Shown here piece after piece: positions 1-64,000 of a stretch of 64,000 nt of DNA. Numbering within the stretch: the first letter of the stretch is position 1; each line of letters begins with the position of its first letter. This DNA comes from Myxococcales bacterium. GTDB lineage: Bacteria > Myxococcota_A > Polyangia > Polyangiales > DASUME01. Below the pieces are notes generated by a model, which was given only the letters and a program-made list of their open reading frames with translations, ran no database searches and was not told where the DNA came from. The translations under genes were made by a program, and so were the position numbers. Location of the stretch: NCBI GenBank assembly GCA_047601445.1, contig JASGJH010000001.1:4800001-4864000 (forward strand), in the 5' to 3' direction.

Positions 1-218
1 TCTGTCTGTTGCCACTCTGGATGGCGGCCCTCACGTTGGTGCACGCCCGCGGCAACGACGCCATGTTCTTGAGCGACGAAGAGGTGAAGATCTCTCGCCA
101 GTCCGTGGAGCAGGTCATCGCGGATTGCCTCGCGCATGTATCCGATGATGCCGCGCTCAAGGCGCGCTACCGCCAACTGTGGACGGTGCGCGAAGCACAA
201 GAAGAACGCCGCGCTTGA
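1..218 (+). CDS. Squalene/phytoene synthase family protein, C-terminal part (5'-truncated by window edge)
   Basis: Frame from nt 3 reads CLLPLWMAALTL...VKISRQSVEQVI, resembling the C-terminal FCxxPxxMAxxTL...VKI(S/R) segment of squalene synthases; ends 17 nt before the cyclase gene. Confidence 0.7.
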   Translation, partial: CLLPLWMAALTLVHARGNDAMFLSDEEVKISRQSVEQVIADCLAHVSDDAALKARYRQLWTVREAQEERRA

Positions 219-235
219 TCTAGGAGAGCATCCTG

Positions 236-2260
236 ATGGAAACGTTGAGTTCGATGGAGCGAAGCCCGAACCGAGACGTTCCTCCCAAGCCGCCCGTGTC
301 CGAGCCCGAGCTCGACACGCAGCTCGAACAAACCATCGATCGTGCCCTCGTCCACCTCGCATCTCAGCAGAGCGAGAGCGGCGCGTGGCTGGGCGACTAC
401 GGCGGCCCCATGTTCCTGTTGCCGATGTACATCGGCACCTGCTACGCGACGCAGACCACGATCCCCGAGGACGTGCGGGCCGACATGGTCCGCTACCTGC
501 GCAACACGCAGAACGCGGACGGCGGCTGGGGCCTCCACGTCGAGAGCCATAGCTACCTCTTCACGAGCACCATCATCTACGCGGCCCTGCGCTTGTGCGA
601 TGTGCCCGCCAACGATCCCGACCTGGTGCGCGCCCGCGCGTTCATCCACAAGCACGGCGGTCCCACCCACTCGGCCTCGTGGGGCAAGTTCTTCCTGTGC
701 CTGCTCAACGTCTACGACTACCGCGGTATGAACCCGGTGCCGCCCGAGCTCTGGCTCCTGCCCAAGCAGCTCCCTATGCACCCCGGCCAGCTGTGGTGCC
801 ACTCGCGCATGGTCTCGCTGCCCATGTCCTTCCTGTACGCCAAGCGCGTGCAGATTCCGCTCGACGAACGCGTGCTCTCCCTACGCGCCGAGCTCTATCC
901 GCAGGGCTTCGAGGCCGTGGACTGGGAGCGCTCCCGCGACAGTGTGGCGGAGAGCGACGACTACGTGCCCGTGCACGCCCTGATGAAGGCCGCCAACCGC
1001 GTCTTGGGGGCCTACGAGGAGCTGCCCAACAAGCCGCTGCGCCCGCGCGCGCTGGCCGTGACACTGGAGCAAATCGACGCCGAAGATCAGAACACGAACT
1101 ACGTGTGTTTGGGCCCCGTCAACAAGCTCTATCACATGTGGGTCTGGCACCACGAGCGCCCCTACGGCACCGAGCTCAAGCGGCACCGCGAGCGTCTGCC
1201 CGAGTATCTCTGGAAGGCCAAGGACGGCACCAAGATGCAGGGCTATCACTCGTCGCAGCTGTGGGACACCACGTTCGCGGTTCAAGCGGTGCACGCGAGT
1301 GGCCGTGAGAACGACTACGCCAAGCTGCTCGAGCGCGCCCATCAGTTCATCGACGACAACCAGGTGCGGGAGGATCCGCCGCTCAAGGCGCAGAGCTTCC
1401 GCGACCCCACCAAGGGCGGCTGGTGCTTCTCGGCCAAAGACAACGGCTGGATCGTCAGCGACTGCACCGCCGAGGGTTTGCGCGCAGCCATGTTGCTCGC
1501 GCCCCGCGTGAAGACACCGCTCTCGAAGGACCGCCTGCTCGACGCGGTGGAGTACCTGCTGTGGAGCCAAACCCAGGGCGGCGGCTGGGCCAGCTACGAA
1601 CCCACGCGCGGCCCGCGCTGGCTCGAGAAGCTCAACCCCTCCAACTGCTTCCACAACATCATGATCGACTACCCGTACGTGGAGTGCACGGCGGCGTCGA
1701 TGCTGGCGCTCGAGCAGTTCCGCGAGCTCTACCCGAACGATCGCGAGGCCGACATCGCGCGCGCCATCGAGCGCGGCAAGAGCTTCCTGCTGCGTGAGCA
1801 GCGCTCGGACGGCTCCTTCGAGGGCTCCTGGGCCATCTGCTTCACCTACGGCACCTGGTTCGGCATCGAAGGTCTCAAGGCAGGCGGACTCGCCGAGAAG
1901 AGCGCGCCCATCCGCCGGGCATGCGAGTTCCTGATCTCCAAGCAGCTGCCCGACGGCGGCTGGGGCGAGACTGCGGAGAGCAACCTCAAGCGTACCTACG
2001 TACACGCCGAGAAGGGTCAGGCCGTGATGACAGCCTGGGCATTGCTCGCGCTGGTCGCAGGCGGCGAGGGCAAGTCACGGGCGGTGGAAGAGGGCATTCG
2101 CTTCCTGATCACCCAGCAGAGCGACGACGGCAGCTATCCGGACGAGCACATCGCCGGCATGTTCAACAAGAGCTGCGCCATTCACTACGAAAACTACCTC
2201 AAGGTCTTCCCGTTGTGGGCCCTGGGTGAGGCTCGCCGCGCACGCGGCGTGGGCAGGTGA
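236..2260 (+). CDS. osc: 2,3-oxidosqualene cyclase (probable lanosterol synthase)
   Basis: DYGGPMFLLP, LWCHSR, KMQGYHSSQLWDT, catalytic GWIVSDCTAE (DCTAE, not the DxDD of squalene-hopene cyclases), QW repeats (QNADGGWG, QLPDGGWGE), C-terminal GMFNKSCAIHY...FPLWALG. Confidence 0.95.
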   Translation: METLSSMERSPNRDVPPKPPVSEPELDTQLEQTIDRALVHLASQQSESGAWLGDYGGPMFLLPMYIGTCYATQTTIPEDVRADMVRYLRNTQNADGGWGLHVESHSYLFTSTIIYAALRLCDVPANDPDLVRARAFIHKHGGPTHSASWGKFFLCLLNVYDYRGMNPVPPELWLLPKQLPMHPGQLWCHSRMVSLPMSFLYAKRVQIPLDERVLSLRAELYPQGFEAVDWERSRDSVAESDDYVPVHALMKAANRVLGAYEELPNKPLRPRALAVTLEQIDAEDQNTNYVCLGPVNKLYHMWVWHHERPYGTELKRHRERLPEYLWKAKDGTKMQGYHSSQLWDTTFAVQAVHASGRENDYAKLLERAHQFIDDNQVREDPPLKAQSFRDPTKGGWCFSAKDNGWIVSDCTAEGLRAAMLLAPRVKTPLSKDRLLDAVEYLLWSQTQGGGWASYEPTRGPRWLEKLNPSNCFHNIMIDYPYVECTAASMLALEQFRELYPNDREADIARAIERGKSFLLREQRSDGSFEGSWAICFTYGTWFGIEGLKAGGLAEKSAPIRRACEFLISKQLPDGGWGETAESNLKRTYVHAEKGQAVMTAWALLALVAGGEGKSRAVEEGIRFLITQQSDDGSYPDEHIAGMFNKSCAIHYENYLKVFPLWALGEARRARGVGR

Positions 2261-2796
2261 CCCCCGCGCGGCTTGCCGTGCGTGTGGGTGTCATCGGTCT
2301 TGAGCACGCTGGGCGCCACCGCTTCGCCTAACTCGGGCCCCTCGTGATCGAGCAGTGAAGCCTCGTGGATGGCCTCGTCCGTGAGGTCCACTTCGTCCCA
2401 GGCATGGCTCGCGCCTTGCCCGGTGTTGAAGGGACGCGTCTGCGCCAGCCTGGGTGTATTCGGGGGCGGCGGGAGCCCGCGGGCCAAACGCTTGGTCGGC
2501 CCGTTCGCCATGGCCCTGAGCAGCGCGCGCTCCCATGATTTCAAGCTTCCCGCCTCGGCTTCGAGCTCGAGCGCGTCGCTGAGCGCGGCGCCGTCGTCGC
2601 TCGGGAAGTCGTCCTCGTTGAGTTCGCGCGGCCACTCGGAGTTCACGCTCTGCTCCACCGCCGACGCCAAGAACTGCTTGCCGAGGTCGTCTGGATCCAC
2701 GGAGAGCCCCGACTCCGCGGGCGCCACCGATCCGACCTGCTCGGAGATGTGCGTTGGCTGCGCGGTCACCGAAAGAGATGTCTTCAGCGTCGCCAT
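2194..2796 (-). CDS. Hypothetical acidic low-complexity protein
   Basis: ~200-aa ORF filling the gap between cyclase and hydrolase; 3' end overlaps the cyclase end convergently; no recognisable motif. Confidence 0.45.
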   Translation of the reverse strand: MATLKTSLSVTAQPTHISEQVGSVAPAESGLSVDPDDLGKQFLASAVEQSVNSEWPRELNEDDFPSDDGAALSDALELEAEAGSLKSWERALLRAMANGPTKRLARGLPPPPNTPRLAQTRPFNTGQGASHAWDEVDLTDEAIHEASLLDHEGPELGEAVAPSVLKTDDTHTHGKPRGGHLPTPRARRASPRAHNGKTLR

Positions 2797-2862
2797 ACGC
2801 AATTCAATCTGGCGCCGTCGTGGGACGCTTGCCAGGTCTTTCCACCTTGCACTCGCGAAACA

Positions 2863-3729
2863 CTAGGCGGCGGAGGCGCGGCGGTACTCCGGAGACAATG
2901 CCGCTTCGCGCTTCCAGGCCTCGAGCAGGGCGCGGTTATCGTGTTGCCAGGGATGAAAGTTCACTTTGAAGAAGGCTAGATAGGGCTTGAGCAAGCTCTG
3001 TAGACCGCGCGGCCGAAACACGAAGCGACCGAGCTCGCTCCAGGCGCCGACGCTGCCGAGAATGCCGTCGGCGTGCATCAACCTCAGCTGCTGCTCCACC
3101 ACCTTGCCCCAGAAAATGGCGGTCGTACCGAGCATCACCACGGCGCGCTCGGCGTAGGTCCCGCCCACCTGCTCGAAGACGTCGAAGGCCACCGCCTTGT
3201 GCTCGTTCTCCTCGGCCGCGTGCCAGCGCCAGAGCGCCGCCATGGCCGGGTGGGCGCCCTCGAGCAAGGTCGAGTCAGGCTGGAGCAGAAGTTCGGCGAG
3301 CAACGCCGTGAAGTGCTCGAGGCAGACGGTGACCGCGAGCTGGATACGCTTGGGATCGTGGCGCACGCCCGCCAGGATGCGCTCGATGCGGCGCTCCATC
3401 GCGTCGATGGGAAACCCCTGGGCGCGCAGCATCTCGTTGTACCGTACGTGCTCGCGGCTGTGGATGCCCTCCTGGGCGCAGAACGCCTGCACTTGCCGGC
3501 GCAGGGGCTCGCTCCGAAGCTGCTCACGATAGGCCTTCACGCTGTGCACGAAGAAGCGCTCACCGGGCGGAAAGAACACCGACAGGTTGTTGAAGAGCAA
3601 CGTCACGGGCCGCGATCCGTTGTGCCAGTAGCGCGGCACCGCGGGGCCCACATCGAAGCAGAAATTTCGGATCTCGGGGATCGGCTCGGCGCCTGCTTGG
3701 TCGGGCATCGAGCGGCTCGCTTGCGACAT
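2863..3729 (-). CDS. Predicted metal-dependent hydrolase (ferritin-like, PF10118-type)
   Basis: FPPGERFF, QEGIHSREH, LEHFTA, WHAAEENEHKAVAFDV, FHPWQHD motifs. Confidence 0.85.
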   Translation of the reverse strand: MSQASRSMPDQAGAEPIPEIRNFCFDVGPAVPRYWHNGSRPVTLLFNNLSVFFPPGERFFVHSVKAYREQLRSEPLRRQVQAFCAQEGIHSREHVRYNEMLRAQGFPIDAMERRIERILAGVRHDPKRIQLAVTVCLEHFTALLAELLLQPDSTLLEGAHPAMAALWRWHAAEENEHKAVAFDVFEQVGGTYAERAVVMLGTTAIFWGKVVEQQLRLMHADGILGSVGAWSELGRFVFRPRGLQSLLKPYLAFFKVNFHPWQHDNRALLEAWKREAALSPEYRRASAA

Positions 3730-3999
3730 GATCTACCTCCGAGCCTGCGCACGCAGCTCTTAGAAGCCTGCGCCGCCGAGCCGTTCGCCGGTGCCTCTTC
3801 GATTGGTCATCTGAGGCCAATTCTGCGGGAAATAGCGCGGCGATTCTCCTCGCTGAGGCGTAAATGCACCGCACAGCCCCTGGACCGCATGGGAGCGCGC
3901 TACCGGATCGAACCGAAAGCCGTGCGATTCGTGCGGGCGCTTTGTGCGGAGGCGGGAGAGTCGGGCTACTTTTTCGCCGCCCTCGGAGAAAGCTCCCGC

Positions 4000-6360
4000 A
4001 TGTCGCGCTTTACCTGGTTCTTGTGTGCTTCGCTGCTGTTTGCTTGCCGTCCAGCCGCTCCGCTCGAGCTCTCGACCGCGAGTCTGCCCCCGATCTCCGT
4101 GCCCCAGGCCCCCGAGACGCCGCAAGAGCGCGCGCACGATGCCGCGTTGTTCAAGGCAGCCAAGCAGACCTTCGATCAGCGCTGCGTGGTCTGTCATGGC
4201 TGCTACGACGCGCCTTGCCAGCTGATCTTGAGCTCCTTCGAGGGCGTGACGCGCGGCGCGAGCAAGGACAAGGTCTACGAGGCGACACGCCTGCGCGCGG
4301 CCCTACCCAGCCGGCTCTTCATCGACGGCCGCAGCGTACCCGAGTGGCGCGACAAGGGCTTCCATCCGGTGCTCCCGGAAGGCATGGAGCGTGACCCTGG
4401 TGGGAGCCTCTTGTTGCGCATGCTGGAGCTCAAGCGCGAACATCCCTTGCCGCTCGGACAGGGTTTGCCCCAGGGCTTCGAGCTCGGCCTCGACCGCGAG
4501 GCCAGCTGCGCCGCACGCGAGGAGTTCCCCAAGTACAAGGAGGAGCACCCGCTGTGGGGCATGCCGTATGCGCTGCCCGGGCTCGATGAGCAGGAACACG
4601 GCAGCGTAACGCGCTGGGTGGAAGCAGGTGCACCGGCCGCACAGCTCGACACGTTGCACCCCGACGTACTCGACTCGATCTCGCGTTGGGAGGCCTTCCT
4701 CAATGAGCCGAATCCCAAATCACGCCTGATGGCGCGCTACATCTACGAGCATCTGTTCCTGGCCAACCTCTACCTTTCGGATCTGCAGCCCGCCGATACC
4801 GAGGCCGAGAGCCGCACCTTCTTTCGCCTCGTGCGCTCGCACACGCCGCATGGCGAGGCCGTGGACGAGATCCCGACGCGCAGGCCCTTCGACGACCCGG
4901 GCACCAGTGGTTTCTACTACCGCTTCGTACGCAAGCACGACACCACCCTGGCCAAGACCAACATGCCCTACGCGCTCAACGACGCGCGCATGGCTCGCTG
5001 GCGCGAGCTGTTCCTCACGCCGACCTACGAAGTCACCGAGCTCCCGTCCTACGAGCCCGAAGCCTCCGCCAATCCTTTCCGCGCCTTTCACGCCATTCCT
5101 GCCAGCTCGCGCTACCGCTTCATGCTGGACGAAGCCGAGTTCACCATGATGGGCTTCATCAAGGGCCCGGTGTGTCGTGGACAGGTGGCGCTCGACGTCA
5201 TCCAGGACCGCTTCTGGATCACCTTCGTGGACCCGGACTCGCCCGTGCTGGAGGCCGAGGACGCGTTCCTCTCGAACGTGACCGATCGCCTGGACTTGCC
5301 CGCCGGGGACGGCAGCAACGGGCACTTGTTGAGCTGGCTCCGCTATGCGCGCAACGAGAAGAAGTACCTGGAAGCCAAGAGCCAACTGCTGGCCAAGCTC
5401 GCGCAGGTGCCCGGGCGCGTGAGCCTGGACCTGGTGTGGGACGGCGACGGCAGCAACGACAACGCTGCGCTCACCGTACTCAGGCACTACGACAGCGCCA
5501 CGGTGATCAAGGGCTTCGCGGGGACGGCCCCCAAGACCGCCTGGCTGGTGAGCTACGCCATCCTCGAGCGCATCCACTACTTGCTGGTGGCGGGCTTCGA
5601 CGTGTTCGGCAACGTGGGGCATCAGCTCAATACCCGCATGTACATGGACTTCTTGCGGATGGAGTCGGAGTTCAACTTCCTCGCCTTGCTGCCCAAGTGG
5701 CGCAGGCGCCCGCTGGTGGACGCATGGTACCGCAACGTGAGCGGTTCGGTGCGAGACGAGGTCTACGGCAAGATCGCCCAGTTCAACCAGGACACGGACA
5801 TCGCGTACAAGACCAGGCAACCCGAGCTCGAGCTCTACGAGATGCTCAACAGCAAGCTCGAGCCGGTGCGGCGAGCACAGCGCGCGCTGGAGGAGGAGCC
5901 CGACGCGAGCGCGCGCGTGGCCCTGGAGCGATTGGTGGCAAGCGTGGGAATCGCGGCCTCGCTGCTGCCGGAGACGAGCTTCCTCGAAGTGCGGCGCGCG
6001 AACCAGGAGTCCGTGTACTTCACCATCTTGCGCGACAGCAGCCACACCAACGTGGCGCACATGTTCCGCGAAGATGCCCGGCGCGTGCCCGCGGAGGATC
6101 GCCTGAGCGTGCTGCGCGGCTTCGTGGGTGCCTATCCAAACGCGCTGTTCAGCGTGGCCGAGGCGGAGCTCGCGGCCTTCGTGGAGAGCGCTCTGGCCCT
6201 GCGAGACACCAACTCCTATACGCTCTTTCACGCGCGCTTCGGGGTCAGCCGCGCGAGCCCCACGTTCTGGTCCACGCTCGACGCCATGCACCGCGCCTAC
6301 GCTGCGCTTGCACCACTCGAGTCGGGCTTGTTCGACCTCAATCGCCTCGACCCCAACTAG
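4000..6360 (+). CDS. cti: Fatty acid cis/trans isomerase (heme c)
   Basis: ATG at 4000 gives lipoprotein-like signal (LLFAC); CVVCHGCYDAPCQL heme motif, YEHLFLA, FIKGPVCRGQVAL, YYL/HYL-LVAGFDVFGN, GLFDLNR end; the longer 3073 start overlaps the opposite-strand gene. Confidence 0.92.
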   Translation: MSRFTWFLCASLLFACRPAAPLELSTASLPPISVPQAPETPQERAHDAALFKAAKQTFDQRCVVCHGCYDAPCQLILSSFEGVTRGASKDKVYEATRLRAALPSRLFIDGRSVPEWRDKGFHPVLPEGMERDPGGSLLLRMLELKREHPLPLGQGLPQGFELGLDREASCAAREEFPKYKEEHPLWGMPYALPGLDEQEHGSVTRWVEAGAPAAQLDTLHPDVLDSISRWEAFLNEPNPKSRLMARYIYEHLFLANLYLSDLQPADTEAESRTFFRLVRSHTPHGEAVDEIPTRRPFDDPGTSGFYYRFVRKHDTTLAKTNMPYALNDARMARWRELFLTPTYEVTELPSYEPEASANPFRAFHAIPASSRYRFMLDEAEFTMMGFIKGPVCRGQVALDVIQDRFWITFVDPDSPVLEAEDAFLSNVTDRLDLPAGDGSNGHLLSWLRYARNEKKYLEAKSQLLAKLAQVPGRVSLDLVWDGDGSNDNAALTVLRHYDSATVIKGFAGTAPKTAWLVSYAILERIHYLLVAGFDVFGNVGHQLNTRMYMDFLRMESEFNFLALLPKWRRRPLVDAWYRNVSGSVRDEVYGKIAQFNQDTDIAYKTRQPELELYEMLNSKLEPVRRAQRALEEEPDASARVALERLVASVGIAASLLPETSFLEVRRANQESVYFTILRDSSHTNVAHMFREDARRVPAEDRLSVLRGFVGAYPNALFSVAEAELAAFVESALALRDTNSYTLFHARFGVSRASPTFWSTLDAMHRAYAALAPLESGLFDLNRLDPN

Positions 6361-6600
6361 CTCACGCATGGCGCGCGAGGCGAGCGCGTCCCGGCCACAA
6401 CGAGCGCGAATTCCACGGGTGAAATGGGGTTCGCGACACATCCCCGCTGTGCCGAGGCAGGCGTGTGCGCAAGGTCAGGTGCGAAGGTGTGGGCCGAAAT
6501 CGCGTTCGAAAGCCCGCAGCTCGGGCGCCGCTTCCTTGTGATGGGAACATCGAGCGCCCTACCATCGTAAGTCCTTTTACCTCGTTCAAGGATCGTCCTG

Positions 6601-8403
6601 ATGCCGAATCCAGGTCTTCACCTCGCTCGAATCCTCCGTGCGCACTGCCTGGCGAGCTCCATCGCGCTCGCCTGCACGAGCGGGCTCGCAGGCTGCTCCG
6701 ACGACGCCGCGCACGAGTCCGGGCCCACAGACGAAGCGAGCGCACAAATCGGCAAGGGCGGCGGCACGCTGAAGACCAAGGACGTCACGCTGGTGATCCC
6801 CGCTGACGCGCTCGATGGTGACGTCGAGATCACGATCAAGAACAAGGGCTTCACGGCGCCCGCCGATCTCGATGTGAAGCAGGCCTCGGACGTCTTCGAG
6901 TTCGGTCCGTCGGGCACCAAGTTCAAGAAGGATGTGGAGGTTCAGTTCCACACTGACAAGGACGACGCCCAGCAAGCCGTGTACTTCACCAAGGAGAACT
7001 CGACCGAGTTCGAAAAGATCGCCAGCGAGAAGCGCGCAGGAGAGCCGGGCAAGGGACCCGATCTGGTCGCCAAGACCAGCCACTTCAGCGAGGGCTTCGT
7101 GGGGGTCCCGAATGATGCGCTCGACGGCGGCAGTCAGCCCACGCCCACGGGAGATGGCGGCGCGCTGGATGGCGGGGCCGGAGATGCAGCGCCCGACGGT
7201 GGCCCGGCGCCGCAGGTCAAACACGTGGTAGTGCTCAGCAAGGACCGCTTCGGTCTCGCGGTGAATCAGACCTGGGCGGCGTTTCAGGATGCCGATGGGG
7301 CATGGCAGCCGCTCGCTGCGTCGAGCACCGTGGGCATCTACCAGTTCGATGTCACAGGGTCTCGCTACGCGGTCGCCTTCATCTGCGCCAACGCGGCTGC
7401 AACGGCCTCTGCGGGCAGCATCTGGCTCGAGCCGAGCACCACCTCCACGCTCGAGGTCGAGAGTCTGGGTACGGACTGCGATGTCGGAACGGCAGCCGCC
7501 GAGCACTACGATGACGGTACGCTCAACCTCGGCAGCGCCACGGTCTGGCGCTACGGCTCAGCGCTCGAAACGGGCGGCGAGATCGTCCAGACGGGAACGA
7601 CCACCGCGAAGTTCGCTCACTTCGTCCATCAGCAGCCCAATGACCTCTTGCTTGGCTCCGGCACGGGTAACTTGTCGCTCACGCGGCTGCTGTTCGATCG
7701 CGACATCACGCTGAGCGCCGACGCAAGCGGCAGTTATCGCGATATGGTAAAGCAAGGAACCGCCGTGACCGCCAATCTTTCGGCGCAGGCATCCAACGCG
7801 AGCGCGCTGACCACCGTCGACGTGCGCTACACGACCCGCGGCACCGAGGACGGGCTCTGGCTCAACACGGCCGCCACCTTGGGCACCAGCACTCGCTCGG
7901 CCCAGTTCGCGGTCGTTCCGGATGCCATGCGGGTCGCCACGGATCGCTATCTGCTCCTGGCGGACGAACAGGACACCAGCGCCTGGCGCACCGCGAGCGT
8001 GACGGCCTACGCTCCGAACAACCTCGGCGTCGCGCTGCCTGCCGCCTTCCCGGTGACGTTCTCCTCAGCTGCCACGCCCTACTTGCGACCGACCTACGCG
8101 TTCACGCCAACCGCAGACGCCGAGCACTACATCTTCAACATGATCTACCAGGTGCAGCGTTCGTTCTCGCACGACTTCGTGATCACGCTCGCGCCGGGCT
8201 GGCTCGGCGGAGCAACCAACGCCTCCGTGAGCTTCCCCGACTTCTCTCAGGTGACCGGCTTCAATCTAGCGTGGGTGCCCCCTGGCGTGCTTCCGCAGGG
8301 CCAAACCGTGAACCTCGACGGCGCCGTGCAGACCCGCAAGGCGGACGCGGCCAGTACCGTGAGCAGCGTGTCGGGTCAGCGCCAGCAGCTCAAGGGGCCG
8401 TAA
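6601..8403 (+). CDS. Lipoprotein with N-terminal ZU5-like domain and beta-rich C-terminus
   Basis: Lipobox LAGC; GGTL...LVIPADAL...FEFGPSGTKF...TSHFS; Gly/Asp linker followed by beta-rich region. Confidence 0.75.
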   Translation: MPNPGLHLARILRAHCLASSIALACTSGLAGCSDDAAHESGPTDEASAQIGKGGGTLKTKDVTLVIPADALDGDVEITIKNKGFTAPADLDVKQASDVFEFGPSGTKFKKDVEVQFHTDKDDAQQAVYFTKENSTEFEKIASEKRAGEPGKGPDLVAKTSHFSEGFVGVPNDALDGGSQPTPTGDGGALDGGAGDAAPDGGPAPQVKHVVVLSKDRFGLAVNQTWAAFQDADGAWQPLAASSTVGIYQFDVTGSRYAVAFICANAAATASAGSIWLEPSTTSTLEVESLGTDCDVGTAAAEHYDDGTLNLGSATVWRYGSALETGGEIVQTGTTTAKFAHFVHQQPNDLLLGSGTGNLSLTRLLFDRDITLSADASGSYRDMVKQGTAVTANLSAQASNASALTTVDVRYTTRGTEDGLWLNTAATLGTSTRSAQFAVVPDAMRVATDRYLLLADEQDTSAWRTASVTAYAPNNLGVALPAAFPVTFSSAATPYLRPTYAFTPTADAEHYIFNMIYQVQRSFSHDFVITLAPGWLGGATNASVSFPDFSQVTGFNLAWVPPGVLPQGQTVNLDGAVQTRKADAASTVSSVSGQRQQLKGP

Positions 8404-8427
8404 TCGCCCAGCTCGACAGGGCAGGCC

Positions 8428-9093
8428 TCACCAGGGCAAGCGCTCACCGTTCTGGTGCCAGAAGCCGCCGCTGTCCGGGAGCGTGAGCGCGTCCATGCGC
8501 GCGATGAGCCCCTTGGCCGCCTCGTCGGGCGAGACGTTGCCCGTGTTGCGGGTCATGTCCGTTTGCACGTGCCCCGGGTGCAGGATGGCCACCGCGACGC
8601 CCTGGGGCTTGAGGTCGTGGGCGAGCGATACGCCCGCCATGTTGAGTGCGGCCTTGCTCATGCGGTAGCCGTACATCCCGCCCGAGCTGTTGTCGGCGAT
8701 GGAGCCCATGCGGCTCGTGACGAGGCCCACCTTGGAGCCCTTGCCGAGCCTTGCGCGCAGCGCCGCCACGCAGCGCAACGGGCCGAGCGCATTGATCTCG
8801 AACTGGCGCCGAATGTTGGCTTCGTCGAGCTGCTCCAGGCTCTCGAACGTGAGCACACCCGCGTTGCACAGGAGCCATCCCAGTTGGGTCTCGCCGAGCC
8901 GCCGCGCCAGGTCCGAAAGTCCCCTGGAATCCGTGACATCCACGCCGCTCTCCACGCGCACGCCGAGCCCGTCGAGTGCGGGCGACGAGCTGCGCACGGC
9001 CGCGATGACGTGGTCGCCGCGGTCCTTGAGCCGACGCGCCAGCGCGAGCCCGATACCGCGATTTGCCCCTGTAATGAGAACCGTTTGAGTCAT
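8428..9093 (-). CDS. Short-chain dehydrogenase/reductase, CsgA (C-factor)-like subfamily
   Basis: ITGANRGIG, NAG, TSRMGS, YRMSKAALN (YxxxK), LHPGHVQTDM, terminal LPW. Confidence 0.88.
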   Translation of the reverse strand: MTQTVLITGANRGIGLALARRLKDRGDHVIAAVRSSSPALDGLGVRVESGVDVTDSRGLSDLARRLGETQLGWLLCNAGVLTFESLEQLDEANIRRQFEINALGPLRCVAALRARLGKGSKVGLVTSRMGSIADNSSGGMYGYRMSKAALNMAGVSLAHDLKPQGVAVAILHPGHVQTDMTRNTGNVSPDEAAKGLIARMDALTLPDSGGFWHQNGERLPW

Positions 9094-9194
9094 GCGAAAT
9101 AGGCTACCCCTGGCTGGCCGGCGAGGCCACACTGTGCCGCCGAATGGAAGGCCCGGGTGCGCTCGCGCGTATCCTGAGGCTCGGAGGGGATCGA

Positions 9195-10328
9195 ATGACG
9201 CTGCGTCCAACACAGCTCCGGGTCCATGCCCGGAGACACTCGCCTCGAAGTGCCCGCTTCTTGGTCGTCCCGCTTTTGGCCGTGCTGGCGTTGGTCGGCG
9301 TCGCCTGCGGGGATGACGACGCCAAGGGCCCACCCAGCTACGTGGGCAAGCAGACCTCCTCGCTCGTGACCGTGAGCAACGGCGGCAAGCTCGAAGTGGG
9401 CGCGGTGTCGGTGGAGATCCCCAAGACCGCCATCGACGCCGACAAGGAGATCACGGTGAAGGTGGTCTCCAAGAAGGGACTGCCCTCCGAGAAGGAAGTC
9501 GCCATCGACGTCTACGAGTTCGGGCCCGAGACCAAATTCTCCATGCCCGTGAAGATGACGTTCGACCTCAAGGGCGTCTCCGTGGGCAACAAGAAGGCGG
9601 ACATCGCCTACCTCGATGAAGAAAAGGGCGCCTGGGAGAAGCTCACCGACTCCGTCACCAAGGACGGCAAGGTCACGGCCACCACCGACCACTTCAGCCA
9701 GTACACCGTGCTGCTCTCGCCGGGCACCGGCGGCGGGGGTGGCGGCGGCTTCGGCCTCGCCTGTCAGAACACGGGCTTTTCGGCCTGCGGCGGCGACCCC
9801 ACGGGAACCTGGACCTATCAGACGGCCTGCAGCTCGTCGCTGCCCGACGCCGCGGACGGCGGTATCGCGCTCCCCTGCAAGAACCCCGGGAAGTACGAGA
9901 GCGGCATCGAGATCTCCGGCACCATCACCTTCAACGCCGACCACACGTATCAGGTCAACCAGACCACCACCACCACGCTCAACTGGGTGATCCCGCTCAG
10001 CTGCCTCACCGAGGTCAGCCAGCAGATCGGCCAGCCCTACACCTGCGACATGTTCAGCGGCAAGATCGAGGGCGACAACTGCGTCGCGGGAACCGGTGAC
10101 GCCCAGCCCAGCACGCTCGACGACATGGGCACGTTCACGATCGACGGCACGACACTGAAGACGACCAACTACGACGCGGACACGCTGGACTCGGGCATTT
10201 TCGAGGACGCCGGCGTGAGCCCCTACGCGATGGCCGAATTCTGTGTCTCCGGCAATCAGCTGCGTGTGCGCTACGCCGACGACTCCTATCAGCAGGGCTT
10301 GATCACCGAGTTCACGGCGACCAAGTAG
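9195..10328 (+). CDS. Lipoprotein with N-terminal ZU5-like domain and Cys-containing C-terminal domain
   Basis: GGAGGG RBS before ATG 9195; lipobox GVAC-GDDD; GGKL...VEIPKTAI...YEFGPETKF...TDHFS; poly-Gly linker; ACGGDPTGTW. Confidence 0.75.
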   Translation: MTLRPTQLRVHARRHSPRSARFLVVPLLAVLALVGVACGDDDAKGPPSYVGKQTSSLVTVSNGGKLEVGAVSVEIPKTAIDADKEITVKVVSKKGLPSEKEVAIDVYEFGPETKFSMPVKMTFDLKGVSVGNKKADIAYLDEEKGAWEKLTDSVTKDGKVTATTDHFSQYTVLLSPGTGGGGGGGFGLACQNTGFSACGGDPTGTWTYQTACSSSLPDAADGGIALPCKNPGKYESGIEISGTITFNADHTYQVNQTTTTTLNWVIPLSCLTEVSQQIGQPYTCDMFSGKIEGDNCVAGTGDAQPSTLDDMGTFTIDGTTLKTTNYDADTLDSGIFEDAGVSPYAMAEFCVSGNQLRVRYADDSYQQGLITEFTATK

Positions 10329-10334
10329 GCCTGC

Positions 10335-10910
10335 TCAGAGCACCCGATTCAAGGCCTCGACGCCCCGCGCGATCTTCACCTGGAAGTCGCGCTCATGGGG
10401 TACGTGAACGAAGTGCGGGTGCGCTCCCCAGACCGCGCGCAGCCGTCGGTCGATTTCCACGGCCGTCTCCAGGTCTTCCATGCGCACGTGGTTGCCCTCG
10501 GCGATGGAGAACCCGCCCAGCGCCGCGCTCTCCATGAACAGCACGGCGTCGTAGCGGGCGAGCTCCTGCTCGTGGGTGGTCTCGAGGCAGCGGAAGAAGT
10601 CCTGGTGACCGCTGGGCCAGTAGCCGCCACCGTCGGGGGTGCCGCGGTCACACAGCAGGACCTGGCCAGGCTTGAGGCGCGCCTCGTGGAACGACTCGAG
10701 CTGCTTCTGCACGGCGAAGATGGCTCGCTGCACGGCCTCGCGTTCGCTCGAGCAGGAGACCTGCGGGAAGATGTGGTGGAACATCAAGGTGGCGACCTCG
10801 GGCACCGCCACGAGCTCGGCCGCGCACTCCATGGACAGCGCGCGCCACAGCGTGGTCTTGCCCGCGCCGGGTCCGCCCGTCACTGCGATGCGTCGCGCCG
10901 CTTGCGCCAC
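10335..10910 (-). CDS. P-loop NTPase/kinase (NadR/Ttd14 AAA_28-like)
   Basis: RIAVTGGPGAGKTT Walker A, VPEVAT, LCDRG, YDAVLFME; GTG start 4 nt after upp stop. Confidence 0.8.
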   Translation of the reverse strand: MAQAARRIAVTGGPGAGKTTLWRALSMECAAELVAVPEVATLMFHHIFPQVSCSSEREAVQRAIFAVQKQLESFHEARLKPGQVLLCDRGTPDGGGYWPSGHQDFFRCLETTHEQELARYDAVLFMESAALGGFSIAEGNHVRMEDLETAVEIDRRLRAVWGAHPHFVHVPHERDFQVKIARGVEALNRVL

Positions 10911-10914
10911 ACCT

Positions 10915-11547
10915 TTACTCCGTGCCGTAGAGGCGGTCGCCCACGTCGCCGAGGCCCGGCACGATGAAGCCCCGCGCGTTGAGCGACTCGTCGACTGCAC
11001 AGGTGTAGACAGGCACCTCGGGGTGCTCGTCGTGGAAGTGACGCAAGCCCTCGTGGCAGGCCACCAGGCACACGAAGCGCACCGAACGCGCGCCACTCTC
11101 CTGCACGCGCCGCACCGCGGCCGCCGCCGAGCTTCCGGTGGCCAGCACGGACGAGACCACGATGGCGTCGCGCTCGGTCATGCTGTGCGGCAGCTTCAGG
11201 TAGTACTCCACCGCCGTGCCGAGCTTGGGATCGCGGTACAGGCCGATGTGTCCCACGCGCGCCGAGGGCAGCACGGTGAGCATGCCGTCGAGCACCCCGA
11301 GACCCGCACGCAGGATCGCAACCAGGACGGTCTTCTTGCCGTCGAGCTCCACCCCGTGGGCCGGTCCGAGCGGCGTTTCGATCTCCACGGGACGCGTGGG
11401 GGCGTCGCGCATGACCTCGTAGGCGAGCAACGCGCCGATCTCCTGGGTCAGCGAGCGAAAGCCGCGCGTGCTCAGGTTCTTGTCGCGCAGCAGCGTGAGC
11501 TTGTGCTGGACCAGGGGGTGATAGAGAACGTGAATCTCGCGAGACAT
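10915..11547 (-). CDS. upp: Uracil phosphoribosyltransferase (divergent PRPP loop)
   Basis: HPLVQHKLTLLRD, ILRAGLG, ARVGHIGLYRD, IVPGLGDVGDRLYGT. Confidence 0.9.
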   Translation of the reverse strand: MSREIHVLYHPLVQHKLTLLRDKNLSTRGFRSLTQEIGALLAYEVMRDAPTRPVEIETPLGPAHGVELDGKKTVLVAILRAGLGVLDGMLTVLPSARVGHIGLYRDPKLGTAVEYYLKLPHSMTERDAIVVSSVLATGSSAAAAVRRVQESGARSVRFVCLVACHEGLRHFHDEHPEVPVYTCAVDESLNARGFIVPGLGDVGDRLYGTE

Positions 11548-11591
11548 GATGACTGACCTCGAACCCGTCTTTCGAACGACGGGCAGCTCCA

Positions 11592-12833
11592 TCAAAACAC
11601 GGTACCGTCGCTGAGCACACGAATTGGCGGCCCACCATCGGACCGGCGCCGCGCTGCGAACTCGCGCCCTAGCGCCCAGGTGCCTCCCTCGAGCACGGCC
11701 GCCAGGGGAAGCCGTTCCGCCGGGACCCCGAGCGCGGCGCGCACGAGGGGCGCCACGCGGTCGAGCAAGGCCACCGTGAGCGCGCGCCATTCCACCACCA
11801 GCTCCGAGCCCACCTCGTGCGCCTCGGACAGCACGCCCGGGTGCTTGGGCAGCAACACCCCCGCATCCACGAACAGGCCACCATTGCGGTACTCGGCGAG
11901 CCCCGTGAGCGCATCGAGGTCCACGACCTCGAGACCCGACACGCGCAGCGGATGGAGCAGCGAGTAGCTCAGCCACTGGGACAGCTTGTGGAAGGGCACC
12001 AAGCCCGCCGTGAGCCCCTGCCCGCCTGCGCGAGGATGACGCCACACGTCCCCGAGTGGAACACCACCGAGGCTCAAGCGACCCGGCCAGATGCCGCCGA
12101 GCCCCTCGAGCACGGCGCTCAAGATGGACTCGGCCGGAAGCACGCCCTGGTCGGCTTTGGACCACAGATGATCGACCAGGCCGCCTGGCCGCGCTTGCCC
12201 GGCAAAGATGGGCGAGCTCGAGACCGCCCGGCCGAGCGCTCGCAACAGCGCCACGCGACCGGCCATCCCCACCAGCGGATTGTCCACGCTGACCTGGAAG
12301 GCATCCGCCAACGCGCGCTCGTCCACTGCCGCCAAGCCTGCCGCGTCGACCTCGAAGGGTCGGCCGCGACTCGAGAGTCCACCGCGCTCGAGCCAGACGA
12401 GGCTGGCCACCGCGAGGCCCTCGGAGCGCCCCAACGCAAGACCCGTCTCGGCCTCACGGAAGCGCCAGGCCATCCCCGCACCGGCGTCGAGCAACACGCT
12501 GGCCACCACCACGTCCAGGAGCGCCCGTGCGCGCTCCTTGGGTGCGAGCTCGCCCAGCGCCCGCTCGACGCGAGCCAGCCGCGGCACACCGCCCGCATCG
12601 AAGTGCCCGAAGCGGCTGTGGGCCGGGATCTCGAGAGACGGAAAGCGGCGCCTGGTGAGGTCCGCGGTCTCGCGCGCGACCTCGTCGAGTCGCGCCATGT
12701 CCACGGCGAAGTGCGTGAGCTCCCCGCGCAACCCGGCCTCGAAGATGTTGCCCGTGCGCTCCCGGATCGCCCGTCCTGCGCCGAGCTCGCGCGCGGCGGC
12801 GGCGCCATCCACTGCCACGCCTACCTCACTCAT
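11592..12833 (-). CDS. URC4/urg3 family protein (DUF1688)
   Basis: IPAHSRFGHF, SVLLDAGAG, RSEGLAVAS, PFHKLSQWLSYSL, LTGLAEYRNGGLFVD, VVEWRALTV, LEGGTW, SDGTVF end. Confidence 0.9.
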   Translation of the reverse strand: MSEVGVAVDGAAAARELGAGRAIRERTGNIFEAGLRGELTHFAVDMARLDEVARETADLTRRRFPSLEIPAHSRFGHFDAGGVPRLARVERALGELAPKERARALLDVVVASVLLDAGAGMAWRFREAETGLALGRSEGLAVASLVWLERGGLSSRGRPFEVDAAGLAAVDERALADAFQVSVDNPLVGMAGRVALLRALGRAVSSSPIFAGQARPGGLVDHLWSKADQGVLPAESILSAVLEGLGGIWPGRLSLGGVPLGDVWRHPRAGGQGLTAGLVPFHKLSQWLSYSLLHPLRVSGLEVVDLDALTGLAEYRNGGLFVDAGVLLPKHPGVLSEAHEVGSELVVEWRALTVALLDRVAPLVRAALGVPAERLPLAAVLEGGTWALGREFAARRRSDGGPPIRVLSDGTVF

Positions 12834-14181
12834 CGAGCTCGCGTCCCTTCACCTTGGCCAGCATTTCGGGCGGCGGGATGGAGCCCTCGGTGTAGTAACC
12901 GGCCGCGATCTTGGCTTCGATCTCGACGCGCGCGTCGGCGGGCACCAACCCATCCGGAATCTTCACGCGCTGTCCGATGGTGATGCCCGACTTCGTGATG
13001 GCGTCGTACTTCACGTTGCTCATCGAGACGAAGCGGTGGATGTGGCGGATGCCGAGCCAGTGCAGCACGTCCGGCATCAGCTCCTGGAAGCGCACGTCTT
13101 GCACGCCCGCTACGCACTCCGTGCGCGCGAAGTAGGCGTCGGCGCGATCGCCGCCCTCTTGACGCTTGCGCGCGTTGTAGACCAGAAACTTGGTGACCTC
13201 ACCGAGCGCACGGCCTTCCTTGCGCGAGTACGCGATGAGACCGGTGCCACCCTCCTGGGCCTGTCGGATGCACTCCTCGATGGCGTGCGTGAGATAGGGG
13301 CGACAGGTGCAGATGTCCGAGCCGAACACGTCGGATCCGTTGCACTCGTCGTGCACGCGCGCCGTGAGCGGCACCGAGGAGTCGTGAATCTTCTCGATGT
13401 CCCCGAACATGTAGAGCGTCTGACCGCCGATGGGTGGCAAGAACACCTCGAGATCGCCGCGCGTGACGAGCTCCGGATACATGCCCGCGGTCTCTTCGAA
13501 CAGGGTGTGCCGCAGCTCGGTCTCGTCGACGCCGAAGCGCCTGGCCACGCCAGGCAAATACCAGGCAGGCTCGATGGCGGCCTTGGTGACCACGACGTCG
13601 CCCGAAGCGCGCAGCACCCGTCCATCGGGCTTGAGCCGACCGCGCTCGATAGCGCTCTGGATCTCCGGTAGGTGCAAATGCGCCTGCGTGATGGCGATGG
13701 TCGGCTGGATGTTGTAACCGCGACGCAGCTCCTCGCTGAAGACCTCGCTCACCATGTGCCCGTAGGGATCGATGGAGACGATACGCTCGGGATCGGCCCA
13801 GCCAGGGTGCGGACCGATTTGCGTGGTCGGGCGGGTGTTGGTCAGGTCCGCCTGGTGATCCGGGTCGAGCGCCCCGTAGGCCACCGCCAGCGCCCGGTAG
13901 ATGGCATAGGAGCCGGAGTGGGCGCCGATCACGTTTCTATGGTTGGGCTGGGTCAAGGTCGCGATCAGCGGACCGCGTTCCTCTGGTGTGGCGGCTCCCC
14001 AGCGGATGGGCAGGGGGCGAGGACCGTTGTTCCCCGGGTGAGTTAGCAGGCGAATGTGACCGTTTCTTCGGCGTTTCTTCGTCATCTTCTCGCTCGCGCG
14101 GGTCTCGCGCTTGGACCGACCTGTACCAGCCCGGGACGCCCCGCTGACCGTGCGGCGAGCGCGCTCCGGAACTTTGGACAT
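12826..14181 (-). CDS. URC1/urg1-type GTP cyclohydrolase II family protein (start may be the later MTKKRR ATG)
   Basis: N-terminal IRWGA...RGP...RNVIGAHSGSYAIYRALA extension; RVHDECNGSDVFGSDICTCRPYL, RKEGRALGEVTKFLVYNARK. Confidence 0.9.
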   Translation of the reverse strand: MSKVPERARRTVSGASRAGTGRSKRETRASEKMTKKRRRNGHIRLLTHPGNNGPRPLPIRWGAATPEERGPLIATLTQPNHRNVIGAHSGSYAIYRALAVAYGALDPDHQADLTNTRPTTQIGPHPGWADPERIVSIDPYGHMVSEVFSEELRRGYNIQPTIAITQAHLHLPEIQSAIERGRLKPDGRVLRASGDVVVTKAAIEPAWYLPGVARRFGVDETELRHTLFEETAGMYPELVTRGDLEVFLPPIGGQTLYMFGDIEKIHDSSVPLTARVHDECNGSDVFGSDICTCRPYLTHAIEECIRQAQEGGTGLIAYSRKEGRALGEVTKFLVYNARKRQEGGDRADAYFARTECVAGVQDVRFQELMPDVLHWLGIRHIHRFVSMSNVKYDAITKSGITIGQRVKIPDGLVPADARVEIEAKIAAGYYTEGSIPPPEMLAKVKGRELDE

Positions 14182-14348
14182 AGTACCGCGCTCAGCGCGC
14201 GGAATCCCGAGTACGAACGGAGCTGAGACGACCTCACGCCGGGTGACACGGTGTTCCAGGACCTACAAGGTCCCACTCGACTGTCTATTCCCAGCGTTGG
14301 GGAGGTTCGGCCAGGGGCCGTTTGTGAGAAGATGGACGTCCTGCTCCG

Positions 14349-17300
14349 ATGTCCGTAGCTTCCCGCCCGCGCGAAGACTCAAGCCTGAATACCGTCGTGG
14401 CCGGGCGCTACCAACTGATCGAGCGCCTGTCTCAAGGCGGCATGGGCGAGGTCTTTGCTGCGCGAGACACCACCAGTGGTCGCAAGGTCGCACTCAAGCG
14501 CCTGTTGCCCGCCCACCGCCAACGGGCGGCTTTGTTTCGGGCCGAGTACCACACGCTGGCGCGCCTGCGTCACCCGTACATCATCCAGGTCCAGGACTTC
14601 GGACTCGACGGCGAGACGCCCTACTACACGATGGAGCTCCTCGACGGGCAGGACCTGCTCGAGACGGGACCATCCGACTACCACGAGTCCTGTCGCATGC
14701 TGCGAGACGTGGCCACCTCGCTGGCCCTGCTGCACGCGCAGCGGTTGCTGCACCGCGACCTGAGCCCACGCAACGTCCGCAAGACCAGCTCGGGTCGCTG
14801 CAAGCTGTTCGACTTCGGCATGATGGTCCCCTTCGGCGTGCCACCGAACTTGGCCGGCACGCCACCGTTCGTGTCGCCCGAAGCGTGGGAAGGCTCGGTG
14901 CTCGACCAGCGCTCGGACATCTATTCGCTGGGCGCGCTCGCCTACTGGTTGATCACGCGCAAGCTGCCCTATGAGCCCAAGAGCACGGCGCAGCACGGCT
15001 ACGCAGGCGTCGGCCCACCCGCGCGACTGCGCAAGAGCGTGCCGGACTTGCCCGAGGCCCTCGATGACCTCGTGATGTCCATGCTCGAGCTCGACCCCGT
15101 GAAGCGTCCGTCATCGGCCGCGGAGGTCATCGTACGGCTCAATCAGATCGCGGGGCTCGAGCCGGACGACGCGGTGGAGCTCGCGCAGAGCTACCTGAGC
15201 AGCGCGCGCTTCGTAAGCCGTCGCAAAGAGCTCTCCATCATCGATCAAGCCCTGGCCCGCGCAGTGGAGCGGCGCGGCGGTGGCTTGCTCGTGACGGGCG
15301 CGGGTGGCATCGGGCGCACGCGACTCCTGCAGGAGGTGGCGTTGCTGGCGCAGACGCGGGGCGCGCGCATCGTGCGTGCCTTCGGAGCGGGTGGCAGCTC
15401 GAGCGGCGAGCTGGTGCGGGAGATCTATCAGGGGCTCAGGCGAGCGGCCCCCGAGGCGTTCAAGCTGCTCGACTATCGCGACCAGGCCATCGTCAAGCAG
15501 CTCGACCGCGAGTCGCGCAACCCTCAGCAGCCCAACACGCCGAGCCCGGAGGCACGCGCGCGCTTGCACGCCGCGCTCAGCGCCTACGCCCACGTGGCCA
15601 CGGCCGAGGGCACCTGGGTGTTCCTGATCGACGACCTGCACGTCGCCGATCCCTTCTCGAACGCCTTCGTGGCCTCGCTCGCGCGCGAGGCCGAGAACCG
15701 CGCACTCTTGGTGGTGGCCACCGCCCGCGGCATGGAAGAGGAACTCACCGACACGCCGGCCGCGCTGTTCGCGAAGGACGCACGACACCTGGGCCTCGAG
15801 GACCTCGACCAGGACTCCATCCGCGCCATCTGCAGCTCGCTGTTCGGCGCCGTGCCCAACCTCGATCGGCTCATCGCCTGGCTGTACCGGCAGGCGCGCG
15901 GCAACCCAGCGTTGACCATGGAGCTCGCCTCGCTGCTCTTGCGCCGGGGCACGATTCGTTTTCTGGAAGGCGCGTTCTCGCTGCCGCGACACGACATCGA
16001 CGACGAAGTGCCGGCCGATCTGGCGCACACGCTGGCGCTGCGGTTAGACCCGCTGAGCAGCCATGCGCGCAAAGTTGCCGAGCTGGTCGCCACCTGCCGC
16101 GGCAGCGCCCCGCTCGAGCTGTGCCTCTCCGCCTGCGAAGGCAGCGCCGACGAGATCATGGCCGCGCTCGAGGAGCTGGTGCGCCACGGCGTGCTGATGA
16201 CCGCCCGCGGCGAGTACGCGTTCGCCCAGGAGGCCATGCGCAACGCAGTGCGCCTGACGCTCGTGCCCGCACGCGAGAAGCAGCTCCACGGACGCCTTGC
16301 GGATGCCTTGCTCGCGAGTCCCGCGCCCGACCTGGAGCACCGTCTCGAAGCGGGTTGGCACCTCGTCCACACGGATCAGGAGCAGCGCGGCGCGGACCTC
16401 TTGGCGCAAGTCACGCCGCCCTTGATCGAGTCCGGTCTGGCCTATGCGGGCGCCATGGCGGCAGCCGAGAAGGCGCTCGAGGTGTACGAGCGAACCCACG
16501 CCGCGCTCGAGAAACGACTGGCCCTGCGCACCATCTTGGTGCGTGCAGGGTTCCTGTACGACTACCGCCTGGCCCAGCGCTACGGCGTGGACACCATCCG
16601 GATGCTCGAGAACTGGATGGGCTTGCCGAGCTTGCGCCGCTTCGAGCGCTTCATCGGCGGCTTCCTGATGCTGGTCTTGGCGTTCGCGGTGACAGCGCTG
16701 AAGCGCGCCTTTGCCAGCCCCGAAAAGCGGGGTCCTCAGGCGTATCTGTCGCTGAAGTATTTGTGTCGCTCGCTGGTGTCGCTGCTGGGCGTGCGCGTCC
16801 TGGGGCTCGATGGTCCGGGCGCCGCCGAGCTGCTCGCCAAGATCACCTTCCTCGAAGATGCGCCTTCGTGGACCTCGGGCAAGCAGGTCTTCTTGATCGG
16901 GCGTGCGGTGGCGATGCAGCCCCTCGGCCGCGAAGTGGCGGTGCGCAGAGACGTCCAACTGGCGCTCGATCACCTCAACAACATGCGCGCTGCAGACATG
17001 TCGGAGGCCGAGCGGCTCGACGCGCGGGCGGGGCTCATGCTGTCGGGCGGCATCAACGAGTGCTACCGCGCAGGCTCGGACGCGCTGACCGCCGCCGATG
17101 CGGTGGAGGCGGTCGGCACGCAGTTGGCGCGCGCATCGGCCCAGCGTATTCGGCTCACGTATCACATGGTGCGCGGCGGGCGCGATGAGGCCGACCGTCA
17201 CCGCCGCATGCTCGACACCCACGCGATCCAGGGCGGTACCACCTGGCAGGTCGAGTGGTTCGCCGTCTCCGTGGAGGGCGTAGCGAGCGCGCGACTCGGG

Positions 17301-18371
17301 GACTTGGTGTCTGCGCGGCGCTCCCTGGAGCGACTCGAAGAACTGGTCCACGAGGTCCCAACGCTGACCCCGATGCGCGACATCATGCGAGTGATGTACC
17401 AGTGGCGGCGCGGCAACCTCGAAAAGGCCATCGAGCTCGGCGAGTACCTGGTCAACAAGTATCCGGCCAAGAGCGTGATCGGCTGGGTGGCGGGTTACGG
17501 AGCCTATGCGGGCGCGCTGAATGAGTCGGGGAACTATCAGAAGGCCCAGGAGATCTGCGAGCGAGCGCGGGCCGTCATCACGGACGCCGACCGCGAGTAC
17601 GCCATCATCTACAGCCATGTAGATCGCGAGCTCGCGGTGGCCCTGGCGGCGCAAGGACGGCGCGCCGAGGCCGAAGCCATCACCCAGAAGGCCATCAAGT
17701 TCTACGAAGAGCGACGCGAGTACGCCTGGCTCTACGCGGAGTACGAGAACGCCGCGCGCATCGCCAAGATCTGCGGGGACGGCGAAGGGGTTCGCGAGGC
17801 CGTGAAGAACATGCGCGAAGCCGCCAAGCGCGCCAACAGCAAGTTCCTGCTGGCCCAGTCCGCGCGCGCTGCCGCGACCCTGCTCCGGTCCTTGCCGCGC
17901 GCCGAGCGCGCGCCCGTGGAGGTGCAGGGTGCCGACATGATCACCCCCGTCGACGGCGGCGAAGAGGTCGAAGTCCACACGCCCGTGCGTGGCTTCACCC
18001 GCTCACGCGCGCGCAACGTGCTCAAGCGAGCCATGGACGAGGCGGGCGCCAACGCGGCTCACCTCTACGTGCTCGGCCCGGACGGCGCGGTGCTGACCGC
18101 GAGCGCCGGCGAAGACGACCCGCCCAGCCAGGTCGCCGATGAGGCTTGGTCCCTGGGCAACCACCACGAAGCCGTCGACTCGCAAGCCGAGAGCAAGCTG
18201 CGCATCCGCACGATCAACGCCCTCGAGCGCACCTACGAACTGATGCTCCTGCCGCGTCGCGACGGCGAGGCGCGCACCACGGTGCTGGCCCTGGAGCACC
18301 AGCACAACCGCGCAGCCACGGATTTGCCGGTGAGCGTGCTGGAAAAGCTCACGGCGTGGTCGGCGGACTAA
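14349..18371 (+). CDS. Ser/Thr protein kinase fused to AAA/STAND-like ATPase and TPR-like region
   Basis: GGMGEVF, VALKRL, HRDLSPRN, DFG, GTPPFVSPE; GAGGIGRT Walker A variant, IDDLH Walker B, RGNPAL; helical repeats. Confidence 0.85.
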   Translation: MSVASRPREDSSLNTVVAGRYQLIERLSQGGMGEVFAARDTTSGRKVALKRLLPAHRQRAALFRAEYHTLARLRHPYIIQVQDFGLDGETPYYTMELLDGQDLLETGPSDYHESCRMLRDVATSLALLHAQRLLHRDLSPRNVRKTSSGRCKLFDFGMMVPFGVPPNLAGTPPFVSPEAWEGSVLDQRSDIYSLGALAYWLITRKLPYEPKSTAQHGYAGVGPPARLRKSVPDLPEALDDLVMSMLELDPVKRPSSAAEVIVRLNQIAGLEPDDAVELAQSYLSSARFVSRRKELSIIDQALARAVERRGGGLLVTGAGGIGRTRLLQEVALLAQTRGARIVRAFGAGGSSSGELVREIYQGLRRAAPEAFKLLDYRDQAIVKQLDRESRNPQQPNTPSPEARARLHAALSAYAHVATAEGTWVFLIDDLHVADPFSNAFVASLAREAENRALLVVATARGMEEELTDTPAALFAKDARHLGLEDLDQDSIRAICSSLFGAVPNLDRLIAWLYRQARGNPALTMELASLLLRRGTIRFLEGAFSLPRHDIDDEVPADLAHTLALRLDPLSSHARKVAELVATCRGSAPLELCLSACEGSADEIMAALEELVRHGVLMTARGEYAFAQEAMRNAVRLTLVPAREKQLHGRLADALLASPAPDLEHRLEAGWHLVHTDQEQRGADLLAQVTPPLIESGLAYAGAMAAAEKALEVYERTHAALEKRLALRTILVRAGFLYDYRLAQRYGVDTIRMLENWMGLPSLRRFERFIGGFLMLVLAFAVTALKRAFASPEKRGPQAYLSLKYLCRSLVSLLGVRVLGLDGPGAAELLAKITFLEDAPSWTSGKQVFLIGRAVAMQPLGREVAVRRDVQLALDHLNNMRAADMSEAERLDARAGLMLSGGINECYRAGSDALTAADAVEAVGTQLARASAQRIRLTYHMVRGGRDEADRHRRMLDTHAIQGGTTWQVEWFAVSVEGVASARLGDLVSARRSLERLEELVHEVPTLTPMRDIMRVMYQWRRGNLEKAIELGEYLVNKYPAKSVIGWVAGYGAYAGALNESGNYQKAQEICERARAVITDADREYAIIYSHVDRELAVALAAQGRRAEAEAITQKAIKFYEERREYAWLYAEYENAARIAKICGDGEGVREAVKNMREAAKRANSKFLLAQSARAAATLLRSLPRAERAPVEVQGADMITPVDGGEEVEVHTPVRGFTRSRARNVLKRAMDEAGANAAHLYVLGPDGAVLTASAGEDDPPSQVADEAWSLGNHHEAVDSQAESKLRIRTINALERTYELMLLPRRDGEARTTVLALEHQHNRAATDLPVSVLEKLTAWSAD

Positions 18372-18386
18372 ACGCCCCGCCAAAAC

Positions 18387-19889
18387 TCAACTCATCCATC
18401 CTCCGTCTCCCTCCGCCCACTTGGTGGTCACCTTCTTCAGCTGGCTCCAGAACTCCACTCCGCCGGCGCCCGTGATGTCGCCGTGACCGAAGCGAGAAGT
18501 CTTGGTGCCGCCGAATGAGAAAGGTTCGCGGGGAACGGGGACGCCGACATTGACGCCGATCATACCGCTCGTGCTGCGCTCGCTGACGAAGCGCGCCGCG
18601 GCGCCGCTTTGTGTGAAGACGCTGGTCGCGTTGCCGTAGGGGCTTTCGTGTTCGAAGGCCAACGCCTCCTCCAGATTTTTCACGCGCACGATGCTCAGGA
18701 CCGGCCCGAATAGCTCTTCGCGCGCGCAGTACGTGTAGGGTCCCACGCGATCCAGGACGGTAGGCGCGAGCCAGTGACCTCCTGCGCAGGCTTCGGGGGT
18801 GGTGGGCTTACGTCCGTCGAGTCGTAGCTCCCCGCCCTCCGCGACGCCGCGCGCGATGGCCTCCTCCAGGCGCGCCAGGGCGCTCCCTTCGATGATGGCG
18901 CCCATCTCGGAGCCGAGCACGATGCCGCGCGCCTTCTCCACCACCGCATCCACCACGGCCTCGCAGTCGCCTACCGCGACCAGCACACTGCCGGCCATGC
19001 AGCGCTGCCCCGCGCAGCCGGTGAACGAGTTGACGATGCCTTGCACCGCCAGGTTGGGGTCGGCGTCCGGCAGCAAGATCATGGTGTTCTTAGCGCCGCC
19101 GAGCGCCAGCACGCGCTTGCCGGCCTGCGCCGCCCGCGCGTAGACCGCACTGGCAACCTTGGACGATCCGACGAAGCCGTAGGCGCGCACCTGGGGATGC
19201 GCGAGCAGCGCGTCCACCGTTGGAGCACGCCCGTGGACCACCGAGAATACACCCTTGGGATAGCCCGCCTGCACCATCAGCTCGCCGAGCATGCAGGCCG
19301 TGAGCGGCACCTTCTCGCTGGGCTTCAAGATGAACGCGTTGCCGAGCGTGACCGCGATGGGAAACATCCAGAGTGGGACCATGGCCGGAAAATTGAACGG
19401 CGTGATGCCGCACACCACGCCCAGGGGCTCGCGGCGCGCCTCGCAGCGAATCCCTGGCGACACTTCGAGGCTTCCGCCTGCGTCCAGGTTTTGCAAGCTC
19501 AGTGCGTACTCGGTGACTTCGAGTCCCTTGAGCACGCCGGCACGCGCCTCCTCCACGGTCTTGCCGCACTCGCGGGCCGCGCTGTGAGCGAGCTCGGTGA
19601 GCCGAGCCTGGAGCAGGGCGCGGAAGCGAAACAGGGGCTCCGTGCGCTGCTTGATCGATTGCCGCGCCCAGCCGAGTTGTGCAGCTGCCGCGCTGCGCAC
19701 CGCCTCCCGGACTCCCGAATTGTCCGTATCGGGCACGCTGCCGAGGAGCTCCCCAGTGTAAGGACTGCGCACTTCGACGCGCGGTAGGCCCTCGCACACG
19801 TCGAATTCGCCGGCCACCAGGTTTCCGGCGACAAGCGGGGCCTCGGGCATCGAGACGAATGGATGGTTGTTGGGCGAGCGCGGCGACAT
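18387..19889 (-). CDS. mmsA: CoA-acylating (methyl)malonate-semialdehyde dehydrogenase
   Basis: GITPFNFPAMVPLWMFP, LKPSEKVP, ALGGAKN, GCAGQRCMAGS, EELFGPV, GMIGVNVGVPVP, FSFGGTK. Confidence 0.88.
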   Translation of the reverse strand: MSPRSPNNHPFVSMPEAPLVAGNLVAGEFDVCEGLPRVEVRSPYTGELLGSVPDTDNSGVREAVRSAAAAQLGWARQSIKQRTEPLFRFRALLQARLTELAHSAARECGKTVEEARAGVLKGLEVTEYALSLQNLDAGGSLEVSPGIRCEARREPLGVVCGITPFNFPAMVPLWMFPIAVTLGNAFILKPSEKVPLTACMLGELMVQAGYPKGVFSVVHGRAPTVDALLAHPQVRAYGFVGSSKVASAVYARAAQAGKRVLALGGAKNTMILLPDADPNLAVQGIVNSFTGCAGQRCMAGSVLVAVGDCEAVVDAVVEKARGIVLGSEMGAIIEGSALARLEEAIARGVAEGGELRLDGRKPTTPEACAGGHWLAPTVLDRVGPYTYCAREELFGPVLSIVRVKNLEEALAFEHESPYGNATSVFTQSGAAARFVSERSTSGMIGVNVGVPVPREPFSFGGTKTSRFGHGDITGAGGVEFWSQLKKVTTKWAEGDGGWMS

Positions 19890-19955
19890 ACGAAGAGGCT
19901 AACATCGAATGGAACTTTCTGTGCGCTTCGCAGGTGGTTACACTGGCCGTCTCGA

Positions 19956-21191
19956 ATGCTCCGCGGTGCCTTCCCTCTCATCCTCGTCAGCGCGCTAGCC
20001 TCCGCTTGTTCCGACGCGCCGTCGGACCCGCACGACGAGCAGCCAGACGCGGGCCCCGCCGACGACGCCGGCCCCGACGATGCGGGCTCGGACGCAGCGC
20101 TCGGCCCAGTACCCATGGTGGGTGCGGACTACGCGAGCTTCGACGCGCTGTCGGTCTCCGACGCGGGCGTGCTCGAGCTATCGTTCCCGCTCCCCGCTGA
20201 CGCGCGCTCGTTCGTGATCACGGCCAGCGCCGATCAGCGTGGCTACCTGCTGCTCCTGGATCTCCAGCACGCCGATGGTCGTGTCCTGTTCGATCGCAAG
20301 ACCAAGGACGCGGGCCCGTTTCGTCCAGCGCTGAGTGAAAACCTCGAGCTGTGGGCGCCGCTGTCGGTGCTGTACCCGAGTGCGCCTTCCGATTCCGCCC
20401 TGGGCGCGGGTCGCTATCGCGTACGATTGGGCTTCGTGCCGGAGAGTGGCGGGGGCGCGGCCGCAAACCTGCGCGTCGACGTGGTGTGGCAGACGCGCAG
20501 CGCGCCCACCAGCTTGCCCCTCAACATCTGGTTGGCTCGGGGCTCCAGCGAGACGGCGGAGAGTTTGATCGCCAATAGCTTGTACCTCGATGCCTTCGAT
20601 CGACTGCGCACCATCTTCGAGCCAGTGGGCGTGGCTTTGGAGCCCTTGCAGGCCTTCGACCTGGGCGCCGAAGGCAGCGACCTCTCCCAGATCGAGAGCG
20701 ACGACGACTTGGTCGATCTGCTCGCGGCGTTGGAGCAGGAGCCCGCAGGAGGACTCGACGTGATCCTGGTCGACCGCATCGTGACCACCGGCAAGACGGT
20801 GCGCGGCAAGAGTACGGGCATCCCCGGCCCCCCCGCCCATCCAGCGCTCACGCGGCGCGGTGCCGTGGTGCTCTCGCTCGAGGATCTGCCGCGCGATCCA
20901 TTGCGCATCGCGGAGGCCATGGCCCACGAAGCAACGCACTATCTGGGGCTGCGCCATACCACGGAGTTGGACGCCGCCGAGCACGACCCGCTCGCTGACA
21001 CACCCGAGTGCCCCATCGCGCTGGCCAGCTACAAGACCACCTCGGGTGACCTCCTCTTGAGCCCTGCCGACTGCGCGGACTACGACGGCACGAACCTGCA
21101 ATTCCCGATGCCGCCCTTCGACGACAAGCCCCAACACGACCTGACGCCCGATCAGATCTCGGTGCTGCGCGGCTCACCGCTCCTGCGCTGA
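19956..21191 (+). CDS. Lipoprotein metzincin-type zinc metallopeptidase
   Basis: Lipobox ASAC; AHEATHYLGLRH (HExxHxxGxxH). Confidence 0.75.
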   Translation: MLRGAFPLILVSALASACSDAPSDPHDEQPDAGPADDAGPDDAGSDAALGPVPMVGADYASFDALSVSDAGVLELSFPLPADARSFVITASADQRGYLLLLDLQHADGRVLFDRKTKDAGPFRPALSENLELWAPLSVLYPSAPSDSALGAGRYRVRLGFVPESGGGAAANLRVDVVWQTRSAPTSLPLNIWLARGSSETAESLIANSLYLDAFDRLRTIFEPVGVALEPLQAFDLGAEGSDLSQIESDDDLVDLLAALEQEPAGGLDVILVDRIVTTGKTVRGKSTGIPGPPAHPALTRRGAVVLSLEDLPRDPLRIAEAMAHEATHYLGLRHTTELDAAEHDPLADTPECPIALASYKTTSGDLLLSPADCADYDGTNLQFPMPPFDDKPQHDLTPDQISVLRGSPLLR

Positions 21192-21194
21192 GCT

Positions 21195-21230
21195 AAACGA
21201 AAAAGGCCACCCTCGTCGGTGGCCTTCTTC
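21195..21230. terminator. Intrinsic terminator between convergent genes (strongest U-tract on - strand)
   Basis: Stem AAGGCCACC / GGTGGCCTT with 6-nt loop, flanked by an A-run and CTTC. Confidence 0.75.
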
Positions 21231-21252
21231 GATGCTCGCCTACACGCTCAGC

Positions 21253-23109
21253 TCAACGGCAGGCGTACTCCCCGGCCGGCAGCGCTCCGTCGTCGCACAA
21301 GAAGGTCTCGTGGCGCAGCGTGCACGCGCCATTGGTGAGGCAGTCCAGGTCGCCGTAGCGCGCCTGGCAGGCCTCGCCGACGCGAGACTGCTTGCGACAG
21401 GTACCGGTGTGCATGTCATCTCCGAAGGCGCAGAAAAGACCGGCGGCACACACGTTGAGCGTACTGCTCTCGGTGTCGCAGGCTCCGTTCTCTGCGATGG
21501 GCGCGGCACAGGACGAGCCGGCGTTCGGGGTGTTGCTGCGGCACCAGCCGTGTGCGCACTCCACGGTGGCCGTACAGCTCGCACTGTCGGCCTTCTTGTC
21601 CGCGCAGGTGCCGGCGTTGCAGAACTTGCTGGCGCAGCTCGCGTGCACGCCCACCGGGCACGCCTGCGTGGTGGCGATCTCGGGTTCGCAGCGGCTGCCG
21701 GGCGTGGTGTCGGCACAATAGGAGCCCGCGGCGCAGGCCTTGCTGAAGCTGCAAGCAGGCGCGCACTTTGAGTTGCGATCACACCAGCCGCTCGTGCACT
21801 CGTTGGTGGCGAGCCCGGGCAGCGCACAAGCTGCACCGTCGGACTTCAAGCTAGCAGCGCACAGGTTGGTACCCTCGGTGCAGGTCCCGCTCGCGCAGTT
21901 GGTCTCCACCGCGATCCCCACGGTGTTGCGCAGACAGGCTTGGCCGTCGGCGGTGGGCGGCGTGCAGAGGCCGTAGAAGGTCACGCTTTGCTGGGCCAAC
22001 TTGTGCAAGGGCTCGCTGGCCAGACCGTTGCACACGAGGCCCGTTCCGCACTGGCTGTTGCGCGTGCAGTAAGCACCCGCCGCACAGCTGGCTCGCACGC
22101 ACTTGTTGCTCGTGGGGTCGCACGAGAAGCCGTCCTCGCAGTCCACCAGCGTCACCGCGCCCGTGCCGAATCCGCTCGAGCCCGACGAGAAGGGCCGCAC
22201 GTCCACGAAGGTAGGATCGATGAATGCACAGGCCTCCCCCTCCTTCGCCCGCAGCTTGCAAGTGCCGCTCGTGAATTCGCAGTAGAGCTCGTCACACTCG
22301 CTCTGCTGGGTGCAGCGATCGCCCGCCTTGGCCTTGGCCGAGCATACGCCGGCGCTCTGGCCGAAGATCAGAGAGCTCGTCTGTCGACAGGCCAGTCCCT
22401 CGCCACACTCGGGAACCTTGGGTCCGTTGATGGCGTTGTAGGGGTCGCAGGTGTCGCCTGCGCGCTCGAGGCCCTTGAGCAGCTTGGCGGGACTGCACGG
22501 ATCGGTGGTGGGCGCCGCACAGCTCGCGGCGGCCACGGGCGCACCCGGACACTGGATGGCCTGGATGGACGCGGCGCAGGCATTGACACCTTCGGGGTTG
22601 ATGGCGACCTGGAAGTCGGTGTCGTTGAGCGCGCGGACCGCATCGAGCACTCGCAGCACATACTGGCCGAACAGGCCCGAAGAGTTGATCAAGCCACGGT
22701 TGAGCAGATCACCGAAGGCGCTCACGCAGTCGGCCTCGCTCTTGACCGCGGGGCCGTAGATCCAGTTGAGCTCTCCCGCATCGCAACACTTGATCTCGTT
22801 GGCACACAGGGCCGCGATGACCGGCTGCATGCCTTGCTCTGCGAGGTCCACGCCATCGGGCACGCACAGCTCCCCGACGCTGCATGAGCTGTCTGGCTTG
22901 GGCGCCTCGAGCACGTCGAGGCGTGCGTCGGTGTCCATCCCCAGCTTGTCGAGATCGCCCCGCAGGCGCGCGATGTCGTCGTCGTAGTTCTCTGGCGTGC
23001 CGCCGTCAGGATTTAGCGTGCCCTTGCCGTCGTGACCGTTGTCGTCGTCACAGGCGGAAAGCCCGAGCGAGAGGGCGACCCCCAGGCTCAACCATGCGAA
23101 GCGCTTCAT
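21253..23109 (-). CDS. Cysteine-rich repeat lipoprotein (paralog A)
   Basis: MKRFAWLSLGVALSLGLSAC-DDD lipobox; short coiled-coil segment; many GxxC/CxxGxxC modules. Confidence 0.8.
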   Translation of the reverse strand: MKRFAWLSLGVALSLGLSACDDDNGHDGKGTLNPDGGTPENYDDDIARLRGDLDKLGMDTDARLDVLEAPKPDSSCSVGELCVPDGVDLAEQGMQPVIAALCANEIKCCDAGELNWIYGPAVKSEADCVSAFGDLLNRGLINSSGLFGQYVLRVLDAVRALNDTDFQVAINPEGVNACAASIQAIQCPGAPVAAASCAAPTTDPCSPAKLLKGLERAGDTCDPYNAINGPKVPECGEGLACRQTSSLIFGQSAGVCSAKAKAGDRCTQQSECDELYCEFTSGTCKLRAKEGEACAFIDPTFVDVRPFSSGSSGFGTGAVTLVDCEDGFSCDPTSNKCVRASCAAGAYCTRNSQCGTGLVCNGLASEPLHKLAQQSVTFYGLCTPPTADGQACLRNTVGIAVETNCASGTCTEGTNLCAASLKSDGAACALPGLATNECTSGWCDRNSKCAPACSFSKACAAGSYCADTTPGSRCEPEIATTQACPVGVHASCASKFCNAGTCADKKADSASCTATVECAHGWCRSNTPNAGSSCAAPIAENGACDTESSTLNVCAAGLFCAFGDDMHTGTCRKQSRVGEACQARYGDLDCLTNGACTLRHETFLCDDGALPAGEYACR

Positions 23110-23173
23110 GCATGTCCCCTTTGAAGAGGGCGCAGCCCGGCCGTCCGATCCGGTACGGCGGTCACCCCCGCGC

Positions 23174-23221
23174 CAAGGCTACGCATGGGGATCGTCGTGT
23201 CCACACCAAATCGCGGTCGCG
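23174..23221 (-). promoter_or_regulatory. Conserved upstream motif of paralog A (putative promoter)
   Basis: Ungapped 48-nt match to 25578-25625; - strand CGCGACC...GG.GTG-N8-GATC-N6-CGTAGCCTTG. Confidence 0.55.
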
Positions 23222-23235
23222 TGGGCGCGAGCTCC

Positions 23236-23269
23236 AAAAGCAAAAGGGCCACCCTGGTGGGCGGCCCTT
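23236..23269 (-). terminator. Intrinsic terminator of paralog B
   Basis: - strand AAGGGCCGCCC-ACCA-GGGTGGCCCTT followed by TTGCTTTT. Confidence 0.75.
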
Positions 23270-23312
23270 CGAGTCAAGGCACTGCGCCTAGCGCGTCAAC
23301 CGCGCGAGGACG

Positions 23313-25457
23313 TCAGAGCAGCTGGTCGGCGTGGCAGAACACCTTGTCCTCGGGCAACGAGTTCAGGTCACACAGGAAGGACTCGTGCTGGAGGGTGCAA
23401 CTTCCGCCCACGCAGTCGTTGCCTTCGAAGCGCGGCTCGCAGGTGTCGCCGGCGGCGCCGCGCTTCTTGCAGGTGCCCGCGTCGGTGTTCACCACGGTGG
23501 CGCAGTAGGAGTCCGCGCCGCAATGGTCGGGGGTCGCTCCGGCGACAGTGCAGGCCGCGCCGTCGGCCACGGGTTCCTTGCAGAGGGTGTTGCCGCTGTT
23601 GCGGCACCAGCCCTTTTCGCACTGGCCGTCGCTGCCGCAGTACACGCCCGCGGGCAGGTTCTTGGGAGTGCCGTTACCCTCGTAGCAACGCTTGACGGTG
23701 CCGGAGAGCGCGCCGTCGACGTCCCAGCAAACCCGGGTGTCCGTCGGGCCGCAGGCATCCGCAGCGGCGCACGTGTCGCCGATGGCGGGCTGTGCGGTGC
23801 AGGTGGTGCCCTTGCAGAACTGACCGTCGGGGCAGGCAGCGTGCTGGTTCGCGGTGCAGGTGCCGCCGGGGCCGACCTTGGCCGTGCACTGGTTACTGCC
23901 ATTGCAGTAGCCGCTGGTGCAGCTCTTGTTGTTGTAGTGGGCGTCGAACACGTAGGAGCTCGTGTTGCAGGTGAGGCCGTTGGCGATCTGCGGCTCGCAG
24001 AAGCCGACCGAGGCGTTGGTGGGCGCGCAGTAGGTACCCGCGCCGCAGCTGCGACAGTCGCTGCCCGTGCAGTTCATGTCACAGGCCGGCGAGCACTTGA
24101 GGTCCGTGCCGCAATGGCCGCTCGCGCAGTCGCCGGGGACGGCGCAGGTGGCACCGTCGGCGGCCAGCGGAGGCAAGCAGGTGCCCGAGCAGCGCTTGCT
24201 CGCGCAGTCGTTCTCGGCGCCGAACACGTGACACACGCCGGAATCGGCGACCGTCGCTCCGCACACGCCGATGTTGGCGTAGTTTCCGCCTTGGCCCTGG
24301 AGCGCCTTCATCGCGTCGTTCTGGCCGTGGAGACAGGCGGTGCCGGTGGGGCAGTCACTGTTGGCGAAGCAGTACGAGCCGGTGTCGCAGTAGATCTTGG
24401 TGCAGGTATTGGTGAGCGGATCGCAGCTCAGCTCCGTCTCGCAGTCGAGCTTGGTCACCTGGCTGTTGGCATAGCCGATCAACGGGCGGATCCACTCGTT
24501 GACCCCGGTGGTCAGCCACGTGTACCTGATGTCCGGGCGGACGTACTGGAACGTGGGGTCCACGTAGACGCAAGCTTCGCCTTCCTTGGCCCGCGCCGCG
24601 CACTTGCCGGCCGCGAAGTCGCAAAACAGGTCGTCGCAGTCCTCGTCGTCGGTGCAACGGTCTCCCACGGCCGCCTTGGCCGCACACAGGCCGGGCTGGG
24701 CGCCGGTCCCGAGGTCACGACGACAGACGAGGCCGTCGCCACACTCGGTGATCTCTGTCTCGGGATCGCAGGTGTCGCCCTCGCGCTCGAGCCCCTTCAC
24801 GAGGCTCTCCAGCGAACAGGGGTCCTGGGCATCGATGTTGGGCTTGCAGCTAGCGGGTCCCTTGACGGCCTCGCCGGCGCCCGGACATGCCTTGGCCTTG
24901 ATGGAGGCTGCGCAGGCGGTGACCGCGTCGGTGTTGATCGAGATGTGGACGTCGGTGTTGTTGAGCGCGTGGGCGATCATCACCACTTCGTCGAGGTACG
25001 GCGAGAACATCTCGTTGGACTCGCGGATACCGTTGTTGACGAGGTCGTTGAAAGAGGCCTCGCAGTCGGCCGCGCTCTTGATGGCGGGTCCGTACAACCA
25101 GTTGAGCTCACCGGCGCTGCAGCAGGTGGTCTCGCGGGCACACAGCTCCGTGATGATGGGCTTGAGGCCTTCGCGCGAAAGGTTCACGCCGTCGGGGATA
25201 CACAGCTCCCCGGCGCTGCACGACTTGGGGTCCTTCGGCATCTCGAGCACGTCGAGCCGGCCGTCGAGCCCCGTCTGGTCCATGCCGAGCTTGTTGATGT
25301 CGTTCTGCAGATTGCGGAGCTGATCGGACAGATCGCCACCGCCGTCGACTCCACCGTCGCCGACATCACCGGGCATCCCCTTCTTGTTGTCGTCGTCGCA
25401 GGCCGCGATCACCAGAGACAGGCCGAGCCCGAGGGTCAACCAGTTATGACGCTTCAT
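23313..25457 (-). CDS. Cysteine-rich repeat lipoprotein (paralog B)
   Basis: MKRHNWLTLGLGLSLVIAAC-DDD lipobox; shares DKL/NKL-GMD, RLDVLE.PK, SCS.GELC.PDGV, ELNW.YGPA, CTL.HE.FLCD with paralog A. Confidence 0.8.
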   Translation of the reverse strand: MKRHNWLTLGLGLSLVIAACDDDNKKGMPGDVGDGGVDGGGDLSDQLRNLQNDINKLGMDQTGLDGRLDVLEMPKDPKSCSAGELCIPDGVNLSREGLKPIITELCARETTCCSAGELNWLYGPAIKSAADCEASFNDLVNNGIRESNEMFSPYLDEVVMIAHALNNTDVHISINTDAVTACAASIKAKACPGAGEAVKGPASCKPNIDAQDPCSLESLVKGLEREGDTCDPETEITECGDGLVCRRDLGTGAQPGLCAAKAAVGDRCTDDEDCDDLFCDFAAGKCAARAKEGEACVYVDPTFQYVRPDIRYTWLTTGVNEWIRPLIGYANSQVTKLDCETELSCDPLTNTCTKIYCDTGSYCFANSDCPTGTACLHGQNDAMKALQGQGGNYANIGVCGATVADSGVCHVFGAENDCASKRCSGTCLPPLAADGATCAVPGDCASGHCGTDLKCSPACDMNCTGSDCRSCGAGTYCAPTNASVGFCEPQIANGLTCNTSSYVFDAHYNNKSCTSGYCNGSNQCTAKVGPGGTCTANQHAACPDGQFCKGTTCTAQPAIGDTCAAADACGPTDTRVCWDVDGALSGTVKRCYEGNGTPKNLPAGVYCGSDGQCEKGWCRNSGNTLCKEPVADGAACTVAGATPDHCGADSYCATVVNTDAGTCKKRGAAGDTCEPRFEGNDCVGGSCTLQHESFLCDLNSLPEDKVFCHADQLL

Positions 25458-25577
25458 TCGCAGTGTCCCTTTCCCGAAACCCAAGACCGCGCGGAACCGT
25501 GCGCGGGGCAAACTGGACGCACGAAGGCCCCTCGCTCACGCCCCTGGCGCAGCTTGGTCCCCCCGAAAATCCACCCA

Positions 25578-25625
25578 CAAGGCTACGTGTACCGATCCGC
25601 AAAATCACTCCCAAAAGAGGTCGCG
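25578..25625 (-). promoter_or_regulatory. Conserved upstream motif of paralog B (putative promoter)
   Basis: Ungapped 48-nt match to 23174-23221; overlaps inverted repeat AAAAGAGG-N12-CCTCTTTT (25613-25640). Confidence 0.55.
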
Positions 25626-25824
25626 CAGAGGTCCTCTTTTTCGAACCCGAGGGCGGCTATGCATGCTGGATCACAACTCAAATGGGGTTCTTGAGGGACG
25701 CCGTGGGAGAGGTGGGTTTTGTGACCCGATTGCCCTCGATTTGATGTACCGTGGTGGCTCCGCCAGTCAGTCCCGCCCGCCATCCCAAGCGGCCGTCGGC
25801 TGATTCGCGACCGGTGGCGAAGAG

Positions 25825-26430
25825 ATGGGCATCGTGCGTGACAAAACCCCGGCCTCGCTCCCATTCACCTTCAAGGGAGTGAGCTCCGCGCGGGTGAGCT
25901 CCCCGGGCGCCGCCCAAAGCGGCGTCACGGCCCAGGCGATCTTTCGCGAACATGCGGCGTTCGTTCTGCGTGTCGTACGGCGACTCGGGGTGCCCCCTCG
26001 GGACGTCGAGGACGTGGCGCAGGAGGTTTTCGTGGTGGTGCATCGCAAGCTCGAGACCTTTACAGGGGAGAGCTCCGTTCGCACCTGGCTGTTCGGCATC
26101 GCCAGCCGCGTGGCCTCCGACCACCGTCGTCGGGCCTACGTGAAGCGCGAGAGCCTGGAGGCGGAGCCGCCCTCGGAGAGCTTCGACGCCCCCCAGGCGA
26201 AACAGCTGCACGACCGCGAATTGCGAAGAAATTTGGACCACGCCCTCGACCAACTGGACGATGCCAAGCGCGCCGTGTTCGTGCTCTACGAAATGGAGGG
26301 CGTGCCGATGACCGAAATCGCCGAGAGCCTCGGTTGTCCCCTGCCCACGGCCTATTCGCGTTTGCGTGAGGCACGCGAGCGCATTCGCAGCCACTTCGCC
26401 CGGGTCTATCCGCGCGAGGAGAACCCGTGA
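25825..26430 (+). CDS. ECF-family RNA polymerase sigma factor (start uncertain)
   Basis: VEDVAQEVFVVVHRK, SSVRTWLFGIA (region 2), RAVFVLYEMEG...EIAESLG...TAYSRL (region 4). Confidence 0.9.
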   Translation: MGIVRDKTPASLPFTFKGVSSARVSSPGAAQSGVTAQAIFREHAAFVLRVVRRLGVPPRDVEDVAQEVFVVVHRKLETFTGESSVRTWLFGIASRVASDHRRRAYVKRESLEAEPPSESFDAPQAKQLHDRELRRNLDHALDQLDDAKRAVFVLYEMEGVPMTEIAESLGCPLPTAYSRLREARERIRSHFARVYPREENP

Positions 26431-27215
26431 AACACGCAGACTTACGCAGCCCCGATTGGCTGGGCGCCGACGACCCCATGCCGCTCGAAGTCCTGGACGC
26501 GATCCGCGTGGCCGACCGGGAAGACGGCACCGCGGCGCAGGTGGCGAGCCTCGAAGCGCGGCTAGCCCCGATCTTCCAGGTCCCCCAGAGCAGCCCGGGG
26601 ACCCCGGTCCAAGCGGGGGCGGGCACGGGCGGCTCGTTGAGCGCGCTCAAGTTGCTGGGCGTGAGCGCGGCGCTGGTGGGCTTCGCAGCCCTGGTTTGGC
26701 CGTCACGCGAAGCCGTGCATCCGCCCGCCGCCGTGCCAACGGCCAAGTTGGTGCCGATCGTCCCCGCGCCTGCTCCGTCGATCGAGAGCGCTTCCCCGGT
26801 GACCCCGCAGGTCGCCCAAATCGCGGCGGTCGAAATGGACCAGGCCCCCACCTCACCGGCTGGCGACCCCGCACCCGTGGCGGAGAGCAACGCGAGCCGA
26901 CGTGGCGCCAGGCCAGCTTCCGCTGCCAGTGAGCAGTCCCCGAGCCAGAAAAATACCCTGGCCCTCGAAGCGCGACTCTTGAGCCGCGCCCGCCAGGTGC
27001 TGGAGAACGACCCCGCCCTCGCGCTGAAGCTGGCGGAGCGCCACCTAGCGCGCTTTCCGGCGGGTGTGCTCAGCGAAGAGCGCGAGGCCATCGCGATCAA
27101 GGCACTGCGCCGGGCCGGAAACGAAGGCGCGGCGGCCCAGCGTCAGGCGCGATTCTTGACCCGCTATCCGGAGTCGCCCCACGCGCACAGCTTGAGCGCC
27201 GGCGCGCGGCCCTGA
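26427..27215 (+). CDS. Putative membrane anti-sigma factor with Pro-rich linker and C-terminal TPR-like domain
   Basis: GTGA overlap with sigma gene; single TM (LLGVSAALVGFAALVW); LALEARLLSRAR...RFPAGVLSEEREAIAIKAL...FLTRYPESPH. Confidence 0.65.
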   Translation: MKHADLRSPDWLGADDPMPLEVLDAIRVADREDGTAAQVASLEARLAPIFQVPQSSPGTPVQAGAGTGGSLSALKLLGVSAALVGFAALVWPSREAVHPPAAVPTAKLVPIVPAPAPSIESASPVTPQVAQIAAVEMDQAPTSPAGDPAPVAESNASRRGARPASAASEQSPSQKNTLALEARLLSRARQVLENDPALALKLAERHLARFPAGVLSEEREAIAIKALRRAGNEGAAAQRQARFLTRYPESPHAHSLSAGARP

Positions 27216-27274
27216 GGGGGTCCCTCATTCCTGCGCGCGCCAGCATCGCGGCTTGCCGTCGCCTCGCGGCTTGG

Positions 27275-28927
27275 GTGGTCGGCCGGACCTTGAGGTCGAG
27301 CCTACCGGCGCGCTTGGCCGCTGCACTCGTCGGTTGCGTGGCAGGTTCCGCCTGCGGCATCGGCGACGAGATCATCCTGGCCCGTTTTCGCGAGAGCCCC
27401 TCCGACGACCCCGGCCTCGACGCGGGCAGCGATGCGGCCATCGGCCCCGACTCCGGCGATGGGGCGGTCCACCCACCGGATGGTGGCGATGGCGGCGCAG
27501 GCAATCCCGAGTGCCTGGTGCCCATGGAGCGCGAGCCGGTCGCTTGCACCACGCTGCCACCTCCGGGCACCGCCCTCCCCCACGTGAAGTGGCGCTTTCC
27601 TCCCGCTTCGCTCGAGCTCAAGCAGGCATCCCCACCTGGCACCCCCCTGGTCGCGAACCTGACGGACGACAATGGTGACGGTCTCGTCAACCTGTGTGAC
27701 GTGCCGGACGTGCTGCTGGTGGCGGGCGAGGGCACGCGTGGTGCGGCGCTCTGGTTGTTGGCGGGCGACACGGGGCGCATCGAGCGCTTGATTGAACAGC
27801 CCTTGCTCGAAGGCGTCGCGCCGGCCATCGCCGACCTCGAAGGCGACGGAGTGCCGGAGATCATCGCCATCGACGACCAGAAGCGCCTGATCGCGCTCAA
27901 GCCAGACGGAACGCGCCTCTGGCAGGGCGCCGAAGTCGCCATGCCCGCGGGCGTGCAAGCGGACTGCTACGCAGTCTCCGTCTACGACGTCGAGGGCGAC
28001 GGCAACCCCGAGATCTTGGCGGGCTTCGACGCGTTCGACGCCATGGGCAACCGTCGCTTCGGTGCCCCCACCAATCGTCTCGGGTTGTTGTTCCCTGCAG
28101 TACTCGACGGCTGCGTGGCGCCGGTCGCGGCCGATCTCACGGGCGATGGTCAGCTCGAGATGCTGTTTGGACACGTCACGCTCTCGCCGGACGGAAAGCA
28201 GCTCTGGCAGCACCGGCTCGGCGACACCGCAAGTATCCCGGTGGTGGCGAACCTCGACGCAGATCCGCAGCTCGAAGTGGTGCTGACCGCGCCCACCATG
28301 CTCTACGTACTCGAAGCCGATGGCAGTGAGCGCGCCACGCTGGCCCGCAGCTGCGGCGGCAACGTGCCGAGTGTTCATGACTTCAATGGCGATGGCATCG
28401 ACGAGCTGGCCGTGCCCGAGTGCGAGAACACCAAGCGCGCCACCATCTACCAGCTACAGGACAACAACCTGGTCGCACGCTGGGGCGCCGAGAACCTGCT
28501 CGGACCGGTGGGCAGCAGCAGCGTGGCGGGCTTCGACTTCGATGGTCGCGGTAGCGCCGACCTGGTGTACGCGGACGAGCAGGCCTCGGCCGTCTACGCG
28601 GGCGCCGACGGCCGCATGCTCTTCGAGGGCTTGCGCGTGGGGAAGCCCGTGGTGGGCACGCCCGTGATCGCCGACGTGGACAACGACGGCAGCGCCGAGC
28701 TCCTCTTGCCTGCCTTCGAGGCCGGGGATTCCGCCGTCCTCACGGTGATCAGCGGAGCGCCCGGAGCCTGGATGGGCGCGCGGCGCATCTGGAACCAACA
28801 CGCCTACCACGTGACGAACGTGCACGAAGACGGGCGCATCCCGCACGGTGCGGCCGATGCCCCCAAGGTGCCGCTCCGCATGCGCAGCAACGCCCACCGC
28901 GAAGGCAATCACATCTGCGTGCCGTGA
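27275..28927 (+). CDS. FG-GAP/VCBS repeat (beta-propeller) lipoprotein
   Basis: Repeated ADLxGDGxPEI / DFNGDGxDEL / DVDNDGSAEL motifs; RRIWNQHAYHVTNV; Cys-containing signal. Confidence 0.8.
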   Translation: MVGRTLRSSLPARLAAALVGCVAGSACGIGDEIILARFRESPSDDPGLDAGSDAAIGPDSGDGAVHPPDGGDGGAGNPECLVPMEREPVACTTLPPPGTALPHVKWRFPPASLELKQASPPGTPLVANLTDDNGDGLVNLCDVPDVLLVAGEGTRGAALWLLAGDTGRIERLIEQPLLEGVAPAIADLEGDGVPEIIAIDDQKRLIALKPDGTRLWQGAEVAMPAGVQADCYAVSVYDVEGDGNPEILAGFDAFDAMGNRRFGAPTNRLGLLFPAVLDGCVAPVAADLTGDGQLEMLFGHVTLSPDGKQLWQHRLGDTASIPVVANLDADPQLEVVLTAPTMLYVLEADGSERATLARSCGGNVPSVHDFNGDGIDELAVPECENTKRATIYQLQDNNLVARWGAENLLGPVGSSSVAGFDFDGRGSADLVYADEQASAVYAGADGRMLFEGLRVGKPVVGTPVIADVDNDGSAELLLPAFEAGDSAVLTVISGAPGAWMGARRIWNQHAYHVTNVHEDGRIPHGAADAPKVPLRMRSNAHREGNHICVP

Positions 28928-28931
28928 GGCG

Positions 28932-30068
28932 CTAGCGGAAGTGCACGCCGAGTTCGAGCCCGAAGCTGCCCACCACGGGGGCGACCCGATGCAGCAGCAC
29001 GCGCGTCTCTCGCGTGCCCACCGCGGTGAAGCGGTCGCGCACGAAGGGCACACCGAGGCCCGCTGCAGCCCTTGCAAAGAAGTGCTCGGAAAAGTCGTAG
29101 GCGGCGCGCACGTGCGCAGTCGCCCCCGAGAGCGGCGCCGTGCGCGCCATGTTTTTCGAGAAGTCATGGGCGCGCGCCCGCAGCACGCCGTTCCAAAAGC
29201 CCACGCAACCATCCAGCAACACCGGCGCACGCAGCAGCGGCGCACAGCCGCGCAGCTCGGCCAGGCCGGCGCGGAAGTCGGCATACCCCTGGTCCGTCGG
29301 GACGCGACCGAAGGGCACGAAGGTCCCGCTCAACTCGACACCGAATAACGAGGGCGTGCGAAAGCCGAGGGTGACACCCAGATCCCAAGCCGTGGCGGGC
29401 ATCAGTCCCTGGGTGAATCCGCTCCCCACCGCGAGCAAGAGTCCGAAGGTGGCCCCCGTGCCCTTCACGCGCACGATCTTCACGCCGCTGGCGAACTTCG
29501 GATGGCTCTCGGCCACCGTTGGAGGCGCTTGGGTCACTTCCACGGGCGCGGGGGCGACAACTGCTTTGGGCTCGGGTTCGATCGGGGCTGAGTTGGCTGG
29601 TCCACTTTCCGTGGTGCTCTGGGCTGGCTCCGATGGCGTTGCCTGAGCAGCCAGGAGCGTGAGCTGGGTATCGATGGCCAATGAGAGCACCAATACCAAT
29701 GCCTCATCGAGGGCACCACACGCGCTGCCGGGCGCTTCCACCTCGCGCCGTCCCAGTAGCTTCCCTTGCCGATCGCGCAGCTCCACTTCGGCGCGAAAAC
29801 GCGGCGGATTGTCCGCCTTGGACACCGTGCCCTGCACCACCAAGTCACCGTTCGCGTCGAAGGCCGCGTAGCCGAGATGGTCCGAGAGAGCTTTCTCGAG
29901 GCGCTCCGGAGAGATGCACTCCTCGGCACCGGGTCCGCGCCGCCACACCAAGGAGGCTCGCGCTTGCTGGCTCGGCATGGCCTCCTGCGCCCGGACGCGC
30001 GCAGCCGTGCTGCACACCAGGGCGAGCAACAAGCAGGCTCTCCAAGCAAAGCTGGTAAGAAACCGCAC
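28932..30068 (-). CDS. Putative outer-membrane protein: N-terminal two-Cys domain, Pro-rich linker, C-terminal beta-barrel-like region
   Basis: Signal peptide (ARVRA-Q); amphipathic beta-strand pattern ending LELGVHFR. Confidence 0.6.
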   Translation of the reverse strand: MRFLTSFAWRACLLLALVCSTAARVRAQEAMPSQQARASLVWRRGPGAEECISPERLEKALSDHLGYAAFDANGDLVVQGTVSKADNPPRFRAEVELRDRQGKLLGRREVEAPGSACGALDEALVLVLSLAIDTQLTLLAAQATPSEPAQSTTESGPANSAPIEPEPKAVVAPAPVEVTQAPPTVAESHPKFASGVKIVRVKGTGATFGLLLAVGSGFTQGLMPATAWDLGVTLGFRTPSLFGVELSGTFVPFGRVPTDQGYADFRAGLAELRGCAPLLRAPVLLDGCVGFWNGVLRARAHDFSKNMARTAPLSGATAHVRAAYDFSEHFFARAAAGLGVPFVRDRFTAVGTRETRVLLHRVAPVVGSFGLELGVHFR

Positions 30069-30204
30069 GAGCCGCTGCAGGTTATCCCACGTTGGGTCAC
30101 CTGCACCAGCGCGACGAGAACTCTACGCCGCGGGCGCAAAGAAGATGTGAGCGAAGGCCCGCGAGGCCCTCGACTTTCGCATCCCACGCAGGCTAGATGG
30201 GGAA

Positions 30205-30885
30205 GTGAACCTCAAGCTCTCACCCAGCGGGCTGATGTCGGGCCTGGCCAGCGTGCTCGTCAGCGCGCTCTGCTTCGCAGAGGCGCCCGCGGGAGAGTGG
30301 AACGTGATCGAGCAGGAGCGCGGCATCACGGTGAGTCGTCGTGAGCAGCCTGGCTGCGGACTGCCGGCATTTCGCGGCAAGGGCCCCGTGCGCGGCGGCG
30401 TACTGCAGATCCTGGCGTTGATGTTGGACTCGAACAGCGTCGAGCAGTGGGCAGACGGCGTGGATGAGTCGCGCTTGCTCAAGCGCATCGACGAGAATCA
30501 AGAGCTCATCTACCTCTACTCGGACGTGCCGTGGCCGGTGCGCGACCGCGACATGGTCGTGCGACGCACCGTCGAAGTCGTCAAGCCCGGCGAAGAGTTT
30601 CACATCCACCTGCGTTGCGAACCGCAGGCCACGCCAGAGGTCAGCGGCGTCGTGCGCGTGAAGAAGTGCAAGAGCGGCTTTCACCTGCGCAGGCTCGATC
30701 AGAGCAACACCGAGATCGACTACGACATGTCGCTCGACCCGGCCGGCCTATTGCCAAAGTGGGCCGGCAGTTACGTCGCCAAGAACGTCCCCTTCAAGAC
30801 CCTGGTGGCTCTCGAAGAGCGCGCCGCCGAGACGCGCGGCAAGTACGAGGCCGTGGTGCAGCGCTGGTCCGCAGCGTCCTTCTGA
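30205..30885 (+). CDS. Secreted START-domain lipid-binding protein
   Basis: W...ERGITVSRR, FRGKG, YSDVPWPVRDRDMV, DPAGLLPKW; signal-like N-terminus. Confidence 0.8.
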   Translation: MNLKLSPSGLMSGLASVLVSALCFAEAPAGEWNVIEQERGITVSRREQPGCGLPAFRGKGPVRGGVLQILALMLDSNSVEQWADGVDESRLLKRIDENQELIYLYSDVPWPVRDRDMVVRRTVEVVKPGEEFHIHLRCEPQATPEVSGVVRVKKCKSGFHLRRLDQSNTEIDYDMSLDPAGLLPKWAGSYVAKNVPFKTLVALEERAAETRGKYEAVVQRWSAASF

Positions 30886-30945
30886 CTCACGCTGAGCAGC
30901 GCGTTGCTATGCTGGCAACGTGAACCCCGAGCGCGAGGGAACGCC

Positions 30946-31155
30946 ATGAGGATCGATCAGGAAGCGGCCACGGCCCACGTGCGGCTCTTGGAGAAGTACC
31001 GTCCCTGTCCGGACTGCGGCAGCGAGCGGGTCACCGTCCGCCAAGACGCCGCCTTGCTACGTCCCAAGGCCGGCACGAGCCAGGGCGCCTCGGGCAATGT
31101 CTTGCGCGTGGAGTGCTCGGACTGCCACTTTGCGCGGGAATTTCCGGAGCCATAA
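30946..31155 (+). CDS. Small zinc-ribbon protein
   Basis: CPDCGS...ECSDCHF; GAGGGA RBS. Confidence 0.55.
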   Translation: MRIDQEAATAHVRLLEKYRPCPDCGSERVTVRQDAALLRPKAGTSQGASGNVLRVECSDCHFAREFPEP

Positions 31156-31243
31156 CAACGAGGAGGTCAGGCGACTTCCCCGCTGATTCGAGGGTTCTAC
31201 CTTTGGGCCCGTATCCGGACGTCCAGTAAGTCGGCATCTCCGG

Positions 31244-32107
31244 ATGGGGCTGCTACGTTCGACCCCGATGGCGGAGATGGAAGGCAGCCAGGCTCAGGGG
31301 GGCATGCTCACGGAGCTCTGGCAGAAGTACGGTCTGATCGTGGTCGGGAACGTGGTGTTCTTCGCCCTCCTCTATTTCATCCAGTACCGCCCCAATAGCC
31401 GCGACAACCGCGCCACCGAACTCCTCACCCTGGCCCAACGCGAAGAAAACGAGGGCCGCCTGGAGGCCGCCGAGACGCTCTATGGGCGCATCGTGGGGGA
31501 GTACGGCGACACCAGCGCCATCAATGTGGCCAACGAGCGTCTGCCCAAGGTGCGCGCGCTGGCCAAGAAGAGGCGCGAGACCCAGCCTCCCCTGCCGGCG
31601 GCCTGCACGCCCCAGGTGGACATCCGTGAGCTCCTCGAGCTGAAGCCGAGCCTGTACCTGGCCGAGTTGGTGGCGGGTCACTATCCCACGGTCTCGCCCG
31701 CGGAACGGGAGCGCTATTTTGGAGTGCTCGACGACTACGTCTGGCTGGCCCTCAACCGCGACAACGTGCCGCTCGACAAGCTCAAGAAGAGCCCTACTTT
31801 CGTGGATGGCGAGCTGCAACGCCGCTACTTCGGCCTGAAAGCCGCTGCCCGCTTTACCCCAGATTGGATGTACGAAGATTTCAAGGTGAAAAACCAGAGC
31901 TTCTTCACCCTGCACAACGCAGTCGTGCAACTGACGGTCAGCCAGGGCGACCATAGCGAGACCGACAGCCTACGCGCGGCGGAGCTCAAGCCCGATAGCG
32001 AGGTCGACGTGCTCGAGTTCAACGTCGATGACAAGGGCGGGGCAATCCTGATCAAAGGCACCATCCAGGCAGACGAAGGCAAGCTGGAGTGGCAGCAACG
32101 GCTATGA
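31244..32107 (+). CDS. Membrane-anchored hypothetical protein with TPR-like segment (start may be a downstream ATG)
   Basis: One TM (YGLIVVGNVVFFALLYFI), then helical A..LY..IVGEYGDT pattern. Confidence 0.6.
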   Translation: MGLLRSTPMAEMEGSQAQGGMLTELWQKYGLIVVGNVVFFALLYFIQYRPNSRDNRATELLTLAQREENEGRLEAAETLYGRIVGEYGDTSAINVANERLPKVRALAKKRRETQPPLPAACTPQVDIRELLELKPSLYLAELVAGHYPTVSPAERERYFGVLDDYVWLALNRDNVPLDKLKKSPTFVDGELQRRYFGLKAAARFTPDWMYEDFKVKNQSFFTLHNAVVQLTVSQGDHSETDSLRAAELKPDSEVDVLEFNVDDKGGAILIKGTIQADEGKLEWQQRL

Positions 32108-32143
32108 TGTTGTGAGTCCATCGCGGCTGACGTTTCGACGGAG

Positions 32144-33256
32144 GTGTGCGTGCGCGTGCAGAGGAGCTGGGTGTCCCTTGGGCTGTGCCTGCTCCTTTGG
32201 GGATGTCAGGACGAGGAACCACCGAAGCCGCCCCGCAAGCTGACGCAGGGCGCCGTGACCCTCAGCGGTGCCAGCCTGGACTACGTGCGCGTGGAACCGG
32301 TGGCCAAGCCCAGCGCCACCGTACAGCGCCCGCTGCTGTCGCGCGTGAGCTTCGACGAGCAGCGCGTGGCGGTACTGGGCGCCCCGGTCAGCGGTCGCGT
32401 CGCAGCGGTGCACGTAGTCACCGGGAGTGTGGTCAAGCCAGGCGATGCGCTGTTGACCATTCACTCGGGCGACGTGGCCGCCGTGCGTTCGCAACTCGCG
32501 CAGGCCAAAGAGGCCCGGGCCCTGGCCGAGCAGCGCGCGGCACGCGCCAGCCTCTTGGTCACCCAGGGCGCCGGCAGTGAGGCGGAGAGCCAGGAGGCCA
32601 ACACCGCGCTCGCCTCGGCACGCACCGAAGAGCAACGCGCAAACGCGGCGCTGGGAGCTCTGGGTGGCGCCACCAGCTCGGCCACGGACTACGTGTTGAA
32701 GTCGCCCATCGCGGGCACGGTGGTGGAGCGCAACGTCGAGGTGGGCAATGCCGTGGGCGCCGATCAGGGACAACCGCTCATCACGGTGGCCGACCTGGCC
32801 AACGTGTGGATCGTGGCAGACCTCTACGAGCAGGATTTGCCCTACGTACGCACCGGACAGCCGGCCCACGTGACCATCCCTGCGCTCGGTGGCCGCAAGT
32901 ACGAAGGCAAGGTCTCCTACGTGGGCAACGTCGTGGACGCCAACACGCGCACGACGCGGGCGCGCGTGGAGCTCAAGAACGGGGACGGGGCGCTGCGTCC
33001 CGGGATGTTCGCGGACATGGTGGTGGAGGCTCCCGAATCCGCCAGCGGCGTGGTGCCCACGAGCGCGCTGCTGGCGCGTCGCGACGAGACATTCGTATTC
33101 GTGGAGACCAAGCCCGGACATTTCGAGCAACGCAAGGTGCGCGCGGGCGCCCAGACCGGCGATTACGTGGTGCTGCTCTCGGGGGTGCAACCCGGGGAAC
33201 GCGTGGTCACGCGCGGGGCCATCTTGCTCGACGCCGAAGCCAACGCTGCGTTCTAG
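32144..33256 (+). CDS. RND efflux periplasmic adaptor (CzcB/CusB-like)
   Basis: Lipobox LWGC; APVSGRV, LKSPIAGTVVERNV, TVADLANVWI, TRTTRARV, LRPGMFA. Confidence 0.88.
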   Translation: MCVRVQRSWVSLGLCLLLWGCQDEEPPKPPRKLTQGAVTLSGASLDYVRVEPVAKPSATVQRPLLSRVSFDEQRVAVLGAPVSGRVAAVHVVTGSVVKPGDALLTIHSGDVAAVRSQLAQAKEARALAEQRAARASLLVTQGAGSEAESQEANTALASARTEEQRANAALGALGGATSSATDYVLKSPIAGTVVERNVEVGNAVGADQGQPLITVADLANVWIVADLYEQDLPYVRTGQPAHVTIPALGGRKYEGKVSYVGNVVDANTRTTRARVELKNGDGALRPGMFADMVVEAPESASGVVPTSALLARRDETFVFVETKPGHFEQRKVRAGAQTGDYVVLLSGVQPGERVVTRGAILLDAEANAAF

Positions 33257-33263
33257 GAGAAAC

Positions 33264-34586
33264 ATGGTGGGACGTCGTGCTTCGATGTTCGGCTGCTCTA
33301 TCTCGCGCTGCGCGTTGGCGTTGACGATGGCGTGGGGCGGATTCGCGCGCGCAGGGGCTCAACCGCTGGTGCCACCGATGCCGCCCGCGAACACCGAGGT
33401 CGGCGACACTCCGCGCTTTTCCCTCGGCGACGCGCTGCGCTTGATGCGCGTGAGCCACCCGGCCATCCGTTCGCGGGAGAATGAGATCGCGGCGCGCCGC
33501 GGCGACGCCAAGGACGCCGGCCTGTGGACCAACCCGGTCACGCACGGCACCTATCTCAAGGGCATCGTGCACTCCTCCTACGACCCGCTCGGCTACCTCT
33601 ACTACGACGTGACGCAGTTCGTGGAGCTGTCCAACGTACCCGGCGAGCGGCGTCGCCAGAGTAACCTCTTGGTCGCGGCCTCGCGCGCCGATCGCGAAGG
33701 CGTGGTCGCCCAGCTGAGCCTCGACGTGGAGTCCGCGCTCATCGACCTGGTGGCGGCGCATCGCACGCAGGAGCTGCTCACTGGCGTGCTCACGCTGCTC
33801 GATTCAGCCGGCCGTATCGTCAACGAGCGCGTGGCGGCGGGCGCGGCACCTCGCTACGACGCCACCCGCATCGCGGTCACCCTCGCCATCGCTCACGCCG
33901 ACCAGGCCGAGAGCGGGGCAGCGCTGACCCGCGCCTGGGCCGAATTCCGAGCTGCGGTGGGCCCGCGCGCCCGGGAGCTGCAGGGCGATCCAGACTACGA
34001 CCTGAACGTGGAAGTCGCTCTGCCGGACGTGCCGTCTCTCCTCCAGCACATGCAGGCGCGGCGCCCCGATGTGGCCGCCGCACGCGCGCGCGAGGCCGCC
34101 GCCAAGACTGGCATCGGCGTGGCTCAGCGCTCGGTGTTCCCCGGACTCGAGGTGGGTCTCGCGGGCGGCTACGGTGCGGCCTCGAAGCAGGTGGACTTCG
34201 GCGCTCTCGTCTCACTGCCCTTGCCCGTCGTCAATGTCGGACAAGGCGCGATTCCGGCCGCCAAGGCGCGCGCTCGGGAGGCTGCGGCGGACGTCGACGC
34301 CATCGTGGTGCCAGCCAGCGAGCGAATCGATGGCATCCAGCACGAGGTGCTGCGACGCCGGCAAGCGCTCAAGGAGTACCAGGCACGCGGTGTGGCGTCG
34401 AACGAGGAGATGCTCAACGAAGCCCAGGCTGGCTACGTGGCGGGCCGCTTCAGCATCCTCGAACTCGCCGATGCCTACCGCGCATTTCGCGACGCGCGCT
34501 TGCGCGAAATCGCCCTCGGTCAATCTGCGCGCCAGTCCGAGATCGATCTGGGCAGGGAGCTCGGTCGCCCGTTGCGCGAGTTCTAG
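33264..34586 (+). CDS. TolC-family outer membrane efflux protein (CzcC-like)
   Basis: AGGAGA RBS; LWTNP, RRPDVAAARA, SLPLPV, GYVAGRFSILEL. Confidence 0.82.
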   Translation: MVGRRASMFGCSISRCALALTMAWGGFARAGAQPLVPPMPPANTEVGDTPRFSLGDALRLMRVSHPAIRSRENEIAARRGDAKDAGLWTNPVTHGTYLKGIVHSSYDPLGYLYYDVTQFVELSNVPGERRRQSNLLVAASRADREGVVAQLSLDVESALIDLVAAHRTQELLTGVLTLLDSAGRIVNERVAAGAAPRYDATRIAVTLAIAHADQAESGAALTRAWAEFRAAVGPRARELQGDPDYDLNVEVALPDVPSLLQHMQARRPDVAAARAREAAAKTGIGVAQRSVFPGLEVGLAGGYGAASKQVDFGALVSLPLPVVNVGQGAIPAAKARAREAAADVDAIVVPASERIDGIQHEVLRRRQALKEYQARGVASNEEMLNEAQAGYVAGRFSILELADAYRAFRDARLREIALGQSARQSEIDLGRELGRPLREF

Positions 34587-34650
34587 CCAGCCCTTGAGAC
34601 GCCCACGCGTGGTGTCCCTGAGCCCCGCTTGATCGCTCGCCAACCCCCGC

Positions 34651-37600
34651 TCACCACGACGACCCCTCGCGCAGAGCCGCCGCGTCGGGACCGTCGTCGT
34701 GCGGCGGCACCACGCCGGGTGCCTTGGGCGCGAATACCTTGTAGAGGAGCGGCAAGCTGAACAGCGAGAGCGCGAGCGAAGAGATCAGCCCGCCCACCAC
34801 CACGATGGCGATCGGCTTCTGTGAGTCCGAGCCGATGCCGTGGCTGAGCGCGGCCGGCAAGAGACCCAGCGTGGCCACCAACGCGGTCATCATCATGGGC
34901 CGCAGCCGCAGGTCCACGCCCTGCTCGATGGCCTGGTCTACGCTCATGCCCTCGGCGCGCAGCTCGTTGATGTACGAGATCAAGATCACGCCGGTCTGCA
35001 CCGAGACGCCGAACAGCGCCAAGAAGCCCACGCCAGCCGAGACCGAGAAGTTGGTACCGGTGAGCAATAGCGCAGCCAATCCCCCCACCGGAGACGTCAC
35101 GAGCACGTTGCCTAGGATCAGCGCGGCCTCGTGGGCACGCCGAAACATCACGAACAACAGCATGAAGATCAACACGACGGTCAGGGGAATCACGATGGAC
35201 AGACGCCTGCCCGCGCGCTGCGCGCTCTCGAACTCACCGCCCCACACGATCTCGTAGCCCGGCGGCTCGGTGACCGCGCGGGCCACCTTCTTCTGCGCGT
35301 CGGCCACCGTGGAGCCCAGGTCTCGCCCGCGTACGCTGAACTTGATGGCCACGTAGCGCCGGCCGTTCTCGCGGTAGATGCGCGACGCACCGCCGCGGAT
35401 CTTGAGCTTGGCCACCTCGGCCAGGGGCACCACGTTGCCGTCGCCTGTAGGCACGGGCAAGCGCGCGATGGTGCCCGTCCGATCGCGGCTGTCCTCGCGG
35501 AAGCGCACCACCAGATCGTGCAGTCGCTCGCCCTCGACGATCTGCGACACCACGCGACCTCCGACGCCGGCCTCCACGATCTCCTCCACGTCTTCCACCG
35601 ACAGCCCGAGTCGCTCGGCGCGCTTGCGGTCGACCTCCACGTGCAGGTTGCTCTTGCCGAGCTCGCGGAAGATGCCTAGGTCCTTCACGCCGCGCACGGT
35701 GGCGATCTCGTGGGCCACGCGACTCGCGAGGTCGTCGAGCGCGTTCAGGTCGTCTCCGACGATCTTGATCGCGAGCTGGCCTTTGACGCCAGTGAGGGCC
35801 TCTTCCACGTTGTCCGAGATGGGCTGCGAGAAGCCGAAGGACACACCGGGGACCACGGCGAGGGACTTGCTCATGGCTTCCTCGAGCTTCTCGCGGTCGC
35901 CATGAAACTGCGGGCGCCATGTCTTGCGATCGTTGATCTGCAGCAGAAATTCGGCGTTGTAGAAGCCGGTGGGATCGGTGCCGTCGTCGGGCCGTCCGAG
36001 CTGCACGGCCATGGTGCCCACTTCGGGGAAGCCACGCAGGATCTCACGGATGCCTCGGACTCGCTTGCCGTCCTCCTCGTAGCCGTCCACCATGCGCTCG
36101 GCTTCACCGAGCGAGATGTTGCCTGGCATGGAGGCGCGCACCCAGAAGGCTCCCTCGTTGAGGTGCGGCAAGAACTCCGAGCCGATGGCATGGTAGAGCA
36201 GCACGTTGGTCACCAGCAGCACGACCGCCGCCACCAGCACCACGCGCGGACGCTTGAGCAGGCGTTCCACGAGCGGTAGATAGATCTTGCGAACCCAGTG
36301 CAAGAGCGGGTTCTCCCACTCCTTGAGGTTCTTCTTGAGCAGATAGGTGGACAGCACGGGCACCAACGTGACCGCCAGGATCAACGCGCCCAGCAGCGCG
36401 AAGCCCACCGTGAATGCCATCGGCCGAAAGAGCCGCCCTTCCACGCGCTGCAGCGTGAAAATGGGCATATACGAGGCCACGATGATCGCGATGGCAAACA
36501 CGATGGGTCGCGCCACCTGGTGCGCGGCGCTGCGCACGAGCTGCACCAGATCGAAACGCTCGCCGCTGTGATGCTTCTCGGCCACCAGGCGGAAGATGTT
36601 CTCCACCATCACGATGGAACCATCCACGATCATGCCGAAGTCCACGGCGCCGATGCTCAGCAGGTTGGCCGGGATCTTCAGGACCTCCATGCCCACGAAC
36701 GCGCTCAGTAGCGAGAGCGGGATGGTAATGGCCACGATCAGGGCCGCGCGCGGACTGCCGAGAAAAACGAACAGGATCAGCGTCACGAGCAAGATGCCCG
36801 CCGTCAAGTTCTCCAGCACCGTGTGCGTGGTGAGCTCCATGAGGTGCGAGCGGTCGTAGTAGGGATGGACCTTCACGCCGCGCGGCAAGATGCGGTTGTT
36901 GAGGTCCGCCACGCGCTCGTGCACACGTTCCAGCACAGCCTGCGCGTCGTCTCCACGGCGCAAGAGCACCACCGCTGCGACCACGTCTTTGTCGTCGTTC
37001 ACCGAGACGCGCCCGAGACGCGGCCGATAGCCGGTCTCGACCGTGGCCACGTCGCGCACACGCACCGGCACGCCCTCGCGGGTGGCGATGGCGACGTCCG
37101 CGATTTGGTCGGGCGTCAACAGGCCGATGGCGCGCACGTTGAGTGCCTCGGGACCGAGATCGATGATGCCACCGCCGCCGTTCTTGTTGGCAGACTGCAG
37201 CGCGCCTTCCACGTCTTCCAACGCCAGGGCGCGCGCCGTGAGCAGCATGGGATGCACCCGCACCTGGTGCTGCTTGGTGGTGCCCCCGAAGCTCGCCACA
37301 GCGGCCACGCCGTCGGCGCGCAGGAGCTCGCGCTCCACCGTCCACTCCTCGTAGTCTTTCAGTTCGGACAGCGAGCGGGCCTCGGCCTTCTTGTCCTCTT
37401 CGCTGCACTCGGGCTCGGGCCGGGTCGCGCAGCTGATCAGCTGATAGCGCATGATCTCGGCGATGGGACTCGCGAGCGGCCCGAGCGTGGGCTCCGCGCC
37501 CTCGGGCAAGTTGAGCAGGGACATGCGCTCGAGGGCCTGTTGGCGCGCGAAGTAGTCCTGCGTGCCCTCGGCGAAGGTCACCGTCACCACCGACAAGCCT

Positions 37601-37863
37601 GCGATGGAGACCGAGCGCACGGAGGTCTGATGGGGCGCCGAGTTCATCACGCGCTCGATGGGCAGCGTGATCTGTCGCTCGATCTCCTCGGTGCCCTGGC
37701 CGATCCACTGCGTGATGACCTGGACCATGGTGTCGCCCACGTCGGGATACGCCTCGATCGGCACCGAGAGATAGGCATGGATGCCCACGCCGATCAGCGC
37801 CAGGGAGGCGGCCAGGATCACCAGACGCTGACGCAGCGCGAAATCGACGACACGTTGGATCAT
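34651..37863 (-). CDS. Heavy-metal efflux RND permease (CzcA/CusA family)
   Basis: PIEAYPDV, ERQITLPIE, DYFARQ, ANLLSIGAVDFGMIVDG...VEN, EGRLFRPMA, RLRPMMMTALVA. Confidence 0.92.
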   Translation of the reverse strand: MIQRVVDFALRQRLVILAASLALIGVGIHAYLSVPIEAYPDVGDTMVQVITQWIGQGTEEIERQITLPIERVMNSAPHQTSVRSVSIAGLSVVTVTFAEGTQDYFARQQALERMSLLNLPEGAEPTLGPLASPIAEIMRYQLISCATRPEPECSEEDKKAEARSLSELKDYEEWTVERELLRADGVAAVASFGGTTKQHQVRVHPMLLTARALALEDVEGALQSANKNGGGGIIDLGPEALNVRAIGLLTPDQIADVAIATREGVPVRVRDVATVETGYRPRLGRVSVNDDKDVVAAVVLLRRGDDAQAVLERVHERVADLNNRILPRGVKVHPYYDRSHLMELTTHTVLENLTAGILLVTLILFVFLGSPRAALIVAITIPLSLLSAFVGMEVLKIPANLLSIGAVDFGMIVDGSIVMVENIFRLVAEKHHSGERFDLVQLVRSAAHQVARPIVFAIAIIVASYMPIFTLQRVEGRLFRPMAFTVGFALLGALILAVTLVPVLSTYLLKKNLKEWENPLLHWVRKIYLPLVERLLKRPRVVLVAAVVLLVTNVLLYHAIGSEFLPHLNEGAFWVRASMPGNISLGEAERMVDGYEEDGKRVRGIREILRGFPEVGTMAVQLGRPDDGTDPTGFYNAEFLLQINDRKTWRPQFHGDREKLEEAMSKSLAVVPGVSFGFSQPISDNVEEALTGVKGQLAIKIVGDDLNALDDLASRVAHEIATVRGVKDLGIFRELGKSNLHVEVDRKRAERLGLSVEDVEEIVEAGVGGRVVSQIVEGERLHDLVVRFREDSRDRTGTIARLPVPTGDGNVVPLAEVAKLKIRGGASRIYRENGRRYVAIKFSVRGRDLGSTVADAQKKVARAVTEPPGYEIVWGGEFESAQRAGRRLSIVIPLTVVLIFMLLFVMFRRAHEAALILGNVLVTSPVGGLAALLLTGTNFSVSAGVGFLALFGVSVQTGVILISYINELRAEGMSVDQAIEQGVDLRLRPMMMTALVATLGLLPAALSHGIGSDSQKPIAIVVVGGLISSLALSLFSLPLLYKVFAPKAPGVVPPHDDGPDAAALREGSSW

Positions 37864-37986
37864 GCCAGCGGGGCCACCTGACGCCTCCTTGGAGAAGTAT
37901 CACGAACCCACGCCGATGCCTCTTCGATTGTCGACATCCCGCCTGGCCGCGCCACACTGACGCCTCAGATTGGAGACACCCGCGCG

Positions 37987-39174
37987 ATGACCGATCGGAA
38001 ATACGACGTCGTGTTGTTCGGAGCTACCGGGTTCACGGGCGGGCTGACCGCGGAGTACCTCGCCCGTGTTCAAGCTGCGACGCCGTTCAGCTGGGCCATC
38101 GCCGGCAGAAACCGCCAAAAACTCGAAGAAGTGCAGGCACGGGTGCACGCCCTGGGCGCTCGGGTGGACCTGCTCGGTGCGGACTCGGGGGACGAGGCTT
38201 CGCTCCGGTCCATGGCGCGCACGACGCGCGTCGTCATCACCACCGTGGGGCCCTACATCCGCTACGGCGAGCCCCTGGTCCAGGCCTGCATCGAGGAGGC
38301 CACCGACTATGTGGACCTCACGGGCGAGCCTATGTTCGTGGATCGCATGCTCGCGCGCCACCACGCCCGCGCAGAGGCCCGCCGCGTGAAGATCGTGAAC
38401 ACCTGCGGCTTCGACTCCATCCCGCACGACTTGGGCGCGTATTTCGCAGTCCATGCCCTGCGCAAGAAGCTCGGCTCGCTCGCGCAGCGGGACGTCGAGG
38501 TGACCGGTCTCGTGCGCGCAAGCGGCAGCTTCTCGGGCGGCACCTGGCACTCCGCCATCAACGCCATGGCGAACGCCCGCGAGCACGCCAGGTTGCGCGC
38601 CTCCGGCGTCGACGCGCGCCCCCAAGTCGGAGCCGATCGCTCCGTTTCCCAGTTGCCTCCGCGAGTGCACTACGAGAAGCAGGTCGCGGCCTGGGCTGTC
38701 CCCTTACCCACCATCGATCCCGAGGTCGTGTGTCGCTCGGCGCGGCTCTACCCGGAGTACGGCAAGCGCTTTCGCTACGGGCACTTCCTCGCGCTCCCGC
38801 ACCTGCCCGCCGTGGCCATGACGGCGCTCGGAGCGGGCACGGTGTTCAGCCTGGCCCAGCTCTCGCTCACGCGCTCGTTGCTGCTCAAGATCAAGGACCC
38901 CGGCGAAGGTCCGAGCGAGCAGACTCGCGCACAGGGTTGGTTCGAAGTCACGCTGTTGGCGAGCGCCGACTCCACCCAGGTGGTTTGCAAAGTCACCGGA
39001 GGAGACCCGGGCTACGGAGACACCGCCAAGATGTTGGCCGAGTCGGCGCTATGTCTGGCTTTGAAGCGGCAGGCTCTGCCCGAGCACTATGGTGTGGTCC
39101 CGCCGGCTGCTGCCATGGGAGACGTGCTGATCGAGCGATTGCGCGCGTCGGGTATGGGCTTCGAGCAGGTCTAG
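37987..39174 (+). CDS. Saccharopine dehydrogenase-like oxidoreductase (trans-acting enoyl reductase family)
   Basis: FGATGFTG, AIAGRN, TVGPY..YGEP, YVDLTGE, CGFDSIPHDLG, GDPGYGDT. Confidence 0.85.
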   Translation: MTDRKYDVVLFGATGFTGGLTAEYLARVQAATPFSWAIAGRNRQKLEEVQARVHALGARVDLLGADSGDEASLRSMARTTRVVITTVGPYIRYGEPLVQACIEEATDYVDLTGEPMFVDRMLARHHARAEARRVKIVNTCGFDSIPHDLGAYFAVHALRKKLGSLAQRDVEVTGLVRASGSFSGGTWHSAINAMANAREHARLRASGVDARPQVGADRSVSQLPPRVHYEKQVAAWAVPLPTIDPEVVCRSARLYPEYGKRFRYGHFLALPHLPAVAMTALGAGTVFSLAQLSLTRSLLLKIKDPGEGPSEQTRAQGWFEVTLLASADSTQVVCKVTGGDPGYGDTAKMLAESALCLALKRQALPEHYGVVPPAAAMGDVLIERLRASGMGFEQV

Positions 39175-42100
39175 CGAGTCCGGCGTGAGCGCGCCCGCCG
39201 TCTCCAGAGCGTGAGTCCGAGCAGGCCCAGGCAGGCCTCGAGCAGCCCAGGAGCTGTCCCGCGCGCCTGCAGCGCACAGGCACCTCCGCCCACCAGCCCC
39301 ACGTGCTTGGGCGGTCCGTCGAGGTCAGGTTCCTCGCCAGCGTCTGCACCGCCCGCATCGCGCATGCCCGGCTGATCTTTGCCAGCGTCTGATTCACCGC
39401 TCAGGCCAGCGTCGTGCACTCCGCTGTCCGGCGTGCTCGCATCGGTCCCCGCGTCCGACCCGCCCGCGTCGCTCCCCGCATCCACCGTGGTGCCAGCGTC
39501 GGCCCCCGCATCGGCTCCCCCCGCGTCCACGTGCGTGGGTTCGTTCGGATCCGCGTAGTCCGGCACGTGATCTTGATCCGAGTCTTCACAGGGGAAATGC
39601 GCCGCGCACTCCACGCTGTCGTCGAGGCCGTCGTGATCACTATCTCCTGCTCCAGGGCCCTGGTCGTCGGCGTCCCACGGATCGGGGATGGTGTCGCCAT
39701 CGCTATCCGGGCAGGCACCGTTCGGACATTCTTCTCCGTCTTCGGCGCCATCATCGTCGGCGTCGGCGTCGTCCTGATCGGGGTCCCCATCGCCGTCGGA
39801 GTCGCGCAGGTCGTGCTCGACGTAGTCAGGCAAGCCGTCCTTGTCCGTGTCGGCGCAGGCGCTCGGGTCGGCGCACTCCACGCCATCGAGCTTCCCATCA
39901 CCGTCCGAATCGGTGTCCTTGTAGTCCGGCTTGCCGTCGTGGTCCGAGTCGGTGCAGTGGCTCGGCGTGTGGCACTCGAGCCCGTTGGGTAGCCCGTCAC
40001 CATCGGCGTCCTTGAGGGAACACAGCGGATTCTGCGGGTCGCCGTCCTCATCGATGCTGCCGTCGCAGTCGCTGTCGATCTGGTCGCAGCTCGCGTCCGA
40101 CTGGCCAGGGTGCACCTGCGAGAGCAGGTCGTTGCAGTCCGTCGTCGGATCGCTCGCGAGCCCTTCGAAGGCATCGCGACAGTCGACGTCGTTCGACACC
40201 CGTGTATCGCCGCTTGCATCCAGGTAGCCGTCATCGTCGTCGTCGTCGAAGCAGAGCTCCTTGCCGTCACAGTTCTCGTCGATCTCGTCGCCCACCACCT
40301 CGACCGCCCCGGGGTAGCGAGCCGCCGAGCTGTCGTCGCAGTCCGTGGTCGGGTCCTTGCGCGTGCCCTCGAAGGCATCGTCGCAATCGAGGTCGTCCGA
40401 CAGCCGCGTGTCGCGCGTGGTGTCGAGGAAACCGTCATCGTCGTCGTCGTCGAAGCAGAGCTCTTTTCCGTCGCAGTTCTGATCGATGTGATCGTCCACG
40501 ATCTCACTGGCGCCGTGGCGAATGCCTGGCTCGAAGCGCTCGCAGTCGGTGCCATCGAGATCGCCGTCGTTGTCGGAGTCTGGATCGCGATAGTCCGGCA
40601 GCGCATCCGTGTCGCTGTTTTCGCAGGGCGACTGGGTGCACTCGTCGAAGTCCGCGAGGCCGTCGGCATCCGAGTCGGTGTCGAGGTAGTCGGGCACTCC
40701 GTCGCTATCGCTGTTCGGGCAATTGCGGGCGCCCGGGCATTCCACTCCGTTCGGGATGCCGTCGCCGTCGTTGTCGCCGCTGGCGCACGCGAGCACGTTG
40801 GTGGCTGGCGAGCAGGGATTGCTCGGCTGCGCGTCGCTTTGGTCGGCGCTGCCGTCGCCATCGTCGTCGGAGTCTCCGACGTCGCACACGCCGTCGCCGT
40901 CGCTGTCCGAACCGTCGTTGTTGGGCGAACCGCCGTTGCACTCGCTGCACGTATCGCGATCCGCGTCGCAGCCCTCGTTGATGCCGCCGGATCCGGTCCC
41001 GCCGAAAGGCGGGAAGGTGTAGCCGCTGGCCGCTTGGCCGCCCAACACGGAGACTGAACAAGCCCCGCTGTTGCTCGCGCCGAGCGCCACGCGCCCACCG
41101 CCACCGCCCGCGCCGCCGCCGTGGCTTTGACTGCCGCTTCCGCTGCCGCCCTGGGCCCGCAGCGCACCACACGCTGCGCTGCCGCTGACGCCCACGAGGA
41201 TCGAGCCCCCCGCGCCGCCTCCACCACCTCCATCGGCTCCCACCACGCCGCCTGGATCACCATTGGCGCGCAGCGTACCGCTCCCCACCAGGCTTGCCGC
41301 GCGCAGCCAGATGATGCCGCCGCCGGCTCCGCCCGCCGCGCCCGAGGCGCTGTTCTGTTGGCCACCGCCGCCGCCGCCGCCGAAGGTCAGCGAGTCTGCG
41401 AGCGAGCCCACCAGGCGTGCTCCACCGTAACCTCCCGCACGCGCGCCGGTGCACACCGCGTTACCGCCCGCGCCACCGTAGCCGCCGTTGCCACCGCCGG
41501 CTCCGCCGCCGTTCAGGATGCCGCCGCCACCGCCGCCGTTGGCTCGATTGCCCGCGCCACACCCTCCTGCATTGTTGGCGTCGATGCTCTCGCCACGGCG
41601 CCCGAGGCCCTGAGAGCACGGCACGTCGAAGGTCGTGTTGACGGGTGTCGTGTTGCAGTTGCAGGCCACGCAGGAGTTGTTGGACGTGGCGCCGCCACGA
41701 AAGCCCCGACCGTCCACATTGAGCAGTCCGTCGACCGACACGCTGCCCTGCGCGAGAAACGCCAGCACACCGCCCGTGGATCCGTTCCAATTCTGTGCCG
41801 AAAGCGAGCGCACGCTGGGTGTCGCCGCCACGGTCACCGTGGTGTACTCGGGAATCCAAACCACCTGGCCGCCGCTGGCGTTGAACGCCTGCTTCAAGCC
41901 GTGGTCGATATCGATGGCGTTCCCGGTGATGTTGGTGATGCGCGCCAGCTCGTAGTGTCCCGCACCGTTCGAACCCAAGGCGATGTTCATGGTGTCGCCA
42001 GCCGCGTAGCTGCCCGCCTTGGTCTGGTGCAGCATCACCAGGTCGCCGATCGCGAAGCCATTCGCGTTCGCGAGCCGGATGTTCGTGGCCCCCGCCGCCA

Positions 42101-42305
42101 CCGACGCGCTCAACGTGGTGTAGCGATTGATCACGACGTTGCTGCCCGCCACCGTGAGCGAGCCGTTCTTTCCCGTGCCGAGCCCATAGCTGTCGGGGAG
42201 AGCATGCGCAGGCAGCGCGAGGCTCCATGCGAGCGAGCACAGCGCAAACACGTGGCACAGAACCCGCGCGCGCAAGGCGAGCGAGTGGTGGAGCGAGCTA
42301 CACAT
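39171..42305 (-). CDS. AgmC-like surface protein with Gly-rich region, Asp-rich Ca/metal-binding repeats and MYXO-CTERM-like anchor
   Basis: PDSYGLGTG...GDLVMLHQ...YELARI...PEYT...WNGSTGGVLAF...GFRGG N-terminus; DxDxDG and DxNCDG repeats; C-terminal GGGAC-TM-RRR. Confidence 0.75.
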   Translation of the reverse strand: MCSSLHHSLALRARVLCHVFALCSLAWSLALPAHALPDSYGLGTGKNGSLTVAGSNVVINRYTTLSASVAAGATNIRLANANGFAIGDLVMLHQTKAGSYAAGDTMNIALGSNGAGHYELARITNITGNAIDIDHGLKQAFNASGGQVVWIPEYTTVTVAATPSVRSLSAQNWNGSTGGVLAFLAQGSVSVDGLLNVDGRGFRGGATSNNSCVACNCNTTPVNTTFDVPCSQGLGRRGESIDANNAGGCGAGNRANGGGGGGILNGGGAGGGNGGYGGAGGNAVCTGARAGGYGGARLVGSLADSLTFGGGGGGGQQNSASGAAGGAGGGIIWLRAASLVGSGTLRANGDPGGVVGADGGGGGGAGGSILVGVSGSAACGALRAQGGSGSGSQSHGGGAGGGGGRVALGASNSGACSVSVLGGQAASGYTFPPFGGTGSGGINEGCDADRDTCSECNGGSPNNDGSDSDGDGVCDVGDSDDDGDGSADQSDAQPSNPCSPATNVLACASGDNDGDGIPNGVECPGARNCPNSDSDGVPDYLDTDSDADGLADFDECTQSPCENSDTDALPDYRDPDSDNDGDLDGTDCERFEPGIRHGASEIVDDHIDQNCDGKELCFDDDDDDGFLDTTRDTRLSDDLDCDDAFEGTRKDPTTDCDDSSAARYPGAVEVVGDEIDENCDGKELCFDDDDDDGYLDASGDTRVSNDVDCRDAFEGLASDPTTDCNDLLSQVHPGQSDASCDQIDSDCDGSIDEDGDPQNPLCSLKDADGDGLPNGLECHTPSHCTDSDHDGKPDYKDTDSDGDGKLDGVECADPSACADTDKDGLPDYVEHDLRDSDGDGDPDQDDADADDDGAEDGEECPNGACPDSDGDTIPDPWDADDQGPGAGDSDHDGLDDSVECAAHFPCEDSDQDHVPDYADPNEPTHVDAGGADAGADAGTTVDAGSDAGGSDAGTDASTPDSGVHDAGLSGESDAGKDQPGMRDAGGADAGEEPDLDGPPKHVGLVGGGACALQARGTAPGLLEACLGLLGLTLWRRRARSRRTR

Positions 42306-42441
42306 ACGGATGGGCGCCTCGAACTGGCTCCGCCGCGGGCCCAGAGCGCGCTAGACGCGGGAGGGAGCCGACTCAAATCGTAACGGGACGCCCGAAAGAT
42401 GGGAAAGAAAAGCCCGATCGAAGCCTGGCCTTGGTCGCTGG

Positions 42442-42882
42442 CTACGTTGTGGGTGTTGTGCGCCTGGGAATCCGCAGCGTGGCGACCTCGACCGCGAGGC
42501 AGGCATCCATCACCACGGTCAGCCCTTGGTCCTGCGCGATCCGGGCAGCCTCTTCATTGTAGATGCCACTCTGCAGCCACAGCGTTTTTGCGCCGATGCG
42601 AGCAGCGTCGACGGCGACCTTGGGTGTCTCCTCGGCGCGCCGGAACACATCGACCAGGTCCACCTTGTGCGGAATCGCAGCGAGATTCGGATAGGCCTTC
42701 TGGCCGAGCACTTCGCTCTCGTTGGGGTTCACGGGGATCACGCGGTAGCCGGCCGACAAGAGCCGGCGGAACACGCCGTGCGAGGGCTTGTCCGCCTTGG
42801 ACGAAGCACCCACCACGGCAATGGTCTGGGTCCCGTCGAGTAGCTCGAAGAGCTCGCGATCGGAGGGGTTTTCGTGCGGCAT
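42442..42882 (-). CDS. CoA-binding protein (YccU-like)
   Basis: TIAVVGAS...PS, GYRVIPVNP, VDLVDVFR, LWLQSGI, VVMDAC. Confidence 0.88.
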   Translation of the reverse strand: MPHENPSDRELFELLDGTQTIAVVGASSKADKPSHGVFRRLLSAGYRVIPVNPNESEVLGQKAYPNLAAIPHKVDLVDVFRRAEETPKVAVDAARIGAKTLWLQSGIYNEEAARIAQDQGLTVVMDACLAVEVATLRIPRRTTPTT

Positions 42883-43040
42883 ACCTTGGATGTCCCACGA
42901 AGCGATCGCGTTGGCGAGCGAGACGTCCCGAAACCGCGATCCTGCCAACCGTCCCTCCGCACCAAAGCAAAACGGCGGAGCCGAAGCCCCGCCGTTCCTG
43001 CTGCTACGAACCTGCCCACCAGACCAGGCGGGCTCCGGGC

Positions 43041-44018
43041 TCAGCCGCCCGCTGCCTTGAGGGCGTCTTCGATCTGCTTCGAAAGCCCGTCGAAGTCGGT
43101 GGGGTTACCCACGCGCGCTCCGTTGAGGAACATGGTGGGCGTGCCGTCGACGGCCACTTCTTCACCGAGCTTGAGCTCCGCGTCGACCGCAGCGGCGTAG
43201 GTCTTGTCGTCGAGCGCCTTCTTGAACGTGGTCAGGTTGAGACCCGTCTCCTTGGCGTACTTCTCGAGATCCTCACGGGACAGCGCCTTCTGATTGGCGA
43301 ACAGCTTGTCGTGGTACTCCCAGAACTTGCCCTCGGCGTTGGCAGCCAGCGCGGCCTCGGCGGCCTGGTGCGCGTTCTGGTGGAACGAGAGCGGGAACTG
43401 ACGGAACACGAAGCGGACCTTGTCCGAGTACTTCTCCTTCACCTTGTGCGCCACGTCGGCAGCGCGCGAGCAGAAGGGGCACTGGAAGTCCGAGAACTCC
43501 ACGATGGTGACCTTGGCGTCGGCCGGGCCGAACGCGGGCGGCGTGCCCTCGCTGATCTTGGCGATCTTCTCGGGGGAGAGCGGCGCGTTCTTCGCTTCCT
43601 GGCGCTTGAGGTCGGCGAGCACCTCGTCGTAGTGCTGCATCATCATGTCGCAGCGCTCGGGCGGGAACTTGGCGGTCTCGCGCTTGACCATCTCGCACGA
43701 CTGGGTCTTCTCACCGAGGTCGGTGCAAAGCTTCGACGTCAGCGTGTCGCACTGCTTGCGCTTCTCCGCCATCTTCGTCTTCACGAGGTCGACCTTCTTG
43801 AGACCGACCGCGCAGGCGTCGGGCGGCATCATCTCGGTGGACGACTTGAAGGCGCCGCAGGTCGGCGACTCTTCGCCGGCTTCCTTGCACACGGCCTTGG
43901 CGTAGTCGGCGCAGGACGTGGCAGTGCCCTTGGGCCCCTGAGGTTGATTGCAGCCGACGCTGACCAGACTGGTGAGCGCGAGCAACGACAGAAGGTGATG
44001 ACGGATGGATCGGGTCAC
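43041..44018 (-). CDS. DsbA/thioredoxin-fold lipoprotein with Cys-rich helical N-terminal domain
   Basis: Lipobox SVGC; IVEFSDFQCPFC, FRQFPL, GKFWEYHD, VDGTPTMF. Confidence 0.88.
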   Translation of the reverse strand: MTRSIRHHLLSLLALTSLVSVGCNQPQGPKGTATSCADYAKAVCKEAGEESPTCGAFKSSTEMMPPDACAVGLKKVDLVKTKMAEKRKQCDTLTSKLCTDLGEKTQSCEMVKRETAKFPPERCDMMMQHYDEVLADLKRQEAKNAPLSPEKIAKISEGTPPAFGPADAKVTIVEFSDFQCPFCSRAADVAHKVKEKYSDKVRFVFRQFPLSFHQNAHQAAEAALAANAEGKFWEYHDKLFANQKALSREDLEKYAKETGLNLTTFKKALDDKTYAAAVDAELKLGEEVAVDGTPTMFLNGARVGNPTDFDGLSKQIEDALKAAGG

Positions 44019-44661
44019 GAGAGGTCCTTTGGAAAGTGGGCCCAAGCGTACGAACAAACTTGGGGAACGCCAGCTACAGGTTGGAACGCAAGGTCGAAGC
44101 GCGCGGGTCCGCCCGCGGAGCAAAACGGGGCTTGGCCCGAGCACCTGAACGCTCGGCTGCCTCGGAGATTCCAGGCTCCGCGCAACATGAACACAGCCGT
44201 CACCCGTTTGTCCAAGATGTCACCTGGGATCGCACTACGCCCGCTCGCGCGAGCACGCCGGACCTCACCCGGGCGCTTTTGCGGCTTTTTTCTCGCGTCC
44301 CCGCATCACCCGCGCGCACTGCGTTGCGTCGAGCTCCCCCCCAAGGTGCGCTCGTCGTCGCAGGTCGAGGGGTCGGGGGATCCCTGGCCCAGGCAGACTT
44401 TTGCGCGCTCGCACTTAGCGCGGGCGAACGACCGAAAGCCAAGTGAATGACCTTCATGTCCGCCAGAAGTCGCGGCCTCGAGATGACCCCCGACCCCAAA
44501 CAGCGCTGCCAGGCCCCCACCTTGCTGCGCCGTTTTTGGTCGACGAAATGAGCATGAATGACGCCCATCCGAAGTGCACGGAAAAGTCTGCAGACAGCGC
44601 ACCGAAGCAACCGCAAACTCACAGCGACAAACTGCTTGCGGCTCTCGAAACGGGGCGAATT

Positions 44662-45313
44662 TCAGGGCGAAGCCGCGGGATCCACTCGCAATGATTCGAG
44701 CAACCCGCGAAACGCATCGCGCGCGCGTTCGACGGAGGCGCGCGGCCCCGTCAGCTTGAAGAACACCGGTCCCTGGGGTCCGCTCGCGATGGCGCCGAGC
44801 AACATGGCGTCGTTGATCGGCGCAGGACTCGGCGCACCGGGCATCGCCATACCGCCGGAGAAGGCGCCCGTGACCTCGATGGTCGTCACAGCCACGCTGC
44901 CGACGGTGCAATTGATCACGCACGGCCTTGGCCTTGCTGTCGCTGCCGTCGGGCTGGGTGAACTGACCGAGCCAGCGCGCGATGTTGGCGTCGACCGAGC
45001 CGCCCTGGTCGGGACCAAAGTAGAAGACCCCGAGCTCGGCCTGCGGCTCGCCCTCGAGCCCGTACTCGGCTGCGCGCATACGCGTCTTGGGAGCACGCCG
45101 CACCAGGGGCGCCTTGCCTTGCCATACGAGTCCGCCCCCCGCCTCGGCCCCGGTGGGCGCGGCCGCCGGCGCAGCGCCGGGTGTCGCGGGCGTGGACGGA
45201 TGAGCAGGCACGCTGGCAGCGGCAGAGGAGCCGCCCTTCTCGGGCGTGGGTTGGGGCTCCGAGGAGCAAGCGAGCAGCAGGAGCGGAGCGACGAACAGGG
45301 GGGAAAATCGCAT
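44662..45313 (-). pseudogene. Conserved hypothetical lipoprotein with a +1 frameshift near 44909 (pseudogene or sequence error)
   Basis: N-half LLLAC...GGSVDANIARWLGQF...DQL in one frame; C-half TVGSVAVTTIEVTG...MLLGAI...FFKLTGP in another. Confidence 0.7.
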
Positions 45314-45672
45314 GGGCGGCGAGTGTAGTACCGGGAGCTCGAGCGAGCAGAAAAGGCCAGGCCGCCATGCCGGTCGCCAAGGAGGGCCCCTCGAGCCGCC
45401 CGGTGCCCCCCCGAGCCCGCGCCTCGGCCGCCCGACCCTACACTCGTCAACCCCGCTCTGTCCCTACCTCGTGGTAGGCGCTTCCCCCCGCCAGCTCACA
45501 AAAATTCTCCTACATCCCCCCTCTTTTTTGCTGGCGCGAGGCCGACCATGAGGTAGTCGTCTGTCGACCGTTTGGTAGGCACGTCCCTTCCCCCTGGGAG
45601 GGGCTTCAGAAGCCACCGCGCCGGACGGAGAAGTCACCGCTACTAACTGAGTCGCTAGAGGAGTTCGGTTCC

Positions 45673-47490
45673 ATGCCCCAGTACAAGGCCCCCCTTAGAG
45701 ACATGAAGTTCCTGATGAACGAGGTCTTCGACTACCCCGGGCACTACAAGAAGCTGCCCAACGGTGCCGAGGCCACGCCGGACATGGTGGAAGCCATCCT
45801 CAGCGAGTGCGCCGCGTTCTGTGAAGACGTGCTGGGACCGCTCAACCAGAAGGGCGACGCCGACGGCTGCGAGCTCAAGGAAGACGGCTCGGTGACCACG
45901 CCCAAGGGCTTCAAGGAAGCTTACAACCAGTACTACCAGGGCGGCTGGCAGGGACTTTCGCACCCCACGGAATACGGCGGCCAGGGCCTCCCGCTCACGA
46001 TGGGCATGTTCAAGCAGGAGATGATGGGGACCTGTAACTGGTCCTTCTCCATGTACCCCGGCCTGAGCCTGGGCGCGATGAACACCATCATGATGCACGG
46101 CACCGAGGCCCAGAAGACCGAGTGGCTCACGCCTCTCACCGAGGGTCGCTGGGGCGGCACGATGTGCCTCACGGAGCCCCAGTGCGGCACCGACCTCGGT
46201 CAGGTGAGCACCAAGGCCGAGCCCCTGCCCGACGGCAGCTACAAGATCACCGGCACCAAGATCTTCATCTCTTCCGGTGACCACGACCTCACCGAAAACA
46301 TCGTGCACATCACGCTCGCGCGCCTGCCCGACGCCCCCAAGGGCACCAAGGGCATCTCGCTGTTCATCGTGCCGAAGTACAAGAACGACAACGGCCAGGT
46401 CGGCGAGTTCAACAACGTGGTGTGCGGCTCGCTCGAGCACAAGATGGGCATCAAGGGCTCGGCCACCTGCGTGATCAACTTCGACGAGTCCGTGGGCTAC
46501 CTGATCGGACCGCCCAACAAGGGCCTCGAGTGCATGTTCACGTTCATGAACTCCGCGCGTATCGGCACGGCGATTCAGGGCGTGGGCGCGGCCGAGCTCT
46601 CGTACCAGGGTGCGCTCGCCTACGCCAAGGAGCGCCGCTCCATGCGCGCTTTGTCGGGCAAGAAGGAGCCTGAGAAGGTTGCCGACGCGCTCATCTACCA
46701 CGCCGACGTGCGCCGCATGCTGCTCACGCAGAAGGCGATCGCCGAGGGCGGCCGCGCGATGCTGTATCACGCGGGCCAGTTCGCCGACCACATGGTGGCG
46801 GGCCTGCTCGAGAAGGACGACAAGAAGCGCGAGCACTGGGACGACAAGCTCGGCTTCCTCACGCCCATCCTCAAGGGCTTCCTGACGGAGATGGGCACCG
46901 AGGCCGCGAACATCGGCATGCAGGTGTTCGGTGGCCACGGCTACATCAAGGAACACGGCATGGAGCAGATCGCGCGCGACACGCGCATCTCCACGCTCTA
47001 CGAGGGAACCACGGGCATCCAGGCGCTCGACCTGCTCGGCCGCAAGGTGCTGCTGCAGACCAAGGGCAAGTGCATCCAGGAGTTCACGGGTATCATCCTC
47101 AAGTTCTGCGCGCAGCAGGGCCGTAACCCCAAGATGCTCCCCTACATCGTGGAGCTCACCAAGCTCTGCGCGCAGTGGAACTACCTCACCGTGCGCATCA
47201 TGCTCACGGCCGCCAAGGATCGCGACATCGTCAGCGCCGCCGCGGTGGACTTCCTGATGTACTCGGGCTTCGTCACCATGGCCTACTTCTGGGCCCTGAT
47301 GGCTGCCAAGAGCTTCGAGAAGCTCGCCAAGGGTGGCTCCGAGACCCCCGAGTTCTACAAGGCCAAGATCCAGACGGCGGAGTTCTACTTCGAGAAGCTC
47401 CTGCCGCGCGCCAAGGGCCACGCCGACTCCATGCTCTCGCCCACCAAGGCGCTGATGCAGATGGACATCGAGCACTTCGCCTTCGTCTGA
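45673..47490 (+). CDS. Acyl-CoA dehydrogenase (long type with extra C-terminal domain)
   Basis: GAGGAG RBS; YKAPLRDM, GTMCLTEPQCGTDLG, EHKMGIKGSATC, QVFGGHGYI, YEGTTGIQALDL. Confidence 0.93.
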   Translation: MPQYKAPLRDMKFLMNEVFDYPGHYKKLPNGAEATPDMVEAILSECAAFCEDVLGPLNQKGDADGCELKEDGSVTTPKGFKEAYNQYYQGGWQGLSHPTEYGGQGLPLTMGMFKQEMMGTCNWSFSMYPGLSLGAMNTIMMHGTEAQKTEWLTPLTEGRWGGTMCLTEPQCGTDLGQVSTKAEPLPDGSYKITGTKIFISSGDHDLTENIVHITLARLPDAPKGTKGISLFIVPKYKNDNGQVGEFNNVVCGSLEHKMGIKGSATCVINFDESVGYLIGPPNKGLECMFTFMNSARIGTAIQGVGAAELSYQGALAYAKERRSMRALSGKKEPEKVADALIYHADVRRMLLTQKAIAEGGRAMLYHAGQFADHMVAGLLEKDDKKREHWDDKLGFLTPILKGFLTEMGTEAANIGMQVFGGHGYIKEHGMEQIARDTRISTLYEGTTGIQALDLLGRKVLLQTKGKCIQEFTGIILKFCAQQGRNPKMLPYIVELTKLCAQWNYLTVRIMLTAAKDRDIVSAAAVDFLMYSGFVTMAYFWALMAAKSFEKLAKGGSETPEFYKAKIQTAEFYFEKLLPRAKGHADSMLSPTKALMQMDIEHFAFV

Positions 47491-47509
47491 AGCCGAAGCA
47501 TTCCTGGAG

Positions 47510-47543
47510 AGCCCCGAGCGCGACCGCCCGGGGCTTTTTTTTT
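47510..47543 (+). terminator. Intrinsic terminator
   Basis: AGCCCCGAGCG-CGAC-CGCCCGGGGCT hairpin followed by a T-run, 20 nt after the stop codon. Confidence 0.85.
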
Positions 47544-47913
47544 GGATGTGCGCCGCTTCGTGCGCCTGCGAGCCATGTCGATGGTCTGCGGGGCGCGTCG
47601 TGCTCTTGTGGTCCGTGCGGCCTCAGATCGCCTTTTTTAGAGCTCCGCTGGGCCAGTGGAACGTGCGCTCTTGGGAGTGACGCGGCCAACTCGACGCATA
47701 CGCGGCGGTTCAGCGCCGCGAGTTCGCACGAATCCGCCTGGGAGCACCGCGAATATCGTTGGTAAACGGCGGGATCCGAGCTTGGTCCGCTCCTTGCTCG
47801 AGCATGCTCACCGAAGCCAGAGTCGTGCTCACCGAGCGACGCGCCGCACGGCGCGGCCGTAGGTACCCTCGTCGCTCGCCCGGGGCCGAAGGCAGTAGAA
47901 CCGGAGTATCAAC

Positions 47914-48459
47914 ATGCAAAGCCGTTTGCTCAGACAGTCTGGAATCTTGAGCCTCGCACTGGGAGCGCTCGTGTTCGCCGCCGCCATGCCGGCGCGCGCC
48001 GAATCGCCGGAGCAGCTGAAGTTGAAGATCGATGGGGTCCAAGCCGAAAATATGACGGGTCCCGTCAAGAGCAAGACCATCACGCTCGCGGCCGACGATG
48101 AGCGCCCCGAGCGCCGCTACAACCGCCCGCTGATGGTCACCGGCGGCGCCATGCTCGCCACCGGTTACATCCCGGCGGCCGTCACGGCGATGGCCAACAG
48201 CAAGGGCACGAGCGGCTGGCTCGGCGTGCCCGTGGTCGGTCCCTGGATCGACTGGGGCCCCCACACGAGCGCTGGTAACAAGGTCCTGCTCTTCGCGAGC
48301 GGCACGCTGCAGACCCTTGGTCTGGCCGGCATCGTGACCAGCTTCTTCATCCCGGAGTCGAAGACCAAGAAGATGCCGCTGATGACCAAGCGTAAGGTCC
48401 ACGTCTCGCCGGTCGCCGGTCGTGGCGTGTACTCGCTGTCGGCCGTCGGCACCTTCTGA
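47914..48459 (+). CDS. Secreted/membrane hypothetical protein
   Basis: GGAG RBS; signal peptide (ARA-E); VPVVGPW, hydrophobic segments, terminal VGTF. Confidence 0.65.
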   Translation: MQSRLLRQSGILSLALGALVFAAAMPARAESPEQLKLKIDGVQAENMTGPVKSKTITLAADDERPERRYNRPLMVTGGAMLATGYIPAAVTAMANSKGTSGWLGVPVVGPWIDWGPHTSAGNKVLLFASGTLQTLGLAGIVTSFFIPESKTKKMPLMTKRKVHVSPVAGRGVYSLSAVGTF

Positions 48460-48472
48460 ACAGACGGCGTAG

Positions 48473-48850
48473 CTAGCGGTGGTGGCCACCTCCAAAGTGG
48501 CCGCCACCGTGAAAGCCGCCTCCGCTGGCGTGGAAACCGCCCGCATGACCCCAGCCCCGGCCGCCGTATGAGTGGCCGTAGTACGCGGGGCCTGCGACGT
48601 GGTGATAGCCGCCGTATGGCGCGGGAACCCGGTGGTAGTAATAGGCGGGCCTGTAGCCGTAGGCCGGACCTAGGTACGCCGGAACCCCGTAAGCATAGGG
48701 CCCGTAGTAGCTCGAGTAGCCGTAGCCCGGCCCATAGCCGTACGCTGGCCCGTAGCTGTACCCGCTGTAGTAGCCGGCTCCGCAAGCGCTGAGCACGGAG
48801 CACGCGAGCGCAGCGACCAGCCAGCGCTGCCACCGCCTTCGAGCGCCCAT
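48473..48850 (-). CDS. Small Gly/Tyr/His-rich lipoprotein
   Basis: Lipobox LSAC; YGP repeats; GGFH tail repeats. Confidence 0.6.
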   Translation of the reverse strand: MGARRRWQRWLVAALACSVLSACGAGYYSGYSYGPAYGYGPGYGYSSYYGPYAYGVPAYLGPAYGYRPAYYYHRVPAPYGGYHHVAGPAYYGHSYGGRGWGHAGGFHASGGGFHGGGHFGGGHHR

Positions 48851-49032
48851 GTTTGCTTGCGAGGGAGCATGTTCACGTGAACCGAGACGACCGAGCCTCA
48901 TGGCTGCCTCCCTAGGTTCGCGCGTGCGTCGATGGGCGCACGCTCAATCCTGTCAACGGCGAGGGACCACGATCTCTTCCCGGACGACGATCACGTCTCT
49001 CGCGGAGGTCTCCGTTCGTGTCGGATCGATGC

Positions 49033-49557
49033 TTAGAAGCGCAAGCCGATGCGAGCGTTGGCCAAGAAACCGTTGGCCACCGTGTCCTTGATGGCCACGC
49101 GATAGCGCAGATCGACGCCGACCACGAGCAGCGCGATCTGAACTTCGGCCACACCGCCGGGCTCGATGTACGGCGCCCTCAATCCGTCGTTGGCCTCGCG
49201 CACCTGACCGACTCCGAAGCGCGGACTGATGTGCAAGATCTTCAGCAGCTGCCAATCCCAACCCAGATCGGCACCGAGCGTGCGTACGTCATCCACGTTG
49301 CGGCAGTTGGGCCCCACGCAGTCCGCGTTGGTGCCCACCGAGCGCGTGTAGCGGAATCCAAGCACCCAGCCGGCGACGATGAGATCGGCTGCCGCGCCGA
49401 TCTGAAGCGCATACGGATTGTTGTCGGCCTTGCCGGTGTCGACCCCGGTACCGATCAGACCTGCGAGTTCGATGCCCACGCCGTCGGCGCGAGCAGGTTG
49501 CGCGAAGACGAGAGTTGCCAGTGCCACCAAGACCAAGCCAGAGAAGCGTCCCATCAT
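49033..49557 (-). CDS. Small outer-membrane beta-barrel protein
   Basis: Signal peptide (ARA-D); alternating beta pattern; C-terminal RIGLRF. Confidence 0.7.
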   Translation of the reverse strand: MMGRFSGLVLVALATLVFAQPARADGVGIELAGLIGTGVDTGKADNNPYALQIGAAADLIVAGWVLGFRYTRSVGTNADCVGPNCRNVDDVRTLGADLGWDWQLLKILHISPRFGVGQVREANDGLRAPYIEPGGVAEVQIALLVVGVDLRYRVAIKDTVANGFLANARIGLRF

Positions 49558-49690
49558 AAGAGCAACATACCAACAGAACTCGGAGCTTCCACGTTCGGGC
49601 AACAAAAGATTTCGAATCGAAGCCGAGGCGAGCCGGAGCGGGGTGCAATGTTGCACTACAGAGGGAGCCGTCTTGAAGCCGCACCTCCAT

Positions 49691-49770
49691 GTGCCCGTGC
49701 CCGTGCCCGATTTCTTTTCCACGGCTCTTCGCGCTCAGAAACTCAGAACTCAGCATCGGGCACGGGCACG
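49691..49770. repeat. 16-bp perfect inverted repeat built from GTGCCC units with an internal CTCAGAA tandem
   Basis: CGTGCCCGTGCCCGAT (49696-49711) / ATCGGGCACGGGCACG (49755-49770). Confidence 0.8.
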
Positions 49771-49786
49771 ATGGTACGAGAGTTCT

Positions 49787-51538
49787 CTAAGGTCCGGGCG
49801 CAGGCTCTGGACTTGGGGCTTGTTCGCCGGTCAAGCCGCGCAAGCGTCGCCTGGTCCCGCGCAGCTCGTTCCCAACCGGCGCGTCACGCGTTTCGCTCGG
49901 GCTTGCGGCATTCGGCGCGGGGGTCTCGCGCGGCTGGGCGTTGAGGCGCGCATTCTCTTGTGCGAGCTGATCACGCTGTTCGGTTAGCTTGGCGTTGTCG
50001 CGCGCTTGCTGATCGCGCTGCTCGACCGCCCTGGCGCGCTCTTGTTCCAGTTGGTCGCGCTGTTGACTCAGGCGACTTCGGTCCTGCAAGAGCTGGTCGC
50101 GTTCGGAGGCGAGACTCTGCCGGTCACGCGCGAGCTGGTCGCGCTCCGTGGTCAGGTTCTGCTTGTCGCGAGCGAGCCCGTCGCGCTGGGCAGTGAGGCT
50201 CTGCCGATCGCGCAAGAGGCCATCACGCTCGACACTCAGGCCCTGCTTGTCGCGCGCGAGTCCGTCCCGCTCTGTCGTCAGGGCTTGCTTGTCCTGGAGC
50301 AGCCCGTCGCGCTGCGTGGTGAGGGTCGACTTCTGGGTGTTGAGATTCGCTACCCTCCCCTGCAGCTGCTTGACCTGGTCGTTGAGTTTGCGCCCTACGG
50401 CGAGCGCGCGATCCAGGCTGGCCTTCTCGTCACCGAGGTCCTGGGCCTGCTCCGCGATGGTGTCGAGCTGGGCGGCCGACTCAGCGCGTAGCTTCTCCGA
50501 GGCGTCGCGCTCTTGCTCGAGCACCTGGGTCTGCTGATTGAGCGCGGTGGTCTGCTTGCGAAGGAGCAGGGTGAGTACCGCGATCACGAGCCCCGCGACC
50601 ACGACCACCGGCCCCACGCGCTTGAGCAGCTTGAGCCGCGCTGCTCGCACCTCCTCGGGCCGCGTCAGCACGCGCAGCTCGTCGGCGAACTGCTCCGCGC
50701 TGGGGCGGCGCGCCGGGTCGAGGCTCAACCAACGTGCGAAGTACGGCTTCAAAAATGCGAGGTCCGCACGGGCGCTGAGCGGCACGGCCTGCTGGGCGCG
50801 CTCGTGCAGCGCCGGCAGCGGATTGTCGCCTTGCGGCTGATTCGCCAGGCTCGGGTCGAGCGCGTTGCGCAGGACCAGAGCGAGCGAGAACACATCACTG
50901 GCGCTCCCGATCGGTCCGCGATCCTCGCCCAGCATGGCCGCAGAGGCCTCGGGCGATGCGTAGGAGATCGTGAGACCACTGGGGTTTTCGCCCACTCGGC
51001 TGGCGATCCCCAGGTCGAGCAGCACCGGAAACCCACCAGCGAAGCCAGCGATCTCGGCCAGAAAGATGTTCTCGGGCTTGATGTCGTGGTGCTGCACACC
51101 CACGGCGTGCATGGCCGCCAAGCCCTGCGCGATGCGTGTGAAGATGGGCTGCGCTTCCGCCCGACTCATGGGCACGGCCGCGTCGCCGTAGCCGATCACA
51201 CTGTCGAGCGGGCGCCCCTGGTACCACGGCATGGAGAACCACAGGCGTCCATCGAGCCAGCCGTACTCCTTGAACTGCACCACCGATGGATGGCTCACGC
51301 TGGCGATGAGCCGCAGCTCACGCAACGCGAGCTCACGCTCGGCCTCGCTGCTGGCCTTGCGGAACAGGAGCTTGATGGCCACGCGATGGTTTTGAATCTC
51401 ACGGTCGATGGCCCGATAGACCACGCCGAAGCTACCCTCGCTGATGCGCTTCTCGATGACGTAGCGCCCGCCGAAAGTGCTCCCCACGTCGAGCGTCCGG
51501 AGTTCGACGACTGCCGCGGGGTCCCCTGGTTGCGCCAT
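49787..51538 (-). CDS. Membrane Ser/Thr protein kinase with C-terminal 14-aa coiled-coil repeats
   Basis: GGAG RBS; EGSFGVVY, VAIK, HHDIKPEN, DLGIA, YASPE, SDVFSL; one TM; repeat tail. Confidence 0.85.
   Translation of the reverse strand: MAQPGDPAAVVELRTLDVGSTFGGRYVIEKRISEGSFGVVYRAIDREIQNHRVAIKLLFRKASSEAERELALRELRLIASVSHPSVVQFKEYGWLDGRLWFSMPWYQGRPLDSVIGYGDAAVPMSRAEAQPIFTRIAQGLAAMHAVGVQHHDIKPENIFLAEIAGFAGGFPVLLDLGIASRVGENPSGLTISYASPEASAAMLGEDRGPIGSASDVFSLALVLRNALDPSLANQPQGDNPLPALHERAQQAVPLSARADLAFLKPYFARWLSLDPARRPSAEQFADELRVLTRPEEVRAARLKLLKRVGPVVVVAGLVIAVLTLLLRKQTTALNQQTQVLEQERDASEKLRAESAAQLDTIAEQAQDLGDEKASLDRALAVGRKLNDQVKQLQGRVANLNTQKSTLTTQRDGLLQDKQALTTERDGLARDKQGLSVERDGLLRDRQSLTAQRDGLARDKQNLTTERDQLARDRQSLASERDQLLQDRSRLSQQRDQLEQERARAVEQRDQQARDNAKLTEQRDQLAQENARLNAQPRETPAPNAASPSETRDAPVGNELRGTRRRLRGLTGEQAPSPEPAPGP
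49946..50323 (-). repeat. Nine degenerate 42-bp (14-aa) coding tandem repeats
   Basis: LTTQRDGLLQDKQA, LTTERDGLARDKQG, LSVERDGLLRDRQS ... LTEQRDQLAQENAR. Confidence 0.85.
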
Positions 51539-51629
51539 GTCTCCCGAAGTATGCGCGTTGGCCCATCCCGCGCCCACATCCCTAGAAACGTCACTTCGAG
51601 GCCAGGATCGTGTTAGACCCGAAGACGTC

Positions 51630-53141
51630 ATGGGAACAAGCTCGAGAACACATGGTCCCAGGCGTGGGGGCCCAGGTTCGCCATCATCGCCCGGAGCGGC
51701 GGTCGGTCTCTCGCTCTGGCTTCTGGCTGCTGGCGCGGCCGCACAGGCCCCCCAGGCCACGCCCAGCGCAGCCGCAGCGGCCGCCGATGCGGGCGCATCC
51801 GTGGCCACCATCGACCCCGCAACGCTGGCGACTCCGGCGCGCATCGAGGCGCTGCAGACACTCTCCACCGGTGTCCATCCCGGTGTCCCGCTCGACTCGC
51901 TGCTACCGGTTTCCCTGGACGACGACAGCTCCATGAACGAGCGAGACAAGGCCGTGCGGCTCGAGCGCCGCAAGGTGCTGATCGCCTCGCGCGTGGGGGA
52001 GCGCTTCGGCAACCGAAGCCCCGAAGAAATGGCCCAGATGCGCGACCAGGTGCTCGCCCTGGACCTGGAGCGCAAGGTGCTCGCGCTGCCCATCGAGGTG
52101 CGCTCGCGCCTCATCGACGAAGACGCCCAGCGCGCCAGCGGAGGACAGCCCGCAAGCAGTCAGGGCACCCCCGCCACGAGCAAGGCCAGCGAGCCCCAGG
52201 CCAAGAGCCCCGGCGCCAGCGGACCGGGCGTCACCAAGGCACCCGCCCGCTCGAACACGCAGCCCGCCTCTGCCAGCAGCGAGAACACACCCACCAGCGG
52301 CAAGGCCACTCCACGTTCGCTGTTCGCGAGCTTCCTGTTGCTACTCGGGCTGCTGTTCGCGGTCTGGCTCGGCACCCGCCTGTTCCGCGCCGGCGTCACC
52401 GCGCTCGCCCAGCGCGCACCCGCTCAGCGCGGCCAGCTCACCGCGCTCTCGGGCGTGGGTAGCCTGGTCATCGGCGTGGTGGGCGTGCTGGCGGCCCCCT
52501 TCGCGGCCTTCGCCAATGTCCACGAGTCGGCCCTCGGCTTCTGTGGCGCGCTCGCCTTCGCCTTGCTGGCGCTGGGCTGCCGCGACCTCGCAGCCTCCAT
52601 GCTCGCGGGCTGCGTGCTCACGCTCAAGCGTCCCTTCCGCAGCGGAGACCGCATCGAAGTCGCGGGCATCGCGGGCAAGGTCCTGCAGGTAGGCCTGACC
52701 TCCACCCAGCTTCTCACGTCGCGCAATCAGACCGTCACGCTGCCCAACCGCACCTTCCTCAACCAGCCGGTCTCCGCCCCGCGCACCGAGAGCGCGGTGG
52801 TCCCGCTCGAGGTCGACTTCTACGTCGACGCCAACCAGGACGCGGGCGCAGCCAAGCGCATCTTCGCCGAGGTGCTCGCGGGCACCCGCGGGGCCGACCT
52901 GCCCAAGGGTCAATCCATCCTGCTCAAGCAGCTCGTGCTGGGACACGGCACCGTGGTGCGGCTCAGGGCTCGGGTGTTCGTCAACGCGACCCAGGCCGAT
53001 CAAATCGAGTCCGAGCTCACGGAGCGCATGCTCGAGGGGCTGCGCACGGGCGGCATCCGAGCGCCTTCCCAGGTGCCCACCACACCGAACACCCCGCCGC
53101 GCACGCGCGAGCCCACCGAGCCCTTCGCCTTCGGAGGCTGA
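51630..53141 (+). CDS. MscS-family mechanosensitive channel with N-terminal extension (start uncertain)
   Basis: Three TM segments, then RPFRSGDRIEV.G..GKVLQVGLTST...VTLPN. Confidence 0.8.
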   Translation: MGTSSRTHGPRRGGPGSPSSPGAAVGLSLWLLAAGAAAQAPQATPSAAAAAADAGASVATIDPATLATPARIEALQTLSTGVHPGVPLDSLLPVSLDDDSSMNERDKAVRLERRKVLIASRVGERFGNRSPEEMAQMRDQVLALDLERKVLALPIEVRSRLIDEDAQRASGGQPASSQGTPATSKASEPQAKSPGASGPGVTKAPARSNTQPASASSENTPTSGKATPRSLFASFLLLLGLLFAVWLGTRLFRAGVTALAQRAPAQRGQLTALSGVGSLVIGVVGVLAAPFAAFANVHESALGFCGALAFALLALGCRDLAASMLAGCVLTLKRPFRSGDRIEVAGIAGKVLQVGLTSTQLLTSRNQTVTLPNRTFLNQPVSAPRTESAVVPLEVDFYVDANQDAGAAKRIFAEVLAGTRGADLPKGQSILLKQLVLGHGTVVRLRARVFVNATQADQIESELTERMLEGLRTGGIRAPSQVPTTPNTPPRTREPTEPFAFGG

Positions 53142-53145
53142 CACC

Positions 53146-53442
53146 ATGTTCGTGATCGAGCTGATCTACAAGGCCGAGCTCACGCAGATCGACGCCGCGA
53201 TGAAGGAGCACATGGCCTTCCTCAAGCGCGGCTACGCGGCCGGCGTGTTCGTGCTCTCGGGCCGCAAGATCCCGCGCGATGGGGGCATCCTGTTGGCGGT
53301 GGGCAACGACCGCGAGAAGGTCGAGCAGCTGATGGCGCTCGACCCCTTCGTAGCCAAGGGCCTCGCCGACGTACACATCATCCAGTTCCGAGCCAGCCAG
53401 CGGGCCGAGAACGTGGACGAGGTCTTGAAGCAGGAGCCCTAG
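53146..53442 (+). CDS. YciI family protein
   Basis: GGAGG RBS; EHMAFL...SGRKIPRDGG...DPFV; stop TAG coincides with the left element junction. Confidence 0.85.
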   Translation: MFVIELIYKAELTQIDAAMKEHMAFLKRGYAAGVFVLSGRKIPRDGGILLAVGNDREKVEQLMALDPFVAKGLADVHIIQFRASQRAENVDEVLKQEP

Positions 53443-53631
53443 AACGCATCTGATCACCTCTGCGGTTGGTCTCGTTGTCCGAGGCACGCGTAGGACATCC
53501 GTCCGACTACCGGCAAAGGGATTCTACTGCAAGCTTTGCTGCACGATGCGAGGCCGTACGCCTCGAGGCCAACGACGCGCCACAAACCCCGTTTGGGATC
53601 CTGCGCGCATCTACGGGCGCGGAGGTGGAAT

Positions 53632-55038
53632 ATGAGAATTGCAGTGAGGCTAGGTTCGTTGGCGCTGGCCGTCGTGACTGGGACCGCATCGGTGCACGCG
53701 CAGGCGACGACCGATTGGGACTATCGGGGGCGACTCGCGGTGGCCACGCATGGCGAGCACACGGCGCGCTACTTCTACCAGCACGGTGTCGACCGGGTCC
53801 TCGAGGAGCACGACGGCAGCACGACGTACTACGTCGGCGGCGACTTCGAGGTGCGCGACGGCATCGCTATTGTCTATGCGCGCCTTGGCGAGGGGCGCGT
53901 AGCGCGGCAGAGCCGGAGCGCGCTGCAGCCAGACTTGCTCGAGGACTTCGCACCGAGTGGCCGCATCGATGTGACTGATGCGTGGCTTTCGAGCCGGGCG
54001 CTCGAGCACGCGAGCGGAGCAACGCCCCCGCGGGCGAACGAGCCTGTTCGACACCTCTACGCGAGCGCGCGCCGGCTGCTGCTCGAGCACGTGCCGAGCA
54101 AGGTGTTCTTGCACAACGACCAGCTCGGCAGCCTGACCCTCGCGAGCGACCCCGGCGGACACCTGCTCGGCGAGCTAGCGTTTCAAACCACGGGCGCGGT
54201 GCGGATGAATCGCTCCCACGTGGACCGCTACGGCTTCATGGGGCAACGTCGCGATCCGATTACCGACCTGGTGCACCTGCCGCTTCGCGAGCTCGACGCG
54301 CGGGTCGGCCGCTGGCTGAGCCCTGACCCGCTGTTTCTTACCAGCGCTGAAGCGTGCCTCGCCAAGCCCTTCGAGTGCAGCAACGGATATCAGTACGTGC
54401 TGAACAACCCAGTCGACCATGTCGATCCAACGGGAGCAGCGGACACGCTGCCGTGGGCCTTGTTTGGAGATGGGAGCAGAATAGCGCTCTTTCCTCAAGC
54501 ACCTACCCCACACTCAGCAAATGCAGCACCAGTTACGATACTCGAGGAGCTAACCGAGGACCCGCCTGAGGTGGCATTCTACGGCAATTTCAGGGAGGGT
54601 TATACGGCCTACAGATACAGAGTGAGCCCTGACGATGGGTCCTCTCGCTACACCAGGTATGTGATTTTCGGCATCGGCGCCCAGCCGCTCTTGGCATCTA
54701 GCTGGGAGGAGACCCAAGCGCTCTTTGTGAAACGAGGATACTGGCAACGTCTTTTCTCGTGGTTCTCTTCGAAGCCACGCGCGAACTGGATAGCCAGGTC
54801 GTACAACGGCGTTGGTGAACATAATTGGCAGGAATCCGTGGCTCTTTCCGTCCGGAGCCAACAGAGCGAAGGGCATGGAGCGGCCGAAAACGCTCTTGGA
54901 CGGATTGATCCTTCTCTGGTTGAAGAACGATTTTCAATCTGGGGCGAACAACGCACGGCGGCATACGTGGGGAAAAACGGGGTCGAAAGTTGGAACAAAG
55001 CGCACCCCCAACCCTACACACCACGTGGTCCCCGATAA
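53632..55038 (+). CDS. Mini RHS-core protein with signal peptide and divergent C-terminal (toxin-like) domain
   Basis: GGAGG RBS; MRIAVRLGSLALAVVTGTASVHA-Q; HNDQLGS, YGFMGQRRD, GRWLSPDP, YQYVLNNPVDHVDPTG; lower-GC tip after 54435. Confidence 0.85.
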   Translation: MRIAVRLGSLALAVVTGTASVHAQATTDWDYRGRLAVATHGEHTARYFYQHGVDRVLEEHDGSTTYYVGGDFEVRDGIAIVYARLGEGRVARQSRSALQPDLLEDFAPSGRIDVTDAWLSSRALEHASGATPPRANEPVRHLYASARRLLLEHVPSKVFLHNDQLGSLTLASDPGGHLLGELAFQTTGAVRMNRSHVDRYGFMGQRRDPITDLVHLPLRELDARVGRWLSPDPLFLTSAEACLAKPFECSNGYQYVLNNPVDHVDPTGAADTLPWALFGDGSRIALFPQAPTPHSANAAPVTILEELTEDPPEVAFYGNFREGYTAYRYRVSPDDGSSRYTRYVIFGIGAQPLLASSWEETQALFVKRGYWQRLFSWFSSKPRANWIARSYNGVGEHNWQESVALSVRSQQSEGHGAAENALGRIDPSLVEERFSIWGEQRTAAYVGKNGVESWNKAHPQPYTPRGPR

Positions 55039-55123
55039 AGCTCGAGTTCGACATGGAGTCGCTCGTAGGACGCACGCAGGTCGTCGCGCTCGCTCTCCAG
55101 GCTCGCGATGCGCTCGTCCGCTG

Positions 55124-55337
55124 CGAGTTCGGCGTCGAACTCATCGCGCCGAACCGCGCGAAGCGCAGACGAACTCAAGATGGATGCCCGCTCCGCCGCG
55201 ACAAGCGTCGATGGACGATCGAGCGCCTTCGCGTGGCTCATGCGGTACCGCCGCAGCGTCACGCGCTGGGAGCATAAAGCTGAGACTTCCTCGGCTTTCT
55301 CCACCTCGCGTGCCTCGCCATCCTCCTGAAGAGGTGA
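55124..55337 (+). pseudogene. IS5-family transposase, frameshifted 3' remnant
   Basis: GVELIAPNRAKRRRTQDGCPLRRDKRRWTIER / FAWLMRYRRSVTRWEHKAE / FLGFLHLACLAILLKR read across two frameshifts. Confidence 0.85.
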
Positions 55338-55445
55338 TGAGATGCGTTCTAGGCTCCTGTCGCCGCATCGCCCCTGCCCTTGCCGGTCACGTCGCGCTGG
55401 CGGGCGCACCGGGACGGCGCAGGGGACGACGGCGAAAATGCTTGC

Positions 55446-55889
55446 TCAGCGCGTGAAGTGCTTGGCGCGCTGCTGAATCTCGCGGGCCACGCCGCGGTCC
55501 TTGGACGTCACTTCCACAAGGAAGTTGCCGCCCTCGACGCGCACGCGGAACTCCGCGCCCTTCACGCACAGCGGCGAAGTCTGGTCCTGCGTCAGCTTCG
55601 AGCACTCGGTCAGCGCGTTGTAGAGGTCGGCCTCGGTCACGTGCCTGGGCGCGCGCACGATCAGCGCCACACCGGTCGGAATGTAGGCGAACGGGCGGTC
55701 CTGCTTCCGGGTGAGCTCGCGGGCCTTCAAGATGGTGTAGCCGTCGGCGCCGCCCTGCTGCCCCTGGGCCGCAGCGGCCAAGGCCGAACAGGCCATGCTG
55801 TCCGCGGAAGCGCTGGAGATGCCGACGAAGCTGAGACCCGTGAGAAGTGCAGCTCCGGTGACGAGCCGCACGATACGTTGATGTGCCAT
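55446..55889 (-). CDS. Secreted hypothetical protein
   Basis: GGAGG RBS; signal peptide (SASA-D); three Cys. Confidence 0.6.
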   Translation of the reverse strand: MAHQRIVRLVTGAALLTGLSFVGISSASADSMACSALAAAAQGQQGGADGYTILKARELTRKQDRPFAYIPTGVALIVRAPRHVTEADLYNALTECSKLTQDQTSPLCVKGAEFRVRVEGGNFLVEVTSKDRGVAREIQQRAKHFTR

Positions 55890-56030
55890 GCGTGAATCCT
55901 CCATGGCACTCACTGTGATGTGGCTCGGACAACCTTGGAATGGGGTGAACTACCCAAGTTGACCGGGTCGATGGCCCCAAAACACGAGAAAAACGGGGCC
56001 TCTCGTGCTCTTAAGCCGCTTTCTACGCGC

Positions 56031-56399
56031 TCAAATGTCCGCGCTCGAGCCCTGGGGCGGGGGCCGGAGGGACGTCCATGGGGGCAGCGGCTTACAAACG
56101 ACGGTGAGGCTCGAGATGCCCGAACCGTCGCGGTTGGTGGGCTCCACGGCCAGGCTCACGTCGAGCACACGACCGTCGGCCTTGAGCATGCGCGCCTGAA
56201 AACGCTGGGGTGTACCGGCCTCGAACACCGCGTAGACCTGCTCGATGCCCTCCACCATCACCTCCTCGAAGCGACGCCCGCGCAGGGCACCGGTGGGCTG
56301 AGAGAGCATGCGGTGCGCGATGGCGTTCCCGGAGCTGATGCAACCGTCGGTCCCCACCACGATTACCGCGAATGGAACCGTCTCGAAGTTCTGCGTCAT
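56031..56399 (-). CDS. Stand-alone PAS-domain protein
   Basis: FETVPFAVIVVGTDGCI...N..AHRML...LRGR...KADGRVLDVSLAVEP. Confidence 0.7.
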   Translation of the reverse strand: MTQNFETVPFAVIVVGTDGCISSGNAIAHRMLSQPTGALRGRRFEEVMVEGIEQVYAVFEAGTPQRFQARMLKADGRVLDVSLAVEPTNRDGSGISSLTVVCKPLPPWTSLRPPPQGSSADI

Positions 56400-56705
56400 G
56401 AGTCCACCTCGTGTGCGCACGCGGCGCTGCGCGCGGCCGCCTCTGCCAAGCCAGGTCGAAGAAGGATACGTGCCCCCCCATGGAGACGTACCTCCGACCC
56501 CCCGGAAGAGTCCAGTTCGATTAGCCCCAAGAGCCCTGACAGCGAAATCGCTGGAAAATTGCAGTGATCACTCACGCCGTTCCCCTCCCAAACGGGCCAC
56601 GCGAGGGCACCAGTGGAACAGAGGCGTGGGCGAGCCGGCGAGGGTCAGCGACGTAATGGGCCGCGCAAAGCCTGCGACTGATCGCGAGAGTTTGGGAGGT
56701 CAGTC

Positions 56706-57740
56706 ATGGAATTCAGGCAACTCGGGGGATCGGGTCTCAAGGTACCCGTGCTCACCCTCGGCACCGGCACCTTCGGCGGCGGCAACAACGAGTTCTTCAA
56801 GTCGTGGGGCGCGAGCGAGGTGGCCGAGGCTACGCGCCTGGTGGACATCAGCCTCGAGGCCGGCCTCAACATGTTCGACAGCGCCGACGTGTACTCCAAC
56901 GGGCGCGCCGAGGAGATCCTCGGCAAGGCCATCGCGGGACGTCGCGACCAGGTCTTGATCTCCACCAAGGGCACCTTCCGCTTTGGGTCAGGCCCGAACG
57001 ACGTGGGCTCGTCGCGTCACCACCTGGTGCGCTCGGTGGAGGGCAGCCTGCGGCGCCTCGGAACCGACTACATCGATCTGTATCAGCTGCACGGCTTCGA
57101 CGCGCTGACGCCCCAGGAGGAGACGCTGCGCACGCTCGACGACCTCGTGCGGGCCGGCAAGATCCGCTACATCGGCGCCTCCAACTTCTCGGGCTGGCAC
57201 TTGATGAAGGCGCTCGCCACCTCCGAGAAGCTCGGCTTGAACCGTTACGTGGCGCACCAGACCTACTACTCGTTGATCGGCCGCGAATACGAGTGGGAGC
57301 TGATGCCGCTCGCCCTCGACCAGCGCGTGGGCGCCGTGGTGTGGAGCCCGCTCGGCTGGGCGCGACTCACGGGCAAGATCGGACGCAACAAGCCCAAGCC
57401 CCAGGTCTCGCGTCTGCTCGATCCCAAGCAAGCCGATGCGGCGCCGCCGGTCAACGACGAGTACCTCTACAAGGTCACCGACGCGCTCGAGGCCGTCGCC
57501 AAGGAGACCGGCAAGAGCGTGCCTCAGGTGGCGCTCAACTGGCTCTTGCAGCGTCCGAGCGTGGCTACCTTGGTGATCGGCGCGCGCAACGAAGAGCAAC
57601 TCAAGCAAAACCTCGCCGCGGCTTCGTTCCAGCTCACGCGTTCGCAGGTGCAGGTGCTCGACGAGGCCAGCGACGTCACGCCGATCACGCCCTATTGGCA
57701 CCAGCGTGGCTTCGCGGAGCGAAATCCGTTTCCCACCTGA
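56706..57740 (+). CDS. Aldo/keto reductase
   Basis: LGGSGLKVP.LTLGT, FDSADVYS.G.AEEILG, SLRRLGTDYIDLYQLH, GKIRYIGASN, WSPLG. Confidence 0.93.
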   Translation: MEFRQLGGSGLKVPVLTLGTGTFGGGNNEFFKSWGASEVAEATRLVDISLEAGLNMFDSADVYSNGRAEEILGKAIAGRRDQVLISTKGTFRFGSGPNDVGSSRHHLVRSVEGSLRRLGTDYIDLYQLHGFDALTPQEETLRTLDDLVRAGKIRYIGASNFSGWHLMKALATSEKLGLNRYVAHQTYYSLIGREYEWELMPLALDQRVGAVVWSPLGWARLTGKIGRNKPKPQVSRLLDPKQADAAPPVNDEYLYKVTDALEAVAKETGKSVPQVALNWLLQRPSVATLVIGARNEEQLKQNLAAASFQLTRSQVQVLDEASDVTPITPYWHQRGFAERNPFPT

Positions 57741-57784
57741 GGCCGCTGTCGTAAGACTTCGCGGTCGAAAGTCCTTCGTCCCGC

Positions 57785-58408
57785 ATGGCCGCCAAGAAGC
57801 TCCCCGCACCTGCAAAGTCCTCGGCTCGCGCCCCCAAGCCGGCGGAGGTCGAGCTCACGTTCGCCTCGGTGAAGGAGTGGGCCAGCTGGCTCGAGCGTCA
57901 TCACGCAAGTTCGCCCGCCGTCATGCTGCGCATCCCCAAGGGCGACGATCGTGCCTTCGGCTATACCGAGGCGCTCGAGGTCGCCCTGGCCTGGGGCTGG
58001 ATCGACAGCCACAAGCGCACGCTGGACGAGCGAGCATGGTTGCAGCGCTTTGGTCCGCGCACGCCGAGGAGTCCCTGGTCCAAGATCAACTGCGACAAGG
58101 CCGAGGCCTTGATCGCGGCAGGCAAGATGAAGCCCGCGGGCCTGAGCCAGGTGGAGCTGGCCAAGGCCGATGGTCGCTGGGAGCGCGCCTACACGAGCGC
58201 GCGCACTTCGAGCGTGCCGGACGATCTCGCGGAGGCGCTGGCCAAGAACGCCAAGGCCCGCAAGTTCTTCGAGCAACTCGACGGCGCCAACCGCTACGCC
58301 ATCCTGTGGCGCTTACAGACGGCCAAGAAGCCCGAGACTCGCCGCGCCCGCCTCGAGAAGTTCGTGGCCATGTGCGCGCGAGGCGAGCGCATCCACGAAC
58401 GAGGCTGA
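57785..58408 (+). CDS. YdeI/OmpD-associated family protein
   Basis: WLERHH, EALEVAL.WGWIDS, SPWSKIN, GRWERAY, AKKPETRRARL. Confidence 0.85.
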   Translation: MAAKKLPAPAKSSARAPKPAEVELTFASVKEWASWLERHHASSPAVMLRIPKGDDRAFGYTEALEVALAWGWIDSHKRTLDERAWLQRFGPRTPRSPWSKINCDKAEALIAAGKMKPAGLSQVELAKADGRWERAYTSARTSSVPDDLAEALAKNAKARKFFEQLDGANRYAILWRLQTAKKPETRRARLEKFVAMCARGERIHERG

Positions 58409-58416
58409 CGACGGGC

Positions 58417-58836
58417 TCACTTCATCGGCACGGGCGGAGGCTGCGTCACCTCGAACAGCCAGGCTTCGCTCGAGACGAACTCGATGCCGTCCGAGCTCTC
58501 CTTGGCGAGCAGGTCCGGATGATCGGTGACCACGCGGGTCGCCTTGGACGCCTTGGCGGCGCTCACGAGGGCCTTCTCCCAGGCGTCGGCGGGAAAATCG
58601 GAGTTGCCGGGGATGACCTTCACCAGCGAGCGGATCAACTTGACCTGCTGAGCGATGGAATCGCGCTTGAACTCGGGCAGCGTGCCCAGAATGTACTCGA
58701 TGCGGCCGAGCACCCACTCGGTGGCCACACTCTCACCTCTGTGCTTTCCGAGTACTCGTTGGACCACGCGATCTGGGAAGGTGCCGGGTGCCACGGAAGC
58801 GTTCACGTACACGTCGGGCGCCAAGATGATGTCCAC
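58417..58836 (-). CDS. Degenerate PIN-like domain protein
   Basis: GAGGAG RBS; IILAPDVYVNAS...ALVSAAKASKATRVVTDHPDLL...GIEFVS echoes the PIN fold. Confidence 0.5.
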   Translation of the reverse strand: MDIILAPDVYVNASVAPGTFPDRVVQRVLGKHRGESVATEWVLGRIEYILGTLPEFKRDSIAQQVKLIRSLVKVIPGNSDFPADAWEKALVSAAKASKATRVVTDHPDLLAKESSDGIEFVSSEAWLFEVTQPPPVPMK

Positions 58837-59077
58837 GAAAATTCTCCTCTGCCTCTCGGGGCTACGAGCGACCGCAATTGCAACGCTCCGGCACGCCAAC
58901 GTCAAGGGCGCTGGGCCCAAAATGCGCGAGGTAGCGTACGCAAACCGAAGCCGCGCGCGAGGGCGAGCTGGCGCTGGGTCGAATCCGGGTGAAGCGAAGC
59001 GTCCAATGGGGGGAAGCGCGGGCCGGAAGGGATCCCAGGCTTGGACTATCTAACGTGTTTGCGCTAGCTGTCGGCCC

Positions 59078-59683
59078 ATGGCGCTCACCAAGTTCGTACG
59101 CAACGTCGACGATCTCAGCGACGACGGCGGCTACAAGTTTCGGTTCCGTTGCGATCGCTGCAGCGACGGATTGGAGAGCCAGTACGTCAGCTCCTCGGCC
59201 AACCTGCTCAAGACCGGGCTCGAGATCTTCAGCATGTTTCGTCACTTCGGCGGGGTCGGTCGGCAAGCAGTCGACGGCATCGATCGTGGCTTGCGGGGCA
59301 AAGAGCGCGACGCCGCCTACGAGCAGGCCGTGCACGAGGCGACCAGCCATTTCCACAAGTGCTCGCACTGCGGCCACTGGGTGTGTGGCCATTGCTGGAA
59401 CGAAAGTGTGGGTTTGTGCGAGGGTTGCGCGCCCGACGCCGGTGAGGCCGCCGCCAAGGAAGCCGCGCAGATCGCCAGGCAGAAGCAAGTGGCCGCCGTA
59501 CGCGAGCAAGGTGCCACGACGCATGCCCAGATCACCTGTCCGGTCTGCGCGCAGGAGTCGGGGGGCGGCAAGTTCTGTCAAAGCTGCGGCGCCAACGTGA
59601 CCGCCAGCCGCCCCTGCAAGGGCTGCAACGCCCCCCTCAACCCCACGGCTCGCTTCTGCGGCGACTGTGGCACGCGCTGCTAG
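59078..59683 (+). CDS. Double zinc-ribbon domain protein
   Basis: Multiple CxxC pairs; C-terminal CPVC...FCQSCG...CKGC...FCGDCG. Confidence 0.8.
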   Translation: MALTKFVRNVDDLSDDGGYKFRFRCDRCSDGLESQYVSSSANLLKTGLEIFSMFRHFGGVGRQAVDGIDRGLRGKERDAAYEQAVHEATSHFHKCSHCGHWVCGHCWNESVGLCEGCAPDAGEAAAKEAAQIARQKQVAAVREQGATTHAQITCPVCAQESGGGKFCQSCGANVTASRPCKGCNAPLNPTARFCGDCGTRC

Positions 59684-59695
59684 GAGTTTACGGCC

Positions 59696-59959
59696 ATGCA
59701 ATGCCTCGTGTGTCACGCGCCCTTCGCCAGCGGCACCACGTGCCCCCAGTGCGGCTACGACGCGAGCGCGCCGGGCGCGGGCGAGACCCACGCCATCCTG
59801 GCGGCCCGTGAAACCTTCAAGGCCCAAAGCACGGCCTTCGAACCCCACAAGCGCGTGACTGCCGCCGACCGGCGCGGCCCGTGGCTGGCCCTCGGGATCG
59901 GCCTGCTGCTGTTCTTCTTCTGGGTGCGAACCTGCGCCTCCGGCGGGCACATCTGGTGA
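59696..59959 (+). CDS. Small zinc-ribbon membrane protein
   Basis: AGGAG RBS; CLVC...CPQCG; C-terminal TM. Confidence 0.65.
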   Translation: MQCLVCHAPFASGTTCPQCGYDASAPGAGETHAILAARETFKAQSTAFEPHKRVTAADRRGPWLALGIGLLLFFFWVRTCASGGHIW

Positions 59960-60021
59960 TTCGAGCTCCGTCATGGGCGCGCCGTCGCGCGTACTAGATT
60001 GCTGCTCACGCAACGCGCAAT

Positions 60022-60034
60022 TGCAAACATTGCA
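60022..60034. promoter_or_regulatory. Possible LysR-type T-N11-A operator upstream of ilvD
   Basis: TGCAA-ACA-TTGCA dyad in an AT-rich patch ~60 nt before the start. Confidence 0.4.
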
Positions 60035-60093
60035 CTTTATGAAACACGTCGCCTAGGTCACGCTGCGGCTCCAACTGCGCATCAGGAGTCCGC

Positions 60094-61935
60094 ATGCCCA
60101 CCTATCGTTCGAAGACCTCGACTGCCGGCCGTAACATGGCGGGCGCTCGCGCGCTGTGGCGCGCCACCGGCATGCAGGACGCCGACTTCGAGAAGCCGAT
60201 CATCGCGGTGGTCAACTCGTTCACGCAGTTCGTGCCCGGACACGTGCACTTGAAGGACCTGGGTCAGCTGGTGGCGCGCGAGATCGAGGCGGCCGGCGGC
60301 GTGGCGAAGGAGTTCAATACCATCGCCGTGGACGACGGCATCGCCATGGGCCACGACGGCATGCTCTACAGCCTGCCCTCGCGCGATCTCATCGCAGACT
60401 CCGTGGAGTACATGGTCAACGCCCACACGGCCGACGCCATGGTGTGCATCTCGAACTGCGACAAGATCACGCCCGGCATGTTGATGGCGGCCATGCGCTT
60501 GAACATCCCGGTGGTGTTCGTGTCGGGCGGCCCCATGGAAGCGGGCAAGACCAAGCTCGCCAAGCACAAGCTCGACTTGATCGACGCGATGGTGATGGCC
60601 GCTGACAGCAAGGTAGACGATGCCACCTTGCACGAGGTGGAACGCTCTGCCTGTCCGACCTGCGGATCCTGCTCCGGCATGTTCACGGCCAACTCCATGA
60701 ACTGCCTCACGGAGGCGCTCGGTTTGTCGCTGCCCGGCAACGGCACGCAGCTGGCCACCCACTCCGATCGCCGCACGCTGTTCGAAGAAGCCGGCCGCCG
60801 CATCGTGCAGCTCGCGCGCCGCTACTACGAGCAAAACGACGAGAGCATCTTGCCGCGTTCGGTGGCCACCTTCGAGGCCTTCGAGAACGCCATGAGCCTC
60901 GACATTGCGATGGGCGGCTCCACCAACACCATCCTGCACCTGTTGGCGGCGGCCCAGGAGGGCGGCGTACCCTTCACCATGAAAGACGTCGACCGCCTCT
61001 CGCGCCGCGTACCCCAGCTGTGCAAGGTCGCGCCGAACACGCAGAAGTACCACATCGAAGACGTCCATCGCGCAGGCGGCGTGTTCTCCATCCTGGGTGA
61101 GCTCGCGCGCGCCGGCCTCTTGCACGTGAATGCGCGCACGGTGCACGCCAACACCATGGGCGAGGCCCTGGCCAACTGGGACATCATGCAGACCCGCGAC
61201 GACGCCGTGCGCACCTTCTTCCGCGCCGGTCCCGCGGGCATCCCCACGCAGGTGGCCTTCAGCCAGAGCACGCGCTGGAAGGACCTCGACGACGACCGCC
61301 GTGAGGGCTGCATCCGCAGCCTGGAGCACGCCTACTCCACCGAAGGCGGCCTGGCCGTTCTGTACGGCAACCTGGCGCCGAATGGCTGCGTCGTAAAGAC
61401 CTCGGGCGTGGACGCGGAGCTCCTCACCTTCGAGGGCCCGGCCTTTGTGGTCGAGAGCCAGGAAGATGCGGTGGAGGCCATCCTCGCCGATCGGGTGAAG
61501 GCGGGCGACGTGGTGGTGGTGCGCTACGAAGGGCCGCAGGGCGGGCCGGGCATGCAGGAGATGCTCTATCCGACCAGCTACATCAAATCCAAGGGCCTCG
61601 GCAAAGCCTGCGCCTTGATCACCGACGGCCGCTTCTCGGGCGGCACCAGCGGACTCTCCATCGGCCATGTCTCGCCCGAAGCCGCTGCCGGCGGCACCAT
61701 CGCCCTGGTCCAGCACGGCGATCGCATCCGCATCGACATCCCCAAGCGCAGCATCGAGCTGAAGGTCGACGAGACCGAGCTCGGCGCGCGCCGCGCCAAG
61801 TGCAGCTTCAAGCCCGAGAAGGTTCGCCCGCGCAAGGTCTCGGCGGCCCTCAAGGCCTACGCCTTGCTGGCCACCAGCGCCGATCGCGGTGCCGTGCGCG
61901 ACCTTTCCCAGCTGAACGATCCCAAGGCGCGCTGA
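60094..61935 (+). CDS. ilvD: Dihydroxy-acid dehydratase
   Basis: [62 protein letters not shown]. Confidence 0.97.
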
Positions 61936-62074
61936 CGCGGACTGCTCCAGGGCATTTCGCGGCCTCGCAGCCGCCTTGAAATGTCCTGGGCCAGAACCGG
62001 GGCCGCTCGCGGCGCGCTGACCACACGACGGTCAAAGTGCGGCGAAGTCGCCATGATCCGGTGGAAAACATGGC

Positions 62075-62090
62075 TGGCACGTCCTCTGCT
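62075..62090 (+). promoter_or_regulatory. Sigma-54 (-24/-12) promoter
   Basis: TGGCACG-TCCT-CTGCT with GG and GC 12 nt apart, 30 nt before ATG 62121. Confidence 0.6.
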
Positions 62091-62120
62091 CTCACTACGC
62101 ATGAAAGCGGGGAGGACCAC

Positions 62121-62438
62121 ATGCGAATCGGGATCATTGGTGGAGCGGAGCGCACGGAGCCTCAGTTGAAGCGCCTGGCGAGCGCGGCGGGTCACGAGGT
62201 CGAGTTCCACGCGGGGCACATGAGCAGCTGCGGCGCGGCTTCGCTCGAGGCGTTGATCACACGCTGCGACTTGCTCGTGATCACCACCGACGTGAACAGC
62301 CACGCCGCCGTACGCGCCGCGCGGGGCCTCTCGCGCGCGCGGGGCATCACGCCGATGATGTGCCGGCGTCTCGGCGTGGGACGCTTCTCGGAGCTGCTGA
62401 CGGGCCTCAAAAGCAGCGCTCTCGGCATCGGCGCCTGA
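62121..62438 (+). CDS. DUF2325-like small protein
   Basis: GGAGG RBS; IGIIGG...EFHAG...CDLLVITTDVNSH. Confidence 0.7.
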   Translation: MRIGIIGGAERTEPQLKRLASAAGHEVEFHAGHMSSCGAASLEALITRCDLLVITTDVNSHAAVRAARGLSRARGITPMMCRRLGVGRFSELLTGLKSSALGIGA

Positions 62439-62797
62439 CCTCGAAGTCCGGCGCGCCACGGGTTCGAACGGGGGGTTCGAGCCCGCGCGCTGTAGGATGA
62501 GAGCGCGCTCTCTCCACGAGAGAGCGTTCGAGCCCCGTGCGAGCGCGTGCGAGACGCTGCCGTACGGGCATTTTTTTTCTTGGCCCAGATCCGCTGCTTG
62601 AGCCGATCGCAGTTCGTCTCGTGAGCGCCCGAAAGCCGAGGGATGTCCCGCTCGATCTGCTCTCCACGGAACCGTACATGACGCAATCGTGGGTGGGCTC
62701 AGGTCTCGGCCTGTGCTCCGGATGGGCACGCAACCCCTCATAACCATTGATATTTTTTGTGGCCCGCTAGGGGACCCCCGAGTTACTCACCGGGTCG

Positions 62798-64000
62798 ATG
62801 GCACAGAGCACATTCAAGCAAACGTCGAGAGTTCTCGGCCTGACGGCTTTGTTCTGCGGAGCGTGCACCGGCGGGTCTCCGCTCGGTCCGGCCGGTTCGG
62901 AAGGTCCGGGTCTCGGCACGGACACGAGTGGAATCGGTGGTGACCACGGAGACGGAACCGGCCCGGGCGGCGCGAACGGCGTCGGGGGCTCCTCCCACTC
63001 TCTGAGCTTCGAGTGCAAGAGTGACGCTCGTGGCTCGGAGCCGCTGCGCCGCTTGTCACGCACCGAGTACCAGAATTCCTTGCGCGACGTGATCGCCGCG
63101 CAGACCAGCGACGCCACCGCCACCAGCGTGATGACCGCCGCAGCGTCGCCTTTGACCGGCATCCCGGCCGATAGCGTGACCAAGCACGCCGCGTTCGCGC
63201 GCATGGATCAATCGGTCTCCCAGGCCCACGTGGAGGCGTACTTCAGCGTCGCCCAGAACGTGGCCAACTCGCTCACCAGCAGCGACGCGCGCGTGAAGGA
63301 GCTGCTCGGCAGCTGCTCCACCGCCACTGGAGCGGCCGGCGCCACCTGCGTGGACACCTTCATCGCCAACTTCGGCAAGCGCGTGCTGCGCCACCCGCTC
63401 AACACGGCGGAGAAGGCCTTCTACAAGCAGGTCTACGCGGTCACGAGCGGCGTCGACAAGGCCGGCCTCAACGACGTGCTGGTCACCTTCCTCACGTCCC
63501 CCTCGTTCATTTACCAGGTGGAATTCGGCGCCGACGCGGCGAAGGGACAAGCCGGGCTTTACCAGCTCAACGATTACGAGATCGCCGCGCGCCTCTCGTT
63601 CGCGTTCTGGCAGACCACGCCCGACGACGAGCTCTTGGCCGCCGCCGACAGCGGCGATCTCGAGCTCCGATGCCGGCTTCGGAGATGCCATCGACCACGT
63701 GCTCTCGAGCCCTCGGGCCTCGGGCGCCCTGCAGCAGTTCGCTCGCGAGTGGTTCGGACTCGACTCGATGCGCGCGCTCAACTCCCTGGCCAGCGATCCG
63801 GTCTTCAAGTCCTTCGCGGGCGCGAACCTCCCGAGCGCCACGCTCAAGGAGGACATGATCAAGGAGTTCACGGAGTCCTTGAGCTTCCACGCCTTCGTGA
63901 AGGACGAGGGTACCCGCGAGTGGATCGAGAGCCCCTTCTCGTTCGCCCGCAGCAAGGAGCTCGCCAGCATCTACGGCATCGACGCCTGGGACGGCCAGGG
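62798..64000 (+). CDS. DUF1587/DUF1595/DUF1592-type lipoprotein, 3'-truncated by window edge, with +1 frameshift near 63662 (absent from ORF track)
   Basis: Cys-containing signal; PLRRLSRTEYQNSLRDV; SPSFIYQVE; YEIAARLSFAFWQTTPDDELLAAA; continues in the next frame as QFAREWFGL...ELASIYG. Confidence 0.8.
   Translation, partial: MAQSTFKQTSRVLGLTALFCGACTGGSPLGPAGSEGPGLGTDTSGIGGDHGDGTGPGGANGVGGSSHSLSFECKSDARGSEPLRRLSRTEYQNSLRDVIAAQTSDATATSVMTAAASPLTGIPADSVTKHAAFARMDQSVSQAHVEAYFSVAQNVANSLTSSDARVKELLGSCSTATGAAGATCVDTFIANFGKRVLRHPLNTAEKAFYKQVYAVTSGVDKAGLNDVLVTFLTSPSFIYQVEFGADAAKGQAGLYQLNDYEIAARLSFAFWQTTPDDELLAAADSGDLELRCRLRRCHRPRALEPSGLGRPAAVRSRVVRTRLDARAQLPGQRSGLQVLRGREPPERHAQGGHDQGVHGVLELPRLREGRGYPRVDREPLLVRPQQGARQHLRHRRLGRPG

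What the first reader, a model, noticed from the sequence alone, without database searches (positions are those of the whole stretch)
53431..55359. IS5-derived cargo element carrying an RHS toxin-like gene, inserted in a palindromic target
Seen: 23-bp terminal inverted repeats (53439-53461 vs 55330-55352, one mismatch) with CTAG at both outer ends enclose ~1.9 kb. Inside are a complete mini-RHS ORF and only the decayed 3' end of a transposase, whose stop lies in the right repeat. Removing the element and one CTAG restores CAGGAGCC-CTA-GGCTCCTG, a perfect 8-bp hairpin that includes the yciI stop codon. Known: IS5-family elements favour CTAG/TA targets, and the remnant reads like an IS5 C-terminus. 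Inference: a non-autonomous cassette in which most of the transposase was replaced by a polymorphic-toxin passenger, mobilisable in trans. This would be an unusual way to spread RHS tips.
Basis: partly seen in the sequence, partly recalled or inferred. Interest (0 to 1): 0.85.

Follow-up and report, generated by a model that had tools for sequence, protein, structure and literature searches.

The report
Transposon-borne cap of split Rhs toxin
A dead insertion sequence encloses one of 27 related short genes in this genome, each with a predicted export signal, that likely act as interchangeable cargo-carrying caps for a single cut-short toxin-container protein encoded elsewhere, which would let one bacterium load many payloads into one container.

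Summary
The repeats, target site and restored hairpin are real. The ends belong to an IS5 family (IS427-like) that is intact in relatives (79% identity). The duplication is TA, the repeats 20 bp. No intact copy exists in this genome. The interior is a mosaic: the gene's own leader, the RHS gene, an 80-bp IS66 fragment that overlaps its stop codon, and the IS5 tail. No empty site or second cargo copy was found, so movement with cargo is unproven.

The cargo is the surprise. It is one of 27 genome-specific modules (predicted signal peptide, last 230 residues of an RHS shell, unrelated tails). The genome's matching SpvB/YD shell gene stops where the modules begin, whereas 52 of 54 closest relatives are fused. 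Shell gene, 11 array modules and this copy share an upstream motif. A second lineage shows similar modules with another split point. Best reading: a split TcB-TcC-like container with swappable caps; assembly and toxicity are untested.

The scan noted transposase-less IS5 cassettes on other DNA, but no split RHS.

The parts
53146..53442 (+). yciI-like gene, intact; the element sits in its stop codon
   Evidence: PF03795 E 2e-13; G007 orthologue 77% identical, stop at about the same place
53431..53438 (+). left arm of the 8-bp hairpin restored in the empty site (pairs with 55352-55359)
   Evidence: 7 of 5212 CTAG sites have such a stem
53440..53441 (.). TA target duplication, left copy
53442..53461 (+). 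left terminal inverted repeat, 20 bp
   Evidence: 19 of 20 match to the right repeat; same end family as intact IS in G198, G206, G212
53491..53533 (+). two-part upstream motif shared with the shell gene and 11 array modules; likely promoter or regulator site
   Evidence: 38.9 bits with a matrix trained without this site; 14 genomic sites at 24 bits or more, 0 in controls
53621..53625 (+). GGAGG ribosome-binding site
   Evidence: sequence
53632..55038 (+). RHS module gene, 468 aa
53632..53700 (+). predicted Sec signal peptide, 23 aa, ending V-H-A
   Evidence: read by eye plus hydropathy test; no dedicated predictor was available
53716..54435 (+). conserved 240-aa end of an RHS shell: last repeats, RHS core with DPxG, module-specific Cys pair
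54436..55035 (+). 200-aa variable tail, 56% G+C, no recognised family
55036..55115 (-). fragment of an IS66 tnpC gene; its edge coincides with the RHS stop codon
   Evidence: 81% identity over 80 bp to an IS66 in G004, E 7e-14, and over 77 bp to one in G002
55110..55349 (+). 3' end of an IS5-family transposase gene with a 2-bp and a 1-bp deletion; left edge approximate
   Evidence: 79% identity over 233 bp from 55123 to intact 884-bp elements
55330..55349 (-). right terminal inverted repeat, 20 bp
55350..55351 (.). TA target duplication, right copy
55352..55359 (+). right arm of the restored hairpin

Best explanation
The stretch is a transposase-less IS5-family cassette enclosing one of 27 short RHS genes, each predicted to be exported on its own and likely to cap a separately encoded, C-terminally truncated TcB-TcC-like container while carrying its variable tail as cargo. 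Shown by sequence: an ancestral gene of about 2050 aa (signal peptide, SpvB, FG-GAP propeller, YD shell, RHS core, tail) is split in this lineage. The 1623-aa shell gene stops where the last repeats begin. The last 230 aa plus tail gained a start codon, a hydrophobic leader and, in 12 of 27 copies, the shell gene's upstream motif. The module was amplified 27-fold with unrelated tails. Inferred: shell and modules are co-transcribed under one regulator, cross the inner membrane by Sec and assemble in trans. The module closes the shell around its own tail, and the RHS core cuts the tail free after DPxG, as in Tc and Rhs proteins. Because a module needs only its promoter and the shell in trans, a copy works anywhere in the genome. 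This copy was likely carried to the yciI stop codon between IS5 ends by a transposase supplied in trans, from a donor site that also held IS66 debris. The cassette is now immobile in this genome unless a cognate IS returns.
For: Split: the shell ORF ends at the position before the W-D repeat with which all modules start, and 151 nt out of frame, including a new leader, separate it from the adjacent module. 52 of 54 closest shell homologues hold the same region in one chain. All 10 of 400 class genomes with a match have it in a long frame or at a contig end. Independent expression: 27 of 27 modules have a hydrophobic stretch upstream of W-D, against 3 of the 41 fused homologues in which the repeat was located. 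The motif lies upstream of the shell gene, 11 array modules, this copy and the neighbouring lipoprotein operon, and nowhere else at 24 bits or more. A Cys pair is present in 24 of 24 modules and 0 of 54 fused homologues. Selection: 24 of 27 modules are open through DPxG; median dN/dS is 0.27 for this copy against 23 paralogues; the shell frame is intact although modules have diverged to about 60% identity. Two frameshifts in 243 bp of IS remnant against none in the 1407-bp ORF gives p about 0.02. Convergence: nine metagenome proteins on five short contigs have a leader plus the same region starting about 11 residues later and form a separate clade. Precedent: an orphan TcC assembles with a distant TcB in Yersinia entomophaga (PMC11067744, passages). 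Cassette.
Against: No expression, secretion, binding or toxicity data. The module alone gave a low-confidence model (pLDDT 45) and no Foldseek match at E 0.001 or better. 15 of the 26 other modules lack a strong motif, including the one next to the shell gene. The motif's seed sites were found by likeness to this copy, so the held-out score is not fully independent. Synonymous sites are near saturation (pS 0.60), and dN/dS covers the whole history, not only the time since capture. The two IS indels lie in short repeats and could be assembly errors. Whether the second lineage has a truncated shell gene is unknown. The architecture is known from one assembly and unassembled metagenome proteins. 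No empty site, second cassette copy or cognate transposase was found. The 1883-aa partner could not be shown to be TcA-like.
Confidence: 0.55

Rival explanations
1. The IS5 element inserted at yciI first. The module and IS66 piece entered it later by illegitimate recombination, so the unit never transposed with its cargo.
For: Single copy; three internal junctions, none at an IS66 end; all 21 other paired elements examined are intact IS or 43-209-bp miniatures without passengers; no cargo element in two collection scans.
Against: It needs a 1.6-kb piece with intact promoter to land precisely inside a 0.9-kb IS. The IS66 source is absent from this genome, which fits assembly elsewhere and arrival as a unit.
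Confidence: 0.3
2. The two repeats are the outer ends of two inverted IS copies that moved as a composite transposon and then decayed.
For: Left and right ends agree over 20 bp, and an 11-mer is shared just inside them (p about 0.001, tested after noticing it).
Against: Left-right agreement of 19-25 bp is usual for single elements of this family. The 11-mer abuts the module's own leader motif, and similar bases precede that motif in array copies. No other right-end sequence is on the left. This reading would still mean that the cargo moved as a unit.
Confidence: 0.15
3. The modules are stand-alone secreted proteins that release their tails without the shell; the shell gene has another role or is a relic.
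For: No binding was tested; marine proteins P0279 and P0293 have a leader on an even shorter core; three modules are broken.
Against: The shell gene has the same upstream motif with one of the two top scores and an intact 1623-aa frame. The break point is complementary to the residue. Modules keep the shell-end repeats under purifying selection.
Confidence: 0.2
4. The modules are silent orphan cassettes that become active only by recombining onto the main gene, as in enterobacterial rhs loci.
For: Tandem arrays beside a main gene, variable tails; the mechanism is established for Salmonella (PMC3967940, passages).
Against: Known orphans usually lack start and export signals and have immunity partners. 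These have leaders (27 of 27), and 12 of the 24 stops examined lie within 372 nt of the next module or shell start, leaving no room for an immunity gene. The shell gene holds no module sequence to recombine with, and copies are only about 67% identical in DNA.
Confidence: 0.08
5. This particular copy is truncated by the IS66 junction and is dead, whatever the arrays do.
For: The stop codon is the first codon of the IS66 match; the tail has no homologue to check its length against.
Against: The 200-aa tail is at the top of the family's range of 132-201 aa; motif, ribosome-binding site, leader and frame are intact beside a frameshifted IS remnant.
Confidence: 0.2

Closest known systems
Mobile insertion cassettes / transporter IS (IS ends around passenger genes; PMC4133298 and PMC9330008, passages)
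   Same: IS-derived ends, target duplication, no transposase of its own, passenger gene with its own expression signals.
   Different: Single copy, no cognate transposase in the genome, an IS66 fragment inside; mobility not shown. The passenger is a paralogue of the host's own gene family.
IS5 family, IS427 group (e.g. ISPsp10; PMC4133298, passages)
   Same: Intact relatives are 882-891 bp with two overlapping ORFs, hit NF033580 and duplicate TA.
   Different: Only the last 240 bp and the left repeat remain. Group assignment rests on these features, not on an ISfinder comparison.
Tc toxin B-C container with orphan TcC subunits (YenB with YenC1/C2/C3; PMC11067744 and PMC7861908, passages)
   Same: The fused relatives match TcdB2-TccC3 structures best (E 1e-111). 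One container part is shared by several cargo subunits from distant loci, and no immunity genes are evident.
   Different: TcC is 850-1050 aa with about 680 conserved residues. Here the cargo subunit keeps only about 230, all YD repeats up to that point stay with the shell, every part has a predicted signal peptide, there are 27 cargo subunits, and no TcA was identified beside the shell gene.
'TcdB/TcaC pathway' polymorphic toxins: signal peptide, SpvB, integrin-like propeller, RHS (PMC3482391, passages)
   Same: This is the architecture of the ancestral fused gene and of the shell (PF03534, PF13517, PF12256, PF05593).
   Different: Described as single chains; here split, with separately exportable C-terminal modules and no recognised toxin domain in any tail.
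Orphan rhs-CT/rhsI modules (PMC3150448, PMC3967940, passages)
   Same: Arrays of RHS core ends with variable tails near a main gene.
   Different: Those usually lack start and export signals, need recombination and have immunity genes.

Membership tests
IS5-derived mobile insertion cassette | Terminal repeats of a known IS family | tested here: met
   Same ends on five intact IS5 copies in three genomes
IS5-derived mobile insertion cassette | Target duplication showing one insertion event | tested here: met
   TA on both sides, yciI stop and 8-bp hairpin restored
IS5-derived mobile insertion cassette | No functional transposase, passenger gene inside | tested here: met
IS5-derived mobile insertion cassette | Moved with its passenger (second copy or empty site) | tested here: inconclusive
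   No close relative or syntenic locus; no second copy
IS5-derived mobile insertion cassette | Cognate transposase available in trans in the same genome | tested here: not met
   Three other IS5 elements, 32% identical or less and with other ends
RHS polymorphic toxin | RHS-associated core ending DPxG, then a variable tail | tested here: met
   TIGR03696 E 3e-14; D234, D237, P238, G240 invariant in 24 of 24; no BLAST match among 24 tails
RHS polymorphic toxin | YD-repeat shell in the same chain | tested here: not met
   The shell is a separate gene about 2 Mb away
RHS polymorphic toxin | Adjacent immunity gene | tested here: not met
   IS debris follows this copy; little room in the arrays
RHS polymorphic toxin | Toxic tail | not testable with these tools
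   No Pfam family for any tail among 30 proteins; no usable Atlas hit; model pLDDT 33
Tc (ABC) toxin complex | TcB-like SpvB, propeller and TcdB-mid domains | tested here: met
   Shell gene
Tc (ABC) toxin complex | TcC of 850-1050 aa | tested here: not met
   Modules are about 400-480 aa; size range from PMC7861908
Tc (ABC) toxin complex | TcA beside the B/C genes | tested here: inconclusive
   The conserved 1883-aa neighbour has only a weak Atlas lead to PF18276 (score 0.75, rank 13) and no Pfam, PDB or own-genome TcA match
Tc (ABC) toxin complex | Cargo subunit assembles with the container in trans | not testable with these tools
Orphan rhs-CT cassette | Lacks start and export signals | tested here: not met

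The most novel reading that the evidence does not exclude
A naturally split RHS/Tc-BC container: one secreted shell that lacks its end, and dozens of separately secreted, co-regulated cap-plus-cargo subunits that close it in trans. It arose at least twice in Myxococcota-type bacteria with different split points. It diversifies payloads without recombination onto the main gene, and its units are self-contained enough to be moved by IS ends.
Probability: 0.55. Interest if true: 0.85.

Novelty: new variant of a known kind. Interest (0 to 1): 0.74.

Why it matters
The IS-bounded cassette alone is a known kind of element. The cargo system matters more. Known RHS proteins change payload by recombination, or in Tc toxins by swapping a 900-aa half-shell. 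A 230-residue cap with its own export signal that completes a shared shell would be a third route, used here 27 times in one genome. It makes a long-open question testable: how an RHS shell closes around its cargo, and whether closure can follow separate export of the parts. It also warns that short 'RHS core' genes, usually dismissed as fragments, can be full expressed subunits, and it offers 24 unrelated tails of unknown activity from a myxobacterium-like predator.

Tried and rejected
No sequencing run was listed, so excision and expression were not examined. Empty site: no syntenic locus among 30 relatives or 9 genus genomes; yciI and the downstream gene have other neighbours there. Other cargo elements with these ends: none among the 30 loci fetched from the order scan (only part of the matches in 14 of 300 genomes), the 8 genome-collection loci or the 1 metagenome locus; both collection scans used exact patterns and 4-kb flanks. 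Hairpin as a targeting rule: rejected (0 of 21). Leader as a decayed IS left end: no significant match to three IS leaders (p 0.10-0.54; two of nine alignments, to whole elements, reached p 0.04 and 0.01); it is module DNA. Foreign origin of the cargo: rejected, since the copy lies inside the genome's own clade (100/100, bootstrap not fully settled). Sigma-70 promoter scan: nothing. Tail function: no result from Pfam, Atlas or a single-sequence fold. TcA-likeness of the 1883-aa neighbour: not supported. Second-lineage modules: not found among 138 genomes of the family of G698. P0066, a 1489-aa shell, looks like a broken gene: its cluster has full-length members, and a matching downstream part has no leader. 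Partner for the solo end at 9.31 Mb: none convincing.

Full report
1. The observation. The window lies in a 9.5-Mb single-contig genome; its relatives' proteins are labelled Myxococcota, Polyangiaceae, Sandaracinus and Haliangium. The inverted repeats, the CTAG at both outer ends and the restored hairpin are as described. A stem of 8 bp or more occurs at 7 of 5212 CTAG sites, and the yciI orthologue in G007 stops at about the same codon. Both flanks therefore look native and contiguous before one insertion.

2. The ends. A pattern search found these ends in 14 of 300 other genomes of the order. Five intact copies of 882-891 bp (G198 three, G212, G206) have two overlapping ORFs and hit the IS5 model NF033580. 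Window 55123-55352 aligns to their 3' end at 79%, with a 2-bp and a 1-bp deletion. Insertions with a different outer base show that TA is duplicated, as reported for IS427-group ISPsp10 (PMC4133298, passages). The genome has no intact copy: the same end occurs only here, in a 168-bp and a 33-bp miniature and as one solo end, and the other three IS5 transposases are 32% identical or less. None of 21 related insertions lies in a hairpin. No other element with these ends and a passenger was found.

3. The interior. 55036-55115 on the minus strand is 81% identical to the start of IS66 tnpC in two genus genomes. It overlaps the IS5 remnant by a few bases on one side and begins at the RHS stop codon on the other. 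Its source IS66 is not in this genome. The 170 bp between left repeat and start codon are not IS DNA but hold a motif found upstream of paralogous genes.

4. The cargo family. The ORF has 26 paralogues: 12 at 2.86-2.88 Mb, 13 at 6.86-6.89 Mb and one at 8.51 Mb. Each has a hydrophobic leader, then a W-D repeat, about 230 conserved residues ending DPxG, and in the 24 intact ones a tail of 132-201 aa. The tails share no BLAST similarity (one of the 24 was cut short by its locus edge) and match no Pfam family. The 24 intact copies form one clade (100/100) with a star-like interior; the window copy is at most 64% identical to any other. It is thus an old member of the lineage's own family, not a foreign gene or a recent duplicate.

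5. The split. Inside the second array a 1623-aa gene encodes a leader, SpvB, FG-GAP, TcdB-mid and RHS repeats and stops six residues after the last match to fused relatives, exactly before the W-D repeat. The next module starts 151 nt later in another frame with a new leader. Of the 54 best homologues of the shell's C-terminal part, 52 continue through W-D, core and tail in one chain, mostly of about 2050 aa. So does the genus relative G008, and so do the matches in 10 of 400 class genomes, one of which is cut by a contig end (7 candidates scored per genome). Profile matches place the fused family next to TcdB2-TccC3 and within the 'TcdB/TcaC' class of PMC3482391 (passages).

6. Signs of separate expression. 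Hydrophobic leaders: 27 of 27 modules against 3 of 41 fused controls. A matrix trained on 11 modules and the shell gene scores the window site at 38.9 bits. The genome has 14 sites at 24 bits or more and the controls none; the one other site heads the adjacent operon of a small lipoprotein, a 1883-aa and a 734-aa protein. The 1883-aa gene lies beside the RHS gene in 7 of 7 relatives inspected. Fifteen of 26 other modules lack a strong site, and the seed came from likeness to the window site. A Cys pair in the core is in 24 of 24 modules and 0 of 54 fused homologues, which fits an oxidising compartment (inference). Median dN/dS is 0.27 with near-saturated synonymous sites.

7. A second lineage. 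A profile search of 1.8 billion representatives and a follow-up search returned nine JGI proteins of 375-455 aa on contigs of five lengths (2.6-11 kb), three lengths holding two or three of them. They have a short leader ending A-x-A and start about 11 profile positions later, and they group apart from this genome's modules. Their shell gene could not be seen.

8. Mechanism and rivals. Shown: the ends, the single insertion, the mosaic interior, the family, the complementary split and the shared motif. Inferred: co-transcription, Sec export, assembly in trans, self-cleavage after DPxG (the role of the core aspartates is recalled from Tc and Rhs work, not tested) and transport of this copy between IS ends. 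I put the split-container reading at about 0.65 and movement with cargo at about 0.55-0.65. Immunity genes are not evident. Tc loci likewise lack them and are thought to target eukaryotes (PMC7861908, passages), so a non-kin target is plausible but untested. Structure predictions gave nothing usable.

9. Literature. Ten searches were run. None listed a paper on signal-peptide-bearing RHS end modules that complete a truncated shell; the library lacks most subscription papers. I read passages of PMC13018210, PMC11067744, PMC9330008, PMC3150448, PMC3967940, PMC7861908, PMC4133298 and PMC3482391, and the abstract and section 11 of PMC7861375. I opened no supplements; those of PMC3482391 and PMC7861908 list many loci and could bear on novelty. 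The nearest precedent is orphan YenC3 assembling with YenB.

10. Verdict. Observation confirmed with corrections; interpretation partly supported. The element is a cassette of a known kind whose mobility is unproven. Its cargo reveals an apparently undescribed split variant of the RHS/Tc container. Interest 0.74.

Noticed in passing
G000:C1:6893204-6901533 (L094, L095): Operon for a small lipoprotein, a Cys-rich 1883-aa protein and a 734-aa protein with the same upstream motif. The 1883-aa gene lies beside the RHS gene in 7 of 7 relatives inspected. No family match; a likely delivery or anchoring partner.
   Followed up: partly
G000:C1:8063262-8063429, 3067017-3067049, 9305611-9305625: A 168-bp and a 33-bp miniature element and a solo end of the same IS family; G238 has 37 matches to these ends.
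   Followed up: partly
G000:C1:6835529-6836932 and 9377943-9379343: Two 1.4-kb IS5 elements with other ends. Each has an extra ORF after the transposase that looks like a four-helix-bundle protein (label recalled, not tested), so they may be transporter IS.
   Followed up: no
G000:C1:6274017-6287294 (L097): Unsplit SpvB-RHS gene with an Ntox30 tail, followed within 2.4 kb by an IS66 transposase gene.
   Followed up: no
G000:C1:147725-164800: A TcA-type gene (PF18276, E 6e-94) near SpvB-type genes: a separate Tc-like locus.
   Followed up: no
G000:C1:2869865-2870560 and 6880404-6880979: Similar-looking genes inside both module arrays; the second hits the GNAT family, the first does not.
   Followed up: no
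proteins P0225, P0279, P0293: Leader-bearing proteins whose RHS region starts later still: possible further independent splits.
   Followed up: partly
L001 (G000:C1:9489906-9493151): Intact 278-aa IS5 transposase with different ends near the contig end, in DNA that reads unlike the rest of the genome (impression only; assembly contamination is listed as 5.4%).
   Followed up: no
window 55446-55913 (-): 155-aa secreted-looking gene convergent on the element, with one paralogue in the genome and homologues in 3 of 9 genus genomes.
   Followed up: partly
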